Shown: positions 1-64,000 of the stretch, one piece after another
Layout: every line of letters starts with the position of its first letter
How positions within the stretch are numbered: position 1 is the stretch's first letter
Source of the DNA: Phycisphaeraceae bacterium
GTDB lineage: Bacteria; Planctomycetota; Phycisphaerae; Phycisphaerales; Phycisphaeraceae
Length of the DNA stretch: 64,000 nt
Assembly (NCBI GenBank): GCA_963674705.1
Contig: OY771506.1
Span: 1,824,001-1,888,000, forward strand
Reading direction: 5' to 3'
Position numbers and translations under genes: made by a program
Notes under the pieces: generated by a model
The model's input: the letters and a program-made list of their open reading frames with translations, nothing else
What the model was told of the DNA's origin: nothing
The model's database searches: none

Positions 1-166
1 GCCCCGGGCCAAACGCGGCTCACGCACCGCCTCGCAGCGGTGTGCCCCCGCGATAGCAACCGTAACAAGAACCCATACACAGTTCCCACAGATTCAAACT
101 CAACCATCGACTCACACACACCGGCGACCCACAACGCCGGCCAAACCACGGGGGAGGAGAGAAACC

Positions 167-370
167 ATGCTGACAGTGAACAACACACAACGTTTACGGC
201 AAATGAGCGGCGAAGAACTTTTGCTCCAGGCCATCTTCTGCAAGGAAAACCTGAAGAAGCGGATCGATCACGAACTCGATCGTCGGGCGCACTGCGATCT
301 GCCCGCTGGCCGTGGCGTATCACCGCATGCAGGAAAACCGTTCGCATCCTTCTCGGGCTATGCCGCATAA
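167..370 (+). CDS. Small hypothetical protein (67 aa) preceding the PEP-CTERM cluster
   Basis: Strong SD (GGAGGAG) just upstream of the ATG; helical-looking core SGEELLLQAIFCKENLKKRIDHELDRRA. Confidence 0.6.
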   Translation: MLTVNNTQRLRQMSGEELLLQAIFCKENLKKRIDHELDRRAHCDLPAGRGVSPHAGKPFASFSGYAA

Positions 371-596
371 GGCGAGCAGAAACAATCCAGCGCGGGGCGG
401 CCGCAACAAGCGGAGGGTATCGGTCGGCCGCCCCGGGATCAACAGGCTACACACGCGGGGGAGAAAGTCAGGGCCATGCAACGACGTGACCTATGCCGTC
501 TACAACAACACTTGCACGCGATCCATTGCGGGCAATTGCCCACAGGATTCCACCGTACTCACCATGAATGACTTCCACTTGAATAAGGGTAGAACC

Positions 597-1205
597 ATGT
601 ATACGAACCTGAAACACATTATGTCGATGTTTGTTCTCGTCGTGCTCGTGACAAGCAACAGCGTCTTTGCACAAGGAACCGCGAACGGGCCCAACACGTT
701 GCACACCGTCGATCCCGGCCCCATCGTGGTGATTGGCAATCCCACCAATCCCATGCCGATCGATCTCGATCCCGTGGGGCAACCCTGGACAAAGACCATC
801 ACCGACCCCAACTTCCTGATACTCAACGGTGGGCCGTTGAATCTCAACGAATCCATCATCAACGTCGGCTCGGAGCCCTGGTATGACTGGCATGAACACA
901 TCCTGCCGGACGCGACGGGCGCTTATCCCGGCGACTGGAGCTTCGTGCAGATGTCGGTCAATGGCAATCCGATCACGTTCAACGCCTTGGGTATCGGCAC
1001 ACCGAATCTCTGGCTGGACACGTTCTCGCAACCTGTTCTTCCCGGTGACATCCTGAACATCCGCAAGATCATCGATGTGGTTCCGGGCATCCCCGGGATC
1101 GTGCAGCAGCCCATCGTCATCCAGGAATACCCGACTCCGGAGCCGGCCAGCGCCGCGCTGATTGGGATAGGCTCGCTCGTGCTGATGGCAAGACGCAAGA
1201 CCTGA
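597..1205 (+). CDS. PEP-CTERM surface protein (paralogue family A, copy 1)
   Basis: Start moved to ATG 597 (MYTNLK), signal peptide ending VFAQ; C-terminal TPEPASAALIGIGSLVLMARRKT. Confidence 0.85.
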   Translation: MYTNLKHIMSMFVLVVLVTSNSVFAQGTANGPNTLHTVDPGPIVVIGNPTNPMPIDLDPVGQPWTKTITDPNFLILNGGPLNLNESIINVGSEPWYDWHEHILPDATGAYPGDWSFVQMSVNGNPITFNALGIGTPNLWLDTFSQPVLPGDILNIRKIIDVVPGIPGIVQQPIVIQEYPTPEPASAALIGIGSLVLMARRKT

Positions 1206-1361
1206 AACATCATCAAGACGGGCCCCGTCGGCACGTGGGGAGACGCGCCGGCGGGGTTCAACTTAACGATGCATTACTTAACCACCCATAACTGTAATCA
1301 AGGCAATACGACAAGAACTAATTCTGCAGTGTGGACAACACCGCACGAAGGGAGAACTGCC

Positions 1362-2666
1362 ATGCAACCATTCAAACACAGCAAGAAGACTGACGGCAGA
1401 AAGACATATGCAACGCGAGGCGTTATCACAACAAGTTTGGCCGCGATTCTGATAAGCACTGGGCCATCGATGGCACAAACCGGCGTCACCTTCTCGATCG
1501 ACTTCCAGGGCCCGACGGCGGGTAACCTGCCCGGGCCGTTCGCAGGACTGGCGGATACTTTCACCGGTGCGGCAATTGATGAAGGCTCGATCCTGACACC
1601 GTTCTTCCCCGGCCCGGTGGGACCGAATCCGGCATCACCCGGAGCATTGCCCACACCGGGGATGATGACCTCATCGATGCTCTTTGCAGGTGGCTCTGTA
1701 CCAGGCGGCGTGGGTATCGTGCCGGGACCCGTGCCTGGTCTGGAATTGGATGCGCTTTCTTACGGCCATGACAACGGCACACAACTCGTGTTCTCTGTAG
1801 ACGAGTTTGCCGTCGGCATCCCGGCGGCTCCGGCATTCCCCAACGTGACCAGTGAAGGTGCATTTGGTTCCCTTGAGGCCTCGGCCGACATCTTCCAATA
1901 CCTGGGCCCGGTCGTTGCGACAGTACCCGGACCAGTTTGGGGTAACAAAGCCATTATTGACGGAGATGGCATAGCGCCGTGGGGCGGACCGGGGCTGGGT
2001 CTGCTTGAACCCAATCCGCCTGCCGGCGGCGCGCCGTTCGATCAGGGCGACAACCTCGATGCGGTTGATGTCGATACTTCGCTTGCTGATCTTCACGGCC
2101 CAGTCTTCTTCTCGATGGATTCGTTTTTTGCCGATCCGATCGAAGGCGCACCGGCTAACACTGGCACTGCGATGTCGAACGGATTTGTCGGTGGCGACGT
2201 GGTCGTCACCCCCGCCATCGGCAGCGGTTTAATTGGTGTCTATGCGCCGGCACTGACGTTGGGGTTGGATACTTTCGGCAGTGACACCGACGATCTGGAT
2301 GCGCTGATTCTTCGTGATGACGGTGCCGTGGATGCGGTGGGCCTGCCGTACTTCAATCCCGGGAAAGACTTCATCCTGTTCAGTGTGCGGCGAGGCTCGG
2401 CGATCATCGGCACACCCGATAGCCGGCTGGGCCTGCCGATCGAAGAGGGCGACGTACTGACGATCCCGGCCACAGGCTCGTTCGTGCCGCAGATTTACAT
2501 CCCCGCCGAGAGCATGGGTCTGATGACGGCACGTTACAACGGTGCAGTGGGCGACGAACTCGACGCCTTGGATCTGGCTGTCCCCGAGCCTGCGAGCCTG
2601 GCGCTACTGGGACTGGGCAGCCTGTTCATCTTCAACAGGGGGAGAAAGGTCGGCTGCACGGCGTAA
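1362..2666 (+). CDS. PEP-CTERM surface protein with D-rich repeats (ELDALS/NLDAVD/DLDAL)
   Basis: SD GGGAG before ATG 1362; signal-like N-terminus; VPEPASLALLGLGSLFIFNRGRK. Confidence 0.85.
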   Translation: MQPFKHSKKTDGRKTYATRGVITTSLAAILISTGPSMAQTGVTFSIDFQGPTAGNLPGPFAGLADTFTGAAIDEGSILTPFFPGPVGPNPASPGALPTPGMMTSSMLFAGGSVPGGVGIVPGPVPGLELDALSYGHDNGTQLVFSVDEFAVGIPAAPAFPNVTSEGAFGSLEASADIFQYLGPVVATVPGPVWGNKAIIDGDGIAPWGGPGLGLLEPNPPAGGAPFDQGDNLDAVDVDTSLADLHGPVFFSMDSFFADPIEGAPANTGTAMSNGFVGGDVVVTPAIGSGLIGVYAPALTLGLDTFGSDTDDLDALILRDDGAVDAVGLPYFNPGKDFILFSVRRGSAIIGTPDSRLGLPIEEGDVLTIPATGSFVPQIYIPAESMGLMTARYNGAVGDELDALDLAVPEPASLALLGLGSLFIFNRGRKVGCTA

Positions 2667-2758
2667 GGCAGTACACATACACAGGTCCGCCCAACAGCGC
2701 ACCTGTGACTTTTAAAGCACCTGGCTGAATTGATTACGGACACATGAAAGGAAACATC

Positions 2759-3376
2759 ATGCATGCTTACACGACAAAACTTCTCGGTTCATTGGCCATA
2801 GTTCTTACATTGGTTCTCACACAAGGAACCGTGTTGGCACAGGGCACAGCCAGCGGCCCGTTCACCATCCACGAGGTCGAGCCCGGCCCGGTCGTCAATA
2901 TCGGCAGTCTGATCGACCCGATCCCGATCGATCTTGATCCTTTGGGGCCGCCGTGGTTCAAGAACATTGGTGATCCATTTGGCTACGTGACCGCCCCGAG
3001 TGACCTTCAGTTCAACGAGACGATCATCAACGTCGGCACAGAGCCCTGGTATGACTGGCACGAGTTCATCCTCGATCCCCCGGTGGGTATGTCGCAGAGC
3101 AGTTGGCAGACGGTAAAGGTGCTGGTTAACGGCACGCCGATCGGCTTTAGCTCTTCGGGCCTGGGCACACCGTCGCTCGACCTCTTCGACTTCTCCCAGC
3201 CGGTACTGCCCGGCGACATCCTTCAGATTCAGAAAACCATCGACGTGTACGACACCACGGGCAACAGCGGAGCGTTCCTCCGCATCCTCGAATACCCCAC
3301 CCCCGAACCGGCCAGCGCGTTGCTGATGATTACCGGCGCCACGGGTTTGCTGCTGCGGCAGCGTGAAAGGAACTGA
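2759..3376 (+). CDS. PEP-CTERM surface protein (paralogue family A, copy 2)
   Basis: AAGGA SD; AQGTASGP...NVGTEPWYDWHE...FSQPVLPGD...EYPTPEPAS. Confidence 0.85.
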   Translation: MHAYTTKLLGSLAIVLTLVLTQGTVLAQGTASGPFTIHEVEPGPVVNIGSLIDPIPIDLDPLGPPWFKNIGDPFGYVTAPSDLQFNETIINVGTEPWYDWHEFILDPPVGMSQSSWQTVKVLVNGTPIGFSSSGLGTPSLDLFDFSQPVLPGDILQIQKTIDVYDTTGNSGAFLRILEYPTPEPASALLMITGATGLLLRQRERN

Positions 3377-3378
3377 GC

Positions 3379-4221
3379 ATGTTTCGCTCACTGAAATACA
3401 ACCTGGTATCAGCAATGTGTGTTAGTGTTTCGCTTTCGATCATTGAGGACACACTCGCCGCCAATCTCGCGTTCGATAGTGCCGCCGATCCGGTTTACAA
3501 CGACGGCTGGCAATCGGGAGACAACGGCGGATATGGTTTCGCGCCATGGGCCTTGTTGACGCTCGGCTCCAGCTCGGGGCACTTCCTGGCCAGCTCCACC
3601 GGTAACGGGGACGGCCTTGACGACGGCAACATCAACGGCGCCGCGAATGACCACGACATCGATACTGCCGGCCGCGCCTGGGGAATGTATGCCTCGTTTG
3701 ACTCTTCGGCAGACGGCGCCGGTGCGGTCCGGAATCTGACAGGCGGGGCGCTGACTGTCGGGCAGTCCATATCGATCGACATGGACAACGGGTACATCAA
3801 CAGCTCCGGCTACAACTACGTCGGCATCACATTTGTGTCCAGCAGTGATTCAGTGCTCTTCCGCTTTGAGGGCGGCGATGCCAACTACGAGGTCTACTCG
3901 AATAACCTCGCGACACTGACGCCCACGACGCTCCCCTTTGCGGATGAAGGTTTGACGCTGAGCCTTACACGGACCGGCTTCAGCACGATCGACCTGACCG
4001 CGACGTTACGCAACGGCGCAACACAGACACTGCCTTTGATTCTTAGCGGCGCAACCGGTGCTGATATCCAAGCGGTGCTGTTGGCCAACGACAGCGCGGG
4101 CCAGGGGCCGCCTCACGACGCTTACTTCAACAGCATCACGGTCACGCCTGAGCCGGCAAGCGCGGCACTGCTGGGGCTGGGCGCGATGGCACTGGTGAGT
4201 CGACGAAGGGATGTGCTCTAA
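3379..4221 (+). CDS. PEP-CTERM surface protein
   Basis: Signal-like N-terminus; TPEPASAALLGLGAMALVSRRR. Confidence 0.85.
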   Translation: MFRSLKYNLVSAMCVSVSLSIIEDTLAANLAFDSAADPVYNDGWQSGDNGGYGFAPWALLTLGSSSGHFLASSTGNGDGLDDGNINGAANDHDIDTAGRAWGMYASFDSSADGAGAVRNLTGGALTVGQSISIDMDNGYINSSGYNYVGITFVSSSDSVLFRFEGGDANYEVYSNNLATLTPTTLPFADEGLTLSLTRTGFSTIDLTATLRNGATQTLPLILSGATGADIQAVLLANDSAGQGPPHDAYFNSITVTPEPASAALLGLGAMALVSRRRDVL

Positions 4222-4348
4222 GCAACCACATCTTCATTCTCTATCGAACCCATCGTCGGCATGCTGAAAAGTGTGTCGGCGGATTCGAGAACGCCATTAC
4301 GGAACGTCAAGCCTAATCAATAGAACTCAAGCATAAGGAAACACAATC

Positions 4349-5020
4349 ATGACTTCGAACACAACGCTAATAATCGCCGGCGGCATCGCAACCTCGATGC
4401 TGTTGACTGCTCAACACGCTTCTGCGGGTCAGATCCTCGGCTTTACCTGGTCGTCCGGCATCGCCTCGATCGCTGGTGAACCGGTGGACCCGCCGATTGA
4501 CGCAAACAATGACAACGTCGTTGGCGCATCACCGAACGAGTTGATCGTGACACAGAAAGACTTCTTCGGCGTCAACGGTGTTGCGGATATCGTCTTTTAC
4601 GTCATAGACTCGGGCGGTACGACGGAGTATGCGGTCTTTGAAGGGGTAAGTAACTCCTCCGGCATCGACTGGGACCAGTACCGGATCGAGCTTGGTTTCG
4701 GCGAGGGTGTCGGTTTCGTGCCATCTACCCCCGGCGACGGGCTTGACTTTGATACGCCTGATGAAGATTCGCCTTTCGACTTCTCCGCGTTTTTCTCATC
4801 GCCGACGCTTGTAAATGAGGATGTGATCCTGGCGGAAGGCGGCCTCTTCCCGTACCTGGCATTTACCACACCGTTGTTCCAGTTTTCGATCGATGTGCCG
4901 GATGGGATCGATAGTTTCACACTGCGTCAGATCCCGATCGCGGTACCCGAACCGGCAAGCGCCTTGTTGCTTGCGTCGATATCTGTGCTCGCGGTCAAAC
5001 GCCGCCGGATCATTCACTGA
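4349..5020 (+). CDS. PEP-CTERM surface protein, choice-of-anchor F-like domain
   Basis: Signal peptide ending ASA; motif NSSGIDWDQYRIELGFGEG...DGLDFD; VPEPASALLL...KRRR. Confidence 0.75.
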   Translation: MTSNTTLIIAGGIATSMLLTAQHASAGQILGFTWSSGIASIAGEPVDPPIDANNDNVVGASPNELIVTQKDFFGVNGVADIVFYVIDSGGTTEYAVFEGVSNSSGIDWDQYRIELGFGEGVGFVPSTPGDGLDFDTPDEDSPFDFSAFFSSPTLVNEDVILAEGGLFPYLAFTTPLFQFSIDVPDGIDSFTLRQIPIAVPEPASALLLASISVLAVKRRRIIH

Positions 5021-5055
5021 TACAGAAAAACCATTCATACAAAGGATAAACAAAC

Positions 5056-5691
5056 ATGAAACGCATCTTCACCATAACGTCGATCGCCATCTGCACGATT
5101 ATGTTCTTCACGACCGCTGCGCTGGCGCAAGGCACAGCGACGGGCCCGAGTACTTTTCACTATGCCGATCCGGGCGGCGTCGTTTACGTCGGTGGGCCTA
5201 ACGATTTGATAAACGGCCCGGCTCCTTTCCCGATCGATTTGGACGCAAGCGGCCCGCCCTGGCGCAAAGCGATTCTCAGCGATCCGGCTTCGGGCTTCGG
5301 GTCCGGCAACATCACCATGATCGAGACGGTATTAAATGTCGGGACCGAGCCCTGGTATGACTGGCACGAGCAAGTCATCCCTGATGCCGTCGGTGCGGCA
5401 TGGTCGGGTGTTAATTCGGTATTGATAAACGGCCTTCCGATCACGTTTAATCAGATGATCACCGGCAGCAGCCTTACGATCGATGGATTCTCACAACCCG
5501 TGTTACCCGGCGATGTGCTGGTGATTGAGAAAGAACTGTACACGACAGCCAACCTGGTGGGGCCGGGCAAGAAGCTGGTCGATGTGCTTGAATACCCGAC
5601 TCCCGAGCCGGGCAGTGCGTCTCTGATGGGTGTTGGGGCGTTACTCTTATGCAAGCGGCGGCTGCGTCGGAATCAGGCAGGTTGGTTGTAG
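5056..5691 (+). CDS. PEP-CTERM surface protein (paralogue family A, copy 3)
   Basis: AQGTATGP...NVGTEPWYDWHE...FSQPVLPGD...EYPTPEPGS. Confidence 0.85.
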   Translation: MKRIFTITSIAICTIMFFTTAALAQGTATGPSTFHYADPGGVVYVGGPNDLINGPAPFPIDLDASGPPWRKAILSDPASGFGSGNITMIETVLNVGTEPWYDWHEQVIPDAVGAAWSGVNSVLINGLPITFNQMITGSSLTIDGFSQPVLPGDVLVIEKELYTTANLVGPGKKLVDVLEYPTPEPGSASLMGVGALLLCKRRLRRNQAGWL

Positions 5692-5758
5692 CGTGTATGG
5701 CTGGTATATTTGGGTGCGATAAAGCTATCCTGTCACATGTGAGAAGTTTCCGAATTAA

Positions 5759-5880
5759 TTCCTTTTCCCCTTGGGAGAAGGTTAGGAAGAGAGCCGGATT
5801 GATTAGGTGATCAGAACACATTTTCTGCTTGCACACTGAACCCGGCCCTCACCCCGACCCTGTCCCAAGGGGAGAGGGAG
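5759..5880. repeat. Inverted pair of REP-like CCCTCTCCC/GGGAGAGGG-family palindromes
   Basis: 5759-5797 (ttccttttccccttgggagaaggttaggaagagagccgg) is an imperfect reverse complement of 5842-5880 (ccggccctcaccccgaccctgtcccaaggggagagggag). Confidence 0.65.
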
Positions 5881-5927
5881 TGAACCAAAGACCTTATCAC
5901 ACTCATGCAATAGGCGCAGTGTCCGCC

Positions 5928-7409
5928 ATGAAAAGCAGAAAGAGATTAGCGTTGACCCTGACCGCGTTTGTCGGCCTGACTGAGATGTTGATGTATGCAC
6001 CGATGCCCGAAGCCAGCGGCGAAGGTCAAACTGCCCAAACGTTTCACAGCTTCGCGCCGACGCCGCCGATGGGCTGGAACAGTTGGGATTGCTACGGCTC
6101 GTCGGTCGTCGAGCAAGAAGTGCGCGCTAACGCCGAGTTCATGGCCAAGAACCTGAAGCAGTTCGGCTGGGAGTATGTGGTCGTCGATATCCGCTGGTAT
6201 GTGGAGAATCCGAACACGCCGCCGCATCGTCCTTACAACCAGCACGATGCGATCTATTCGTTTAACGCTAACGGGATCCTGACACCGGCGATGAACCGCT
6301 TCCCCTCAGCGAAGGGCGACAACGGGCAGAACCTCGGTTTCAAACCACTGGCCGATGACATCCATGAGATGGGATTGAAGTTCGGCGTGCACCTGATGCG
6401 CGGGATCAACAAAAAGGTCTGGGAAGCCGACCTGTCGATCCCGGGTTCGGACTTTACGACCAGGGACATCGAACGTAACACTTGGGCGAACGGCGAAACA
6501 GATACCGGCGCAGCGTGGCTGAAAGATAACTACGGGATGAAGAAGTCCCCGGCCGCACAGGCGTATTACGATGCGATGTTCGCGGAGTATGCCAGGTGGG
6601 GTATCGACTATGTGAAGATCGACGACATGCTGCGCGATTATTCGCACCCGGATGATTCTTACTATGCGGGTGAGATCGAGATGATCCGCACAGCGATCGA
6701 CAAGACGGGCCGGCCGATGGTGTTGAGCTTATCACCCGGCGCAGCGCCGCTTGCCAGGGCGGAACACCTGGTTGATAACGCAAACCTCTGGCGGATCACG
6801 GATGATCTGTGGGACAACTGGCACGATGTGTTCGTGATGTTTGATAGAGCCAAGGAGTGGACGCCTTACTGTGGGCCGGGGCATTGGCCTGACAATGACA
6901 TGCTGCCGTTAGGCAGGCTTTCGATCCGTGGCGAGCGAGGTGAATTCAATCGCGACTCGAATCTGACGCAAGACGAGCAGCGGACGCTGATGTCGCTGTG
7001 GTTTATTTCGCGTTCGCCTTTGATGTTCGGCGGGGATTTGCCGCATATCAGGAAGACCAACGATGCGTTTACATTGTCACTACTGAATAATCCGGAAGCA
7101 ATCGCGGTAAACCAGGCGAGTGCGAACAACCACGAGCTAAGCCGATCGCAGGACGGCGTCGAGGTTGTCTGGCTGGCGGATGCGACGGGTGAGTACGCGG
7201 GAGCAAAGTACGTGGGGCTGTTTAACCGTGGCGATGCGGTGCGAAAGATAAGCGTGTCGGTCGATGCGTTGGGCTTGGATGGCAAGAAGAAACTGATTGT
7301 TCGCGATGTCTGGGCATGTGAGGATCTGGCTGACGCACAGAGCGATGGCAAGATTATCCTTGACGTGCCTGCCCATGGCTCGCGTTTGCTTCGGGTGTCC
7401 GGCAATTAA
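5928..7409 (+). CDS. Glycoside hydrolase family 27 (alpha-galactosidase/beta-L-arabinopyranosidase-like)
   Basis: APTPPMGWNSW, YVVVDIRWY, WGIDYVKIDD, WRITDDLWD, WPDNDMLPLG; start moved to MKSRKR. Confidence 0.9.
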   Translation: MKSRKRLALTLTAFVGLTEMLMYAPMPEASGEGQTAQTFHSFAPTPPMGWNSWDCYGSSVVEQEVRANAEFMAKNLKQFGWEYVVVDIRWYVENPNTPPHRPYNQHDAIYSFNANGILTPAMNRFPSAKGDNGQNLGFKPLADDIHEMGLKFGVHLMRGINKKVWEADLSIPGSDFTTRDIERNTWANGETDTGAAWLKDNYGMKKSPAAQAYYDAMFAEYARWGIDYVKIDDMLRDYSHPDDSYYAGEIEMIRTAIDKTGRPMVLSLSPGAAPLARAEHLVDNANLWRITDDLWDNWHDVFVMFDRAKEWTPYCGPGHWPDNDMLPLGRLSIRGERGEFNRDSNLTQDEQRTLMSLWFISRSPLMFGGDLPHIRKTNDAFTLSLLNNPEAIAVNQASANNHELSRSQDGVEVVWLADATGEYAGAKYVGLFNRGDAVRKISVSVDALGLDGKKKLIVRDVWACEDLADAQSDGKIILDVPAHGSRLLRVSGN

Positions 7410-7417
7410 AGCATTTT

Positions 7418-7509
7418 TAGCCACAGATGAACACGGATAAACACGGATGAAGAAAAAGTGTTTCTTGGCAATATCTTCATCCGTATGCATCTGTGTTCAT
7501 CCGTGGCTA
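7418..7509. repeat. REP-like inverted repeat (CACAGATGAACACGGAT family)
   Basis: tagccacagatgaacacggataaacacggatgaaga (7418-7453) pairs with tcttcatccgtatgcatctgtgttcatccgtggcta (7474-7509). Confidence 0.75.
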
Positions 7510-7625
7510 TAAATAATGGTTTTGTTATTTTGGGGCCAATCTTTTCATAGCGTGGGTATGTGATTACCATGGCTGTCTCAATAGAGCGGCCGGTGGTCGC
7601 TGTTCTTTGGTTTGAGGAATTACAC

Positions 7626-9866
7626 ATGAATGACTTGATGATCGTCTGTAGCGTCGTGTTGCTGGCGTCGTTGTTGATTGGGATGGCAAGCTCGGAGGTG
7701 TCGGCACAATCGATGTTGACGCGGTGGGCGGACGATCTGAATCCCGATGCGCCGTTGCCGGAGTATCCCCGGCCGCAGATGGTGCGTCAGGCGTGGGAGA
7801 ACCTGAACGGCCGGTGGGATTATGCCATTGTGGATAGCAAGGCGTCGGCTCCCGAGAAGTGGGATGGCAAGATCACCGTGCCGTTCGCGGTTGAATCGCA
7901 GTTATCGGGCGTGATGAAGCGTGTGGGCGATGATGAAGCGCTATGGTATCGCAGGACGTTTGCAACGCCGAAGCTTCATGATGCCGGGCGATTGCTATTG
8001 CACTTCGGCGCGGTCGACTGGCATGCAACTGTATGGGTGAACGGCAAACGGGTCGGCGAACATCGCGGAGGCTACGATGCGTTCACGTTTGATATCACCG
8101 ATGCGCTCGATGCAAGCGGTGAGAATGAACTATTGGTGAAAGTCGTTGATCCGACGGACGGCGGCACACAGCCGCATGGCAAGCAGATCCGTAAGCCGCA
8201 CGGCATCTGGTACACACCCGTGACCGGCATCTGGCAGACGGTCTGGTTGGAGCCCGTATCAAGTGGATATATCAAGTCCATCAAGATCACGCCTGACCTG
8301 GACAGCCATACGGTTTCGATCGTTGTCGATGCGGTTGGTGCCGAAGGTTTGAAGGCAATAGTGATTTCGGAAAAAGACAATACTTCTACGACAGGTAAAC
8401 CGGGCGAAGCGATCGAATTGAAGCTGGATGCATCGTCGTATGACACGCCCTGGAGTCCGGATTCGCCGCAGCTTTATGACATGACAATCGAACTGGTGCG
8501 CGACAGCGAAGTGGTCGATGTGGTGGCCAGTTACTTTGCGCTGCGCAAGATCGAGGTGCGTAAAACTTCGGACGGTTTTAATCGTTTGTTTTTGAATAAC
8601 AAGCCGGTGTTCCAGTATGGGCCATTGGATCAGGGGTGGTGGCCCGACGGTTTGTACACCGCGCCGACGGATAAAGCGCTTGCGTACGATATCCAAATCA
8701 CCAGGGCGATGGGCTTTAACATGGCGCGCAAGCACGTGAAGGTTGAGCCTGCGCGCTGGTACTACCATGCGGATCGTTTGGGATTGCTGGTCTGGCAGGA
8801 CATGCCCAATGGTGATGCGAGTATCGGCCCGGGTAAGCCTGACATCACGCGCTCGGCGGAGTCGGAAGCGATCTATCGTGAAGAGTGGGAGCAGATCGTC
8901 ACGCAGTTCTACAACCACCCGTGCATTGTTGTGTGGGTGCCGTTCAACGAAGGTTGGGGGCAGTTCAAGACGAACGAGATACTCGCATGGACGAAGCAGC
9001 TAGATCCGACGCGCCTGGTGAATGGTCCCAGCGGCTGGGAAGACCGCGGCGAAGGTGATATGCACGACATGCACAACTACCCCGGGCCCGGCATGTTCCC
9101 TGTGGAAGACAAACGCGCATCGGTATTGGGTGAGTTCGGTGGATTGGGCCTACCACTTGCCGGCCACCTCTGGCAGGAAAAAGAGAACTGGGGCTATCGC
9201 AGCTTCGATAACGCGGAAGCTCTAACCAAACGCTACGAGCAAGCTGTTAATGAATTGCGTCTGCTGATCGGGCAAGGTTTAGCTGCGGCGGTGTATACGC
9301 AGACGACGGACGTCGAGGGCGAAGTTAACGGCCTGCTGACGTATGATCGCGACATCATCAAGATGCCTGCGGAATCGCTACACAAACTGCACGCGCCGCT
9401 TTATACCGAGCCGCCAAAGGTGGTTGAGCTTGTGCCGACCAGTGAAGATGAAGCGTTGACCTGGTCTTATACGTTTGAGCAACCGGCCGACGGTTGGGAG
9501 AAGGGCGGCTTTGATGACAGCGCATGGCAGCAGGGGCCGGCGGGCTTCGGCACGGAGCACACGCCGCGCACGACGGTCCGAACGGTATGGGATAACAGCG
9601 ACATCTGGATCCGCCGTGGTTTTGAGTTGAAGGACGTCCCGGCCGGCGAGTTGTGTCTGCGTGTGTATCACGATGAAGATGCCGAGGTGTATATCAACGG
9701 GCTGCATGTCATACAGGTGCAGGGCTACAGCGGGCAGTATATGTATCGCATCACGCAACAGGATGCGAAGGATGTTTTGCAAAAAGGAAGTAACACGATC
9801 GCGGTGCACTGCAAGCAGACCAAGGGCGGGCAGTACATCGATGTGGGTTTAAGCGTGCTGGAATAG
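7626..9866 (+). CDS. Secreted glycoside hydrolase family 2 with C-terminal jelly-roll domain
   Basis: EYPRPQ, LHFGAVDW, TGIWQTVWLE, GFNMARKHVK, WVPFNEGWGQ, LGEFGG; SD GAGGA before ATG 7626. Confidence 0.9.
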   Translation: MNDLMIVCSVVLLASLLIGMASSEVSAQSMLTRWADDLNPDAPLPEYPRPQMVRQAWENLNGRWDYAIVDSKASAPEKWDGKITVPFAVESQLSGVMKRVGDDEALWYRRTFATPKLHDAGRLLLHFGAVDWHATVWVNGKRVGEHRGGYDAFTFDITDALDASGENELLVKVVDPTDGGTQPHGKQIRKPHGIWYTPVTGIWQTVWLEPVSSGYIKSIKITPDLDSHTVSIVVDAVGAEGLKAIVISEKDNTSTTGKPGEAIELKLDASSYDTPWSPDSPQLYDMTIELVRDSEVVDVVASYFALRKIEVRKTSDGFNRLFLNNKPVFQYGPLDQGWWPDGLYTAPTDKALAYDIQITRAMGFNMARKHVKVEPARWYYHADRLGLLVWQDMPNGDASIGPGKPDITRSAESEAIYREEWEQIVTQFYNHPCIVVWVPFNEGWGQFKTNEILAWTKQLDPTRLVNGPSGWEDRGEGDMHDMHNYPGPGMFPVEDKRASVLGEFGGLGLPLAGHLWQEKENWGYRSFDNAEALTKRYEQAVNELRLLIGQGLAAAVYTQTTDVEGEVNGLLTYDRDIIKMPAESLHKLHAPLYTEPPKVVELVPTSEDEALTWSYTFEQPADGWEKGGFDDSAWQQGPAGFGTEHTPRTTVRTVWDNSDIWIRRGFELKDVPAGELCLRVYHDEDAEVYINGLHVIQVQGYSGQYMYRITQQDAKDVLQKGSNTIAVHCKQTKGGQYIDVGLSVLE

Positions 9867-9908
9867 GGATTCCGATCTATCAGCCAATCAAACAAAGCGA
9901 GGTTCCGG

Positions 9909-10532
9909 ATGGCGCGTCACGTTTGTCTTTTACGGGTGATTATCTGTTTGGCATGTTGTGCGGTGTTGGCGATACATGTGCCGGTGTTCGCAGCGGAAAC
10001 AGACGAATTGGAAGCGGAGCATGATGCGCTGCGAGCATTTAAGACGTTGTTTGAACAGGCGGTAAATTCGAATCAACTGGAGATGTTGCAGCCGCACCTG
10101 CACGATCCCTTTTCAGTGGTGACGTACACGGACCGTGAGTTTTCCGACTTCGATGCGTTTAAAGTACGCTGGCAGAAGACGCGGGACGAGATGCTGCAGG
10201 GCGGGTCGTACACGGTCGAGCTTTTGCCGGACAGCAGCCAGATCTTCGGCGATATCGCGATCGCGAAGGGGGATTCGAATAACGTGCTCGTCACCGGCAG
10301 CGGTCAGGAGCACCGGTTCACCTCAAAGTGGACAGTGGTGTTCCGCAAGGTGGATGGCAATTGGAAGATTCTCCGCGTGCACAGCACGTTGAACCCGTTC
10401 GACAATTCGATGATCAGATCGCACGTGCAAGGCTTGCTGATCAAGTCAATCGGCGCAGCATTACTGGGCGGATTGATTCTGGGCTGGCTGCTGCGGATGT
10501 TTGTCGGCCGAAGTAAACGGGCTGCGGTCTGA
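9909..10532 (+). CDS. NTF2-like (DUF4440/SnoaL-like) exported protein with C-terminal membrane anchor
   Basis: Signal peptide; FTSKWTVVFRKVDGNWKILRVHST; C-terminal TM helix. Confidence 0.7.
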   Translation: MARHVCLLRVIICLACCAVLAIHVPVFAAETDELEAEHDALRAFKTLFEQAVNSNQLEMLQPHLHDPFSVVTYTDREFSDFDAFKVRWQKTRDEMLQGGSYTVELLPDSSQIFGDIAIAKGDSNNVLVTGSGQEHRFTSKWTVVFRKVDGNWKILRVHSTLNPFDNSMIRSHVQGLLIKSIGAALLGGLILGWLLRMFVGRSKRAAV

Positions 10533-10558
10533 GCATCATTCAACATAAGGTGCTGCCG

Positions 10559-10933
10559 ATGCAGAATACACCGCTGGTTTCGATTGTTTGCGTTCTTATC
10601 GCCTCGGTTTTGGGTGCGGGCGGGCAATACCTGTTTAAAGCGGGAACGGATCGCATGTCGGGAGGGCCGATGTCGTTCCTGTTCTCGCCGTGGGTGTGGG
10701 TGGGGATGCTCTGCTACATCGCGGTGATGTTTTTCTTCACGTATGCGTTTAAAAAAGGCGGGACGGTAACGGTGCTGTACCCGATCTATGCGTCGACGTT
10801 TATCTGGTCGGCGGTGATGGGCTGGATGATTAACCAGCAGCCGATCCGTGCGGTGCATGTGCTGGGGATGCTGCTGCTGATCGTGGGGATGTACCTGATG
10901 GGGATCGGCAACGCGGCGGCAGGCAAGACATGA
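10559..10933 (+). CDS. SMR/EamA-type small membrane protein (ArnE/F-like flippase family)
   Basis: 4 TM helices, GQYLFK and VTVLYPIYAS motifs. Confidence 0.7.
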   Translation: MQNTPLVSIVCVLIASVLGAGGQYLFKAGTDRMSGGPMSFLFSPWVWVGMLCYIAVMFFFTYAFKKGGTVTVLYPIYASTFIWSAVMGWMINQQPIRAVHVLGMLLLIVGMYLMGIGNAAAGKT

Positions 10934-10978
10934 TAAGCGTAAGTGAACCTGTTCATATGAAGTACGTAGGTAACGAGC

Positions 10979-11677
10979 ATGGGTGATTATCAGCCGACAT
11001 CACGACGCGCCATTGCGGATGTATTTCGTAAGACAGCAAACAGCGCGGTGCGTTTGTGCGTTCGACTTGAAGTGTCACCCGACGCGGTGTCGTACAGTTC
11101 GATTGTTGCGGCAGCCGGGGCTGCGGTGTGTTTCTGGCAGTCGGGCAGGATAGCGGCGCTATTGATCCCGGCGGTCGCGCTGTGTTATCTGCGGCTGTGG
11201 TTTAACATGCTCGACGGCATGGTCGCGCTGGCATCGGGCAAGGCAAGCCGGCGGGGCGAAGTGATTAACGAATTGCCCGATCGCATTTCAGATGTACTGA
11301 TATTTGTGGGTGTCGCGCACAGCGGGTTGTGCCAGCCGATCATCGCGTACTGGGTGGCGATCCTGAGCGTGATGGTGGCATACATCGGGATACTCGGCCA
11401 AGCGGTGGGCGTGCAGCGCGAGTTCAGCGGGGTGATGTCCAAACCCTGGCGGATGGTGGTGCTGCACGCGGGGGCGTGGATGACGTTGGCGCTGATTTGG
11501 TGGGGTAATAGCGCGTATGTCTTCGGCGGATTAACGGTGCTGGACTGGACACATCTGCTCATCATTGCCGGTTGTCTGCAGACTTCGGCCATTCGACTCA
11601 TGCATATGATGCGTGCGCTTAATGCAAGCGCTGAATCTGCAGACGCGCTGCAGACGCCAACGGAGAAAGATGCATGA
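10979..11677 (+). CDS. CDP-alcohol phosphatidyltransferase (YnbA-like)
   Basis: NMLDGMVA...RRGEVINELPDRISD signature variant; MSKPWR. Confidence 0.85.
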   Translation: MGDYQPTSRRAIADVFRKTANSAVRLCVRLEVSPDAVSYSSIVAAAGAAVCFWQSGRIAALLIPAVALCYLRLWFNMLDGMVALASGKASRRGEVINELPDRISDVLIFVGVAHSGLCQPIIAYWVAILSVMVAYIGILGQAVGVQREFSGVMSKPWRMVVLHAGAWMTLALIWWGNSAYVFGGLTVLDWTHLLIIAGCLQTSAIRLMHMMRALNASAESADALQTPTEKDA

Positions 11678-12621
11678 GTCCGCGTGCTGCGATGGATAGC
11701 CAGGTGTTTTTGATCTACCTGGCGATTCTTGTGTCGATCCTGATTGTAGCCGGCGGCACGATCTCGCTATTGCGCTGGGGGCTTAAGAAAGAGGTTGGGC
11801 ATGCGTGGGCGTCGTACCGCGGCTGGTTGGTGATGGTGCCGTTGGTTTTGGTGTGTCTATTTCTTGGGCGGATTGCGACGATTGTGGGCCTGACGCTTGT
11901 TGCGGTGCATAGTATGAAGGAATACGCTCGTGCGACGGGGCTCTATCGCGATTGGACGATGACGAGCGTGTTGTACCTGGGCGTGATCGGCTGCGGCGTA
12001 ACCGCGTTGGTGACGGACCCGTTCCTGCACGTGCCGGGGTGGTACGGCTTGTTCATGACGTTGCCCGCCTACACGATCGCGGCGATCCTCCTGGTCCCGA
12101 TCGTTCGTAACAAGGCGGCCGGTCAGTTGCAGGCGATCGCGCTGGCGGTGGTGGGCTTCATCTACATCGGCTGGATGTTCGGGCACGTGATCTTTCTTGC
12201 CAATTCATCCAACGCGTACGGGTATCTTCTGTATTTGTTGTTTGCAGTGCAGATCAATGATGTGTCGGCTTACGTGTTTGGCAAGTGTTTCGGCCGACAT
12301 CCGCTTCGCCGCAACATCAGCCCGAAGAAAACATGGGAAGGTTCGCTCGGGGCGTTTGCGGTGTCGATGGTGCTGCCTTGGGTGATGCATTTTTCTTTCC
12401 CGCACTTTACGGCCGTGCAGTGCGTGCTGACCGGGTTGATCGTCGGGATTGGCGGACAGCTTGGCGATTTATCGATGAGCGTGATCAAGCGCGATATCGG
12501 GATCAAGGACATGGGCAACCTGATCACGGGCCACGGCGGCGTATTGGACCGGATCGACAGCCTCATTTACACCGCTCCCCTGTTTTTCCACATGGTGCGT
12601 TATTTTCACGATATTTATTGA
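11674..12621 (+). CDS. Phosphatidate cytidylyltransferase (YnbB/CdsA family)
   Basis: NDVSAY, ISPKKTWEG, KRDIGIKD, GHGGVLDRIDS. Confidence 0.9.
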   Translation: MSPRAAMDSQVFLIYLAILVSILIVAGGTISLLRWGLKKEVGHAWASYRGWLVMVPLVLVCLFLGRIATIVGLTLVAVHSMKEYARATGLYRDWTMTSVLYLGVIGCGVTALVTDPFLHVPGWYGLFMTLPAYTIAAILLVPIVRNKAAGQLQAIALAVVGFIYIGWMFGHVIFLANSSNAYGYLLYLLFAVQINDVSAYVFGKCFGRHPLRRNISPKKTWEGSLGAFAVSMVLPWVMHFSFPHFTAVQCVLTGLIVGIGGQLGDLSMSVIKRDIGIKDMGNLITGHGGVLDRIDSLIYTAPLFFHMVRYFHDIY

Positions 12622-12759
12622 CCGGTGAACCGGACCGTGAGACACGACGTACGGGTCTGTAGAATGGGGTCGTGATATAATCCCTGCCTGGCCTTGGGGC
12701 CTAGATTCCGGGATGTCGATATACCCGCGCTGTTGCGGGTTGTTGCAGGGGATGCAACG

Positions 12760-13521
12760 ATGCAGGATTGGACCTACCAGACCGCGGAAGATATCGATCA
12801 ATCCGTGAAGGATCGATTGCGGCGATTCCCGCGCGAGCCCGACCTGATGGTCTATACCATGCGGTCGGCGGCGGCGTGCCTGATCCGTGCTTGGATGCAC
12901 GCTTATCACGGTTTAACAATCGTCGGCAGAGAAAACCTGCCGCGTGAAAGATCGTGTGTCCTGGTAGCGAATCATACGAGCCATCTGGATACACTCAGCG
13001 TATTGTCTGCGTTTCCGATCCACATGCTGCACCGTGTGTTTCCCGCGGCGGCGAAGGATTTTTTCTTTGAGTCTTTGCCGAGGGTTGCGTTCTCCGCGGT
13101 GATGGTCAATGCCCTGCCGTTCGATCGGCAGACGAGCATTCGACAGAGCCTGAGTTTATGCAGGAACCTGCTTGATCGGCCGAACACGACCTTGCTTTTA
13201 TTTCCGGAAGGGACACGGGCTGTGAGCGGGGTGATGGGGGACTTTAAGCCGGGGATCGGCTATCTGCTGGCGGGTTCGGACACGCCGGTGTGCCCGTGCC
13301 ATATCGACGGCGCGTTTGAAGCTTTGCCCAAAGGCGCATGGCTACCTCGGCCGAAACGTATCCGGATATCGATCGGCGAGCCCCGAACGTATGCACATCT
13401 TAACCGTGGTAAAGAATCTGTACGAGCGATCTGTGATGAACTGCGTGAAAGCATCCAGCAGCTTGCGAAGCCTAAATCGCGGGTTGCTGATGCTGTTGTT
13501 AACCGGGAGCACTTGACATGA
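12760..13521 (+). CDS. Lysophospholipid acyltransferase (PlsC family)
   Basis: ANHTSHLD, FPEGTR; start moved to ATG 12760. Confidence 0.88.
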   Translation: MQDWTYQTAEDIDQSVKDRLRRFPREPDLMVYTMRSAAACLIRAWMHAYHGLTIVGRENLPRERSCVLVANHTSHLDTLSVLSAFPIHMLHRVFPAAAKDFFFESLPRVAFSAVMVNALPFDRQTSIRQSLSLCRNLLDRPNTTLLLFPEGTRAVSGVMGDFKPGIGYLLAGSDTPVCPCHIDGAFEALPKGAWLPRPKRIRISIGEPRTYAHLNRGKESVRAICDELRESIQQLAKPKSRVADAVVNREHLT

Positions 13522-15311
13522 CACAACTACATGAGCCGGGACTGATACAAGACGAACGTCAGGAGTCAGATGGCGCGACGGAACATACGCTGAGAATGTG
13601 GGACGGCACGGAATTGTTTTACCGTGCCTGGCTGCCTCAAACACCTGCAAAGAAAGCGTTGTTTCTTTTTCACCGCGGGCACGAACACTCGGGGCGGTTC
13701 AGTGATGTCGTAAAGGAGTTGGATCTGTGGGATACTGCCATATTCGCATGGGATGCGCGCGGGCATGGCAGGTCGCCCGGCGAGCGCGGGTATGCACCCA
13801 GTCTGAGTTATATCGTCAAGGACATCGATTACTTCGTAAAGCAAGTGTTGAAGCTGCATAGCATCCCGGTGGAAGATACGTCCGTGATTGCGCACAGCGT
13901 GGGAGCGGTGACGGTCGCGGCGTGGGTGCATGATTATGCGCCACCGATCCGGTCGCTCGTGCTGGTGACGCCGGCGTTGCGTGTGAAGCTCTATGTACCT
14001 TTTGCGATGCCGGGGCTGCGCCTGCTTCAGAAGATCCGCGGTAAGGCGTTTATCAAGAGTTACGTCAAAGCGAAGATGCTGACGCACGATCCCGAACAGG
14101 CGAGGCGATATAACGAGGACCCGTTAATCGAGCGGTCGATCGCGGTGAATATCCTGCTGGGTTTGTTTGATACTGCGACAAGATTGATCGCGGATGCGGG
14201 CGCGATCCGTGTACCCACGCTTGTTTTATCCGGCGGAGCGGACTGGGTTGTGAAGGTGAAGGCCCAACGCACGTTTTATGGACGGCTCGGTTCAACCAAA
14301 AAACGCATGCGCCACTTCGACGGGATGTACCACGACATCCTTCACGAGAAAGGCCGCGCCGAGGTGCTGGAGGAGATCCGGCGGTTTATCGATAGTGTCC
14401 ATGAAAGCGATGACAAGCGACGACCGATGCTGGATGCGGATCATTTCGGCTACACGCGGGACGAGTACGATCGCTTGAATGAGCCGTTGAAAAATCTATC
14501 GCCGAAGGGCTTGTTCTTCGGCGCTCAGCGTTTATCGATGAAGACGCTTGGGTTACTGAGTAAAGGTATACGGCTGGGTTGGCGGACGGGTTTTGATTCC
14601 GGGCAGACGCTTGACTATGTCTACGAAAACCGATCGCGAGGGAGCCTGCTTCTCGGCAAGTTGTTCGATCGGATGTACCTGAATAACATCGGCTGGTGTG
14701 CGGTCCGCCAGCGGAAGGTGCATGTTGAGCGGTTGTTGAAGCAGACGATTACGCAACTCAAGCAATCGGGCAAGCCGGTGCATGTCGTGGATATCGCGGC
14801 CGGGCAGGGGCGATACGTGCTGGATACGCTTAAGGATTTGAACGATGCGGATGTGACTGCGGTCCTGCGTGATTACCAGGGATCGAACCTCGTTGCCGGG
14901 CGAAAGCTCGTTAAAGCGATGGGCCTGGAGAATGTGAGTTTTGAGTTGGACGATGCGTTTGATGAGCGGTCGCTGGCTGCGATGGACCCGCCCCCGACGG
15001 TTGTGATCGTGTGCGGCTTGTACGAACTGTACCCGGAGAATGCTTATCTGCGCAGGTCGTTACGCGGGATCGCACAGGCGATGAAAAACGGCGGCTACCT
15101 GATCTATGATGGCCAGCCCTGGCACCCGGGCGTGGAGATGATCGCGCGCGTACTGACCAATCGCGAGGGCGACCCATGGATCATGCGCAGGCGCACACAG
15201 GAAGAGCTGGATGATCTGGTGCGCGATGCAGGGTTTGAAAAGCAGACGATGGAGATTGATGAAGAGGGGATATTCACGGTCTCGGTTGCGAAGATTGGCG
15301 GCGTTTCATGA
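13518..15311 (+). CDS. ynbC: Bifunctional alpha/beta hydrolase - class I SAM methyltransferase (YnbC-like)
   Basis: FHRGHEHSGR, DARGHGRSPG, AHSVGAV nucleophile, GFDSGQTLDYVY, DIAAGQGRY, WIMRRRTQEELD. Confidence 0.85.
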   Translation: MTQLHEPGLIQDERQESDGATEHTLRMWDGTELFYRAWLPQTPAKKALFLFHRGHEHSGRFSDVVKELDLWDTAIFAWDARGHGRSPGERGYAPSLSYIVKDIDYFVKQVLKLHSIPVEDTSVIAHSVGAVTVAAWVHDYAPPIRSLVLVTPALRVKLYVPFAMPGLRLLQKIRGKAFIKSYVKAKMLTHDPEQARRYNEDPLIERSIAVNILLGLFDTATRLIADAGAIRVPTLVLSGGADWVVKVKAQRTFYGRLGSTKKRMRHFDGMYHDILHEKGRAEVLEEIRRFIDSVHESDDKRRPMLDADHFGYTRDEYDRLNEPLKNLSPKGLFFGAQRLSMKTLGLLSKGIRLGWRTGFDSGQTLDYVYENRSRGSLLLGKLFDRMYLNNIGWCAVRQRKVHVERLLKQTITQLKQSGKPVHVVDIAAGQGRYVLDTLKDLNDADVTAVLRDYQGSNLVAGRKLVKAMGLENVSFELDDAFDERSLAAMDPPPTVVIVCGLYELYPENAYLRRSLRGIAQAMKNGGYLIYDGQPWHPGVEMIARVLTNREGDPWIMRRRTQEELDDLVRDAGFEKQTMEIDEEGIFTVSVAKIGGVS

Positions 15312-16288
15312 TTGATGAAGTGAAGATGCGAGCCGACTACTTTCGGCTGATGAATATGAACGGCGCGGCGCATGTGTATCGAGAGGCTGTGCGGCAAGGA
15401 GTCTTGGATGCGCTGGTGAAGGAGCCGATGAATGCGGCGGAACTTTCGCGGGTTTGTGGGACGCAGGAGAAGCCGACAAGTTTATTGCTCGAAGTCCTAG
15501 CTGCGCTCGGCCTGGTGGATGCCGTTGATGAAGCATATACCCTGACGCCGTTGGCGGGGATGCTGATCGCGGGTGGGTATCGTGAGTTGGGCGATCTTTA
15601 CTGGGCGCACCTGTCGGAGTTTTTGAAGACCGGCAAGCCCATGGCGACGATGGACGCGCTTCAGCAGAGTGAATCGCATTACCAGAAGCAGGCGGCGGCG
15701 CTTGGCTGGATGCTCGGGCCCGCAGCGGAAGCGGCTGCGCAACTCTTGAACAATCAACAGCAGCCGATCGAAAAGGTGCTGGATATCGGCGCCGGCTCTG
15801 CGATCTGGAGCTTGTCGCTGGCTAAGCACGCGGCGAGCGCGACGGTGAGAGCGGTGGATTGGCCTGCCGTATTGGAAGTGGCGAAGCAGACGGCCGCGCG
15901 GTTTGGTTTATCCGATCGCCTGGAATTGATTGCCGGCAACTATCACGAAGTCGACTTGCCCGCTGATAGTTTTGATTTGGCGATCGTTGGCAACGTGACG
16001 CATCTTGAGACAGTTGAAGGCAACCTGAAGCTGTTTAGGAAACTGCACGCGGCAATCAAATCCGGCGGGCGGATCGCGGTGATGGATATCTTCCCGGGGC
16101 AGGCGGAAGGGGATGTGAACCGAGCGCTATACGCGCTAGGGTTGGCATTACGCACGCAGCAGGGGCAGGTACACACACCGCAAGCCTTGGAAGCTCTTTT
16201 GGCTGGGGCTGGATTCGGCCAGGTTTCGCTGTGTGAGTTGCCCGTGCCGCCCTACGCGGTTGGCATGATGATGGGTTCAAAGCTGTGA
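15308..16288 (+). CDS. O-methyltransferase (dimerisation domain + class I SAM domain)
   Basis: VLDIGAGSAIWS, DWPAVLE, AGNYHE. Confidence 0.85.
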   Translation: MIDEVKMRADYFRLMNMNGAAHVYREAVRQGVLDALVKEPMNAAELSRVCGTQEKPTSLLLEVLAALGLVDAVDEAYTLTPLAGMLIAGGYRELGDLYWAHLSEFLKTGKPMATMDALQQSESHYQKQAAALGWMLGPAAEAAAQLLNNQQQPIEKVLDIGAGSAIWSLSLAKHAASATVRAVDWPAVLEVAKQTAARFGLSDRLELIAGNYHEVDLPADSFDLAIVGNVTHLETVEGNLKLFRKLHAAIKSGGRIAVMDIFPGQAEGDVNRALYALGLALRTQQGQVHTPQALEALLAGAGFGQVSLCELPVPPYAVGMMMGSKL

Positions 16289-16394
16289 GGCCGCCTGCGT
16301 CATTTGTGCTGTAACTGATTATCTGATAAAGATTAATGATGGCAATAGCGATTCTGATCGGATTTTCTGGCGATCCTATCGGCGTTTGATTGGC

Positions 16395-16427
16395 TTGACA
16401 GGCCAGATAGTGTATATTATACACTAA
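16395..16427 (+). promoter_or_regulatory. Promoter with NrtR operator upstream of pncB
   Basis: TTGACA 16395-16400; palindrome TAGTGT-atattat-ACACTA 16408-16426 with the NrtR GT-N7-AC core. Confidence 0.85.
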
Positions 16428-16441
16428 GTAAGGAGTTAAGT

Positions 16442-17932
16442 ATGGGACAACTCAATGCGATCTACCGGACCCCGCTGGGGCTGCTGACCGACCTGTACCA
16501 ACTGACGATGGCGTACGGCTATTGGAAGCTGGGGCGGGCGGATCAGCAGGCGGCGTTTCATCTGTTCTTCCGCAAGCCGCCGTTCGGCGGGGGGTACGCG
16601 ATCGCGGCGGGGCTGTCGCACGTGGTGGACCTGCTGCGTTCATTTAAGTTTGAAGCCTGCGATCTGGAATACCTGGCGACGCTTGAAGGCAACGATGGTC
16701 GGCCGCTGTTTGAAAAAGGATTCCTGGATTACCTTGGCGAGCTTCGATTCAGTTGCGATGTGGATGCGGTGCCGGAAGGCACGGCTGTATTCGGTAACGA
16801 GCCGATGGTGCGCGTGCGCGGGCCGATCCTGCAGGGGCAGTTGCTTGAGACGGCGTTATTGAACCTGGTGAACTTCCAGACTTTGATAGCGACGAAGGCG
16901 GCGCGGGTTTGTCATGCGGCCAAGGGGGACTCGGTATTAGAGTTTGGCTTACGAAGAGCGCAGGGCGTGGATGGTTCACTGGCGGCGAGCCGAGCTGCGT
17001 ATATCGGGGGTTGCCATGCGACGAGTAACGTGCTTGCGGGGAAGCTGTACGGCATCCCGGTCAAGGGGACGCATGCACATAGCTGGGTGATGAGTTTTGA
17101 AGATGAGCTGGCGTCGTTCGATGCGTATGCTGAGGCAATGCCGAACAATTGTGTTTTTCTGGTAGATACGTACGACACGATCGCCGGCGTGCGTAACGCG
17201 ATCGAAGCGGGCCTGAAGCTGCGTGATCGTGGCTACGAGATGGCAGGCCTACGCCTCGATTCGGGCGACCTGGCGTACCTGAGCATCGAAGCACGTCGGC
17301 TGCTCGATGAAGCGGGATTCGAGAAGGCGGCCATCGTCGCGTCGAACGATCTGGATGAGCACATCATCCAGGACCTGAAGCAGCAGGGCGCGACGATCGC
17401 GGTCTGGGGCGTCGGTACGAAGCTGGCGACGGCTTACGATCAGCCGGCGCTTGGGGGCGTGTATAAACTCGGCGCGATATGCGATGAAGGTGGCGAATGG
17501 GAACACCGCGTCAAGCTATCCGAGCAAGCGATCAAGACGAGTATCCCCGGTATGTTGCAGGTTCGCCGATTTGAAAACAATAATGGCCACGTAGCGGACA
17601 TGATCTACGATGAACTCCTGGGTGTGGATGATGCGAGGCTGATCGTCGATCCAAAAGACCCGACACGACGCAAGAAGATCAGCGCAAAGGCAAGTGTGCG
17701 TGATCTATTGATCCCGATCGCTCGTGATGGGAAGATCATGTTTGAGGATGAGCCTTTGGAAGTATTGCGTGATCGGGCGCAAGCGGAGCTTGCCAAAGTG
17801 CATCCGGGGACGCAGCGGTTTATGAATCCGCATGAGTATCCGGTCGGGCTTGAGCCGGGCCTGCACGAGTTGCGTAACAGGATGATCGATGACACGCGCG
17901 AGCGCGGGCTCGCCCAGGCGGAGTTGGATTGA
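16442..17932 (+). CDS. pncB: Nicotinate phosphoribosyltransferase
   Basis: [51 protein letters not shown]. Confidence 0.95.
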
Positions 17933-18864
17933 TGTTGCTATTCAGCACCGAGCGATATGCGTACATGCTAGACGGTTTGGCGTCGGAAGCGCGCGTTGAT
18001 AAAGGCGAGATCGAACGCAAGACGTTTCTCGATGGTGAACGGTATCACCGCATCATGAGCAATGTTGACGATCAGCATGTTGCTATCGTCGGCGGAACGT
18101 GCAGCGACAGCGATACGCTTGAGCTGTTCGACTTATCGTGCGGTCTGGTGCAGGAGGGGGCGCGATCGCTGACGCTTGTCTTGCCTTACCTCGGTTATGC
18201 GACGATGGATCGGGCGGTCAAGAGCGGCGAGATCGTCAAGGCGAAGACGCGGGCGCGTTTGCTTTCATCGATCCCGCACGGCGTTCAGGCAAACCGGATC
18301 GTCTTGCTGGACCTGCATGCTGAGGGGATACAGTATTACTTTGAAGGGCCTTCGCACCCGGTGCATGTGTATGCAAAACCGCTTGTCACCGAGGCGATAC
18401 GAGAGTTGGGCGGCGAACGGTACGTACTTGCGTGTACGGATGCGGGGCGCGCGAAGTGGGTGGAATCGCTTGCCAATGAACTGAACGTGCCCGCAAGTTT
18501 CGTATTTAAACGCAGGAAAGAAGACGGCAACCCGGAAGTCACCGCGATGAGCGCGGATGTCACGGAGCAGAACGTGGTGATCTACGACGATATGGTGCGC
18601 TCCGGTGATTCTCTGTTGAACGCCGCGCGGGCTTATCTGGATGCGGGTGCGAAGTGTGTCAAAGCCGTCACAACGCACGGCCTGTTCCCGGGAGATTCGA
18701 TCAAGAAGCTGAAAGCTTCGGGCTTGCTCGAAGCGATCGTCTGCACGGATAGTCATCCAAGCGCGCTGCAAGCGGCGGAGTTGAGCGAAGGGTTTCTTGA
18801 TATCCGAACGGTTTCGCCGATCCTTGCGTCGGCGCTTAATCGTGGTAAAGGGGCGCGGCTATGA
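17932..18864 (+). CDS. prs: Divergent ribose-phosphate pyrophosphokinase homologue
   Basis: FLDGE, PYLGYATMDR, DLHA, KRR, IYDDMVRSGDS, THG, TDS; ATG overlaps pncB stop. Confidence 0.85.
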   Translation: MLLFSTERYAYMLDGLASEARVDKGEIERKTFLDGERYHRIMSNVDDQHVAIVGGTCSDSDTLELFDLSCGLVQEGARSLTLVLPYLGYATMDRAVKSGEIVKAKTRARLLSSIPHGVQANRIVLLDLHAEGIQYYFEGPSHPVHVYAKPLVTEAIRELGGERYVLACTDAGRAKWVESLANELNVPASFVFKRRKEDGNPEVTAMSADVTEQNVVIYDDMVRSGDSLLNAARAYLDAGAKCVKAVTTHGLFPGDSIKKLKASGLLEAIVCTDSHPSALQAAELSEGFLDIRTVSPILASALNRGKGARL

Positions 18865-20819
18865 AACTCATCCGTATGGGTGCGGCCGCGTTGAACCAGA
18901 CGCCTTTGGATTGGGATAACAACGCGGCGAATATTGCAGAAGCAATAGAGCAGGCGCGGCAGCGCGGGGTGTCGCTGTTGTGTCTGCCCGAGTTGTGCTT
19001 GTGTGGCTATGGCTGTGAAGATGCGTTCTTCGCCCCGGCGACGCGGCGGATGGCTCGGCGTGTATTGGAAGAGTTGTTACCCAAGACGCGCGGGCTCGCG
19101 GTGACGCTTGGTTTGCCGATCATGCATCAGGGATCGCTGTTTAATGCATGTGTGCTGGTGGTCGACGAGCGCGTTGTCGGTGTTGTGCCGAAGCAGCACC
19201 TGGCTGGCGATGGACTGCACTATGAACCGAGATGGTTCAAGCCCTGGCCACATCGTGTGGTGACGCAGATCGAGTTCGACGAGCATCGCGTGCCTTGCGG
19301 TGACCTTGTGTTTGATCTGCATGGCATCCGTATCGGTTTTGAAATCTGCGAAGACGCATGGGCGGCGGATCGGCCGGGCACGGGTCTGGCGGATCGAAGC
19401 GTGGATGTGATTCTCAATCCAAGCGCCAGCCACTTCGCGTTCGGCAAACAGGAAGTCCGCAAGCGACTGGTCGTCGACGGCTCGCGCGCGTTCGGCGTCA
19501 GTTATATCTACAGCAACTTACTGGGCAATGAAGCGGGGCGTGCGATTTATGACGGTGGTGCGTTGATCGGCAGCGGCGGCGTGCTTGTCGCGCAGGGGCC
19601 GCGGTTCAGTTACAGGCCCGTAGTGCTGACCGATGCGGTGGTGGATATCGACGCAACGCGCACGCAGCGATCACAACTCGCCAGCCGATTGCCACATCTT
19701 GAAGCGGATGCGGGATTGGTGGAAGTGGATTATGCATTGCCTGCGGGTCAGCCGGAGGTGTCACAATCCGAGGTTGAGCCTTGGGAGGCATCCGACTTTA
19801 TCGAGCAGGAGGCATTTACACGCGCGATTGCGCTGGGATTGTTTGATTATGCACGTAAGAGCAAGTCGCAGGGCTTCGTCGTTTCATTAAGCGGGGGAGC
19901 GGACTCGACGGCGGTGGCGTGTCTTGTTCGTTTGATGGTTGATCTTGGTTTGGCAGAACTTGGGGCCGATGGCTTTGCGAAACGGTTCGGGATCGATACC
20001 GCCGATACCAAAGCGGTAAGCAATACATCCAAACTGTTGATTACTGCGTACCAGGCGACACGCAACAGCTCGGACAAGACGCGTGATGCGGCTCGTAAGG
20101 TGGCAGAAGCAATCGGTTCAACGCATTACGAACTCGATATCGATGCGCTCAATCAAGGCTACATCAATTTAATCGAAGGCGCGATCGGTCGCGATCTTTC
20201 GTGGGAGCGGGACGATATCGCGTTGCAGAATATCCAGGCGCGCGTGCGGGCACCGGGTGTGTGGATGCTGGCGAACCTTCAGAACAAGTTACTGCTGGCA
20301 ACCAGCAACCGCTCCGAGGCGGCGGTGGGTTATACAACGATGGATGGCGACACCTGCGGCGGGATCAGCCCGATCGCCGGTATCGACAAAGCGTTTCTGC
20401 GCCAATGGCTTGTCTGGCTTGAGCGGTTTGGTCCTGATGGTGTCGGGCCTATCGAAGCCGTGAGCGCGGTGAATCAGTTAGCGCCGACAGCAGAACTGCG
20501 ACCCGAAGATAAGAAGCAGACGGATGAAGATGATCTGATGCCTTACGACGTGCTGGACGCGATCGAACACGAAGCGATCGGCCGCAAGCGTTCCCCTGCC
20601 GAGGCGCTGGCGGAACTGCAGACGCGGTTCCCGCAGTACCAGCCGCAGGTCTTAGGCAAATGGGTGCAGCGCTTCTTCTCCCTCTGGAGCCGAAACCAGT
20701 GGAAGCGCGAGCGGTTCGCCCCCAGCTTCCACGTGGACGACAAAAACCTGGACCCCAAAACCTGGTGCCGATTCCCGATCCTCTCAGGCGGATTTAAGCG
20801 CGAGCTGCGTGAGTTATAA
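18861..20819 (+). CDS. nadE: Glutamine-dependent NAD+ synthetase
   Basis: Nitrilase domain (LPELC, PKQHL, EICEDAW) + SLSGGADS, QNIQARVR, TSNRSE, PTAELR. Confidence 0.95.
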   Translation: MKLIRMGAAALNQTPLDWDNNAANIAEAIEQARQRGVSLLCLPELCLCGYGCEDAFFAPATRRMARRVLEELLPKTRGLAVTLGLPIMHQGSLFNACVLVVDERVVGVVPKQHLAGDGLHYEPRWFKPWPHRVVTQIEFDEHRVPCGDLVFDLHGIRIGFEICEDAWAADRPGTGLADRSVDVILNPSASHFAFGKQEVRKRLVVDGSRAFGVSYIYSNLLGNEAGRAIYDGGALIGSGGVLVAQGPRFSYRPVVLTDAVVDIDATRTQRSQLASRLPHLEADAGLVEVDYALPAGQPEVSQSEVEPWEASDFIEQEAFTRAIALGLFDYARKSKSQGFVVSLSGGADSTAVACLVRLMVDLGLAELGADGFAKRFGIDTADTKAVSNTSKLLITAYQATRNSSDKTRDAARKVAEAIGSTHYELDIDALNQGYINLIEGAIGRDLSWERDDIALQNIQARVRAPGVWMLANLQNKLLLATSNRSEAAVGYTTMDGDTCGGISPIAGIDKAFLRQWLVWLERFGPDGVGPIEAVSAVNQLAPTAELRPEDKKQTDEDDLMPYDVLDAIEHEAIGRKRSPAEALAELQTRFPQYQPQVLGKWVQRFFSLWSRNQWKRERFAPSFHVDDKNLDPKTWCRFPILSGGFKRELREL

Positions 20820-20855
20820 AGATATGGCTTACGATCTGCATATGAGTAAAAAGGC

Positions 20856-21686
20856 TCAGATGCGCTGCCTTTCGATATCGATAATCCGACGCCACATACT
20901 CAGAGGTGACACGCCTGCGTACCCACTGTCCTGTCCATCATTACATTCGATAACGATCCAGTCTCCAATGACGGTTTGTGCGATGTCGATCACAACAAAG
21001 ACCACATTGAGTCGTCGGGCGGCCTCTTCTGCGAGATCGCGAATTTGTTTTAACTCACCATCCGTCGGCGCAAAGCTTTCGGAGACCCAGTAGCGTCCCA
21101 CAGCGACACACTCACCCCTCCAACAGAATGTGCGGAACTCATAACTCTTAGGGAATCCAACTGACGCAGGACCAACCGGACGCAAGGGCACAAATTCACG
21201 GCATACGACCTTCTGCCAACGCAGAATCTCATCGTCATCCCATCGTGTCATAAGCGATTCAAAGTGTTTCGCCCCGTCAATGATTGACGTATCCTTATTG
21301 TGGCGGTTTGTCTGTCTTTGGCCTTTCACAAACACGGGCCATTGGAAGTGCTGTTCGACTTCTTTGCTTGCAGGTTTGTGATCAAACCAGACACTGCGAG
21401 GCGTCAAGTCTTTCAACAGTGAGTACCAGGTTGGTAGTTCACTGGTTCGCTGATACTCAGCGGGGGTATGTATCAGCCTTACACCCAACGATTCAAACTC
21501 ATTAAATCGCTGTTCGTAGTCCGGCGCAGTACCCAGGCGAGCGACAGCCACCACCGGCTCATCCAGATTCCATGGATGGCGGCATGAGAAAAACTGCTCG
21601 AAAGAAAAGTCGTAAGCTGGGAGCCCTATTGGCTTTGTAACACACCAGAGCGATTCTTCGATGTGGATTAATCCCGAAATATTCAT
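20856..21686 (-). CDS. ATP-grasp domain protein (R2K/DUF4343-like)
   Basis: PVFVKG, EFRTF, FVVIDIA, WIVIECNDGQDSG. Confidence 0.75.
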   Translation of the reverse strand: MNISGLIHIEESLWCVTKPIGLPAYDFSFEQFFSCRHPWNLDEPVVAVARLGTAPDYEQRFNEFESLGVRLIHTPAEYQRTSELPTWYSLLKDLTPRSVWFDHKPASKEVEQHFQWPVFVKGQRQTNRHNKDTSIIDGAKHFESLMTRWDDDEILRWQKVVCREFVPLRPVGPASVGFPKSYEFRTFCWRGECVAVGRYWVSESFAPTDGELKQIRDLAEEAARRLNVVFVVIDIAQTVIGDWIVIECNDGQDSGYAGVSPLSMWRRIIDIERQRI

Positions 21687-21735
21687 TCCCCTAGTCTAAA
21701 AGAAAGGGCATTTGACGGAAAATCAAATAATCCGC

Positions 21736-21783
21736 TTGACATAGTGTAATATATACACGAAACTAAGTGTAAATAAGACACGA
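21736..21783 (+). promoter_or_regulatory. Promoter with two tandem NrtR operators upstream of nrtR
   Basis: TTGACA 21736-21741; TAGTGT-aatatat-ACACGA 21742-21760 and AAGTGT-aaataag-ACACGA 21765-21783. Confidence 0.85.
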
Positions 21784-21794
21784 AGAGGTGTGTG

Positions 21795-22484
21795 ATGGCT
21801 AAGACATACGAATTTCCGCGAGCGGCGCTGACGGTGGACATCGTTGTTTTTGCGCTGGATGAGGATGACCTGAAGGTGATGCTGATCGAGCGCGACCTTG
21901 AGCCTTTCGCGGGGCGGTGGGCGATTCCGGGGGGCTTCGTCCGTGTGGATGAGACGCTGGACGAAGCGGCCCGCCGCGAGCTTGAGGAGGAGACCGGCTT
22001 GAGCGAGATCTACCTCGAGCAGCTCTACACGTTCGGCGAAGTTGATCGCGACCCGCGCGAACGAGTGGTGACCGTCGCCTATTACGCGCTGGTGAATCTT
22101 GAGGGCCACAACGTGCATGCCAGCACCGATGCGCGCAACGCAGCCTGGTTCGCGATCAACGACCTGCCGGCCCTGGCGTTCGATCATGAAAAGATCCTGG
22201 ACGTCGCGCTCGAGCGTTTGCGTGGCAAGCTGCGGTATCAGCCGATCGGGTTTGAGCTGCTGCCCGACAAGTTCCCGCTGCGAATGCTGCAACACCTGTA
22301 CGAGATAGTGCTCGACCGTGAACTGGACAAGCGCAACTTTCGCAAAAAGATCCTGAGCATGGACATTCTTATTGAGATGAATGAAATCGAAAAGGATGTC
22401 GCGCATCGCGCAGCGAAGCTGTACCGGTTTGATAAAGCGAAGTATGACAAGAAGACGCGCGAAGGTTTTAACTTCGAGATATAG
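21795..22484 (+). CDS. nrtR: NrtR transcriptional repressor (Nudix + winged helix)
   Basis: [53 protein letters not shown]. Confidence 0.93.
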
Positions 22485-22486
22485 CC

Positions 22487-22993
22487 ATGCAGTATGTTGA
22501 AGCGCCATTCGAATATCAAGCGGATGAACCGAGCGTGTTTCTTGCTGGGGGTGTAGGGGATATCGAGTCCTGGCAGATGAAGATCGCTTCAATGTTATGC
22601 GGGACGCGTTGGGTGGTGTTGAATCCGAGATGGCTGTCTTATCCGCATGGGGATCATGAAGTCGACAGACAGCAGATTGCTTGGGAAGAACGGCATATGA
22701 ACAAAGCCTCGTTGATCGCGTTCTGGTTCCCCGGCAAGTCGGTGTGTCCAATCACGTTTTTTGAATTAGGGCTTGTGCTGAACACGAACAAGCCGATCGT
22801 CGTCGGGGCGCACCCAAGTTATCCGAGGCGGTTTGATCTGGAGGAGCATGTCAGATTGAGACGGCCAGCGATAGATGTCGTGGATTCGATCGATGCTTTA
22901 GTGGCTGGAGTTATTGAAGCTTATCCAGAGGAATTGGTAGAGGGTGCTTGTAGCGGATCGCAAGAGTACGAAGCTGTAACGGTTGATGTGTGA
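22487..22993 (+). CDS. Nucleoside 2-deoxyribosyltransferase-like protein
   Basis: SVFLAGG, WQ, LNPR, QIAWE, CPITFFELG. Confidence 0.8.
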   Translation: MQYVEAPFEYQADEPSVFLAGGVGDIESWQMKIASMLCGTRWVVLNPRWLSYPHGDHEVDRQQIAWEERHMNKASLIAFWFPGKSVCPITFFELGLVLNTNKPIVVGAHPSYPRRFDLEEHVRLRRPAIDVVDSIDALVAGVIEAYPEELVEGACSGSQEYEAVTVDV

Positions 22994-24051
22994 TGGATCG
23001 TTTTGAACACATTCAGGGTTGCCTTTTCGGCACGGCGGTTGGCGATGCGATCGGCTTGCCACGCGAGGGTTTGCATCCGCGTCGAGCGAAGCGGCTGTTT
23101 GGTGAAGCGCCGTTACACCATGCATTAGTAGGTCGGCGTGGTTTGTGCAGCGATGATACGGAGCACACAGTCATGGTTGCACAGTCGCTGATTGGTTCTG
23201 CGGGTGAAGCTGAAAGTTTCCTGGGAGAATTTTCCCGTCGACTGCGTTGGTGGTTTTTGCGATTACCGGGCGGCGTCGGGTTTGGGACGCTACGGGCATG
23301 CGTGAAGTTGTGGTTAGGCGTTTCACCGGAGCGGAGCGGTGTGAACAGTGCGGGCAATGGGCCGGCGATGAGAAGTGCATTGTTGGGATTGTTCGCTCAT
23401 TCAAGAGAGCATATGGAAGCGCTGGTTAAGGTGTCGACTCGGATAACGCATTCTGATCCACGTGCGGAAGTAGGTGCAGCGGTGATTGCGGGGCTTGCGC
23501 GCATGATAGGTGACGCAGATAGCAAGACTCTGACTGCGCACGATATCACCCGCGAGGTAATTGAACGTGTGAAAGATCAGGCACTTCGTGAGCGTTTACA
23601 GCATGCTATTGAAGCGGTAGATCGCAACAGTGATACAAGTGTATATGTGCAGGAAGCAGGCTTGGAAAGTGGTGTCAGTGGATTTGTTAATCATACGGTC
23701 CCCTCTGCGGTTTACTGCTGGTTCAAGCATCAAGGCGATTTCCGGTCAGCAGTGGAGGCGGCCGTTATGTTGGGTGGAGACACCGATACCGTCGCTGCAA
23801 TTACTGGAGCGCTTGCGGGGGCACAGGTTGGTAAGCAAGGCATCCCAGGGGAGTGGGTCAATGGTATATCGGAGTGGCCTTGCACGATAAGGTGGATGGA
23901 TGCTTCGGCACAACGCTTGGCGGATGTCTGTGAAAGCGGGGAAAACGATTCGCCGCCGGAGTTGTCGCCGATCAAACTGTTTTTGAGAAACATTGTTTTT
24001 ATCGCGATTGTTTTGATTCACGGGCTTCGCAGGTTGCTGCCCCCGTATTGA
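22993..24051 (+). CDS. ADP-ribosylglycohydrolase (DraG/ARH family) with hydrophobic C-tail
   Basis: GTAVGDAIG, SDDTEH, SAGNGPAMR, THSDP, GGDTDTVAAITGA. Confidence 0.92.
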   Translation: MDRFEHIQGCLFGTAVGDAIGLPREGLHPRRAKRLFGEAPLHHALVGRRGLCSDDTEHTVMVAQSLIGSAGEAESFLGEFSRRLRWWFLRLPGGVGFGTLRACVKLWLGVSPERSGVNSAGNGPAMRSALLGLFAHSREHMEALVKVSTRITHSDPRAEVGAAVIAGLARMIGDADSKTLTAHDITREVIERVKDQALRERLQHAIEAVDRNSDTSVYVQEAGLESGVSGFVNHTVPSAVYCWFKHQGDFRSAVEAAVMLGGDTDTVAAITGALAGAQVGKQGIPGEWVNGISEWPCTIRWMDASAQRLADVCESGENDSPPELSPIKLFLRNIVFIAIVLIHGLRRLLPPY

Positions 24052-24063
24052 TTGGAGTTAGTT

Positions 24064-24672
24064 ATGAAAGCGTTACTACTCGTTGATATCCAGAACGACT
24101 TTACGCCCGGTGAAACCGGCGGGGCGCTTGCTGTGCCGAAGGGTGATGAGGTGATTGCTGTCGCGAACCGTTTGATGCCGGCGTATGAACTGGTCGTTGC
24201 GACGCAGGACTGGCATCCGGCGGGGCACAAGTCGTTTGCAAGTTCACATCCCGGGCACGAGGTCGGCGAGGTGATTGAATGGGACGGCCTGCAGCAGATC
24301 CTTTGGCCGGACCATTGCGTGCAGGGGACGGTCGGTGCAGAGTTCTGCGCCGGGCTGGATGTTGTGAGGATCAATGAAGTGGTTCAGAAAGGAACCGATC
24401 TCAACATCGACAGCTACAGCGGCTTCTACGACAACGGCCATCGTAAATCGACCGGCCTTGCAGACCTGTTGCGATCTCGCGGCGTGACTGAGGTTGATGT
24501 GATGGGCCTGGCAACGGATTACTGCGTGAAGTTCACCGCGTTGGATGCGGTGAAAGAAGGGTTTGAAACGCGATTGATATTAGAAGGTTGCCAAGGCGTT
24601 GAACTGAAGCCGGGCGATTGTGAAAAGGCGGTGGATGAGATGCGTAATGTAGGTATTCAAGTTGTGGTCTAG
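24064..24672 (+). CDS. pncA: Nicotinamidase/pyrazinamidase
   Basis: VDIQNDF, TQDWHP, WPDHCVQG, DSYSGF, GLATDYCV. Confidence 0.95.
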   Translation: MKALLLVDIQNDFTPGETGGALAVPKGDEVIAVANRLMPAYELVVATQDWHPAGHKSFASSHPGHEVGEVIEWDGLQQILWPDHCVQGTVGAEFCAGLDVVRINEVVQKGTDLNIDSYSGFYDNGHRKSTGLADLLRSRGVTEVDVMGLATDYCVKFTALDAVKEGFETRLILEGCQGVELKPGDCEKAVDEMRNVGIQVVV

Positions 24673-24704
24673 TAGCAGCATGAGAACTATCTTAGAGGTG
24701 CTTT

Positions 24705-25181
24705 GTGTTACGTATAGTTACTGGAGATGCAACTCAACCATTAGGTAGCGATCCTCGGGTTATCGTCCATGTTTGTAATGACGAGGGCGGTTGGGGACGA
24801 GGTTTTGTTGTTGCTTTGTCTGCACGATGGAAGATTCCTGAGGCTGCATATCGATCGTGGTTTAAGAAAGGTGAGGCGGGCGGGTTTGCCCTTGGAAGTG
24901 TTGATTTTGTTGAAGTGGAACCATCACTATGGGTCGCAAACTTAATTGGACAGCACAAGACAAGGTCTATTAAAGGTGTCCCACCCGTGCGTTATGAAGC
25001 TATTCGATTGGGACTGGAAGTGATTAGACGATTCTGCGAAGAGAATCAAGCGTCGGTGCATATGCCAAGGATTGGTTGTGGCTTGGCGGGAGGTAGTTGG
25101 GAAAAAGTTGAATCATTGATCAGAGATGAATTGATTGGCTATGACATTGATGTGACTGTTTACGATCTTCCTACGGATTAA
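24705..25181 (+). CDS. Macrodomain, TARG1/DarG/SCO6735-like class
   Basis: GDAT, HVCNDEGGWGRGF, VANLIGQ, HMPRIGCGLAGGSW. Confidence 0.85.
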   Translation: MLRIVTGDATQPLGSDPRVIVHVCNDEGGWGRGFVVALSARWKIPEAAYRSWFKKGEAGGFALGSVDFVEVEPSLWVANLIGQHKTRSIKGVPPVRYEAIRLGLEVIRRFCEENQASVHMPRIGCGLAGGSWEKVESLIRDELIGYDIDVTVYDLPTD

Positions 25182-25202
25182 AAACCATAAGTTGAGGTCT
25201 TT

Positions 25203-26039
25203 ATGAATCGATTAAACAGAAAGAGTCTTGCCGAAGATATGCTTCGGATTGTTGAGTGTGGCGAGTATGAGCCGCGGCCGGGGGTTGTCGTTCGGATTGC
25301 GGATGCGGTGGAGGCGGCGGTGGGGGAGACGCGATTGTTTACGCCGAGTGAATTGAATCGGTTGACGAAGTGGGCGCCTGAGCCGGTTGAAGGCGGCACG
25401 CGGATCGAGGTTTGTAATGAGACGACGTTGAGCGCGGCGCATCGGTTGGTGGTAGAGGAAGGTTTGGGGGAAGTGTTGTGCCTGAACTTCGCATCGGCGA
25501 AGAATCCGGGCGGCGGATTTCTTGGTGGCAGCCAGGCACAGGAAGAAAGCCTGGCCCGTTCCTCGGCTTTGTATGCGTGCCTGACCGCAGCGCCTATGTA
25601 TTACGAAGTGAACCGGTCATGCAGGACCACGATGTATACGGATCATATGATTCTGAGCCCGGATGTACCCGTGTTTCGCCTTGACGATGGTGGGTTGCTT
25701 GATGAGCCTTATGAGGTTTCATTCATCACCGCGCCGGCGGTTAATGCGGGGGCGGTCGCGCGGAATGAGCCGAGATGTATTGAGCAGATCGTCCCGACGA
25801 TGCGTCGTCGTATCGCGATGGTGCTTGCGCTGGCTGCGAGTGAGGGTTATAAGCAACTGGTGCTTGGCGCCTGGGGTTGCGGCGTATTCCGTAATGATCC
25901 GGAAGAGATCGCGGGCCTGTTTGCTGAGCAATTGCTGGCAGGGGGCGTATATGCCCAATGTTTTGAGCGTATTGTGTTTGCGGTGTTGGATCACCCGGGT
26001 GGCGAGAGCATTGAAGCGTTTGAGCAGCGGTTCAGCTAA
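25203..26039 (+). CDS. Bacterial PARG-like macrodomain (TIGR02452/DUF2263)
   Basis: LNFASAKNPGGGF...AQEESLAR, LGAWGCGVFRN. Confidence 0.92.
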   Translation: MNRLNRKSLAEDMLRIVECGEYEPRPGVVVRIADAVEAAVGETRLFTPSELNRLTKWAPEPVEGGTRIEVCNETTLSAAHRLVVEEGLGEVLCLNFASAKNPGGGFLGGSQAQEESLARSSALYACLTAAPMYYEVNRSCRTTMYTDHMILSPDVPVFRLDDGGLLDEPYEVSFITAPAVNAGAVARNEPRCIEQIVPTMRRRIAMVLALAASEGYKQLVLGAWGCGVFRNDPEEIAGLFAEQLLAGGVYAQCFERIVFAVLDHPGGESIEAFEQRFS

Positions 26040-26102
26040 GAATGAATTGGATGAAGTATCCATAGACAAAGGTCTGGTCAAGATTTTGAAGGATTATCAA
26101 AT

Positions 26103-26672
26103 ATGACTGCATCAAATCCTGATACGCTCTATAAGGGCCGATTCCTGAACCTTATGCAAACCGGTCAGTGGGAATATGTCACGCGTATCGGCTCGAGCGG
26201 GGTGGTGGCGATTGTAGCGCTGCATGATGACGGGCGGATTGTTCTGGTGGAACAGCTCAGGCCGGCGGTGGGGGGGCGTGTGATTGAGTTGCCGGCCGGG
26301 CTTGCGGGGGATGTGGATGAAGATGAGAGTTTATTGGTTGCGGCCAAGCGCGAGCTGGAAGAAGAGACGGGGTATTCAGCTTCGCAATGGCGGCGGCTGT
26401 TTACCGGGTATTCCTCGGCGGGTTTGACGGACGAAGCGGTCACGTTTTTCCTAGCAACAGGCTTGGCCAGGACCGGGCCAGGCGGGGGAGACGACAAGGA
26501 AGATATCCGGGTGCATGAAGTGCCTGTCGATGTATTAATGGATTGGATCAAGCAGTGGGATCAGGCGGGGGGCCATGTAGATGCCAAGTTGTATTCCGGC
26601 GTGTATGCTGGTTTGGCTCTATTTAAGAAGGACGCGGAAGATGGGGCAGGAAAAGATAAAGAAAGTCAGTAA
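26103..26672 (+). CDS. Nudix hydrolase, ADP-ribose pyrophosphatase-like
   Basis: [33 protein letters not shown]. Confidence 0.85.
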   Translation: MTASNPDTLYKGRFLNLMQTGQWEYVTRIGSSGVVAIVALHDDGRIVLVEQLRPAVGGRVIELPAGLAGDVDEDESLLVAAKRELEEETGYSASQWRRLFTGYSSAGLTDEAVTFFLATGLARTGPGGGDDKEDIRVHEVPVDVLMDWIKQWDQAGGHVDAKLYSGVYAGLALFKKDAEDGAGKDKESQ

Positions 26673-27189
26673 GTCGTTGAGCTATGTTCTGCGGCATAGG
26701 CCGGACACGATCGGCCTGATGCTGGGGGAGAACGGCTGGGTAGCGGTCGATGCTCTATTACGAGCGTTTGAAGAGCATGACCCGTTTTACTCGCGCGAGT
26801 TAATCGAGCGTGTCGTAGCCGAGAGTGATAAGCAGCGGTTTGAATTGAGCGCCGATCGCAAACAGATCCGTGCCCGGCAGGGGCATTCGGTGGAGATTGA
26901 CCTGGGGTATGAGCCGGCGGTTCCGCCTGATGTGTTGTATCACGGCACAGCCACGCGGAATCTGGAGTCGATCTTCGATAGTGGCATAAACAAAGGCAAT
27001 CGCCATCACGTGCATATGTCAACAAACAAGCAGACGATGCTCGCTGTCGGGATGCGTCATGGCAAGCCGGCCCTTCTTGCAATCGATGCCAAACGGATGC
27101 ACGAGCAGGGCTACACGTTTTACGTCACAGGCAACAACGTCTGGCTGACCGAGCACGTGCCCGCTGAGTTTATCGAGCAAACGGAATAA
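26641..27189 (+). CDS. kptA: RNA 2'-phosphotransferase (Tpt1/KptA)
   Basis: LSYVLRH, DKQRF, IRARQGHS, LYHGT, RHHVHMS, VWL. Confidence 0.93.
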   Translation: MGQEKIKKVSKSLSYVLRHRPDTIGLMLGENGWVAVDALLRAFEEHDPFYSRELIERVVAESDKQRFELSADRKQIRARQGHSVEIDLGYEPAVPPDVLYHGTATRNLESIFDSGINKGNRHHVHMSTNKQTMLAVGMRHGKPALLAIDAKRMHEQGYTFYVTGNNVWLTEHVPAEFIEQTE

Positions 27190-27196
27190 ACCTCAG

Positions 27197-27709
27197 ATGA
27201 CGCGTTGGGCAGTACATCACGGCGATATCTTTGATGTGCAGGCTGAAGCATTGATCTGCTCGGCCAATGTGTTTCTCACATTGTCAGGTGGTGTTGGCGG
27301 TGAGTTGTTGCGTCGATACGGCAATACGATGCAGGATCGGTTGAACGCCTATTTAAGCGAGCAAGGTCTTCGGCATGTACCACGCGGAACGGTTGTTGCG
27401 GCAGATGCAAGCGGGACGCCTTACCGTGTGATACTGCACGCGGTCGCGGTCGATGGGATGTATGAATCCAGTCCGGAGGTTGTGGCGGAAGTTATTAGCC
27501 GTGCAACAGCGATGGCTGCGGAGCATGGCGTTACCACCGCAGTGTTACCCGCGCTTGCCACGGGCTATGGCAAGCTGAGTGTGCAAGCGTGTATTCAAGG
27601 AATTCGTCATGCCGCTCAGCAGATAACCGATGTGGCGTGTGTTACCGTCGCGGTTCGTGATTGTGATACGGCAGGTCGTCTACGGGAAGCCATTGCAGAT
27701 TTTGTTTAA
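27197..27709 (+). CDS. Macrodomain protein (MacroD/YmdB-like)
   Basis: GDIFD, CSAN, GGVGG, ILHAV, PALATGYG. Confidence 0.85.
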   Translation: MTRWAVHHGDIFDVQAEALICSANVFLTLSGGVGGELLRRYGNTMQDRLNAYLSEQGLRHVPRGTVVAADASGTPYRVILHAVAVDGMYESSPEVVAEVISRATAMAAEHGVTTAVLPALATGYGKLSVQACIQGIRHAAQQITDVACVTVAVRDCDTAGRLREAIADFV

Positions 27710-27815
27710 TCTGAAAACGTAAAAACGAGCCCTATGAATAACTAATGGATTGCTTTATTCAGTATTCGCACAGGGCCGTGCAATGATTTTTCTTGGGGAT
27801 AGGCCCCCTTTCAAG

Positions 27816-28640
27816 TTACTGCGAACCCAGCCACTTTTCGATCAATCGATCGAGTGTGCCGTCGGCACGCATGTCAGTCAGTGCCTGGTTGACTTGGGCG
27901 AGCAGTTCGTCGTTGTCCGGGTGGACGGCCCAGGCGATGGATTCTTGATTTAACAAGTCCGGCGGGCTTGTGAACATTTGTTCGGGGTCTTGCCTGATGA
28001 TCCACGCGACGGCGGGTGCATCGTAAATGACCGCGGAGACTTTGTTTTGTCGTAAGGCTTCGACCGCGTTCGCGAGCGTCGGGTAGTCAACGACCTCTGC
28101 TTGTTTGAAAGCGTCATGTGCGAAGATCGAGCCGGTTGAGCTGTTTTCCGCGCCGATGCGGTTGCCTGCCCGGTCCAAGGTGTCCGCATTGAGGTTGCTG
28201 TCCGTGCGGAAAAGCAGGCGCTGGCCGGCGTTCAGATAAGGCTCGGAGAATGCCATGGTTTCCTGGCGTGTGGCGGTGACGGTCATCCCGGCCATGATGA
28301 TGTCGATACGCTTGCGCCTCAGTTCAAGCGGCAGGTTATCAAAGTAGATGGAAACGATGCGCGGCTGACGTTTGAGTCGTTTTGCCAGTTCATCAGCCAG
28401 ATCGATCTCAAGGCCGACAACTTCACTGTCACTTTTAAATACCAGTGGTGGAGCGGATGCGGCCGTGCCTATACGCAACACCGGTAGCGCATTGTTACCA
28501 GCATCCGGCTTCATTTGAGCATCGCGTGAACCTGTCTGGCAGCCTGATGTGAATAGTAATAAGACGACTGCACAGAACGCTGCTAGAAACAGCTTCACGG
28601 TATGCCTGCACATCATCGACGGTGAATTGTTGTCTGCCAT
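27816..28640 (-). CDS. Amino-acid ABC transporter substrate-binding lipoprotein (family 3), orphan
   Basis: Lipobox TSGC; LRIGT..PP, GLEIDL, MTVTATR, FSEPY, DGTLDRLIEKW. Confidence 0.85.
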   Translation of the reverse strand: MADNNSPSMMCRHTVKLFLAAFCAVVLLLFTSGCQTGSRDAQMKPDAGNNALPVLRIGTAASAPPLVFKSDSEVVGLEIDLADELAKRLKRQPRIVSIYFDNLPLELRRKRIDIIMAGMTVTATRQETMAFSEPYLNAGQRLLFRTDSNLNADTLDRAGNRIGAENSSTGSIFAHDAFKQAEVVDYPTLANAVEALRQNKVSAVIYDAPAVAWIIRQDPEQMFTSPPDLLNQESIAWAVHPDNDELLAQVNQALTDMRADGTLDRLIEKWLGSQ

Positions 28641-29321
28641 CCGACTTCTCCTGCAAGATGCTATGCGAGGTGATGGATCAATCTATGTTCCCGATCGGGG
28701 CGGATCGTTCTCTGAAAGTCAAGCCTTTGATTTGTGTCATACGAAAGGCTGGTAATGCTATTAAGGCACAATCTGGTCAAATATGTTAATCGTCTTCAGG
28801 TCTCAATGCCTCGTGAAACAGCTATCTGATAGGACGTTTTGTTCTCAACGTATCGTTGCCATAGTGCCGAAATCAGGTTTTTAATATCTTATTGATGGTG
28901 AGTTGTGGGATCAAATAGTAGCTCGAGCGGTACAAATTCTCTAGTCAATTCCTTCGATCCCTATAACAGCTGTGAAACTTCAATACAGGCTATCGATCGA
29001 CACGTGTAATGGTCATAAGCACCGCAGTGTCAACCGATCATGCGACAGGCGTGTGATTGCCGAGAGTTGAATCTATCCGGGTGTTGAGCTTCAAGCGCAC
29101 GACATCGGTGAATCCAGCGATGTGGCTGTCAATCGATTGCCATCTTATTGGCATCACAAGCAGGGCCTGCTGTCAGTGTGAAAAATGAACCATAACTCCT
29201 CATTCGCCTGGAAATACGCCTTTTCGGGCATTGATTCACACCCGGGCGGGTCAACTTGCATTGATTATCTGCCAATCAAGATTAGAATGGAGCATCACAT
29301 CGAACCTCAGGCGGCCAAACA

Positions 29322-30488
29322 ATGGATGGTATACGAACCATTCCGAGCGAGCGATTCAAACCGGGTGGATGGTTATTGGTGACGGCCAGTTTCATCGGGT
29401 TGTTGGTTGCTGTGTGTCAGGGCCAGGTCGTAGAGATACGTTATGGCGTAATCGATCCGCCGGTCGTCGCCCAGCAGGACATTACGATGAACCTGCTTAC
29501 GTCGATCCACCCGCAGGACCCGGAGCCCAAACCGTTGGAGTGTTCCAGCGTCGCGTGGGCGGGCGATCGGATGGTGATGGCCAGTGACCGACACAGCCAT
29601 GTCATCCTGACTTTAACCACGGATCTAACCGGCGGCCAGATAGTCATTGGATCACCCGAAGCACAGGTGGTGGTTGACAACGAAAAGCTTTTGCTGATGG
29701 ATGCCGAAGCCATGGCGGTCAGGCCGGCTGCCGGTGGTGGGCACGAAGTGTTGGTGGTCTGTTCGTTGAGCAATGATGTTGATGGAACCCACCGGATCAA
29801 GCGAGAGCACTTGGCGCGTATTTACATGGACGAAACCGGTCGGGTCGATAAACGCAGGGTCAGCGTGATTTCAGGCGACGCGATCCGGACTTCGCTGGAT
29901 GCGCACTTCGATGCGTTGCATGTGTCTCGCTACAGTTCATACAACGTATCACGAAACGAGAACACAGCACGCTGGGGTAACGTGGAGGGTATTTGCTGGA
30001 CACCGGATCGGCGCGCGCTCTTGTGTGGTTTGCGCAATCCTCAAGCCGATGAAGACGCATTGCTGTTTGTGCTTGAAGGTGTTGAAAAAGCGTTTGATGC
30101 CAATGATTCGCAGTTATTGCAGGTTACAGACCTTTTCCGGCTAGACCTGGGCGGGCGGGGCGTGACGGACCTGACTTGGGACCCGGTGACCAGCGGGTAC
30201 CTGATTACCGCAGCGTTGAGTAACGGCCCCAAACTTGGCGACGAGCAGGCGTACCCCTTGGTAAATCTCGACTCAGCCCTGTACTGGTGGAGTGGTAACA
30301 AGCAGGACTCCCCAAAACTGGTTGCGCGGGTCCGGGACCTGAATGTCGACAGTGTGTGCCGTATCGATTCCACCGACTTTATCGCGCTGGTTTCAGATGA
30401 AGGCGACGTTAGTGAGGAACGTCGTGGCAGGCAAAGCGTGCTGACGCTGATGTACTTCCGGGGTCTGACGCCGGAGGCTGAACCTTGA
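29322..30488 (+). CDS. Exported DUF3616-like (propeller-type) protein
   Basis: Signal peptide; DAEA, NVEG, GLRNP, LDLGGRGVTDL, LYWWSG, LVSDEG. Confidence 0.55.
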   Translation: MDGIRTIPSERFKPGGWLLVTASFIGLLVAVCQGQVVEIRYGVIDPPVVAQQDITMNLLTSIHPQDPEPKPLECSSVAWAGDRMVMASDRHSHVILTLTTDLTGGQIVIGSPEAQVVVDNEKLLLMDAEAMAVRPAAGGGHEVLVVCSLSNDVDGTHRIKREHLARIYMDETGRVDKRRVSVISGDAIRTSLDAHFDALHVSRYSSYNVSRNENTARWGNVEGICWTPDRRALLCGLRNPQADEDALLFVLEGVEKAFDANDSQLLQVTDLFRLDLGGRGVTDLTWDPVTSGYLITAALSNGPKLGDEQAYPLVNLDSALYWWSGNKQDSPKLVARVRDLNVDSVCRIDSTDFIALVSDEGDVSEERRGRQSVLTLMYFRGLTPEAEP

Positions 30489-32032
30489 TCGATCCTGATT
30501 CTCATGAAATCGGATTAGCCGACTCTAAGGAGTTCAGTGAGTCCTTGTTGGACCTTGATCCAGAGGAGACGGCTCTCTGTGGGCCGGACGATCAGACGCG
30601 CGTGATCGGTGTGGACGAGGGTGTGCATAAATGGATCGGCAAGAAACTGGGACACTTCAAACTCATGCGGCCGTTAGGCGAAGGCGGAATGGGCATGGTC
30701 GTGCAGGCGATGGACACCAACCTCGACCGGATTGTTGCGTTGAAGGTTCTTCGCAAGCGCATCAAGGGCATGGATGACGATCGTAGTGTCCGGCAGTTTC
30801 TGCGCGAGGCTCGTGCAGCGGCTAAACTCGACCACCCCAATGCCGCGCATATCTATGAGATCAACGAGCACATGGGCTGGTGGTACATCGCCAGCGAGAT
30901 GATCGAAGGCGGGACGCTCGAACAGGTTGTCAAATCAGCGGGCAAACTGCCACCGGCCGCGGCCTGCCCGTTGATTGCCGACGCGGCATCACTTCTGACA
31001 GTTGCACACCGGCTTAACATTATCCACCGCGACATCAAGCCTCATAACCTGATGCTCACGCGCGACGGCCGATGCAAGGTGGTCGACTTCGGGCTGGTCC
31101 GTTGGGAAGACCCCAACGACCCGTTCGACTTCACACGCCGGGCGGTGGGCACGCCGCATTACCTGCCGCCAGAAGCCGAGCCCGGATGCGAGCCCACCGG
31201 CGCCTACGACATCTATTCACTCGGGGCGACCCTTTACTACGCGCTGACCGGCCAGCCGCCGTTCAAAGGCACGAAACTCAAGGAAATCATCGACCAACAC
31301 CGTCATGCGCCCCGGCCCGATCCACGCGATCACAACCCGGAGTGTTCTGAACGATTGGCCCTGCTGGTGCAAAGGACGTTGGCCATCGATCCGGATAAAC
31401 GCCCGACCGCGGCCGACCTTGCCGCGGCGCTACGTTTGGAAAACATAGGACTGGCGGTTGATCCTGCCTCGCTGGTGATCAATCCACACGCCGCTGCCAG
31501 AGCAGCTGCGGAAAATCGCTCCGGCCTCACAGGACTCAGCGGAGCGCTGACCAGCTCATCCACTCAACGCACACACATGCTCTCGAGCAGCGGCCAGACG
31601 CTTGTGCTCACCCCAGCCAAAACGCTGATATGGGTCTGGATCGTCCGCATCGCCGCCGTGTTGTTGATCCTGTCTGTGGTGGCGGCTGTAGGTAAGTGGG
31701 CCGTGGATAGCTACCGGCAATCCAAGACAAACATCCAGGCCCTTCCTGTCGAGGCTTTTTCTGAACGCTTCCCCGATGCACCGGAATCTTACGGGACGAG
31801 GCCGTCCGGACAGATCGCTACAGCGCCGACGCAACTCAAGCCGCCGGCCTTCAGTTGGGTCGGCCGTGTTGATCCCGGCGACAACCGCTTTGTGTCCAGC
31901 CAACTCGGGCAAACAGCCTATCCGTTGGATCATCCATTAGCCAGCCTGATCCCCGCAGAGCAAGTCGAATTCTACGCTGATGCTTCGGCCCTGCGGGCTG
32001 CAGGCAAGCAACTGATAACACCGACCGAATGA
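30485..32032 (+). CDS. Hanks-type Ser/Thr protein kinase with TM helix and extracellular C-terminus
   Basis: LGEGGMG, VALKVL, HRDIKPHN, DFG, GTPHY, DIYSLG; TM near residue 385. Confidence 0.92.
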   Translation: MIDPDSHEIGLADSKEFSESLLDLDPEETALCGPDDQTRVIGVDEGVHKWIGKKLGHFKLMRPLGEGGMGMVVQAMDTNLDRIVALKVLRKRIKGMDDDRSVRQFLREARAAAKLDHPNAAHIYEINEHMGWWYIASEMIEGGTLEQVVKSAGKLPPAAACPLIADAASLLTVAHRLNIIHRDIKPHNLMLTRDGRCKVVDFGLVRWEDPNDPFDFTRRAVGTPHYLPPEAEPGCEPTGAYDIYSLGATLYYALTGQPPFKGTKLKEIIDQHRHAPRPDPRDHNPECSERLALLVQRTLAIDPDKRPTAADLAAALRLENIGLAVDPASLVINPHAAARAAAENRSGLTGLSGALTSSSTQRTHMLSSSGQTLVLTPAKTLIWVWIVRIAAVLLILSVVAAVGKWAVDSYRQSKTNIQALPVEAFSERFPDAPESYGTRPSGQIATAPTQLKPPAFSWVGRVDPGDNRFVSSQLGQTAYPLDHPLASLIPAEQVEFYADASALRAAGKQLITPTE

Positions 32033-32269
32033 ACGACCGAACTACACCTCTGGGTCACCATTGCACTCACCCCAAATTCACATCGTCGCAACAATCCGCC
32101 AGTGTGCCCTTTTTGACCACAGAAGTATGCCCATCCAGTTTTGTCCAGCATGTCATGTCGAAATTAACACGCCAGTAATTTTACAGTAAATGCTGGAGTA
32201 GGGGCTCGTTGGTAGCTACAATCGTGGCCATATCTATGAACTTTATTGTCAAATAATCGGGGTCAAACC

Positions 32270-35200
32270 ATGTGGGGAAACAAGGCAGGGGGACCAGTGC
32301 TGGGTGTGGCTGGTGATAAACGTCAACATCTGGTTAAAAGCCATTTGTCAGCATCACGTAACTTGCAGGGGTTAGAGCCCCTTGAGCCTCGCGTGTTGCT
32401 CAGCGGCTCTGGTGTTAGCGACGTTTTGATCGATCCCATTTCTGCTTCCGGTAAAGAGGTGCTCGCAAGTGTTGTGGGCAATAATGTCGTCCTGGAGCAG
32501 ACACAGTACAACAACTTCTTCAAGCCGAACATCATCACGTTTGACTTCCCGATCGAACCGAGTGCGGTCAACGGCCGGATCGATATCACGGCTCTGTCTG
32601 ACCTGGACGCGACGGGTGAGGTAGTCGCATTCGATATCGAAGGCATCGTCAGCGGCGAGCTTTGGACCGGAACCGACGACGGTGTACGCCCGTTCACCGC
32701 GACGATCAATCTCACCGATGCTGATCTCGCAGCGATCGCCGCCGATGGTAACCTGCACATCGAATTCACCCCCAACAGCAACGTCGATGATTTTTACGAT
32801 GTGGACGAGTATGTAACGGTCAGTCTCAGCTATGAAGGTACACCGGCGCCTATCACCCTCACACCGGTGACACCCCGCTTGATGGGCGCATACCAAGGCT
32901 CGGTCAACGGCACATTCGAGAACTCTAGCGAAGTAAATGCTTACTCGGTAACACTGGAAGCCGGCCAGTCTCTCCGTCTCGAAGCCGTCCCCCATTTTGA
33001 TCAATCGTTAGTTTTACAGGTGTTGGACCCTACGGGTGCGGTGATCTATAGCGGTGGATCGGCATTCGCTGGCGGCCCGATCCTGCCCCAGTCCGTTGCC
33101 GTAAACAGCGATGGCAACTACACGATTATTGTCATGCCTGACGCCGGCAGCGCGGGGCCTTATGCCCTCAATGTTTTCGTGAACGAGTGGATCGAGTATG
33201 AATCTATCGGCGGTGCCCAAGGTGATTCACTGGATACCGCACAGGACGTAAATGATTACTTCCGCGATCTGGGGCACGGGATTGAACAGGCCGTCATCCG
33301 TGGGTCGATCCCGACCTATTCCGTTAAAGGCAACGCATCGGATTCATACACTTACACTGAGTCTTTCGAAAACGGAGTATTACCCGATTCATGGGAAGTC
33401 ACTGCCGGTGCCGGCACGATCGTATCCAGCGCCTACGGGGCGGCAGATGGTTCTTACGCGCTGCTGATGCACAGTCCGACTGTCAGTGATCGCTTAAATG
33501 AAGTAGTCTGGACAATCGATCTGGACCCAGGCCGCAAAACCACGCTTACGTTTGACTATGCCGAGTGGGCCGATAGCTTCGACCCGCTTCCGTACAGCTA
33601 TACCGGCAGTGCCAACGGGGACGGTGTATCGATCAGCCCGGATGGGATCACCTGGTACAGGGTTTTTGATGCCTGGAATACACCTTTGGGATCCTGGAAC
33701 AGCACCTACTCGATCTCGCTGAACAGTATTGCTCGATACAATGGTTTCAGCCTGGGGGCGGACACCAGGATCAAGTTCCAGCAATACGGCGGATTCGCTC
33801 TGCCTAACGACGGCAGGGGGTACGACAAGATCAGGATTGATGTGCGTTCTGATTTTGAGTTTTACAACTCAACCTCTGACTATTACAGCTTCACGTTAGA
33901 CGCCGGGGACCGGATAAGTCTGAACCTGGAGAACCTTGGCTCGGCCGGGGCGTCCTTCATGCTTTTTAATCCGAACGGTGAATCGGTAACGGATTCTATT
34001 ATCTACCGACAGGACGGCTATACCTGGCTTACCGACTTCCAAGCCCAGATAGCGGGAACCTACACCGTCTCTGTCATACACAGCTACAATTACCTGCTAT
34101 CCATCACCAAAAATGGCTCCGTCGAAGTACAGACCAATAACGCGTTGACAGGCGCGCAGCAGATGGGCCAAACTGACCGGGCGCTGGGCGCTTTGGACGA
34201 TGCCAACCCCTCGGATTTTTACATCATCCCGGTTCAAGCCGGTGATATCCTCACAATAGAAACAACAACACCTGGCGGCGGCATATCCGGCCTGAACAAC
34301 CTTGACCCCGGCTTGAGTCTGTACCTGCCCGATGAAACTCTCCTCATGGTCGATAGCAACGGCGCCGCCGACGGGCGCAACGCTCTGATCACACACACGG
34401 CTACAGAAACCGGTGAGTACTACATCCAGATCAGTCGTTCAACAGGCGAGGGCCAATACACCCTCTCCGTAGACGGCGCGACGGGCGTTGTAGACGAACC
34501 TTTAAAGATCCTGGCTGATACCGTTTCCATCGCTGATGATTCTGTCTTCACAACAAAGCCTTACCTGTTAACTTTCAAAGTAGACGGCCTGATCGCCGCT
34601 CAAAGTGTTGACCTGAGTGATTTATTGATCAACGGGGCGCCTACGGCAGAATCCGTAGTGATCAGAAACGACGGGCTTTGGTTCAGGATTCCTGAAACCG
34701 CTCTGCTACAGGGACAGAATACGCTCACCTTGGCGGCCGGTCAGATCAGCGACCTGCAAGGCAATGCCAACGAAGAACTGGGCATTAATTTTTACCTTGA
34801 TGACATCTTCCCCCGAATCATCGAATCTTCCATCCTGGCCGGCGACATACTGCCCGCGGGCGAAACGACAATCACCGTCAAGTTCAGCGAACCCGTATTG
34901 ATGCCGGAACTGCTCGCCGGCAGATTCGTCAACTACTACAGCAGTATTGGTATTGAGAGTACCATCGCATACAACCAAGACACATACGAATTCACAGCAA
35001 CCTTTTATAACCTCATCGAAGGGCAGTACTACTTCCGCATCAATGATAGTGTCGTCGGTTACATCACAGACCAGGTCGGCCTGCAACTGGATGGCGAACC
35101 AGCAACCGGCACGACGGTCCCCAGCGGCAATGGTCTTGAGGGTGGCGCTTTCAGCATCCCCTTCTATATTGAGGATGGTTCATCTGAGCCACTGATCCCG

Positions 35201-38200
35201 ACCGTCGACAATATCGAACACCTGGCGGACTTCGTCTATGAAGCCACATTCAGCGACTTGCCCGTATTTGTCGGCGACGAGAATAGATTCACCTTCAACC
35301 TGGTAAGCGGACAGAACCTGACGGTTACGATAGATGACAGGCCGGGGCTTTCTCGTGTGGACCTCGAAGTCTATGCCCCTGACGGTACGATGATCGCGTC
35401 CACGGTGGGCGGCGCTGCCGAGATCTACGACCTCGATATCACCGCATCGGGCACCTACACACTACTTACACGGTGTACCAGGCTGGGCCCCACCCCGACC
35501 TATTACCAATATTACAACGGCCGTATACGCGTCAACGCGGTCCACGAAGACGAATTACCTGACGACTGGACGAACGACGATATCGCCACCGCCGAGGATA
35601 TCAACCCATACTTCTTCACGCTCGACGATGGTGTCGATCAGGCTGTCGTCTTGGGTCAACTGCCCTACGATCCGTACAACGAATCATTTGAAACCGGTCA
35701 CTTCGGACCGAACTGGCAGAGCGTTGTCGTAGGTAACAGTGCGAATAGCCGTCTATTTCCTACCGATGATTTTGGTGGAGCAGACGGCGATTACGCGTTG
35801 GCAATGAGCACTACATCCTTCAATAATGGCTACCTCTTAAATGAAGCGATATGGACGGTTGATTTAACCGGCTTCAACGAGGCAGGCTTGAGCTTCTCAC
35901 ATAAAATGTGGCAAGACGATAGCGATGTCTTGCCGGAAGTTTTTGAAGGCCACTACAATGGAGACGGTGTAGCGATCAGCGCAGATGGGATTGTCTGGTA
36001 TACCCTGCTCAATGCACCCGATGAATTATCGAGCAACTGGTACGACTATGAGTTTGATCTGCTGGCCGCCTCCGCGGCGGCGGGTATCACCCCGGGGCAA
36101 GACTTTAAGATTAAGTTCCAACAATACGGCTATGCACCGATCTCGACTGGCGGACAGCTCTACGACGATATCCGCATCGTCACCTCGCCTTCCCCTGTCA
36201 AAGCGCATGACGTTTATCGTGTTGACCTTGCGGCCGGGCAGGAATTGAGCTCCGCGGTTTACGGTGGTAACGAGCCAATCGGGGTGGAAGTGCTTGATTC
36301 GCTCGGCAATCCGCTGGCTGCGGGTGAGGCCGACTGGTGGGACGAAGCCAAAGGCTCAATACGTGGTTTCATAGCTCCCACCGAAGGTTCATACTATCTG
36401 CGTATCACCGGCTATTGGGACCCATACACCCTCACTATTACCCGGGGTGCAACCTATGTACCCGAGCCCGCCCTCGCTAGCGACAGCATTTCCCTTGGAC
36501 CGAGCGGCAAGATGGTCAGTGCATTTTACGAGGCCGATGCAACGCAGACCGACAACTATCACTTCAATGTCAACGCGGGAGACGAGCTTTCAATCTGGAC
36601 CACAACGCCGGACTTCCTGCCGCTTTCTCCGGTAAATACGCTGAATACTTATTTACAACTCTACGGCCCGGATAACCAGTTGATCGTTGAATCCGGCAGC
36701 GGTGGAGCCGGACTCAATGCCGCGATCAATCACACCGCAACTCAGAGCGGGACCTACACCGTTAAGCTCAATGGCGTCAACACACTGCCCGATGAACCCG
36801 CCGGCCTGCAGGGCGGATACATCCTGCATGTCGTTGGCAACACCGGGTCGCCATCACCACTGCTGGCCGACACAACCGACTTTGAAGATGGGCAGCAATA
36901 TACAGATTTACCCACAGGCGTTACGGTTCAATTCTCCGAGCCGATCCGCTTGGATTCTCTGAGCCCGTCTGATCTAATTATCAACGGAGTGCCCGCTGAA
37001 TCCGTTGAAATAATCGACGGCAACACGGTCATTTTCAATTCCGAAACCGGCTTTGTACAAGGTGTAAACAGCCTCATTCTCGAAGACGGTTCCATCCTGG
37101 GATTGGACGGCAGGTCGGTCCTGGGTTTCAGCCGACAGTTCACGCTCGACTCGATCGCGCCGCGCATCATCAGTTCCACGATTACGGATGGCGACATGCT
37201 GGAGCCGGGACGTATCCTGATGTCCTTTACGTTTGATGACGCCTTGGATCTGTCCAATCTGAGTGTTTCCGGTGTCCAGATTTCAAGTAATCAATACTAC
37301 TATCCAAGGCCGACTATCGACTACTTCGAATACGATCCCGACACATCCATTTTGAGTATCGGATTTGATACCGAATACGAAGGCGAATTCATCCTTACTT
37401 TATATGACCACGGATTTACTGACCTGGCTGGCAACCAGCTCGATGGAGAAAATCCCGGCGCCGCCATCCCGCCCGGTGTTTCAGGCGACGGGACGGCGGG
37501 CGGTGACTTTGTTGTCGCTTTTGAGATCGACCGTGATACCTATGCAGGCATCAATGAGCCGGCGCCACTGGCGCCCAGCGGTTCACTTGCCTACGTAAGT
37601 CAGAACCATGGCGCGCTCAATGCCGGCGACGATGTTGATTTCTTTGAAGTGTTTGTTCAGGCGGGACAGACTGTAACCGCCAGACTCAGTGCGCTGTACA
37701 ACGACTCTTACCTGATGTACCTCACGGGCCCCGACGGGCAAACTGTGCAGGGTGAAGCGGGCGATCCCATCTTCTTTACCTATACAAACGATGGGCCGGA
37801 TACCACCGTTTCATTCGATGTTTATGGCGACGCCACTTATGAAGCATACAACTTCGATGTCTACATCAATACAGTGTCCGAATCCTCTCTGCCTTATCTG
37901 CCCGGAGGTTCTGATGCCGTGTATGACCTGTCCGGACTCTGGCAGAGTCAAACAGGTTTGTACGGCACCACGACCATCATCGGTACGAGTCAACCCGACT
38001 TCCGCTCTACCGTTACTGGTATTCAAGCTTCTATTACGCGGTACATCAGTTTGAGCTCGGCCGTCGCGCCGATTGGTGATGGCACCCTGACCATTACCGC
38101 AATGGGGGACCTCGAAGCTAGTGACAAATACCTGACGATCAACTTCGAAGATCAATTCACCGAGCAGGTCTTTGTTCTTGACGGGCTTGAAGGCATTCCG

Positions 38201-40336
38201 GCCACGACGACAATGACCATCCCGCAAGCTGCGCTCGAAGCCATGGCCGCCAACGGCTCGATACGCTTTGAGATTACACCCTCGGGGTCCGTCGCCAGCT
38301 ACCCGGACAGCTTCGTCACACTGGAACTGGATTACCCCGGTTTGCCCGGCCCGCGTTACGACACCTATGCGATCGAACTCGAAGCCGGCCAAACCTTCAA
38401 CGCCTATCTCGATCCCGATTATTACGGATTTGAGATGGCGTTGATCGATTCGGTCACGGGGCGGCCCGTTGAAGCAACACTCTCAGCAACGAATGACTAC
38501 GCGTTTCCGTTGGACTATACCGCCACAACTGCCGGACGATTCGACCTGCGGATTTACGCAAACTCAACTGAAGAATACCGCCTGACCATGCACCGTGGCG
38601 TCGCTTTCGACAGTTCCTTTATCGACACACCTGTGGCCGCCGCGATTAATCTCGACAATATCAGCAGCGCGTTGGGTTCTTTGCGATCCCCGGGCCCGGA
38701 ATCTTTGCTGGCCATCAGAGGTGTGCAGTCGTATGCCTCGACCTATACGATTGACACGCAGACATTTGAGTTTATCGAGCAGATCAATAACACCTTGATT
38801 AAAAGTCCGACGGGCCTCTTTCTTGCCCAGAATGTCACTTCCGATGGCGCATACATATTCGCACACAGTTCGCGCGGCCTGACGTATGTCATCGACCCGA
38901 ATTCAGGCGAAGTCATCGACAATATCAACATACAGTCTCAAAGCCTGCCGCGATACATCGGCTATTACAACGGCGAGCTGATCACCCTGGAAGTTGCCAA
39001 TGACGGTGCAAAGCACATCCTGTTTGTCAATCCGCAAACGGGCGAGGTGACACATCAACTCGACCTGCCTTCCAACTCCGACATCACTTATTACGATCTG
39101 GCGGGCGCCGCAACACGCGGCAGCATCTTTATCGTGGCGCGGGAAGTTGATAGCTACCACATCGAAGAATACGACGTCGCAACAGGACAACGCGTCAACC
39201 GCTTCGCACTGCTTTTTGATGGCCTAGCAACCCTGGCTTATGTCGATAACAAAGTCTTCAGCTTGAATTATCTGGAACGCACCATCCGGGCTTACGATCC
39301 CGATACCGGGCAGTTGCTTGCGTCACACACCTATTCTGAAGCTTCAATCGCCGATCGGGTCATGGCCATCGGCGGCGACGCACTCTTGCCCGTGATGCCG
39401 ACAGACCGCTATAGCCTTACGCTCAATGTAGGCGACTCGGCCACGCTCTGGACCGAAACGCCGTTCGACCATCCCTCGGGAATCCCGCTGAACGATCTGG
39501 ACCCCGCTATCCGGCTGCTTGACCCGCTCGGGAACATGGTTGCTTTCGACGATAACAGTGCCGCCGACGGCAATAACGCGTCCCTCAGCTTCACTGCAAC
39601 GATACCTGGCGTCTACACCATCGAGGTTCAGGCAACCGCCGGCTCCGGCGAATACCTGCTGCAAGTCGACGCCGATCGCGTCTTGCTTGGCGATCTTGAC
39701 GGCGACGGATTCGTCGGCCTTGCGGACCTGGACATCCTGCTTGGAAACTGGAACCTGACTGTTCCAGTTGGTGATCTTGCCTTGGGTGATGCATCCGGCG
39801 ATGGCTTCATCGGCCTGGACGATCTCGACCTGATACTAGGCAACTGGAATGCGTCCCTTCCGCCAACGCAAATCGAAGGCGATCTCGATATCGACGGCTA
39901 CGTGGGTCTGAACGATCTGGACATCGTGCTCGGAAATTGGAACACCGATGCCACGGCAGATCAACGGTCCGATCCGTCGGGCGACGGTTTCGTCGGCCTT
40001 GATGACCTTGATCTCGTGCTGAATAACTGGAACGAGGGAACGCCACCTGCTACTGAGATGCTTGTAGTGTCGGCTAGTGAATCGGTTGAATCCGCAAGCG
40101 CCGCGTCAACTTCCACACGTTCCGTAGCCAAAACAAACAAACGACCATGGCAGACACAGCACAGCAACGACGTTACTGCTCATCACCAACGCGACACACA
40201 CGCCCCGGCCGTTGCATCGTCATGGCTTTATATGAACCAGCATAGCCAACGTGCCAGCGATGAAGCATACCTGCCATGGACTATACAGCAGCAGGACCAG
40301 CCTGCGGTACTCGGCTTGTGGGAGGAACACGAGTAA
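32270..40336 (+). CDS. Giant multidomain surface protein (LEPR-xLL leader, PPC-like/Ig-like repeats, propeller-like segment, dockerin-like repeats)
   Basis: LEPLEPRVLLS; repeated DxYxFxxxAGD...GxYxI modules; PRIIxS/FSEP Ig modules; four GDxxGDGFVGLxDLDxxLxNWN repeats. Confidence 0.85.
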   Translation: MWGNKAGGPVLGVAGDKRQHLVKSHLSASRNLQGLEPLEPRVLLSGSGVSDVLIDPISASGKEVLASVVGNNVVLEQTQYNNFFKPNIITFDFPIEPSAVNGRIDITALSDLDATGEVVAFDIEGIVSGELWTGTDDGVRPFTATINLTDADLAAIAADGNLHIEFTPNSNVDDFYDVDEYVTVSLSYEGTPAPITLTPVTPRLMGAYQGSVNGTFENSSEVNAYSVTLEAGQSLRLEAVPHFDQSLVLQVLDPTGAVIYSGGSAFAGGPILPQSVAVNSDGNYTIIVMPDAGSAGPYALNVFVNEWIEYESIGGAQGDSLDTAQDVNDYFRDLGHGIEQAVIRGSIPTYSVKGNASDSYTYTESFENGVLPDSWEVTAGAGTIVSSAYGAADGSYALLMHSPTVSDRLNEVVWTIDLDPGRKTTLTFDYAEWADSFDPLPYSYTGSANGDGVSISPDGITWYRVFDAWNTPLGSWNSTYSISLNSIARYNGFSLGADTRIKFQQYGGFALPNDGRGYDKIRIDVRSDFEFYNSTSDYYSFTLDAGDRISLNLENLGSAGASFMLFNPNGESVTDSIIYRQDGYTWLTDFQAQIAGTYTVSVIHSYNYLLSITKNGSVEVQTNNALTGAQQMGQTDRALGALDDANPSDFYIIPVQAGDILTIETTTPGGGISGLNNLDPGLSLYLPDETLLMVDSNGAADGRNALITHTATETGEYYIQISRSTGEGQYTLSVDGATGVVDEPLKILADTVSIADDSVFTTKPYLLTFKVDGLIAAQSVDLSDLLINGAPTAESVVIRNDGLWFRIPETALLQGQNTLTLAAGQISDLQGNANEELGINFYLDDIFPRIIESSILAGDILPAGETTITVKFSEPVLMPELLAGRFVNYYSSIGIESTIAYNQDTYEFTATFYNLIEGQYYFRINDSVVGYITDQVGLQLDGEPATGTTVPSGNGLEGGAFSIPFYIEDGSSEPLIPTVDNIEHLADFVYEATFSDLPVFVGDENRFTFNLVSGQNLTVTIDDRPGLSRVDLEVYAPDGTMIASTVGGAAEIYDLDITASGTYTLLTRCTRLGPTPTYYQYYNGRIRVNAVHEDELPDDWTNDDIATAEDINPYFFTLDDGVDQAVVLGQLPYDPYNESFETGHFGPNWQSVVVGNSANSRLFPTDDFGGADGDYALAMSTTSFNNGYLLNEAIWTVDLTGFNEAGLSFSHKMWQDDSDVLPEVFEGHYNGDGVAISADGIVWYTLLNAPDELSSNWYDYEFDLLAASAAAGITPGQDFKIKFQQYGYAPISTGGQLYDDIRIVTSPSPVKAHDVYRVDLAAGQELSSAVYGGNEPIGVEVLDSLGNPLAAGEADWWDEAKGSIRGFIAPTEGSYYLRITGYWDPYTLTITRGATYVPEPALASDSISLGPSGKMVSAFYEADATQTDNYHFNVNAGDELSIWTTTPDFLPLSPVNTLNTYLQLYGPDNQLIVESGSGGAGLNAAINHTATQSGTYTVKLNGVNTLPDEPAGLQGGYILHVVGNTGSPSPLLADTTDFEDGQQYTDLPTGVTVQFSEPIRLDSLSPSDLIINGVPAESVEIIDGNTVIFNSETGFVQGVNSLILEDGSILGLDGRSVLGFSRQFTLDSIAPRIISSTITDGDMLEPGRILMSFTFDDALDLSNLSVSGVQISSNQYYYPRPTIDYFEYDPDTSILSIGFDTEYEGEFILTLYDHGFTDLAGNQLDGENPGAAIPPGVSGDGTAGGDFVVAFEIDRDTYAGINEPAPLAPSGSLAYVSQNHGALNAGDDVDFFEVFVQAGQTVTARLSALYNDSYLMYLTGPDGQTVQGEAGDPIFFTYTNDGPDTTVSFDVYGDATYEAYNFDVYINTVSESSLPYLPGGSDAVYDLSGLWQSQTGLYGTTTIIGTSQPDFRSTVTGIQASITRYISLSSAVAPIGDGTLTITAMGDLEASDKYLTINFEDQFTEQVFVLDGLEGIPATTTMTIPQAALEAMAANGSIRFEITPSGSVASYPDSFVTLELDYPGLPGPRYDTYAIELEAGQTFNAYLDPDYYGFEMALIDSVTGRPVEATLSATNDYAFPLDYTATTAGRFDLRIYANSTEEYRLTMHRGVAFDSSFIDTPVAAAINLDNISSALGSLRSPGPESLLAIRGVQSYASTYTIDTQTFEFIEQINNTLIKSPTGLFLAQNVTSDGAYIFAHSSRGLTYVIDPNSGEVIDNINIQSQSLPRYIGYYNGELITLEVANDGAKHILFVNPQTGEVTHQLDLPSNSDITYYDLAGAATRGSIFIVAREVDSYHIEEYDVATGQRVNRFALLFDGLATLAYVDNKVFSLNYLERTIRAYDPDTGQLLASHTYSEASIADRVMAIGGDALLPVMPTDRYSLTLNVGDSATLWTETPFDHPSGIPLNDLDPAIRLLDPLGNMVAFDDNSAADGNNASLSFTATIPGVYTIEVQATAGSGEYLLQVDADRVLLGDLDGDGFVGLADLDILLGNWNLTVPVGDLALGDASGDGFIGLDDLDLILGNWNASLPPTQIEGDLDIDGYVGLNDLDIVLGNWNTDATADQRSDPSGDGFVGLDDLDLVLNNWNEGTPPATEMLVVSASESVESASAASTSTRSVAKTNKRPWQTQHSNDVTAHHQRDTHAPAVASSWLYMNQHSQRASDEAYLPWTIQQQDQPAVLGLWEEHE

Positions 40337-40745
40337 AACTTCGCGGTTCTCACTTATGATCGCCTTATGCCGAGACTTGGAGCATACGCAAGCCTAGTCA
40401 CCTTTGTTCAGAGGCTTTGCCATTGAAGTTGACGTTTGGGAGTTCGAGACATCGTAGGGGCTCCGATTCTCGCCTGTTGGCGATTGACGGGCACACACCA
40501 CGCGGGAATTGTATCACATCAAAGTGTTGCTCAATTCGCCAATTTATACAGGTTGTTCCGAAACCTCTAGGTGCGCGGTCTCTGTACCTTTGCTTCGCTA
40601 CGAGACCTCTTCGTATGGCAAAAAACCGTTGAAAATGCCTTGGCCATGCAGTCGCAAGCCGCTGGGCCGGTACAGCTGTTTAATCGATATCGCCAGACAA
40701 ATCACAGTTCGCGGGCAATACAGATCATGCTACTGCTCTGCCACT

Positions 40746-42299
40746 TCATCGTATTTGATCGGTCAAGCCCGTACGATTGTCGGTGCGGAATGGTGACGCA
40801 GGCAGCCCTTCGCGATTGATCAGATTCGCACGATTGGGGTTATCCGCCCAAGCGTAACGCACGGCGTCGATTTTAAAATTACCTGGTGCATGCAAAATCA
40901 CCTCGTCTCCTTGGATCATAGCCTCAGCCCAGACAAATGCTCCATCCACCGGCGCAACCGCAAAGCCCCGCAATGGTTCATCATCGCGCGTGGCGAGGCC
41001 AGATCCAACGTGATCGAATCTGACCACGGCTTCACTTCCTTTGATCTGTACATCCTCGACCAAGGGCCCACTGGGCACGACGTTCAGACGGTAGACGTCG
41101 TGCAACGCTGACAGAGCGAGGCGATGACCAACGGTCTTCTTGTCACGGGGGTGGATATCGTCCGCTTCGCCGACATCGATCGTGACAATTAGGCCGGTGT
41201 TCGGCACCTGCCGCAACGTAAGCAACTGACCTTCACGCAACTCAGACCAGGTACTGGGTTCAACCGCCTCGGCCTGTTCAGGTCCGAAGCCGGGCAATTG
41301 CACGATCAAAAATGGAAAATCGCCCTGCCCCCAATGGGTGCGCCAATCTTTAATAAGCAGCGGCAACTGCCAACGATATTGATACGCGCGATTGCGATTA
41401 GTCTCACCCTGGTACCACGCTACACCACGGATGCCGAAGGGTATCAACGGCTCAATCATCCCGTGAAACAACCCGGACGGACGATGCGGGTGATTGGGAC
41501 GGCCGAACGCCGGCTTCTTGGGCTTCTTCGATTCCGGATTTGGGTTGGCCGCTTGCGCCGCATCCCAATCGGCGACGGTTTGTTCCCAGTCCGCAATTTG
41601 TTGATCGAACGTCGCAGTCGCCTCGTCCCATCGTTCCACGATCGGCCGCGTCTCTTTATTCGACAGCATTACGTCACGCGTGGTCCATGCCTCGGCAGGC
41701 GTGCCGCCCCACGCTGACTGGATGACCCCGACCGGAACATCCAGTTCCTTGCGCAACTCGGAACCAAAAAAGTATCCGACGGCGCTGAACTGCCGCGCCG
41801 TCTGCGGCTGACACAACTGCCACGTGCCTTCAACAGAGAACACCGGCTGAAAAGACTGTTGACGTGCAACCTGGAACAACCGCAGATGCACGTCGCTGGC
41901 CTGCTCCACTTCAGATGTCGCATGCTGAGCCTTCTCGAGCTTGAATTCCATATTGGACTGCCCCGAACACAGCCAAACCTCGCCGACGAGGATATCGGTC
42001 AGTTCGATGGTGTTCTGACCTACAATGCGCATAGTAAGCGTTTTGTCTTGCGCCGTTGTCGCAGACAGCGGATCAAGCGTGATACACCATCGGCCTTCAT
42101 CGTCTGCGGAGATATCGTGTGTCTGCCCCGCGATGATGACTGTGACACGCTCCCCCGGGTCGGCCTCACCCCAGATCGGCAACGGCCGGTCGCGCTGCAG
42201 TACCATGTGATCGCTGATGATCGCCGGCATTCGCACTTCTGCGTACACGGGACTCAACGCGTGAAGCAAGAACAGCAATAGTATGAAGGTACGCATCAT
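40746..42299 (-). CDS. Sialate O-acetylesterase family (SASA) esterase
   Basis: MVLQR, GEVWLCSGQSNM, FSAVGY, WGGTPAEAW, WYQGE, DIHP, VRYAW, LPASPFRTD. Confidence 0.92.
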   Translation of the reverse strand: MMRTFILLLFLLHALSPVYAEVRMPAIISDHMVLQRDRPLPIWGEADPGERVTVIIAGQTHDISADDEGRWCITLDPLSATTAQDKTLTMRIVGQNTIELTDILVGEVWLCSGQSNMEFKLEKAQHATSEVEQASDVHLRLFQVARQQSFQPVFSVEGTWQLCQPQTARQFSAVGYFFGSELRKELDVPVGVIQSAWGGTPAEAWTTRDVMLSNKETRPIVERWDEATATFDQQIADWEQTVADWDAAQAANPNPESKKPKKPAFGRPNHPHRPSGLFHGMIEPLIPFGIRGVAWYQGETNRNRAYQYRWQLPLLIKDWRTHWGQGDFPFLIVQLPGFGPEQAEAVEPSTWSELREGQLLTLRQVPNTGLIVTIDVGEADDIHPRDKKTVGHRLALSALHDVYRLNVVPSGPLVEDVQIKGSEAVVRFDHVGSGLATRDDEPLRGFAVAPVDGAFVWAEAMIQGDEVILHAPGNFKIDAVRYAWADNPNRANLINREGLPASPFRTDNRTGLTDQIR

Positions 42300-42652
42300 C
42301 AGAATGAACCTTTAAAACGACTCTTCCTTATGGCCTTCACCCGGCTACAACGCCGGACCCGCTGCTACACTATGACGAAGAAGCCGCAAAGTGTGTTGAT
42401 TGTTCGAGGTCGTATACCATCCCCATATGTATCATAATGTGCTTATCCGCCTCAACTGGCTGCAGATTCTTGACATCTGCACCCACCAATCAAGAATAAA
42501 GTAGATAACCTAGCCCCCGGAAGCGTCCCCGTCGACTTCGCGTTGATGGAGGCGTTTTATTTTTAAGTTTTACATGCTCGAAATCTGCCGGCGGTGAAGA
42601 AGACGTAGATGGCATACCCCGACCACGCTCCGTGCTTTGTTAGAATAAGGTC

Positions 42653-42892
42653 ATGAAAGAGCAGATCACGATCCGCGTGTTTGAAGATCCTACGGTCCCC
42701 ACCGCCCGTGTCAGCGGACGCTACTTCCCCGAGCAGATCGAGGGCTGGGACGTGGACACCGGCGTTACCATCCCGCTGATCGAAGAAAACGCAGGGCGCC
42801 TCTTCGGCATCATAGACAAGGTTGATCCCCAGCCACATGAAGACGATCAGGGGCACCGCTACCGCACCGCAACGGTTTGGATCCAAGACTGA
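42653..42892 (+). CDS. Small hypothetical protein (79 aa)
   Basis: AAGG before ATG; genome-like codon usage; no recognised motif. Confidence 0.5.
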   Translation: MKEQITIRVFEDPTVPTARVSGRYFPEQIEGWDVDTGVTIPLIEENAGRLFGIIDKVDPQPHEDDQGHRYRTATVWIQD

Positions 42893-42944
42893 GTATCTTA
42901 CGCGTGAAAAGGTAAGTTATAGTAGGCGCAAAAGGAGTCGGCTC

Positions 42945-43937
42945 ATGGATCGACGCGAATTCCTCTTATCCCTGCTTGCCGCAAGTGTTTCAACCGAATT
43001 CATCCGCCCATCAGCTGTTCAAGCCTCGGATACCCTTGGCGGTGTACTGCCCCAGAGGATCTTGGGACGAACAGGAGAGTCTGTTACCGCACTAGGACTA
43101 GGCGGTTACCACATTGGTTGGACTACCGAAGAACTGGCCCAGGCAACGATTGAGAAAGCCCTTGAGGAGGGGGTTCGATTCTTCGATACCGCCGAGAGCT
43201 ATGGGCCGGGAACCAGCGAAGAGCGGTATGGCAGGTACCTGACACCGAAGTACCGCGATCTAATATTCTTGATGACCAAAACAACGGCTAAGGATGCAAA
43301 AACAGCGCGAGAACACCTCGAAGGTTCCCTAAGGCGTCTTAAAACCGACCGGCTTGACCTCTGGCAGTTTCACAGCCTCATGTCACCCTCGGATGTGGAT
43401 ACCCGTATCTCCGAGGGTGTGTTGGATGTTGTGAGTCAGGCAAAGCTGGAGGGTAAGGTTCGGCATATTGGCTTCACCGGCCATGCGAGCCCGGCCGCGC
43501 ATCGGCGTATGCTCGAAGTGGCGGGGGATGCGTTCGCTGTGTGTCAGATGCCGATCAACCCGGTCGATGCCGGCGCTGAGAACAGCTTCATCGAATCGGT
43601 TCTCCCCGGGTTGGTCGAACGACAATACGGGATGCTGGCCATGAAGACGCTGGCGGATGGTCGGTTCTTCGCGCAGAAAAAAATGAATGAACGGATGGTA
43701 TGGGAAAGCGATGACCCGGTTATCCCCAACCGACTGTCGGTCGCCGACTGTATTCACTTTGCACTATCTCTACCGATCTCTGTTCTGATTACCGGAGCTG
43801 AGAACCCGTCGTTGCTGGTTGAGAAAGCGAATCTGGTAAGGAAGTTCAAGGAACTGACCGATTCGGACCGCGTTGCTTTGGCCGAAAAAGTGTCCGCCGA
43901 CTCGAAGTCAGACAAGGTTGAGTATTACAAAACCTGA
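42945..43937 (+). CDS. Tat-exported aldo/keto reductase
   Basis: SD AAGGAG; MDRREFL Tat motif; LGLGG, FFDTAESYG, SLRRLKTDRLDLWQFH, IGFTGH. Confidence 0.9.
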   Translation: MDRREFLLSLLAASVSTEFIRPSAVQASDTLGGVLPQRILGRTGESVTALGLGGYHIGWTTEELAQATIEKALEEGVRFFDTAESYGPGTSEERYGRYLTPKYRDLIFLMTKTTAKDAKTAREHLEGSLRRLKTDRLDLWQFHSLMSPSDVDTRISEGVLDVVSQAKLEGKVRHIGFTGHASPAAHRRMLEVAGDAFAVCQMPINPVDAGAENSFIESVLPGLVERQYGMLAMKTLADGRFFAQKKMNERMVWESDDPVIPNRLSVADCIHFALSLPISVLITGAENPSLLVEKANLVRKFKELTDSDRVALAEKVSADSKSDKVEYYKT

Positions 43938-43968
43938 TTCCAGCTCACGCCGCCAAATATGCCGATAC

Positions 43969-44865
43969 CTACGTGTGCTCAATGATCCAGTCGAGCACAT
44001 CGTGTTGCGGCCTGTAGTTCAGAACACCTCTGGCCTTACTGTCGTTAAGCTGCCAGGAATACCAAGATAACGGCTGATCCTCAATCTCCCATCCGAGTTT
44101 GTTCGCCAGCCTCGTCGTCATCGTGTCAGATGAGTAAGCAGAAGGTCCCGCGAAAATGAAGTCATCGCCCCGCGCCACATCCTGTTCTATAGCAAGCATC
44201 ATTCCGTCGATGACATCATCGATGATGATGTCGTGCCGGACCAACGGCTGGTTATCACGGTCAAGTTTCCGCATGACCACCTTCCGAGACCGATCCACCC
44301 AACCTGCAAGATTCCCCGCAACCAGGGACTCGGTCCAGATCAAGGGAAAGCGTGTGATGACGACCGGCACACCATGCTCCAGGTAGTATTGACGGCTGAT
44401 TTCTTCCTCTGCGATCTTGAACAGCCCGTAGTATCCGTCGGCAGCATGCTTGGGATGATGTTCGTTGATCGGGCCCGGATGGTGCGTCTGGGTGTGACCG
44501 AAAACATTGTCAGCGCTACCCACGATAACCCGCTTCAGCGGTTTATCTTTGCAGGCTTCAAGTAGATTTACTGCTCCGCGCAGGCAGCAATTGAACCACT
44601 TCTCACATGGATCAGCCCCGGGCCCTGCTCCGCCACGGACCAAATGACAAACAGCGTCAACACCTTCCACAGCCTTGATCAGTGCGTCCTTGTCCAGGGT
44701 GTTGCCTTGAACAACTTCCAGACCGGCACGGGGTTCGACTGGGCTGTTGAATTGCAGGGCCCGGACCTCATAGCCGTCGTTCAGCAGACGGGGGATCAGT
44801 CGGCTGCCGATATTCCCGTTGGGTCCGATGATCAATACTTTGTCGATGTCAGGATGCTTGGGCAC
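43969..44865 (-). CDS. NAD-dependent epimerase/dehydratase (extended SDR)
   Basis: GPNGNIGS, YGLFKIAEE, ITRFP. Confidence 0.85.
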   Translation of the reverse strand: MPKHPDIDKVLIIGPNGNIGSRLIPRLLNDGYEVRALQFNSPVEPRAGLEVVQGNTLDKDALIKAVEGVDAVCHLVRGGAGPGADPCEKWFNCCLRGAVNLLEACKDKPLKRVIVGSADNVFGHTQTHHPGPINEHHPKHAADGYYGLFKIAEEEISRQYYLEHGVPVVITRFPLIWTESLVAGNLAGWVDRSRKVVMRKLDRDNQPLVRHDIIIDDVIDGMMLAIEQDVARGDDFIFAGPSAYSSDTMTTRLANKLGWEIEDQPLSWYSWQLNDSKARGVLNYRPQHDVLDWIIEHT

Positions 44866-44988
44866 GATCAGGTTCCATAGAAATTGATTCAGGATCTTCG
44901 CTCAGAAGTACTACCTTAGACGGGCATAGAAAAGCCGCAACCTCACCCCCGCAATTTCGCAGTGAAGAGCGTACAGATTCCAATGAAT

Positions 44989-45022
44989 AAGCCCTCCGCA
45001 ACCTGTTGGTTGGGAGGGCTTT
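44989..45022 (-). terminator. Hairpin just beyond the displaced tRNA 3' end (likely original tRNA-Gly terminator)
   Basis: aagccctccgcaacc / ggttgggagggctt stem immediately outside the left att repeat. Confidence 0.55.
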
Positions 45023-45025
45023 ACA

Positions 45026-45071
45026 AAAGCGGGTGATGAGATTTGAACTCACGACATTCACGTTGGCAACG
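45026..45071. repeat. att site (duplicated 3' part of tRNA-Gly), 46 bp
   Basis: aaagcgggtgatgagatttgaactcacgacattcacgttggcaacg identical to 60318-60363. Confidence 0.95.
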
Positions 45072-45314
45072 CCTTTCGCTTCCCTAGCTTCCGCGACGTA
45101 ATTCATTTACTAACAACATAATACCGTGCGTTACCCGGTGCAACATCCGTTGCATATCCAACAATTGTTGCGCGCCCGTAACGCGCCGTTCCGATCCTGG
45201 GGGCTATCCGGGATATCTCCGCGCATATCAGTTAACGAGCACTATTGAGCACTAACGAGCGAATTCTGAATCCGCCATCTAGGAACAGAGATCGTGTTCG
45301 GGCATGATGCATGA

Positions 45315-45623
45315 ATGACCGAGCCCGACACAAATACCGACCAGCTTCTGTCACTGGCTGAGGCAGCACAGCTATGTCCGGGGACACCTTCCAGAACAAC
45401 ACTCTGGCGTTGGTGCACACGTGGCGTGCAAGACGGAAGGGTGATCCTTGAACATAGACGGTTCGCCGGGCGATTATTTACCTCTCAACGATGGCTCGAT
45501 GAGTTCGGTAAAGAATCCGCAAATCTGTATATCGAGAATACATCGCATCGAAGTCAACAGATATCACAGCACAAAGAACGGTCAGAGCGAGCAAGTGAAG
45601 AAGCTATCAGATTATGTATTTGA
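45315..45623 (+). CDS. DUF1580-like HTH (excisionase/AlpA-like)
   Basis: LLSLAEAA..CP..PSRTTLWRWCTRG...LE..RFAGRLFTS..WLDEF. Confidence 0.8.
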   Translation: MTEPDTNTDQLLSLAEAAQLCPGTPSRTTLWRWCTRGVQDGRVILEHRRFAGRLFTSQRWLDEFGKESANLYIENTSHRSQQISQHKERSERASEEAIRLCI

Positions 45624-45716
45624 TCGCAGTTGGTCCAATAATTGACAGTGGATCTGAACAATCAAATTCTTTGAATAAAATATAGATTGAAATGCCGCCC
45701 ATTGAAAGGAGATTGT

Positions 45717-45986
45717 ATGCACAATATGTACAAGAACGTTTATGAAATGGACACTCAGTATGCTCTTGAGTGCGTAGAATCCATATATCTAGCAATGTTA
45801 TTCAGAGTATCAATCAAAGGGATTGATCTGTGGTGTGGCCGCTATCGAATGCCATACGACATTGTTGATGGGAAGCGGATCCACAATATGGACGAAATTA
45901 AGTACTGGGCTTATGACAGGGGGAACTTACTGAGAGCAGCGTTGGGTACCCCACCAGGCGAGTTCTTCGCTTTTAATGACGACTAA
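45717..45986 (+). CDS. Small hypothetical protein, possible Xis-like HTH
   Basis: SD AAAGGAG; LAMLFRVSIKGIDLWC...MPYDIVDGKRIHNMDEIKYW resembles the MerR/Xis-type pattern. Confidence 0.55.
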   Translation: MHNMYKNVYEMDTQYALECVESIYLAMLFRVSIKGIDLWCGRYRMPYDIVDGKRIHNMDEIKYWAYDRGNLLRAALGTPPGEFFAFNDD

Positions 45987-46007
45987 TATCCAACCCGATT
46001 GAAACCA

Positions 46008-48029
46008 ATGAGTAGATTTCATAGATGGCCTGATCTTCCAGCCAAATTGGCCGAATTATTGAGTGCGCTTGATAATGTCACACCGTTCGGTGGCAACCGA
46101 TGGATGGCTAGTTCGCCGTTGCGTAGTGATTCTACGCCTAGCCTATCGATCAGCTTGTCTGAAGATGGTGACAGGATCTTACTTCATGACTTCGGTGCCG
46201 CATCTTCGAATGCCACCGAAGAGATTCTTGAATACCTAGGCATGAAGTTTGATGACCTCTTTATCAGATCGGACAAATCCGTGCGTCGTCATACAACTCC
46301 GCCAACCTCATATGACTCGAGCAGATCAATGTTGCCCAAAGCGGTACTGAAATACTACTTGGACTCGGTAAAATCGGGCCGACGGGGGAAACGCCATCTC
46401 TTTGCTTCGACGCTTGGCCTACCGGCAAAAGCCATTGGCACGTTTGAGTGGGGTTTCGATTCATACAGAAAGGCATTCACAATTCCCGAGCGCGATCACA
46501 CGGGCCAGATAATAGGTGTGCAGCGTCGCCTAATACAGGGTAGGAAGAAAGCAGTTAAAGGGTCAAAGCGAGGCTTAACTGGGCTTGAGACCTTAAGGTC
46601 TGACCGAAGTGGACGTCTACATGTTTGCGAAGGCTTCAGTGACGTAGTGGCTCTGTATTCTCTCGGATTCATGAATGTACTCGGAGTACCCAGTGCCGGG
46701 GTGGGGGGTGAATTGATTAGGTCAGTTATCCTTGATGGCCAATACTCAGATATCGTAATTGTGTCTGACCCTAAGCCGCAGGAGCGTGAGGCTGCACATA
46801 AACTTGGTAAATCAATATCTGATTTGATTCAATACAGAGTGATCATGCCTCCGGGTGGGGTGGACATGCGGGATTGGATTAACCAGAATAAGATCACCGC
46901 TAAAGATGTTGACTGTCTGATCAACAATACCCCATGCGCCATCTCGCGATTTCGCCTGTGGAGTTTGGAAGATGTCGAGCGCTTGCCTCCCAGGGAGCAT
47001 CTAGTCGAAGGGATTCTTGGTGTAGGGGAGTTTGGTGTTCTGTACGGCCCGCCCAAGTCCGGGAAGTCGCTCGTCGCTTTGGATATGTGTATGGCTGTAC
47101 AAGCGGGCCTGCCTTGGCGCTCCGGGCAGAAACGTGTCCGGCAAGGTCATGTGATTTATGTGGCCGCCGAGGGTAAAGCGGGCTATAAAGATAGAGTAAA
47201 AGTGTGTCGTCGTCGTTATAACCGTACACGAAGTCGATCTAAATCCGGGGTGGGTGACATTCGGTTCATCTTCGATCAGCCCGTCCTCAGCGGTGGAGAT
47301 GCAGTTGCCCTCGTGAACGCCATTAAGAATCAACGTTGCAATCCTGATTTGGTAGTAATAGACACACTGGCCCGTACAAATGGTGGTGACGAAAATAGTG
47401 CAGCCGACATGAGCGCGTACATTCGCGGCCTTGATGACCTGCGTAGAGAATTGAATTGTGCCGTACTAGTCCTACACCACCAACCACGCCACGATAATCG
47501 GATGCGAGGTTCGGTTGCTCTAGACGGGGCTTGTGATGTTGCCATAAGAACGACACGATCAGGTGATGTAATCACGCTTGAGTGTGAGTTCGCTAAAGAT
47601 GATCCACCATTCGACGCAATATACCTTCGTATGAAGCAAGTACCAGTCGATAAGGATCATTCCTCTATTCGAATTATCCGTGCGGGGCCACTAGAGGTTG
47701 TTGTAGCTAAAGATAAGAGAAATACCAAGGCTAATGCTTCTGTCACTAGGATAATGGAAGCCCTTTATCAACTATCATCAAAATGTAAGGACAGGTGGGT
47801 ACGTAGGGCGGCATGGTTGGACGCGATTGGCATGAACCAACACACATTCAACAACCATCTCAAGACTCTCCGTATTAGGGGGGAGATCATCGAACGTAGA
47901 GTTGGAAAGTACAAAGAATATCAACCAGTCCCAATCAATAACCAACAGATGTCAACAGTTGTGGCCGATGGTGATGTACAACTGTCAACTGTCACACCCC
48001 CTTTAGGGGGTGACAGTGGTAACAGTTGA
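46008..48029 (+). CDS. Primase-helicase (degenerate Zn-binding domain + TOPRIM + AAA_25/RepA-type helicase)
   Basis: CEGFSD TOPRIM; Walker A GPPKSGKS; YVAAEG; Walker B LVVIDT; DEN; LHH; RGS. Confidence 0.85.
   Translation: MSRFHRWPDLPAKLAELLSALDNVTPFGGNRWMASSPLRSDSTPSLSISLSEDGDRILLHDFGAASSNATEEILEYLGMKFDDLFIRSDKSVRRHTTPPTSYDSSRSMLPKAVLKYYLDSVKSGRRGKRHLFASTLGLPAKAIGTFEWGFDSYRKAFTIPERDHTGQIIGVQRRLIQGRKKAVKGSKRGLTGLETLRSDRSGRLHVCEGFSDVVALYSLGFMNVLGVPSAGVGGELIRSVILDGQYSDIVIVSDPKPQEREAAHKLGKSISDLIQYRVIMPPGGVDMRDWINQNKITAKDVDCLINNTPCAISRFRLWSLEDVERLPPREHLVEGILGVGEFGVLYGPPKSGKSLVALDMCMAVQAGLPWRSGQKRVRQGHVIYVAAEGKAGYKDRVKVCRRRYNRTRSRSKSGVGDIRFIFDQPVLSGGDAVALVNAIKNQRCNPDLVVIDTLARTNGGDENSAADMSAYIRGLDDLRRELNCAVLVLHHQPRHDNRMRGSVALDGACDVAIRTTRSGDVITLECEFAKDDPPFDAIYLRMKQVPVDKDHSSIRIIRAGPLEVVVAKDKRNTKANASVTRIMEALYQLSSKCKDRWVRRAAWLDAIGMNQHTFNNHLKTLRIRGEIIERRVGKYKEYQPVPINNQQMSTVVADGDVQLSTVTPPLGGDSGNS
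47979..48028. other. Putative replication origin palindrome at 3' end of primase-helicase
   Basis: caactgtcaactgtcacaccccc-ttta-gggggtgacagtggtaacagttg, plus an extra caacagttg copy at ~47953. Confidence 0.5.
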
Positions 48030-48123
48030 TATGGACATGAATGTTTGAACGAATCCAAATAATGACCTCAAGGGCTGACACCATTATCCGCGGATGCGAT
48101 GATACACAAAAACGAGGTGTATC

Positions 48124-48630
48124 ATGCCGAAACGAAACAGGAAATACAAGACCGATTCAAGCGGTTCTACCGGTGGGGCCAATAGACGGTCTAATGGGAC
48201 ATTCGGTCCGGGTAACAAAGCAAATCCCATGGGCAATCCGCAAATACGTCGGTTAGCTGAATATCAGGATGCGGTTCGCAATGCGGTATCTCCGAAGCGT
48301 TTGCACACAATACTAGTTCGGCTTACAAAGCTGGCCGAGGAAGGCGATGTGTTAGCGGCTAAGGTATTACTCGATCGTACACTTGGAAAGGTCAAGGCTG
48401 TTCCTGATATCGAAGCATTGGGCGCGGTAGAGATTCCAATGATCGAATGTGCTGCAGACGCCGTAAATGCCAGCAACGCCATCTTGACATCACTTAACGC
48501 CGGGAAGATATCAGCCGACGATGCCAATAGACTTTCAAATATTGTGGAGTTGGCGCGGCGCACCATCGAAACACATTCATTGGCTGAGCGTGTTGTTGCG
48601 CTCGAAAACGAACTGCTTTCGGGAGGGTAA
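48124..48630 (+). CDS. DUF5681/terminase-small-subunit-like protein
   Basis: SD GAGGTG; NGTFGPGNKANPMG; AEEGDVLAAKVLLDRTLGK; LAERVVALE. Confidence 0.55.
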   Translation: MPKRNRKYKTDSSGSTGGANRRSNGTFGPGNKANPMGNPQIRRLAEYQDAVRNAVSPKRLHTILVRLTKLAEEGDVLAAKVLLDRTLGKVKAVPDIEALGAVEIPMIECAADAVNASNAILTSLNAGKISADDANRLSNIVELARRTIETHSLAERVVALENELLSGG

Positions 48631-48734
48631 CTCAATGCCTGGATTCAGCAAGCTTAAAGGTGATCCGTGATCATGCAATGCCAAAATAGTACCCTAACTA
48701 GGCCGCGAGCAACATCTAATTATGGGGCACGATT

Positions 48735-48941
48735 ATGAGATCTTTACGCCGGCGTATTAGAGTTTTGGAGAGTAGAGGTTGGCATGGTGAAGCCTTAGTA
48801 AATGCCTATCGTGACTACCGTTTAAAAGGTGTTCTTCCATCTAACCCAAACCTTGCGAAGCACATTCGTGATATCGCGGATCGTATAGATGCAATCGTGA
48901 TTGTGAATGGTGAAGATATTTTTTGCGAACTTGACAAATAG
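48735..48941 (+). CDS. Small hypothetical protein
   Basis: MRSLRRRIRVLE start echoes the preceding gene's C-terminal coiled motif; GGGG SD-like. Confidence 0.45.
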   Translation: MRSLRRRIRVLESRGWHGEALVNAYRDYRLKGVLPSNPNLAKHIRDIADRIDAIVIVNGEDIFCELDK

Positions 48942-49020
48942 ATCCTTGCGCTTGGGGAAGGGTTGGCTTACATTGCTACACGTACCCAACCCAAACGCCC
49001 TAAGGGCAAGGAGACGCGAA

Positions 49021-49254
49021 ATGGCGATTGCAAAACGAAAAGGCGTGAAAGTAACAATTGAGAAAGGGTCGAATCTTAAAAAATCACTCCCGAAGAACGC
49101 TGACCTAACAGATGAGCAACGCAAGAAAATAATCGATGGGTTGATTGACGAGTTGCGTTCGGCACAGTTCCCCGGCAAGAAGAAACAACTCCGACGCTCA
49201 CTACGTGCCTTAGGACACAAGGGTGGCCTCAAGGCTCTCGAATCCAAAAAATAA
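49021..49254 (+). CDS. Small lysine-rich hypothetical protein (77 aa)
   Basis: SD AAGGAG before ATG 49021; followed by a terminator-like hairpin. Confidence 0.6.
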   Translation: MAIAKRKGVKVTIEKGSNLKKSLPKNADLTDEQRKKIIDGLIDELRSAQFPGKKKQLRRSLRALGHKGGLKALESKK

Positions 49255-49284
49255 ACATCTCGAATATAGTGTGAATCATTTCAG

Positions 49285-49313
49285 TGTCCCCGCATGTCGT
49301 CGGGGACATTTTT
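49285..49313 (+). terminator. Intrinsic terminator
   Basis: tgtcccc-gcatgtcgtc-ggggaca followed by ttttt. Confidence 0.6.
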
Positions 49314-49854
49314 AAGCGTTCTGAGGCGCCCTGAAGCGTCCCTAAGCGTCCAATTAATACAGATCGATTGATACGTCACGTTCATCACCCGGGACGTTAC
49401 GGGCGATTTCACGCGTCCGGACGATATCACATATCCCAATAGTCTTGTTTACATGATCAGGCCCATCAAGGATGCCATATAGTCCCGCTTAGTGACATAA
49501 GCAGGACAGTATGCATTTAGGGTGCAAACCCTGAGCCATAGCCTGTCTAGTTGCTGGTCTAATGCCAACATGGCATGACCCCCCCCGCCCCCCGCCATTT
49601 TGGCGCAACCAACTTGGCCCCAGTCACAATAGCTAGGAGCTAGTCATCGAGCTGGCTGAAATGAGTTTTGGTTAAGTAACTCGAGTGCCAACGTACTAAT
49701 CTTTTTCGAGATATGTTCTCTTGCGATGCTTCTCGGCTTCGACTATAGCTGCAAAGTCTTCATTAGGATTGTGACCCCATCTCATCGTGAGATAATGATA
49801 CTGTCTGGTTCTTCCGGAATAGTCCTGATCTGAGGCAACAGGTTCGAGCACAAG

Positions 49855-50814
49855 CTATGGTTCGATATCCTCATAAGGCCACTCTGGCATAGGCCAGTTC
49901 ATTTCTTCGGCCTCTTTTCGTATTGCCTCGATGGTTTCATCGGAGAGACCGTAGCTGTCCCGCACAGAGTTTTCTCCACGCTGACGCATTTGGTCACCCT
50001 TTTCGAAGATTACATCCAATGCTCGACCATGTTCATCTTCCGACATGGTCCGTTTTTTCTCACCCAGCTTTACCATCTCCCCGTGTTCCCATTTTGCACC
50101 CGCATACCCAACAAGTGCTAACTTTCGCCATATTGTGCGCCGCTGTTCATATGTCAGTCCGAAACGCTTCGTTTGCTTCTCGTTCACACGGCGATTATGG
50201 GCAGCGAGCCGTTTGTCGTAGATATTGATTATGGGACCGGGATTTCCCGGTCGTTTGGTCATGTCGGCAAACCATTCTGGTATTGCGGATTTCTGATGTT
50301 CGGCCGTTGAGAATAGACATACCGCTATAACCGTCGGTTCACTGTGGTATTTGAACTTGCGATATGTCCTAGCATTTTCATATGCCTTTTCCAACACCAA
50401 CCGAGCTTGATCCTCGGTCATCGGGTCATCCGATTGAATGTCCATCAAAACCATTGTCTTGCCATAATCTTCGGTGATTGTGGTGTCGAGTATTTGATAT
50501 GCCGGCAACGGCATAGATTCGCTCGTAGTTACTGGGGCTCTTGGCGGTTCTGTTGGGCTAGTCTGTTTTGTTTGAGGTTTTGTAGTACTGCGGGATGGGG
50601 CTGAGGTTCTAGTATTCGTTTCCAACTGAACAATATTGGCCCACACGTATACAACAACGACTAGTAGAATCAAAAGAACAACTGCGCTAGAACACGAACT
50701 TGTTCTCGTAGGTGGACATGGTTTCTTGCCATCGCAATTGGGACAACGGCGTGCATTGGGTGCAACAAGATTGCCACAGTACCGGCATGGTTTCGCTTTA
50801 ATCGATTTCGCCAT
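49855..50814 (-). CDS. Zinc-ribbon membrane-anchored hypothetical protein
   Basis: SD GGAGG; CRYC...CPNC, single TM helix, P/T-rich linker, soluble C-domain. Confidence 0.75.
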   Translation of the reverse strand: MAKSIKAKPCRYCGNLVAPNARRCPNCDGKKPCPPTRTSSCSSAVVLLILLVVVVYVWANIVQLETNTRTSAPSRSTTKPQTKQTSPTEPPRAPVTTSESMPLPAYQILDTTITEDYGKTMVLMDIQSDDPMTEDQARLVLEKAYENARTYRKFKYHSEPTVIAVCLFSTAEHQKSAIPEWFADMTKRPGNPGPIINIYDKRLAAHNRRVNEKQTKRFGLTYEQRRTIWRKLALVGYAGAKWEHGEMVKLGEKKRTMSEDEHGRALDVIFEKGDQMRQRGENSVRDSYGLSDETIEAIRKEAEEMNWPMPEWPYEDIEP

Positions 50815-50841
50815 ATGAACCTCCCAGAGATAGGGCGTTAA

Positions 50842-51023
50842 GATCAGGCGGCGTCCACAAAGAAAAGGGGGACGCCGATCCACAGTCGCCCGCAGGGCCT
50901 CCGCCAAGAGGCACACGAAACAACACATGGCCGACGCCCCCTTGCGGGGGCGCGGTGCCAGTGCTGCTTTCGTGAATCAAGGGCCTGGGGGCCCAGGTTG
51001 GCGGATTCCTGCGGTGCAGACTG
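50842..51023 (-). ncRNA. Candidate structured leader RNA, unassigned family
   Basis: Nested stems CCGCAGG/CCTGCGG, TCCGCCAA/TTGGCGGA, CACGAAAGCAGCAC/GTGTTGTTTCGTG, GCGCCCCC-GCAA-GGGGGCGT; G-U pairs and the GNRA loop work only on the minus strand. Confidence 0.55.
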
Positions 51024-51231
51024 ATACTCGCGCATCAACTCGGTTGTCTACGGGGTTAATGACCCCGCCATAGTTCGAACTATCTCCCCTCATGATCGTC
51101 CATACTAGCCTCATGTCAATCTGATCTTCGATATAGACAATAACCGACATTATATAGCAACTACATGCCAATATTGACTTTACGTACTCGGCTAGGTTTG
51201 GTAACTTGTCTTTAGTCTATGGGGATAGCAG

Positions 51232-52188
51232 ATGAGCAGTCGTATTCGAGCAATAGATTTATTCAGCGGCGCTGGTGGTAGCAGTTGGGGGGCACGATCA
51301 GCAGGCGTCGAAATATGTGCTTCGTTTGACCTGTGGGAATTGGCTGGCAAAGTGCATCAAGACAATTTTCCTGAGTCAAAGTTCTTTAATGAACGACTGG
51401 AAACAATCAGCGATTGGCGTATCCGACAACTGGGGCACATTGATCTAATCTTAGCTTCTCCCGAATGTACCAATCACAGCCCGGCTAAGGGCAACAAGCC
51501 GCGATGCGAAAAGAGCCGTGAAACGGCTTTCCAAGTCCTGAGATATGCACGCATATTGAAACCTCGTTGGATAGTCATAGAAAACGTTGTAAGTATGCGA
51601 AACTGGCATCGTTATAACGACCTTATCTCTGGCTTGGAGGATCTTGGTTATTACGTAAATGCTCAGGTACTGAATTCTGCCGATTTTGGCGTACCGCAAC
51701 GCAGGCGTCGTTTATTCCTGCTCTGCGATCGTGAATCACCATCCCCTACACTTGAACCACGTGTCCGAAATGAACGATCAGCCAAGCAAATCATAGACAT
51801 GAATGGCGGATACAATTATACTTCGCTTCATTCGCCCAAACGGGCCCGGGCAACATTGCAGCGTGCAGAACGTGCTTTTGAGTCTATCGGCAAGAAACAG
51901 CCATTTCTGATTGTGTATTATGGCTCAGATCATGCCGGGGGCTGGCAGGAATTAAGTCAGCCACTTCGTACCATCACTACGCTTGATCGTTTTGCATTTG
52001 TACGGCCACGCGGGCATGGACATGAGATGAGAATGTTGCAGGTTCCAGAGTTGAAGGCTGCAATGGGAATGTCAAAATCCCACACACTCAACCATGGTTC
52101 TCGTCGAGACCAAATCAAGATGATTGGTAATGCTGTTTGCCCGCCAGTTATGCGGAGAGCAGTCACATCGTTGATTAACAACAGATGA
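51232..52188 (+). CDS. dcm: DNA (cytosine-5) methyltransferase
   Basis: DLFSGAGG, ASPECTNHS, IENV, DFGVPQRRRRLF, IGNAVCP. Confidence 0.93.
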   Translation: MSSRIRAIDLFSGAGGSSWGARSAGVEICASFDLWELAGKVHQDNFPESKFFNERLETISDWRIRQLGHIDLILASPECTNHSPAKGNKPRCEKSRETAFQVLRYARILKPRWIVIENVVSMRNWHRYNDLISGLEDLGYYVNAQVLNSADFGVPQRRRRLFLLCDRESPSPTLEPRVRNERSAKQIIDMNGGYNYTSLHSPKRARATLQRAERAFESIGKKQPFLIVYYGSDHAGGWQELSQPLRTITTLDRFAFVRPRGHGHEMRMLQVPELKAAMGMSKSHTLNHGSRRDQIKMIGNAVCPPVMRRAVTSLINNR

Positions 52189-52195
52189 GCTATCC

Positions 52196-54316
52196 ATGAA
52201 TACACAAAATGAATTACCATCAAGCGGTCATGCGACAATGCGCCCTCGCGCACGATTGATTTCGCTCATCGGAGATGAACTGATAAGTGATGAGCCAGTA
52301 GCAGTAGTTGAACTTGTAAAGAACGCCTACGATGCAGATGCTACCAAGGTGAAAGTCTCTTTCGAAGGCGATAACCCACTCGATCCAGATACTTTAATCA
52401 TCGAAGACAATGGACATGGTATGGATCTGCCAGTCGTGTTATCTGGTTGGTTTGAACCCGGCACCATTCACAAGAAAGCTGGCCAACGAACACCAAATGG
52501 TAGGCCATATCAAGGTGCGAAAGGCATAGGTAGATTTGCCGCTGCTCGTCTCTCAGATTCCTTGTACATGGAAACGAAGCGTAAAGGGAAAATGGATGGT
52601 GTGACCGTTCTTCTTGATTGGGGGCTATTCAGTGACGACAGTTATCTTGACGAAGTATCAATCGTGTATGAAGTCGAAACACTGCCTCAACTTAAACACG
52701 GGACGATCCTCAGACTGGATAACCTGCGTAGTCGTCGGAGTTGGACTGAAAAAGACTTTGAGGAGTTACACAATCGATTATCACGTCTGATTTCTCCATT
52801 TCAGAATAGTTCCGGACAGGCCGAGGTGTCTGATTTTGAGATTGAACTCGATTTGCCTGGTTATCCAACACTGACTGGCAAGGTTGAACCCCACGAAATA
52901 ACAACAAAGCCTAAATATAAACTAAGCGGACGTGTTTCCGCGGAAGGTATTTTTACTGGACGGCTTGAGATTGATGGGAAACTGCATAAGAAATTTAGTG
53001 AAGAAGCCCTGGGGTCCAAAGGGGAAACCGTCATCTGTGGCTCTTTCGGTGTCGAAATACGCGCATGGGACAGAGATCTTCCCGGCCTAACTCCTTACAT
53101 GCTCGAATATAATCTGGGTGCACAGTCTATACGAGGTATTTTGAATAATTACTCCGGAGTTAGTATTTATCGAGATGGTTTTCGAGTTCATCCATACGGA
53201 GAGAAGGGTCTCGATTGGTTAAGCCTTGATACCCGTAGTCGCCAGAATCCAACTTTGCGTCTAGCAAATAACCAAATCATAGCTGCGTTGCAGATATCAC
53301 GCGATAATAATCCTGGTTTGCCCGATAGAGCAAATCGTGAAGGGCTTGTACACAACGATCAATATGCTGCCCTCAAAGAATGGTTCATTCGCATTCTAGC
53401 GCATCTTGAAGCAGAGCGATATGAAGTTCGACCGCGAGAAGAACCTAAACCCGAAGAGTTGTCTTCGTTGTTTGAACCGTTTGACATGGCTCTGGTGGTT
53501 AAAGAAACTAAAGACCAGCTCGGTGTTAAACATCCTGTCACAAAACTTGTTACACAAAAGGAAGGTGAAATTAGGGAAGGGGTCAAGCGCCTTCAAGAGC
53601 ACTACTCTCGTGTCCTACTGGCCGCTGGCTTGGGGCAATTAATTGATAGGGTAGTCCATGAGATAGGAGCTCCACTTGCCCATGTTAACCGTGCAGTTAA
53701 TGGGCTTGAAAAAGATCTCAAAGACATGCTGGGGGCGCATCGTGCCAACCAACTTAATGACCGCTTTATTAATATTCGGTCTTATTTAGAGCGAATTCAT
53801 GCTCATCGCGACTGGCTGCTCCCGCGAGCCGCGGGAAAGCGTGGGCGTACTGAAAGTTTTGTAGTACAAGATGAAATCCAAGGAAATCTCGATCTCTTTT
53901 CCAGCCTGATCGCCAAGCAAGGCATTGAAGTTGAGAGAAAGTGGCCGAAAGATCCACTGGTAGTACATATGTCACGTTCTAATCTTGGGCAGATCGTGGC
54001 TAATCTTCTCGATAACAGTATTTATTGGTTGACACATCATCATGGCGATGGGAAAGGCGGCAAGATTCAGATACGTTTATCACAGCTGAAACACGGGTTT
54101 CGTATTTTATTATCTGATGATGGGTCGGGAGTTCCCCCGGAAGACCGTGTCCGAATATTTGATCCTGAGTTTTCACGCAAACCCCATGGGATGGGCTTGG
54201 GGTTATTTATTGCTCGTCAAGTGATGGATATGTATGGCATGCTTCGCTATCGAGATGACGGCCCACTATCAGGCGCGTGTTTTGAAGCAACCTTTGAGCG
54301 TAAGGTAGGTCATTAG
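52196..54316 (+). CDS. MORC/MutL-type GHKL ATPase fused to a histidine kinase
   Basis: N-term ELVKNAYDA, EDNGHGM, GAKGIGRFA, YRDGFRVHPYG, DRANREG; C-term H-box HEIGAPL, NLLDNS, DDGSG, GMGLGL; no TM. Confidence 0.9.
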   Translation: MNTQNELPSSGHATMRPRARLISLIGDELISDEPVAVVELVKNAYDADATKVKVSFEGDNPLDPDTLIIEDNGHGMDLPVVLSGWFEPGTIHKKAGQRTPNGRPYQGAKGIGRFAAARLSDSLYMETKRKGKMDGVTVLLDWGLFSDDSYLDEVSIVYEVETLPQLKHGTILRLDNLRSRRSWTEKDFEELHNRLSRLISPFQNSSGQAEVSDFEIELDLPGYPTLTGKVEPHEITTKPKYKLSGRVSAEGIFTGRLEIDGKLHKKFSEEALGSKGETVICGSFGVEIRAWDRDLPGLTPYMLEYNLGAQSIRGILNNYSGVSIYRDGFRVHPYGEKGLDWLSLDTRSRQNPTLRLANNQIIAALQISRDNNPGLPDRANREGLVHNDQYAALKEWFIRILAHLEAERYEVRPREEPKPEELSSLFEPFDMALVVKETKDQLGVKHPVTKLVTQKEGEIREGVKRLQEHYSRVLLAAGLGQLIDRVVHEIGAPLAHVNRAVNGLEKDLKDMLGAHRANQLNDRFINIRSYLERIHAHRDWLLPRAAGKRGRTESFVVQDEIQGNLDLFSSLIAKQGIEVERKWPKDPLVVHMSRSNLGQIVANLLDNSIYWLTHHHGDGKGGKIQIRLSQLKHGFRILLSDDGSGVPPEDRVRIFDPEFSRKPHGMGLGLFIARQVMDMYGMLRYRDDGPLSGACFEATFERKVGH

Positions 54317-54326
54317 GGGGATATAC

Positions 54327-55457
54327 ATGGTTCTACAAGTCTTAATTGTCGATGATGATAAGGATTATCTGGCGGCACTAACGAGTGATCTTCAGGATTT
54401 CTTTAAGCAGAGTGGCACAAATGTCACAGCACATCCCTGTAGTAATTTTGATGAAGCATTAACACTCCTTAATGATCCATTACGTCGGTATGATCTTATT
54501 ATCTCTGATACATATGACGGATCACCTGCTAATGATGAAGCAAGAGTCATTCAGATGGTTCTACAGTATCGTGATACGGGACGCCGATTCTGCCCCATCA
54601 TTGTTTATAGCAGCGCGCCAAAACCCCCAGAACTACACACAACTGACTTTATAAAATGGGCTGACAAAAGTAAACCTAATGGAATTGAATTGGCGGTAGG
54701 GGATATCCTCCAAACTGGTGTGCCTCAGATTTCGCGAACTCTCCATGACGAACTTGATAAATTAGCAGGTTCGTTTCTATGGGAATTCTTGGAAGCCAAT
54801 TGGAAAAGGTTATCTGCAGACGGGGGGTTATCGTCAGACACACTCGAACGACTAATTAGGCGACGCGCGGCCATTCAAATCGGTGATATAACATCAGATG
54901 GCAAAGGTAATGTTCCGATTATGGAACGGGTGTCTTCTGAGTACTATATCTATCCAAGTATGATCAACCAAAACTACAACCTTGGTGATATACTCAGGAA
55001 TCGTGAGAATCAAGATGATTTTCGAGTAATTTTAACCCCTCATTGCCATTTGTTTAAACAACCAGGGAAAGAGCGACCTCGCGCCGATTTTGTTCTTACG
55101 CTAAAGACCGTTCCCGCTAAGGATATATTGGGTAATAAGATCACAGATACTGCAAATAAGCCTGAAGAAGCGGCACGCCACAAAAAACTCAAGGCATGGT
55201 CCAGATCACCTAGCCAGATCGATACAACGCCAGAAGGCCGTCACTGGTATCTTCCTGAATTTATGGATATTCCACATCTATACGGGGATTTTTTACAAGT
55301 TGAAAGCATACCAATTACGGCCATGAATAAATATGAAGTAATCGCCACACTTGTAGCTCCATACGCGGAAGCGATGCAGGCTTGTTTTGTAAGTTTTTAC
55401 GGATCTGTAGGCATTCCAGAGCTGAAGCCTGATAGTATCGTGAGCCTCCTTCGCTAA
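54327..55457 (+). CDS. Response-regulator receiver fused to an uncharacterised C-terminal effector domain
   Basis: VLIVDDD, DLIISD, PIIVYS, K; C-terminal GDIL..VILTPHCHL..WYLP..GDF..IATL.APY..F..FYGSVGIP; no HTH. Confidence 0.8.
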   Translation: MVLQVLIVDDDKDYLAALTSDLQDFFKQSGTNVTAHPCSNFDEALTLLNDPLRRYDLIISDTYDGSPANDEARVIQMVLQYRDTGRRFCPIIVYSSAPKPPELHTTDFIKWADKSKPNGIELAVGDILQTGVPQISRTLHDELDKLAGSFLWEFLEANWKRLSADGGLSSDTLERLIRRRAAIQIGDITSDGKGNVPIMERVSSEYYIYPSMINQNYNLGDILRNRENQDDFRVILTPHCHLFKQPGKERPRADFVLTLKTVPAKDILGNKITDTANKPEEAARHKKLKAWSRSPSQIDTTPEGRHWYLPEFMDIPHLYGDFLQVESIPITAMNKYEVIATLVAPYAEAMQACFVSFYGSVGIPELKPDSIVSLLR

Positions 55458-55948
55458 ACAATACGTGTTGATTTAGTCATGGACTTTACGCTGATAGGAA
55501 CATACCAAGCAGACATTCTTTTATCCCAACACCTCGCGCCCAAAAATTCAAGCCATGTAAACTCATGAATTGATTCTACTGTCATTTCTTTACCCAGACG
55601 GACTACTAGCAGGTATTCGAATAGTTGACGGTTGGGAGAATCAGGATCTGGATAGATTGTTCCAGTCTTTTTACCCTTCCAAATAGTCTTGATTGAGTAT
55701 CGATCTCCATTGCGCGACAAGGCATCGACATTCTTGGTGCCAGTTGGTGCGGCCTGTAGGTTGGGCAGGCCCGGCGTCTTCCTAAAATGTTCAATTGCAC
55801 CCTTTTCCCCAATATCTCCTACTGAGAAAGCAATGCCACGCTTACGCATTTCGACTTCTAATGCCGCCCTAAGAGCGATTAGTTCGTCATCTGAAAGAGT
55901 GGGCAGTTTGCCTTTGAACATGGGATGCTGGGTTGATGTGCTCTTCAT
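55454..55948 (-). CDS. Small PD-(D/E)xK restriction-endonuclease-like protein
   Basis: GDIGE...NVDA...RYSIKT spacing of the restriction-endonuclease fold. Confidence 0.6.
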   Translation of the reverse strand: MKSTSTQHPMFKGKLPTLSDDELIALRAALEVEMRKRGIAFSVGDIGEKGAIEHFRKTPGLPNLQAAPTGTKNVDALSRNGDRYSIKTIWKGKKTGTIYPDPDSPNRQLFEYLLVVRLGKEMTVESIHEFTWLEFLGARCWDKRMSAWYVPISVKSMTKSTRIV

Positions 55949-55977
55949 ATTACGAGATTATAGTCACTGGTGGTGCA

Positions 55978-56394
55978 ATGAGTGATGTATTAACACGTGA
56001 GCAACGTAGTTATTGTATGTCGCAGATTCATGGCAAAGACACGAAACCAGAGATGGTGGTACGTCGTGTATTGCATGGGATGGGATACAGATATCGATTA
56101 CACGCTCCGGATCTACCAGGCAAACCTGATATAGTATTTCGTAGTAAGCGGAAGATCGTATTTGTTCATGGGTGCTACTGGCATAGACACACCTGCAAAT
56201 ATGGGAAAGTGGAACCGAGATCAAGGCAAGCATTCTGGCTTGATAAGTTCGCGGCTACGATTGAGCGCGATAGGGCAGTAATCCACAACCTTAGACGTGA
56301 TGGTTGGAAGGTTCTGGTTGTGTGGGAGTGCCAGACGAAAATCCAGAAGTTGGATGAGCTACAGCGTCGATTAGATCGCTTTCTCGGTGAGTAG
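55978..56394 (+). CDS. vsr: Very short patch repair endonuclease
   Basis: DVLTREQRS..MS.I..KDTKPE, LPGKPDI, FVHGCYWH, GWKVLVVWEC. Confidence 0.95.
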   Translation: MSDVLTREQRSYCMSQIHGKDTKPEMVVRRVLHGMGYRYRLHAPDLPGKPDIVFRSKRKIVFVHGCYWHRHTCKYGKVEPRSRQAFWLDKFAATIERDRAVIHNLRRDGWKVLVVWECQTKIQKLDELQRRLDRFLGE

Positions 56395-56427
56395 CTGAAC
56401 TGAACCTAGTTGATGGAGAAGGTGGTT

Positions 56428-56625
56428 TCAGTGTAGAGGAATGCTGAATAGTGCCACTCCAGACTCTAAGGCATCATTATCAGCATATTCACACACAACC
56501 TCATCTGACATGGCGACCACTACTCCATCGGTTCGTCGAAATACAACAAGCCATACGTCACCACCGCTCTGCCAGACGTCACCGCCCAATACATCTGCAA
56601 CTGCTTGTGCTTGATCCTCATCCAT
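56428..56625 (-). CDS. Small acidic hypothetical protein (65 aa)
   Basis: AAAGG SD-like; AQAVADVLGGDVWQSGGDVWLV. Confidence 0.55.
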   Translation of the reverse strand: MDEDQAQAVADVLGGDVWQSGGDVWLVVFRRTDGVVVAMSDEVVCEYADNDALESGVALFSIPLH

Positions 56626-56734
56626 ATCAAGGGCCTTTCACTTAATACGGAAGACTATACAGAATGTAATTGTGGTAATCAATGGAATGCAATATAACCT
56701 TTAGATGCGGCGACTGTGGACTTATCGTAGAGTT

Positions 56735-57343
56735 ATGAACACGAAACGCCGTTATCCAATTGAGGTGCTTACCCCCCAAGAATCATCGACCTTGATAAGC
56801 GCAGTCCGAGGTCACGGAGCATCTGCCATACGAAATCGTGCCCTGATCACGACCTTATACCGGTCTGGGCTGCGGATCAGTGAAGCATTGGACCTTGAGC
56901 CCAAGGATCTGGACGCCCAGCAGGGTTCGATTCGTGTCTGCCGCGGCAAGGGTGGAAAGACTCGCGTTGTGGGAGTTGATCCGGGAGCGGTCGCGATAAT
57001 AGAACGCTGGCTACAATGTCGTCATGAATACGGCATCACTGGCTCGGCGCCTTTGTTTTGCACCTTGTGTGGTGACACGCTATCAGCGTCCTACGTGCGT
57101 AAGATGATCAAGCGATATGCTAGTAAGGCGGGCATCGTCAAGCGTGTACACCCACACGGGCTGCGCCACACGCACGCGGCGGAATTGTGTGCCGAAGGCG
57201 TTCCGATCAATGTCATCAGCAAGCAGCTCGGACACAGCAATATCTCGACCACTAGTCAATACATCGATCACATTGCCCCAAGGCAGGTAATTGAGGCCAT
57301 GCAACAGCGTGCTTGGGTTTGTTTCTCTCAAGAGAAAATCTAA
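56735..57343 (+). CDS. Tyrosine recombinase, catalytic-domain-only (FimB/resolvase-like)
   Basis: RNRALI..LYRSGLRISE, GKGGKTR, HPHGLRH, LGHSN..TT..Y. Confidence 0.9.
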   Translation: MNTKRRYPIEVLTPQESSTLISAVRGHGASAIRNRALITTLYRSGLRISEALDLEPKDLDAQQGSIRVCRGKGGKTRVVGVDPGAVAIIERWLQCRHEYGITGSAPLFCTLCGDTLSASYVRKMIKRYASKAGIVKRVHPHGLRHTHAAELCAEGVPINVISKQLGHSNISTTSQYIDHIAPRQVIEAMQQRAWVCFSQEKI

Positions 57344-57357
57344 GAACACACAGATTT

Positions 57358-58254
57358 TCACTCACCATCTCCCTTGTTGTGCTTGATAAAGTCAATTCGC
57401 CCACCGGTTTCGGTAGGGGTCCAACAACAATCGCGCCCAACGCCAAGCCAACCAATGTCAAGACGATTTGTGGCATGTGGATTATGGCAAATAAGAATAT
57501 CTGTACCAAGCGATTCCGGGTGATTGTATGGGTCGGCATATGCGAATATGACGGCACTGATACCGCTATGCCGCTCTTCAAGAAATAACCTTGAGCTAAT
57601 CCTCGCCCCATAGGCCTTTACCATGTCACGCTGCTCTTGATAATCTTCCTTTACTACCTCCAAAGTTTCTCTATCAAGCGTAACCTGCGGCCACCCTCCC
57701 CCATACAGCACCTGAGCAATGCGTGGAATGTTGAGTTCAGTAAATTTGTTTGGAATGAAACCTGAATTAATGGCAATTATACATACTGAGTCTGTGGAAA
57801 CCCAGCCATTGGACCAGTAGTTTTCATACTTGCGATATTTCGTTTCAAATGCTGAAGTGTATCTCAGCTTGACTTCCTCATGGGGCACATTGTGGACCTT
57901 TCTATCATTTTTATAATCAGGCACGCTATCAGGGCCGCTACCCATCGTTGGTGCTATGGACTCGATCCACATATGTCCCCCCTCATGTTTAATACAGAAG
58001 TCAGGTCCAGCTTGTCGTGGCCGCGCCTGTTGTGGAATGACAGGAATACCCTGCTGAACCAAAACGGCGCCTAGATACATTTCTGCATACCGCTGTGCGT
58101 GATGTTCATGGTAATTCTTCAGGAAATCACGCTCTGCGTAAGGCTCATATAGCTGCCATAAGTATTCCACGTGCTGGCGATCACCTTTGCGGGTGTACAG
58201 ATCTGAAATCCGCTCATCAGAAAGCAAGGGCATGTTACAACTCCAATAAGCCAC
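57358..58254 (-). CDS. Hypothetical protein, PD-(D/E)xK-like
   Basis: YAEMYLG...GPDF......WIESIAP; HNPHA. Confidence 0.6.
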   Translation of the reverse strand: MAYWSCNMPLLSDERISDLYTRKGDRQHVEYLWQLYEPYAERDFLKNYHEHHAQRYAEMYLGAVLVQQGIPVIPQQARPRQAGPDFCIKHEGGHMWIESIAPTMGSGPDSVPDYKNDRKVHNVPHEEVKLRYTSAFETKYRKYENYWSNGWVSTDSVCIIAINSGFIPNKFTELNIPRIAQVLYGGGWPQVTLDRETLEVVKEDYQEQRDMVKAYGARISSRLFLEERHSGISAVIFAYADPYNHPESLGTDILICHNPHATNRLDIGWLGVGRDCCWTPTETGGRIDFIKHNKGDGE

Positions 58255-58320
58255 ATTACATTGGGATACTGCTAAGTGTAATTACTAAAAAGTTCATGTC
58301 GATTGAGCTGGGTACATATA

Positions 58321-58860
58321 TTAATTGTCTTGAGGAAAGAATAATGTTGGGTCCGCATCTTGGTCATTATTTGGATTGATCGATATGACTTCATCGAGAT
58401 CAAAATAAAACACACGCTCTGATACAATCCGATGCTTAATCTTGAAGTTCTTCAGCATCTTCTTAAGCGTACGGACATCACAGTAGAACCAGTTTTTAGC
58501 GGCATGTCTGATGCTCACAGGGCGAGTAGATCTCTCTGGACAGGTAGACGCTCGATTCATATGGGCCACCTGGATACACCATTGCCCAAGGCTTTTTGCG
58601 GATTCGACACACTCTGAGCAAGAGAATCCTATGGGCATAGGCGGGGCTGTAATCGGATCACTTCCGAAGAACATTCGGTATATCTTGTGGGCCTCAATGA
58701 AGAGGTCTGCGCATTCCTTTGCTGCTTGGCGACGAATGCTTGCCTTGTCATTGTGGAGCCTTTCTAGGATGTGGGCCAACTCTGTCGCCATGAGTCTTGG
58801 CCGATCTCTTTTTCTTTGTATCAACAACCTGAAACCTTCTACGGTGAGCCCCTTAGGCAT
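58321..58860 (-). CDS. Integrase-coupled hypothetical protein with C-terminal HTH-like segment
   Basis: ATG overlaps the integrase stop (TAATG); PVSIRHAAKNWFYCDVRTLKKML..ERVFYFDLDE. Confidence 0.6.
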   Translation of the reverse strand: MPKGLTVEGFRLLIQRKRDRPRLMATELAHILERLHNDKASIRRQAAKECADLFIEAHKIYRMFFGSDPITAPPMPIGFSCSECVESAKSLGQWCIQVAHMNRASTCPERSTRPVSIRHAAKNWFYCDVRTLKKMLKNFKIKHRIVSERVFYFDLDEVISINPNNDQDADPTLFFPQDN

Positions 58861-60137
58861 TATCCATTCCTTTCTGCAAGTTCTATCGCTTGGTTTAGGT
58901 TCGTCTGGGCGTAAATCTGGGTGGTTTCTATCTTGCTGTGTCCAAGTAACACCGAAGCGGCTTCGACGCCATGACGCTGGCGTATGTCTGTGGCGAATGA
59001 GTGACGAAGCTGGTTCGGGTGCCAATGCTGAGGGGGCTTCCATCGGCTTAGTTCTTTTCGTTGGTCAGGTGTCAACTCCTTTCTTGGAATCTGGTTGAGC
59101 GTAGGGTGCGGGAAGACCGTGCGGATAGCTCGACGTATGGCCTGGGCATAGGACACTGTTGTGTACTGGCCATTGGGCTTTCGTCGCGGTTTCAATTTGG
59201 ATCGGTCTTGTTGTGACGGTTGGACTTTACTCTTGCGGCGCCGCCGTAGTTGTTTCTTACGTTCGACCTCTGCTTCGTGAGGGCTGAACAGGCATGCGTC
59301 TACATCACGACCAATTATGAATGGCTCAATGATCTCTTTGGCCTTGGGACCTAGGGGGATGAAGCGTTTCTTTCCACGATGTGCGTTCTTGTGATCCTTC
59401 GGATGATATATCCACACGGATCGGCTGCGGTCGATATCGATAGCACGCATTACAACGACTTCACCCGGACGCATGCCTGTCAGTCGTTGCAGCTCGATCA
59501 TAGCCCAGACTTGGCGGGACACATGACTACGGATCGCATCCACGTGCTCCTCGGGAACTGGTTTGATCGGTTCGGATTCAGGTGCCGAAGTGCGGCCCCG
59601 CTGAAGATGATCGATGTCCTCGATATCCGCCCAGACATGGGGTGGCACATACTTGTGCTTCTTACCCCAGCGAAACACCCTTAGTAGGCGATCCATGTTT
59701 TGGTTGATGTATCTGCGGGACCACGGCTTCCCTGTCCGGGCATGTCTTTGACGCACCAATGCTTGTTGGGTCACTTCAAAGCGTGACAACGTGAACTCAC
59801 CGACAGGTGTATGACCGTACAACTTTCGCAGAACACGTAATGCGGGTTTGAAGTTCGCAGGCGTTCGATAGCGCTCGCTCGATAGCGCATCTTGCATGAA
59901 CGCAACCGCAAGTTCAGTGATCGTGATTGTGTCTGATGGATCAACCCGGATGTGTTGTCGATCATTCACCAACCATTCGGCTATCAGGCGATCGTATTCG
60001 GATTTGGAACGCGGATCGTCCCAATGCCCCAAATACATTCGCCTGCCGTTTAGAACGGTATATGCACGATCAGGGCGATTTTTATGTCGCTGTCGTCGAA
60101 AACTTGGGATGCGGGTCTGTGTGTTTCGGTCAGTCAA
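58860..60137 (-). CDS. int: Tyrosine integrase of the island
   Basis: TGMRPGE, HKN.HRGK, WHPNQLRHS, LLGHS..TTQIYA; probable TTG start after GGAG (ORF open to 60200). Confidence 0.93.
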   Translation of the reverse strand: MTDRNTQTRIPSFRRQRHKNRPDRAYTVLNGRRMYLGHWDDPRSKSEYDRLIAEWLVNDRQHIRVDPSDTITITELAVAFMQDALSSERYRTPANFKPALRVLRKLYGHTPVGEFTLSRFEVTQQALVRQRHARTGKPWSRRYINQNMDRLLRVFRWGKKHKYVPPHVWADIEDIDHLQRGRTSAPESEPIKPVPEEHVDAIRSHVSRQVWAMIELQRLTGMRPGEVVVMRAIDIDRSRSVWIYHPKDHKNAHRGKKRFIPLGPKAKEIIEPFIIGRDVDACLFSPHEAEVERKKQLRRRRKSKVQPSQQDRSKLKPRRKPNGQYTTVSYAQAIRRAIRTVFPHPTLNQIPRKELTPDQRKELSRWKPPQHWHPNQLRHSFATDIRQRHGVEAASVLLGHSKIETTQIYAQTNLNQAIELAERNG

Positions 60138-60317
60138 GGCGGCGCTCCAGGCCGACCAAACGTATCCATGGATACGTTCAGCGGGTCTTGTCGCGGCCAC
60201 CCGGGCTAACCGGATGCATCTGAGGTGATCGTCACACCGTCGAGAAGTGGCTCACTAAGTGATTGTCATTCCACCCTTTAACTCTTTGGCAGTGGGCTTC
60301 TGCACTTCATGTCAAAC

Positions 60318-60363
60318 AAAGCGGGTGATGAGATTTGAACTCACGACATTCACGTTGGCAACG
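60318..60363. repeat. att site within tRNA-Gly, 46 bp
   Basis: Identical to 45026-45071. Confidence 0.95.
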
Positions 60364-60391
60364 TGACGCTCTACCACTGAGCTACACCCGC
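60320..60391 (-). tRNA. tRNA-Gly(GCC)
   Basis: GCGGGTG TAGCTCAGTGGTAGAGC G TCACG TTGCCAA CGTGA ATGTC GTGAG TTCAAAT CTCAT CACCCGC T cloverleaf; CCA not encoded. Confidence 0.97.
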
Positions 60392-60665
60392 GTGGTGGGT
60401 TGAGTTACACATTCTATCGAGACTGACGAGCGGTTCAAGTCTGGGGCCGTGGTTCGCGCATTGGCTTCGAAAGATGTCAATATCAGCCCCGTTCTCATTA
60501 CTTCTCAGCGTTGGTCTAGCTGACAGGAATCATTCATTGATACTCCATATAGTCCATTTTTCACGAGTTATCCACCTCATATAGGGGTTTTCGGCGTGGA
60601 ATATGGATTTTGCACTTGTAGTTGTTGCTTTGCGGACAGGATGGTAGTAAGTTCTTAGGCAGAAC

Positions 60666-60910
60666 CCACAGGTGCGTGGTGGTCGGCAGAATAAGCTGCC
60701 GGGGCCACGTGAAAAGGGAAGTGGGGTGCTCGCAACCGGACTTTTGTTATCCCTGGTTGTGAAACTCCCCCGCGGACGCGCCGCCGTATTGGGTGGCCTG
60801 ACCTGAATCGTCGGGCCGGCGTCTTGCCGAATGAGCCACTGATGGGCCTGCAACGGGCCTGTTGGGAAGGCCGGCAAGATGTAAACCCTAAGCCGGAAGA
60901 CCTGCCTGAA
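60666..60910 (+). promoter_or_regulatory. Cobalamin (B12) riboswitch
   Basis: CAGGTGC, AAAAGGGAAGTGGGGTG, AACTCCCCCGCGGACGCGCCGCCGTA, GCCACTG, GGGAAGGC, AAGCCGGAAGACCTGCC B12-box; downstream anti-SD hairpins. Confidence 0.92.
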
Positions 60911-61070
60911 AGGGTGCCGATGGTGTCCTCGCGAACGGGATGCTCGGGCAGCTTCCGCGACGTCGAGACCCCCTCGCCGACCCCGCCCATGCCCAAGCCA
61001 GCTTCGTGAGGACGGACATTCTTTTTGTTCGTCGAGGGGTGCCCTGCGCGAATCGGGGCGAGGAGACACG

Positions 61071-62120
61071 ATGTTGGTTAGATCACGGATGGTGTTCAGT
61101 TGGTTTGCCGCGGCCGGCGCCTGCACAGCGATGTGTGTTACGCCGGCAGATGCTGCGCGGTATGCGGATGTACTCGGCTACTTCGAGCCGGGGCAAAACG
61201 TGGATGTTGTCTACGGCTCAGACCCGCTTGAGTTGTATGACAATCCCCAAGCGGCGCTGGGCGGGCCGGGCGTAGAAGTTCCGTTATCGCAGGGCACGTT
61301 GACGCAGATCGTTTCGCTCGGTGGTTGGACGGACGATGCAAGCAGCGGCACAAATGGTCGCACGACCGGCCTGGTTGTGGGGTTCAGCACCGAAGTCTTG
61401 AACGGCGAAGGGGATGACCTGCTCATCGTCGGCAACGCACCCTACGACTTTGTTTTTTACGAGCCGGGCTTTGTTGAGGTGGCGATCGAATCGGATGGCG
61501 GCGGCGCGACAGCAGACGGCTGGCAGGATGAGACCTTCTACCTGCTTAAACCGGGCAATTACGATCTGATTGCAGACCCGCGCACTTCTTCAAACGCGAT
61601 CGGTATCACCACGAATCCCGACTTCAGCCTGAATTACGCTTCACCGTTTGATGATGACAAGAATCTGCCGGGCTACTTTGACATCACAAACGGCGGAGAT
61701 GTCTTCGATCTGGATGACGTGATCGATGCAGCGGGCAATGCGGTTTCGCTCGAAAGCATCGCTTATGTTCGTCTGCGCTCGGTGAGTGATTCGGATTTCC
61801 CGTTCGGATCGTACTTTGCACCGGAGGTGGATTACCTGGAAGTAATCGAGCAACAGGGTGATCTGGATGGCAATCGCTTTGTCGGGCTGAGTGATCTGGA
61901 TGTTGTCTTAGCATCGTGGAACCAGACCGTGCCGGTGGGATCGCTACTTAACGGCGAGTTGACACACGACGGCTTTGTCGGCTTGGATGACCTGGATGTT
62001 GTGTTGGCGAATTGGAATAGCAATACCTCGCCGACTTCCAGCACTGCTGTGCCAGAGCCCGCGGTTCTTACAGCCATGTTCCCGACTTTATTTGTTTTGA
62101 TCTCACGCCGCTCGAAGTGA
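61071..62120 (+). CDS. PEP-CTERM protein with BtuH-like domain and dockerin-like repeats
   Basis: FEPGQ, VSLGGW, VVGF, GNA, EPG.VEV, GYFD, FDL..VID..GN.V.L..I.YV; two FVGLxDLD repeats; VPEPA..RRSK. Confidence 0.7.
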   Translation: MLVRSRMVFSWFAAAGACTAMCVTPADAARYADVLGYFEPGQNVDVVYGSDPLELYDNPQAALGGPGVEVPLSQGTLTQIVSLGGWTDDASSGTNGRTTGLVVGFSTEVLNGEGDDLLIVGNAPYDFVFYEPGFVEVAIESDGGGATADGWQDETFYLLKPGNYDLIADPRTSSNAIGITTNPDFSLNYASPFDDDKNLPGYFDITNGGDVFDLDDVIDAAGNAVSLESIAYVRLRSVSDSDFPFGSYFAPEVDYLEVIEQQGDLDGNRFVGLSDLDVVLASWNQTVPVGSLLNGELTHDGFVGLDDLDVVLANWNSNTSPTSSTAVPEPAVLTAMFPTLFVLISRRSK

Positions 62121-62166
62121 TTGAGCGCGATGATAATTTTCTTATTCAATGTTGAGGAGAGATAAC

Positions 62167-62913
62167 GTGAAAACGATCATGATGTTGGCAGTTAGCGCCC
62201 TATTGACACAAAACGCGACCGCGACGGTTGTGGATTTCGACGAGTTGAATCCGGCGGATCGTCCTTTGTATGGCCCGGCCAACCCGGGTTTCGTATCCAA
62301 GGGCGTGACATTGGGTGGCGGATTTTACGGCGGCTGGACCTACTCCAATGACAGCGATACGACAACCGCTGGTTTCACCAACCAGTACGCTGCATACACA
62401 GGTACGGATGTCAGCGGTTCGGGGAATTACGGCATCGCATACAACACATCCATCATCGATCTTCCGGCCGGGCAGACACCCGCTTCCATCCAACTGACAA
62501 ACACAACTTATGCGGCACTGTCGATGCTCGATGGCGATAGCTACGCCAAGCAATTCGGCGGCGAAACAGGTGATGACCCGGATTACTTCGATGTCACATT
62601 CACCGGTTTTGCAGAAGCCGGTGCAACGGGATCTGAAACTGGGTCGGTGACCTTCTGTTTAGCGGATTACACCTTCACTGATAACTCGCTCGATTACGTC
62701 GTGGATACCTGGCAATTGCTGGATCTGTCGCCTCTAGGTAACGCGGCATCGATCTCTTTGAGTTGGGAATCAACAGATGTCGGCAGCTACGGGATTAACA
62801 CGCCGACGTATGTCGCGGTTGACGAATTGGTGTTGGTGCCCGAACCGATGGTGATGACATCGATGTTAGTTGCTACAGGTCTTATTGGGATGCGGCGCCG
62901 CCGCGTCGATTAA
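62167..62913 (+). CDS. DUF4465-domain PEP-CTERM protein
   Basis: GWTYSN, NQYAA, TNTTYAALSM.DGD.YAKQFG, LADY, W..LDLS.LG, GINTPTYVAVD; VPEP; GTG start after GAGGAG. Confidence 0.85.
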   Translation: MKTIMMLAVSALLTQNATATVVDFDELNPADRPLYGPANPGFVSKGVTLGGGFYGGWTYSNDSDTTTAGFTNQYAAYTGTDVSGSGNYGIAYNTSIIDLPAGQTPASIQLTNTTYAALSMLDGDSYAKQFGGETGDDPDYFDVTFTGFAEAGATGSETGSVTFCLADYTFTDNSLDYVVDTWQLLDLSPLGNAASISLSWESTDVGSYGINTPTYVAVDELVLVPEPMVMTSMLVATGLIGMRRRRVD

Positions 62914-62928
62914 CCGTTGAGGCACCCC

Positions 62929-62970
62929 GGTCGCGGTCGGGTTAGTGGGAACCCGACCGCGACCTTTTTT
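62929..62970 (+). terminator. Intrinsic terminator
   Basis: ggtcgcggtcgggtt-agtggg-aacccgaccgcgacc perfect 15-bp stem + tttttt. Confidence 0.85.
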
Positions 62971-62994
62971 GTACCGTTCATTTATGAGTGATTG

Positions 62995-63834
62995 ATGACA
63001 GGACAACATAACAACACGCAAGACAGTTGCACGCGAGCGTTCACGCTGATCGAACTGCTTGTCGTGATATCGATTGTTACGGTGTTGCTCGGGATTCTGT
63101 TGCCTGCTTTAGGTAGTGCGCGAGAGACCGGCCGGGGCGCGGTGTGCCTGTCGAACCTGAGGCAACTCGTCACGGCAAACGCTGCCTATGCACAGGATAA
63201 CGGTGGCTACTACGTCCCCGCCGCATTGGATATCTACACAAACAACCTCCAGCGCTGGCACGGCAGACGTAATACGGACGGCTCAGGCACGGACGAGGAC
63301 AAGACATTCGATCCGACACGCGGACCCTTGGTCGACTACGTGGGCTATCAGGGTGAAGTCCGCTATTGCCCTTCGTTTGAGGATCAACTCGATTACGATG
63401 CGCCCGGGTTCGAGGTCGGCACCGGCGGGTATGGCTACAACGGTTCATACATCGGTGGGCGCTGTGATTTGTATGGCACCAACGGCAAGTCCGCGCTCAA
63501 TACCGCACGAGTGGATGATGTCACGCTGCCAACCGAGACGGTTATGTTCACCGATGCAGCGTTTTATAAGATTGTTTCGGGACAGACGAACATCATCGAA
63601 TATTCATTCGCCGAAACGCCTTTCGTACAGCAATTCCCTACCGAGGTCTCGACTTGGAGGCATTCACCATCGATCCACTTCAGGCATCACACCAGCACAC
63701 ATGCTGCCTGGGGCGATGGGCACGTTGATTCACAAGCGATGGACTTCACGCACCCACTGTTCGAAGATTTTTATAAGAACCTGGGTTTTGGCTGGTTCGG
63801 ACCCGAATCGAATGAGCTGTTTGACCTGTATTGA
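62995..63834 (+). CDS. Prepilin N-methylation / DUF1559-type protein with H-X9-DG motif
   Basis: [41 protein letters not shown]..(X)..DGHV. Confidence 0.9.
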
Positions 63835-63999
63835 TCAGTCCGACTCGGCGGCTTTCAGCTTTTCTTTCGGTGGGAGAGTGATCAGGTCACTATCCTCAAA
63901 CAAATGTACTGTGCCGTCCCCGGTGGTTTCTACACGCGGCCGTAAGCCGTGCAGCCACAAGTACAGCGTGCCGTCATGCTTGGTTGCTCTTTCACGGAT
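63835..63999 (-). CDS. 3' end of an unidentified convergent gene (truncated by window)
   Basis: Open frame IRERATKHDGTLYLWLHGLRPRVETTGDG...KAAESD* to the window edge. Confidence 0.45.
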   Translation of the reverse strand: MRERATKHDGTLYLWLHGLRPRVETTGDGTVHLFEDSDLITLPPKEKLKAAESD

Positions 64000-64000
64000 C

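Follow-up and report, generated by a model that had tools for sequence, protein, structure and literature searches.

A candidate anti-phage cassette in a Phycisphaeraceae bacterium pairs an ATPase-histidine kinase with a receiver bearing a predicted MazF-fold domain

We analysed a 64,000-nucleotide stretch of a Phycisphaeraceae genome (the window) and examined a cassette of five intact genes, encoding a C5 methylase, a MORC-like ATPase-histidine kinase, a receiver, an antisense small nuclease and Vsr. The cassette is likely an anti-phage system in which a phosphate relay would switch on a growth-stopping toxin. The new point is the assignment, from structural modelling, of a MazF fold to the C-terminal tail of the receiver; on this model the receiver's own predicted MazF/PemK-fold domain, and not the small nuclease, is most likely the effector.

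The cassette is carried by a 15.3-kb island hosted by a tRNA-Gly gene. The left boundary is an att site (45026..45071) that is an exact 46-bp copy of the tRNA-Gly 3' end, and the right boundary is the att site in tRNA-Gly(GCC) itself (60318..60391, minus strand). The two copies (45026..45071 and 60318-60363) form a 100% direct repeat and are the only ones in the genome. The island encodes a tyrosine integrase (58860..60200, minus strand; PF00589), its GC content is distinct (0.458 versus 0.566), and its remaining ORFs match primase, integrase or nothing in Pfam. An excision joint was not found in the contigs of the sequencing runs. Re-measurement gave gaps of 7 bp between methylase and kinase and 10 bp between kinase and receiver, as in the initial annotation, and the stop codons of the receiver and the small ORF overlap by 4 bp. 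The interval upstream of the methylase (50928-51232) has no ORF of at least 70 residues, and a promoter/terminator scan was at chance level (8 versus 10.0 expected and 8 versus 5.2 expected). The ORF at 57358-58254 was rejected as a cassette member; it occurs in 0/84 related loci and is unrelated to the small nuclease.

The kinase gene (52196..54316, plus strand) encodes a soluble 706-residue protein comprising an N-terminal paraMORC-like GHKL ATPase and a complete histidine kinase. The Pfam domains HATPase_c_3 and HATPase_c lie at residues 35-143 and 595-701, respectively, motifs I-III of the GHKL ATPases of the MORC/paraMORC group, in which MORC proper is defined by an S5 domain after the GHKL module, are present, and residues 25-218 match a model of the BbrUII/HgiDII ATPase-restriction enzymes (5.4e-20). 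The ATPase residues E39, N43, D71, G73 and G75 are invariant in 47/47 kinases, as are H488-E489 of the H-box (HEIGAP), N603/N607, D641/G643 and G665/G667/G669. The peak hydropathy over 19 residues is only 1.11, so the protein has no transmembrane helix. The earlier description of a membrane-free GHKL ATPase joined to an intact-looking kinase holds. A kinase search of viral contigs gave 13 pattern matches, none of them confirmed.

The receiver gene (54327-55457, plus strand; 376 residues) encodes a receiver (REC) domain (residues 1-130; 54327..54716, plus strand), a helical linker (approximately residues 130-186) and a C-terminal tail (residues 186-376; 54882..55457, plus strand). The REC domain matches receiver domains by fold (Z 15.0, rmsd 2.9, 128 aligned). 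The protein has no Pfam match, and its profile gave weak REC matches only when searched against PDB sequences. The phospho-acceptor D61, along with S95 and K114, is invariant in 120/120 receivers, and D10 is found in 119/120. The top structural matches of the receiver include no wHTH or other DNA-binding fold, consistent with the initial annotation of a receiver lacking a DNA-binding domain.

The tail is predicted to adopt the MazF/PemK/CcdB fold (model pLDDT 95.9). When the model was compared with 48,161 chains by VIA-align, all 12 chains at Z ≥ 8 were MazF/PemK/Kid/CcdB/CptN toxins (Z 8.2-11.9), rows 13, 14 and 16 were ToxN/AbiQ type III toxins, and the best unrelated chain reached Z 4.7. 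The best match spans residues ~215-362 (Z 11.9, rmsd 2.6, 103 aligned). Foldseek, run against the PDB and viral models, also placed the MazF-type family first, with E-values of at least 3.4e-3 and no match at E ≤ 0.001. MazF, PemK, Kid and CcdB and the type III toxins ToxN, AbiQ and CptN share the predicted fold, but the tail is only 6-14% identical to MazF-type toxins, has extra insertions and no profile match to them and, unlike them, is fused to a receiver and has no antitoxin gene. The tail gave no Pfam match, PF02452 included, at E ≤ 0.5, hhalign comparison with canonical PemK (a 4-sequence profile) was not significant (probability 0.25 and 0.36), and the tail HMM matched 0/4 PemK proteins.

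Conserved features of the tail are a TPxC[H/D] motif, R305, D321 and G362; no MazF counterpart could be mapped for the invariant residues C240, R305 and D321. R233 is present in 115/120 close homologues versus 15/87 of a wide set. In close homologues only, R233 and T261 lie at most one position off the expected MazF register. Judged from the alignments, the Arg-Pro/Thr catalytic signature of MazF does not appear to be clearly kept across the tail family. CcdB shares the MazF/CcdB fold without being an RNase.

The tail is matched by 975 cluster representatives. It also has standalone homologues (hhalign probability 96.9, E 1.4e-10), which match the tail HMM at E 5e-14 to 4e-10 (5/5 tested). In 7/9 loci read, a TIGR04255-like gene precedes the standalone homologue, and a short low-complexity ORF often separates the two; these three-gene units have a toxin-antitoxin-like layout. 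TIGR04255 may be a SecB-like chaperone, a role for which searches of the Atlas, the PDB and the literature gave no confirmation. Among homologues of a 635-residue receiver, 48/73 match the tail profile, versus 0/73 shuffled sequences. When the profile of the whole receiver was run across the phylum, 175/401 genomes matched, almost always by way of the generic REC domain, and full-length matches occurred in only 2/400 other genomes.

The linkage of the cassette genes is far beyond chance. The kinase gene immediately precedes that of the receiver in 54/55 loci. In the 28 loci with long flanks on which neighbour counts rest, the pair is accompanied by a C5 methylase in 23, by vsr in 19 and by the small nuclease in 8. 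Opposite-strand shadow ORFs aside, no other family recurs in more than 5/84 loci, so most loci have no effector candidate besides the receiver tail. The kinase-receiver pair also adjoins DISARM drmA/drmB, Mza/AIPR, and Type I and Type II restriction-modification (RM) genes.

The 318-residue methylase (51232..52188, plus strand; PF00145, E 1.5e-41) belongs to the DISARM DrmMII-like subfamily, its best PADLOC model being DrmMII PDLC02654 (6.5e-112). The catalytic and target-recognition residues C79, E117-N118-V119, R158 and R160 are invariant in 34/34 aligned sequences, in line with the original C5 methylase call. Two related loci have drmA or drmA/drmB, extending the likeness to DISARM class II, but the island lacks drmA/B/C/E (8 island proteins scanned in PADLOC). 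The gene originally called as vsr (55978..56394, plus strand) is one by both PF03852 (2.9e-31) and TIGR00632 (over cut-off). Its start is best set at ATG 55978, because the TIGR00632 match begins at residue 1; this ATG is 29 bp from the divergent start of the small ORF. Several words are avoided in the genome (CAGCTG 0.20, GAGCTC 0.27, CTAG 0.52), which is not attributable to the cassette methylase because the genome holds a second vsr.

Two-component-like elements comprising HEF_HK (PF19191) and Response_reg_2 (PF19192) have been described computationally (Bellieny-Rabelo et al., 2021; PMC8011034). As described in the accessible part of that paper, they share with the cassette a soluble kinase (HATPase_c_3, H-box and HATPase_c), a receiver without a recognised output, a C5 methylase upstream and vsr downstream; an RM link is proposed there, with no output domain named and no experiment. 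The receivers differ in length (376 residues in the cassette versus 600) and in output, which is unnamed for the HEF_HK elements and assigned a predicted MazF fold here. The PF19191 cut-off was reached by 0/47 kinases (3/47 matched at E of at least 0.057), and their H-box reads HEIG. PF19192 matched 0/120 receivers at E ≤ 0.5, with a model that had no positive control (genome searches 0/1 and 0/251, controls silent). An Atlas look-up for a true PF19192 protein gave a weak lead (score 0.79).

Ambrosia (AbrRABCD), reported to block phages (van den Berg et al., 2025 preprint; bioRxiv 10.1101/2025.09.30.679545), resembles the cassette in having a methylase, a HATPase sensor kinase, a receiver with a phospho-Asp and a putative methyl-directed nuclease. 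From the available portion of the preprint, only Ambrosia has an XRE regulator (AbrR), an N6-adenine methylase (AbrA), a REC-wHTH protein and an HNH nuclease, whereas the cassette has a C5 methylase, Vsr, a REC with a MazF-fold tail, an optional PD-(D/E)xK-type nuclease and no XRE gene; that portion mentions neither MazF, PemK nor Vsr. No XRE family recurs in the related loci among ORFs of at least 90 residues. The two are set apart by description and gene content, and by the tests run the cassette falls outside both PF19191/PF19192 and Ambrosia. In the prokaryotic MORC/paraMORC systems (Iyer et al., 2008; PMC2292703), too, mobile operons resembling RM loci combine a GHKL ATPase with cytosine methylases and Vsr. 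Unlike the systems in the accessible text, where the word 'receiver' is absent, the cassette has a kinase and no helicase or fused nuclease. Searches of openly accessible papers and preprint main texts listed none that describes a MORC kinase paired with a receiver fused to a MazF domain. Since the architecture is in print, at least in the accessible parts of PMC8011034 and the Ambrosia preprint, the cassette is not an undescribed kind.

We give roughly even chances to a portable toxin, gated by a phosphorelay and serving as a backup to defence by methylation, built on the intact kinase-receiver pair and the predicted MazF-fold tail. From the observed genes, residues, linkage and island, and from the predicted fold, we infer the following course for sensing, phosphotransfer, toxicity and target. 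The methylase would mark host DNA with 5mC, and Vsr would repair deamination damage. By clamping DNA or protein, the GHKL ATPase may sense infection, either as foreign or unmodified DNA or as interference with the methylation/restriction machinery. After autophosphorylation on H488, the kinase fused to it would hand the phosphoryl group on to D61. Once phosphorylated, the receiver would release its MazF-fold domain or dimerise through it, and this domain would arrest the infected cell, RNA cleavage being its most plausible action; the antisense small nuclease would be an optional extra. The conserved residues, the 54/55 linkage and the need for the receiver Asp in Ambrosia, as reported in the portion available, support a phosphorelay-competent candidate defence module. 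The phosphorelay-gated RM or abortive-infection system proposed initially survives in part, as a phosphorelay-competent, methylase-linked, island-borne candidate with the receiver tail as its likely effector. We count the Asp requirement for the gated toxin, and the absence of host toxicity during Ambrosia defence and the action through transcription proposed in the same portion against it. Also in its favour are the toxin folds at the top of the structural matches, the toxin-antitoxin-like units of the standalone homologues, the neighbouring DISARM, Mza and RM genes and the island setting with its distinct GC content; the missing sequence similarity to PemK, the Foldseek E-values, the poorly kept MazF catalytic signature and the presence of CcdB in the fold speak against it.

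An Ambrosia-like alternative, which we regard as unlikely, is that the relay regulates defence without executing it and, on infection, enables the methylase together with a methyl-directed nuclease, the latter destroying freshly marked phage DNA; the tail would be a binding or regulatory module. The nuclease candidate is the 164-residue small ORF (55454..55948, minus strand) between receiver and vsr. Its antisense position is as first annotated, but the canonical PD-(D/E)xK motif is not there; it reads E48...D75...S85-I-K87, an SxK variant. The call as a putative nuclease rests on PADLOC models of methyl-directed restriction enzymes (mREase_II, 1.6e-51). That match would suit a small BisI-like PD-QxK enzyme related to NhoI/Eco15I, but the ORF has SxK in place of QxK. 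DUF6998 is below cut-off, and there was no match to PDB sequences and none to HNH in Pfam. By sequence it resembles methyl-directed enzymes, not methylation-blocked ones, which suits this alternative. So do three other observations: where the nuclease is present and the upstream flank is long, the methylase is of the same subfamily in 8/8 loci; in two loci (L054 and L055) an unrelated enzyme of the AspBHI type, also methyl-directed, separates receiver from methylase; and in the available portion of the Ambrosia preprint methylation gives phage no protection and the nuclease is of the methyl-directed type. Against it, the small nuclease is absent from 20/28 long loci, its presence in 8/28 excluding it as core effector; its homologues sit beside dcm and/or vsr with no annotated kinase or receiver in 4/4 plasmid regions read; and, as above, no wHTH or other DNA-binding fold is among the top matches of the receiver.

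Less probable again is a maintenance function, in which the toxin stays off while island methylation lasts, cells losing the island or plasmid are killed, and phage defence is incidental. The MazF, Kid and CcdB folds are classic post-segregational toxins, and occurrence on plasmids, 41 Campylobacter records among them, as well as on an integrative island fits such a role, but a 700-residue double-ATPase sensor is elaborate for it. The DISARM, Mza and RM neighbours, with the precedent of Ambrosia in its available description, also favour phage defence. Improbable, finally, is direct restriction without cell death, with the ATPase-kinase clamping unmethylated DNA and the phosphorylated tail serving as a novel Cys/Asp/Arg-dependent enzyme or adaptor that attacks invading nucleic acid, the missing restriction subunit: the closest named relatives of the ATPase are ATPase-fused type II restriction enzymes, many loci are methylase-kinase-receiver-vsr without a separate restriction enzyme, and invariant C240 has no part in MazF chemistry, but standalone tail homologues occur in toxin-antitoxin-like units without methylases, and the pair also lies beside other methylases and complete RM systems and so is not restricted to a single target.

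More tentatively, the phosphorelay-gated toxin may represent a widespread class in which a MORC-type sensor gates a MazF-fold toxin as an abortive-infection guard for Type I, Type II, DISARM and Mza systems, the same toxin family standing alone in toxin-antitoxin-chaperone-like units and probably supplying the missing output of larger receivers. Methylase-associated ATPase-kinase/receiver modules have been on record since 2021 with their output unassigned. With a toxin fold now predicted for the receiver tail, the mechanism is open to testing by a few point mutants. If the gated-toxin reading is right, the toxin would be restrained by His-Asp phosphorylation state and not by an antitoxin, the tail would establish a MazF-fold family not recognised before, marked by a conserved Cys motif and overlooked by present models in Pfam, NCBIfam and PADLOC, and restriction-like systems in many phyla would have in such cassettes a second, portable layer of defence.

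The cassette (51232-56394) consists of a C5 methylase, a 706-aa ATPase-kinase, a 376-aa receiver, a small antisense ORF for a putative nuclease, and vsr. The five ORFs are all intact and lie where the initial annotation had placed them, with 7- and 10-bp gaps among the first three. They are island-borne, as it had proposed, within a 15.3-kb element with 46-bp direct repeats; these repeats (45026-45071 and 60318-60363) bound the island and are identical to the 3' end of tRNA-Gly, and an integrase gene adjoins tRNA-Gly. GC content is 0.458 in the cassette, 0.480 in the island and 0.566 in the genome. Kinase, receiver and small nuclease each occur as one full-length copy in the host genome. A public-run contig, possibly from the source sample and not independent, covers 45042-60347 with zero differences.

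The island backbone (45026-60391) is phage-satellite-like, with integrase, excisionase-like (DUF1580, 45315-45623) and primase (primase/AAA_25 protein, 45999-48029) genes, and a DUF5681 protein matched below the cut-off (48124-48630). A zinc-ribbon protein with one TM helix (49855-50928, minus strand), divergent from the methylase, was not found among related loci. Directly after vsr lies a second tyrosine recombinase (56705-57343, plus strand), Xer-like, 212 aa and comprising the catalytic domain only. A 298-aa ORF (57358-58254, minus strand) matches the PADLOC models PD-T7-5 (1.4e-12) and PD-T7-1 (3.4e-11) and is likely a second, independent defence nuclease of the island. Another vsr (59% identical) is found beside a C5 methylase-like region in a mobile-looking part of the host genome (G000:C1:2117172-2119300).

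Alignment of the receiver gave 84 loci (18 genomic, 66 metagenomic; 64 distinct after near-duplicate removal); as they were picked for resemblance of the receiver and include many relatives, the counts are not independent events. In 54 of the 55 loci whose flank reaches 300 bp or more, the gene directly upstream of the receiver is the kinase; the sole exception (L069) is fragmented. Co-conservation with Dcm and Vsr held in most of the 28 loci that offered 3.5 kb or more upstream and 1.5 kb or more downstream: a C5 methylase was detected in 23 (one of them, L073, a fragment; L034, below threshold and so not counted, is methylase-positive by PADLOC). Twenty of the 28 carry the usual methylase subfamily, 19 carry vsr and 8 the small nuclease. 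In loci without the usual methylase, or with additions to it, the pair stands beside DISARM drmA/drmB (L010, L054), Mza/AIPR genes (L021, L034, L073, L074), a Type I specificity subunit (L042), Type II REases (L007, L008) or an AspBHI-type methyl-directed enzyme (L054, L055). Distant relatives (22-25% identity) have the pair with dcm nearby in all four plasmid regions read (Acaryochloris, Hymenobacter, Bacillus, Campylobacter). From these neighbourhood counts and plasmid regions, the kinase-receiver pair is, on gene content, the core, with the methylase and Vsr as usual partners and the nuclease as an accessory. Homologues of both proteins are common on conjugative Campylobacter plasmids (L127, NZ_CP092021.1, and 40 further records), and dcm is present in the single such region read. 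A three-gene unit (~640, 250 and 240 aa; weak PDC-M33A match) adjoins the receiver in L014, L018, L041 and L083.

The 706-aa protein contains two GHKL domains and an H-box, and its N-terminus is nearest to ATPase-fused type II restriction enzymes. It has no TM helix, and all ATPase and kinase motifs are invariant in 47/47 sequences, bearing out its description as a soluble, intact kinase. The receiver likewise has the canonical fold and residues. Its tail (residues 186-376) had no Pfam match and, against four PemK proteins, no profile match. Folded alone, it gave a model with pLDDT 95.9, on which all three fold searches rest. In a comparison with 48,161 PDB representatives, Z reached 8 or more for 12 chains, every one of them MazF, PemK, Kid, CcdB or CptN (best match Z 11.9, rmsd 2.6, 103 aligned, 7% identity), followed by the type III toxins ToxN and AbiQ; the best unrelated chain reached Z 4.7. 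Foldseek ranked the MazF-type family first in PDB and viral libraries, none at E <= 0.001. The output domain is thus predicted to have a MazF-type toxin fold. Counting against this assignment, besides the missing Pfam and PemK profile matches, the MazF Arg/Thr catalytic pair is not conserved across the tail family, in which deep conservation falls on P210, P238, C240, R305, D321, P345 and G362.

A search with the profile of the tail hit 975 cluster representatives; among the 150 matches listed, most are receiver-sized proteins matched in their C-terminal part. The same domain can be recognised in a receiver of 635 aa, the partner kinase of which scores 23.6 bits against the HEF_HK cut-off of 24.1, and in 48/73 homologues of that receiver at E <= 1e-3 versus 0/73 shuffled sequences. 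The receivers of L141 and L142 had no match to the profile.

The accessible text of PMC8011034 reports this layout, found by computation, in 644 regions, with receivers said to have no other known domains. The cassette works alike, yet matches neither HEF_HK (PF19191) nor Response_reg_2 (PF19192), so that by these two domain tests it falls outside that class; the layout itself is already described. In the portions available, paraMORC background is given in PMC2292703, with further literature in PMC12137116, the Tiamat preprint, PMC4926085, PMC8281217 and the TAC preprint (10.1101/2024.02.24.581848). No description of a receiver-MazF fusion was found in the literature searched. We regard the system as real and its architecture as known, the new part being the predicted toxin-fold assignment.

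The top PADLOC model for the methylase is DISARM DrmMII (6.5e-112). Its target-recognition region is strongly conserved (34 aligned homologues), which suggests a single target motif common to the homologues. The small antisense ORF, annotated as a PD-(D/E)xK nuclease, matches methyl-directed REase models in PADLOC, and its motif reads E-D-SxK; BisI-family enzymes, as excerpted in PMC11347163, use QxK. It had no matches in PDB. Its family (2311 matches) lies beside dcm and/or vsr, without the kinase pair, in 4/4 plasmid regions read, and may act at methylated or T:G sites. Family members (P0375; L085-L088) accompany dcm and vsr, and one of 315 aa carries a Vsr domain, suggesting a nuclease-Vsr fusion. 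The validated analogue Ambrosia (bioRxiv 10.1101/2025.09.30.679545) differs, in the parts available, in its wHTH receiver output, HNH nuclease, methylase type and regulator, and reports that host toxicity was not observed. A similar mark-and-cut system, using the accessory, putatively methyl-directed nuclease, is an unlikely account of the cassette.

We give about even weight to a phosphorelay-activated toxin. The GHKL clamp would sense infection and phosphate would pass from H488 to D61, activating the predicted MazF-fold toxin, which would act on a putative target and arrest the infected cell; the methylase and Vsr would supply and maintain the self mark. This reading accounts for most loci being without a restriction enzyme and for the pair attaching to unrelated methylation systems. 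That the cassette is instead an addiction module seems rather improbable, and restriction carried out directly by the tail of the receiver more doubtful still.

Standalone tail homologues (167-211 aa) lie downstream of a TIGR04255-like gene in 7/9 loci read (two calls over the NCBIfam cut-off, four by tblastn, one of them weak, and one by inspection); the two genes are often separated by a small low-complexity ORF. These three-gene units (L121:5431-7055, L122:4912-6617, L123, L130, L132-L134) comprise a TIGR04255 protein, a small acidic/low-complexity ORF, with repeated DYS motifs in L121, and the standalone homologue. No mention of TIGR04255, a putative chaperone, was found in the literature searched; the units look like undescribed toxin-antitoxin-chaperone systems. 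We tentatively extend the phosphorelay-activated toxin to a widespread toxin-kinase class, in which a MORC-type phosphorelay may gate a MazF-fold toxin and guard many methylation-based defences, the same toxin family also occurring standalone. The predicted toxin fold of a long-unannotated output domain makes the ATPase-kinase/receiver class open to direct testing.
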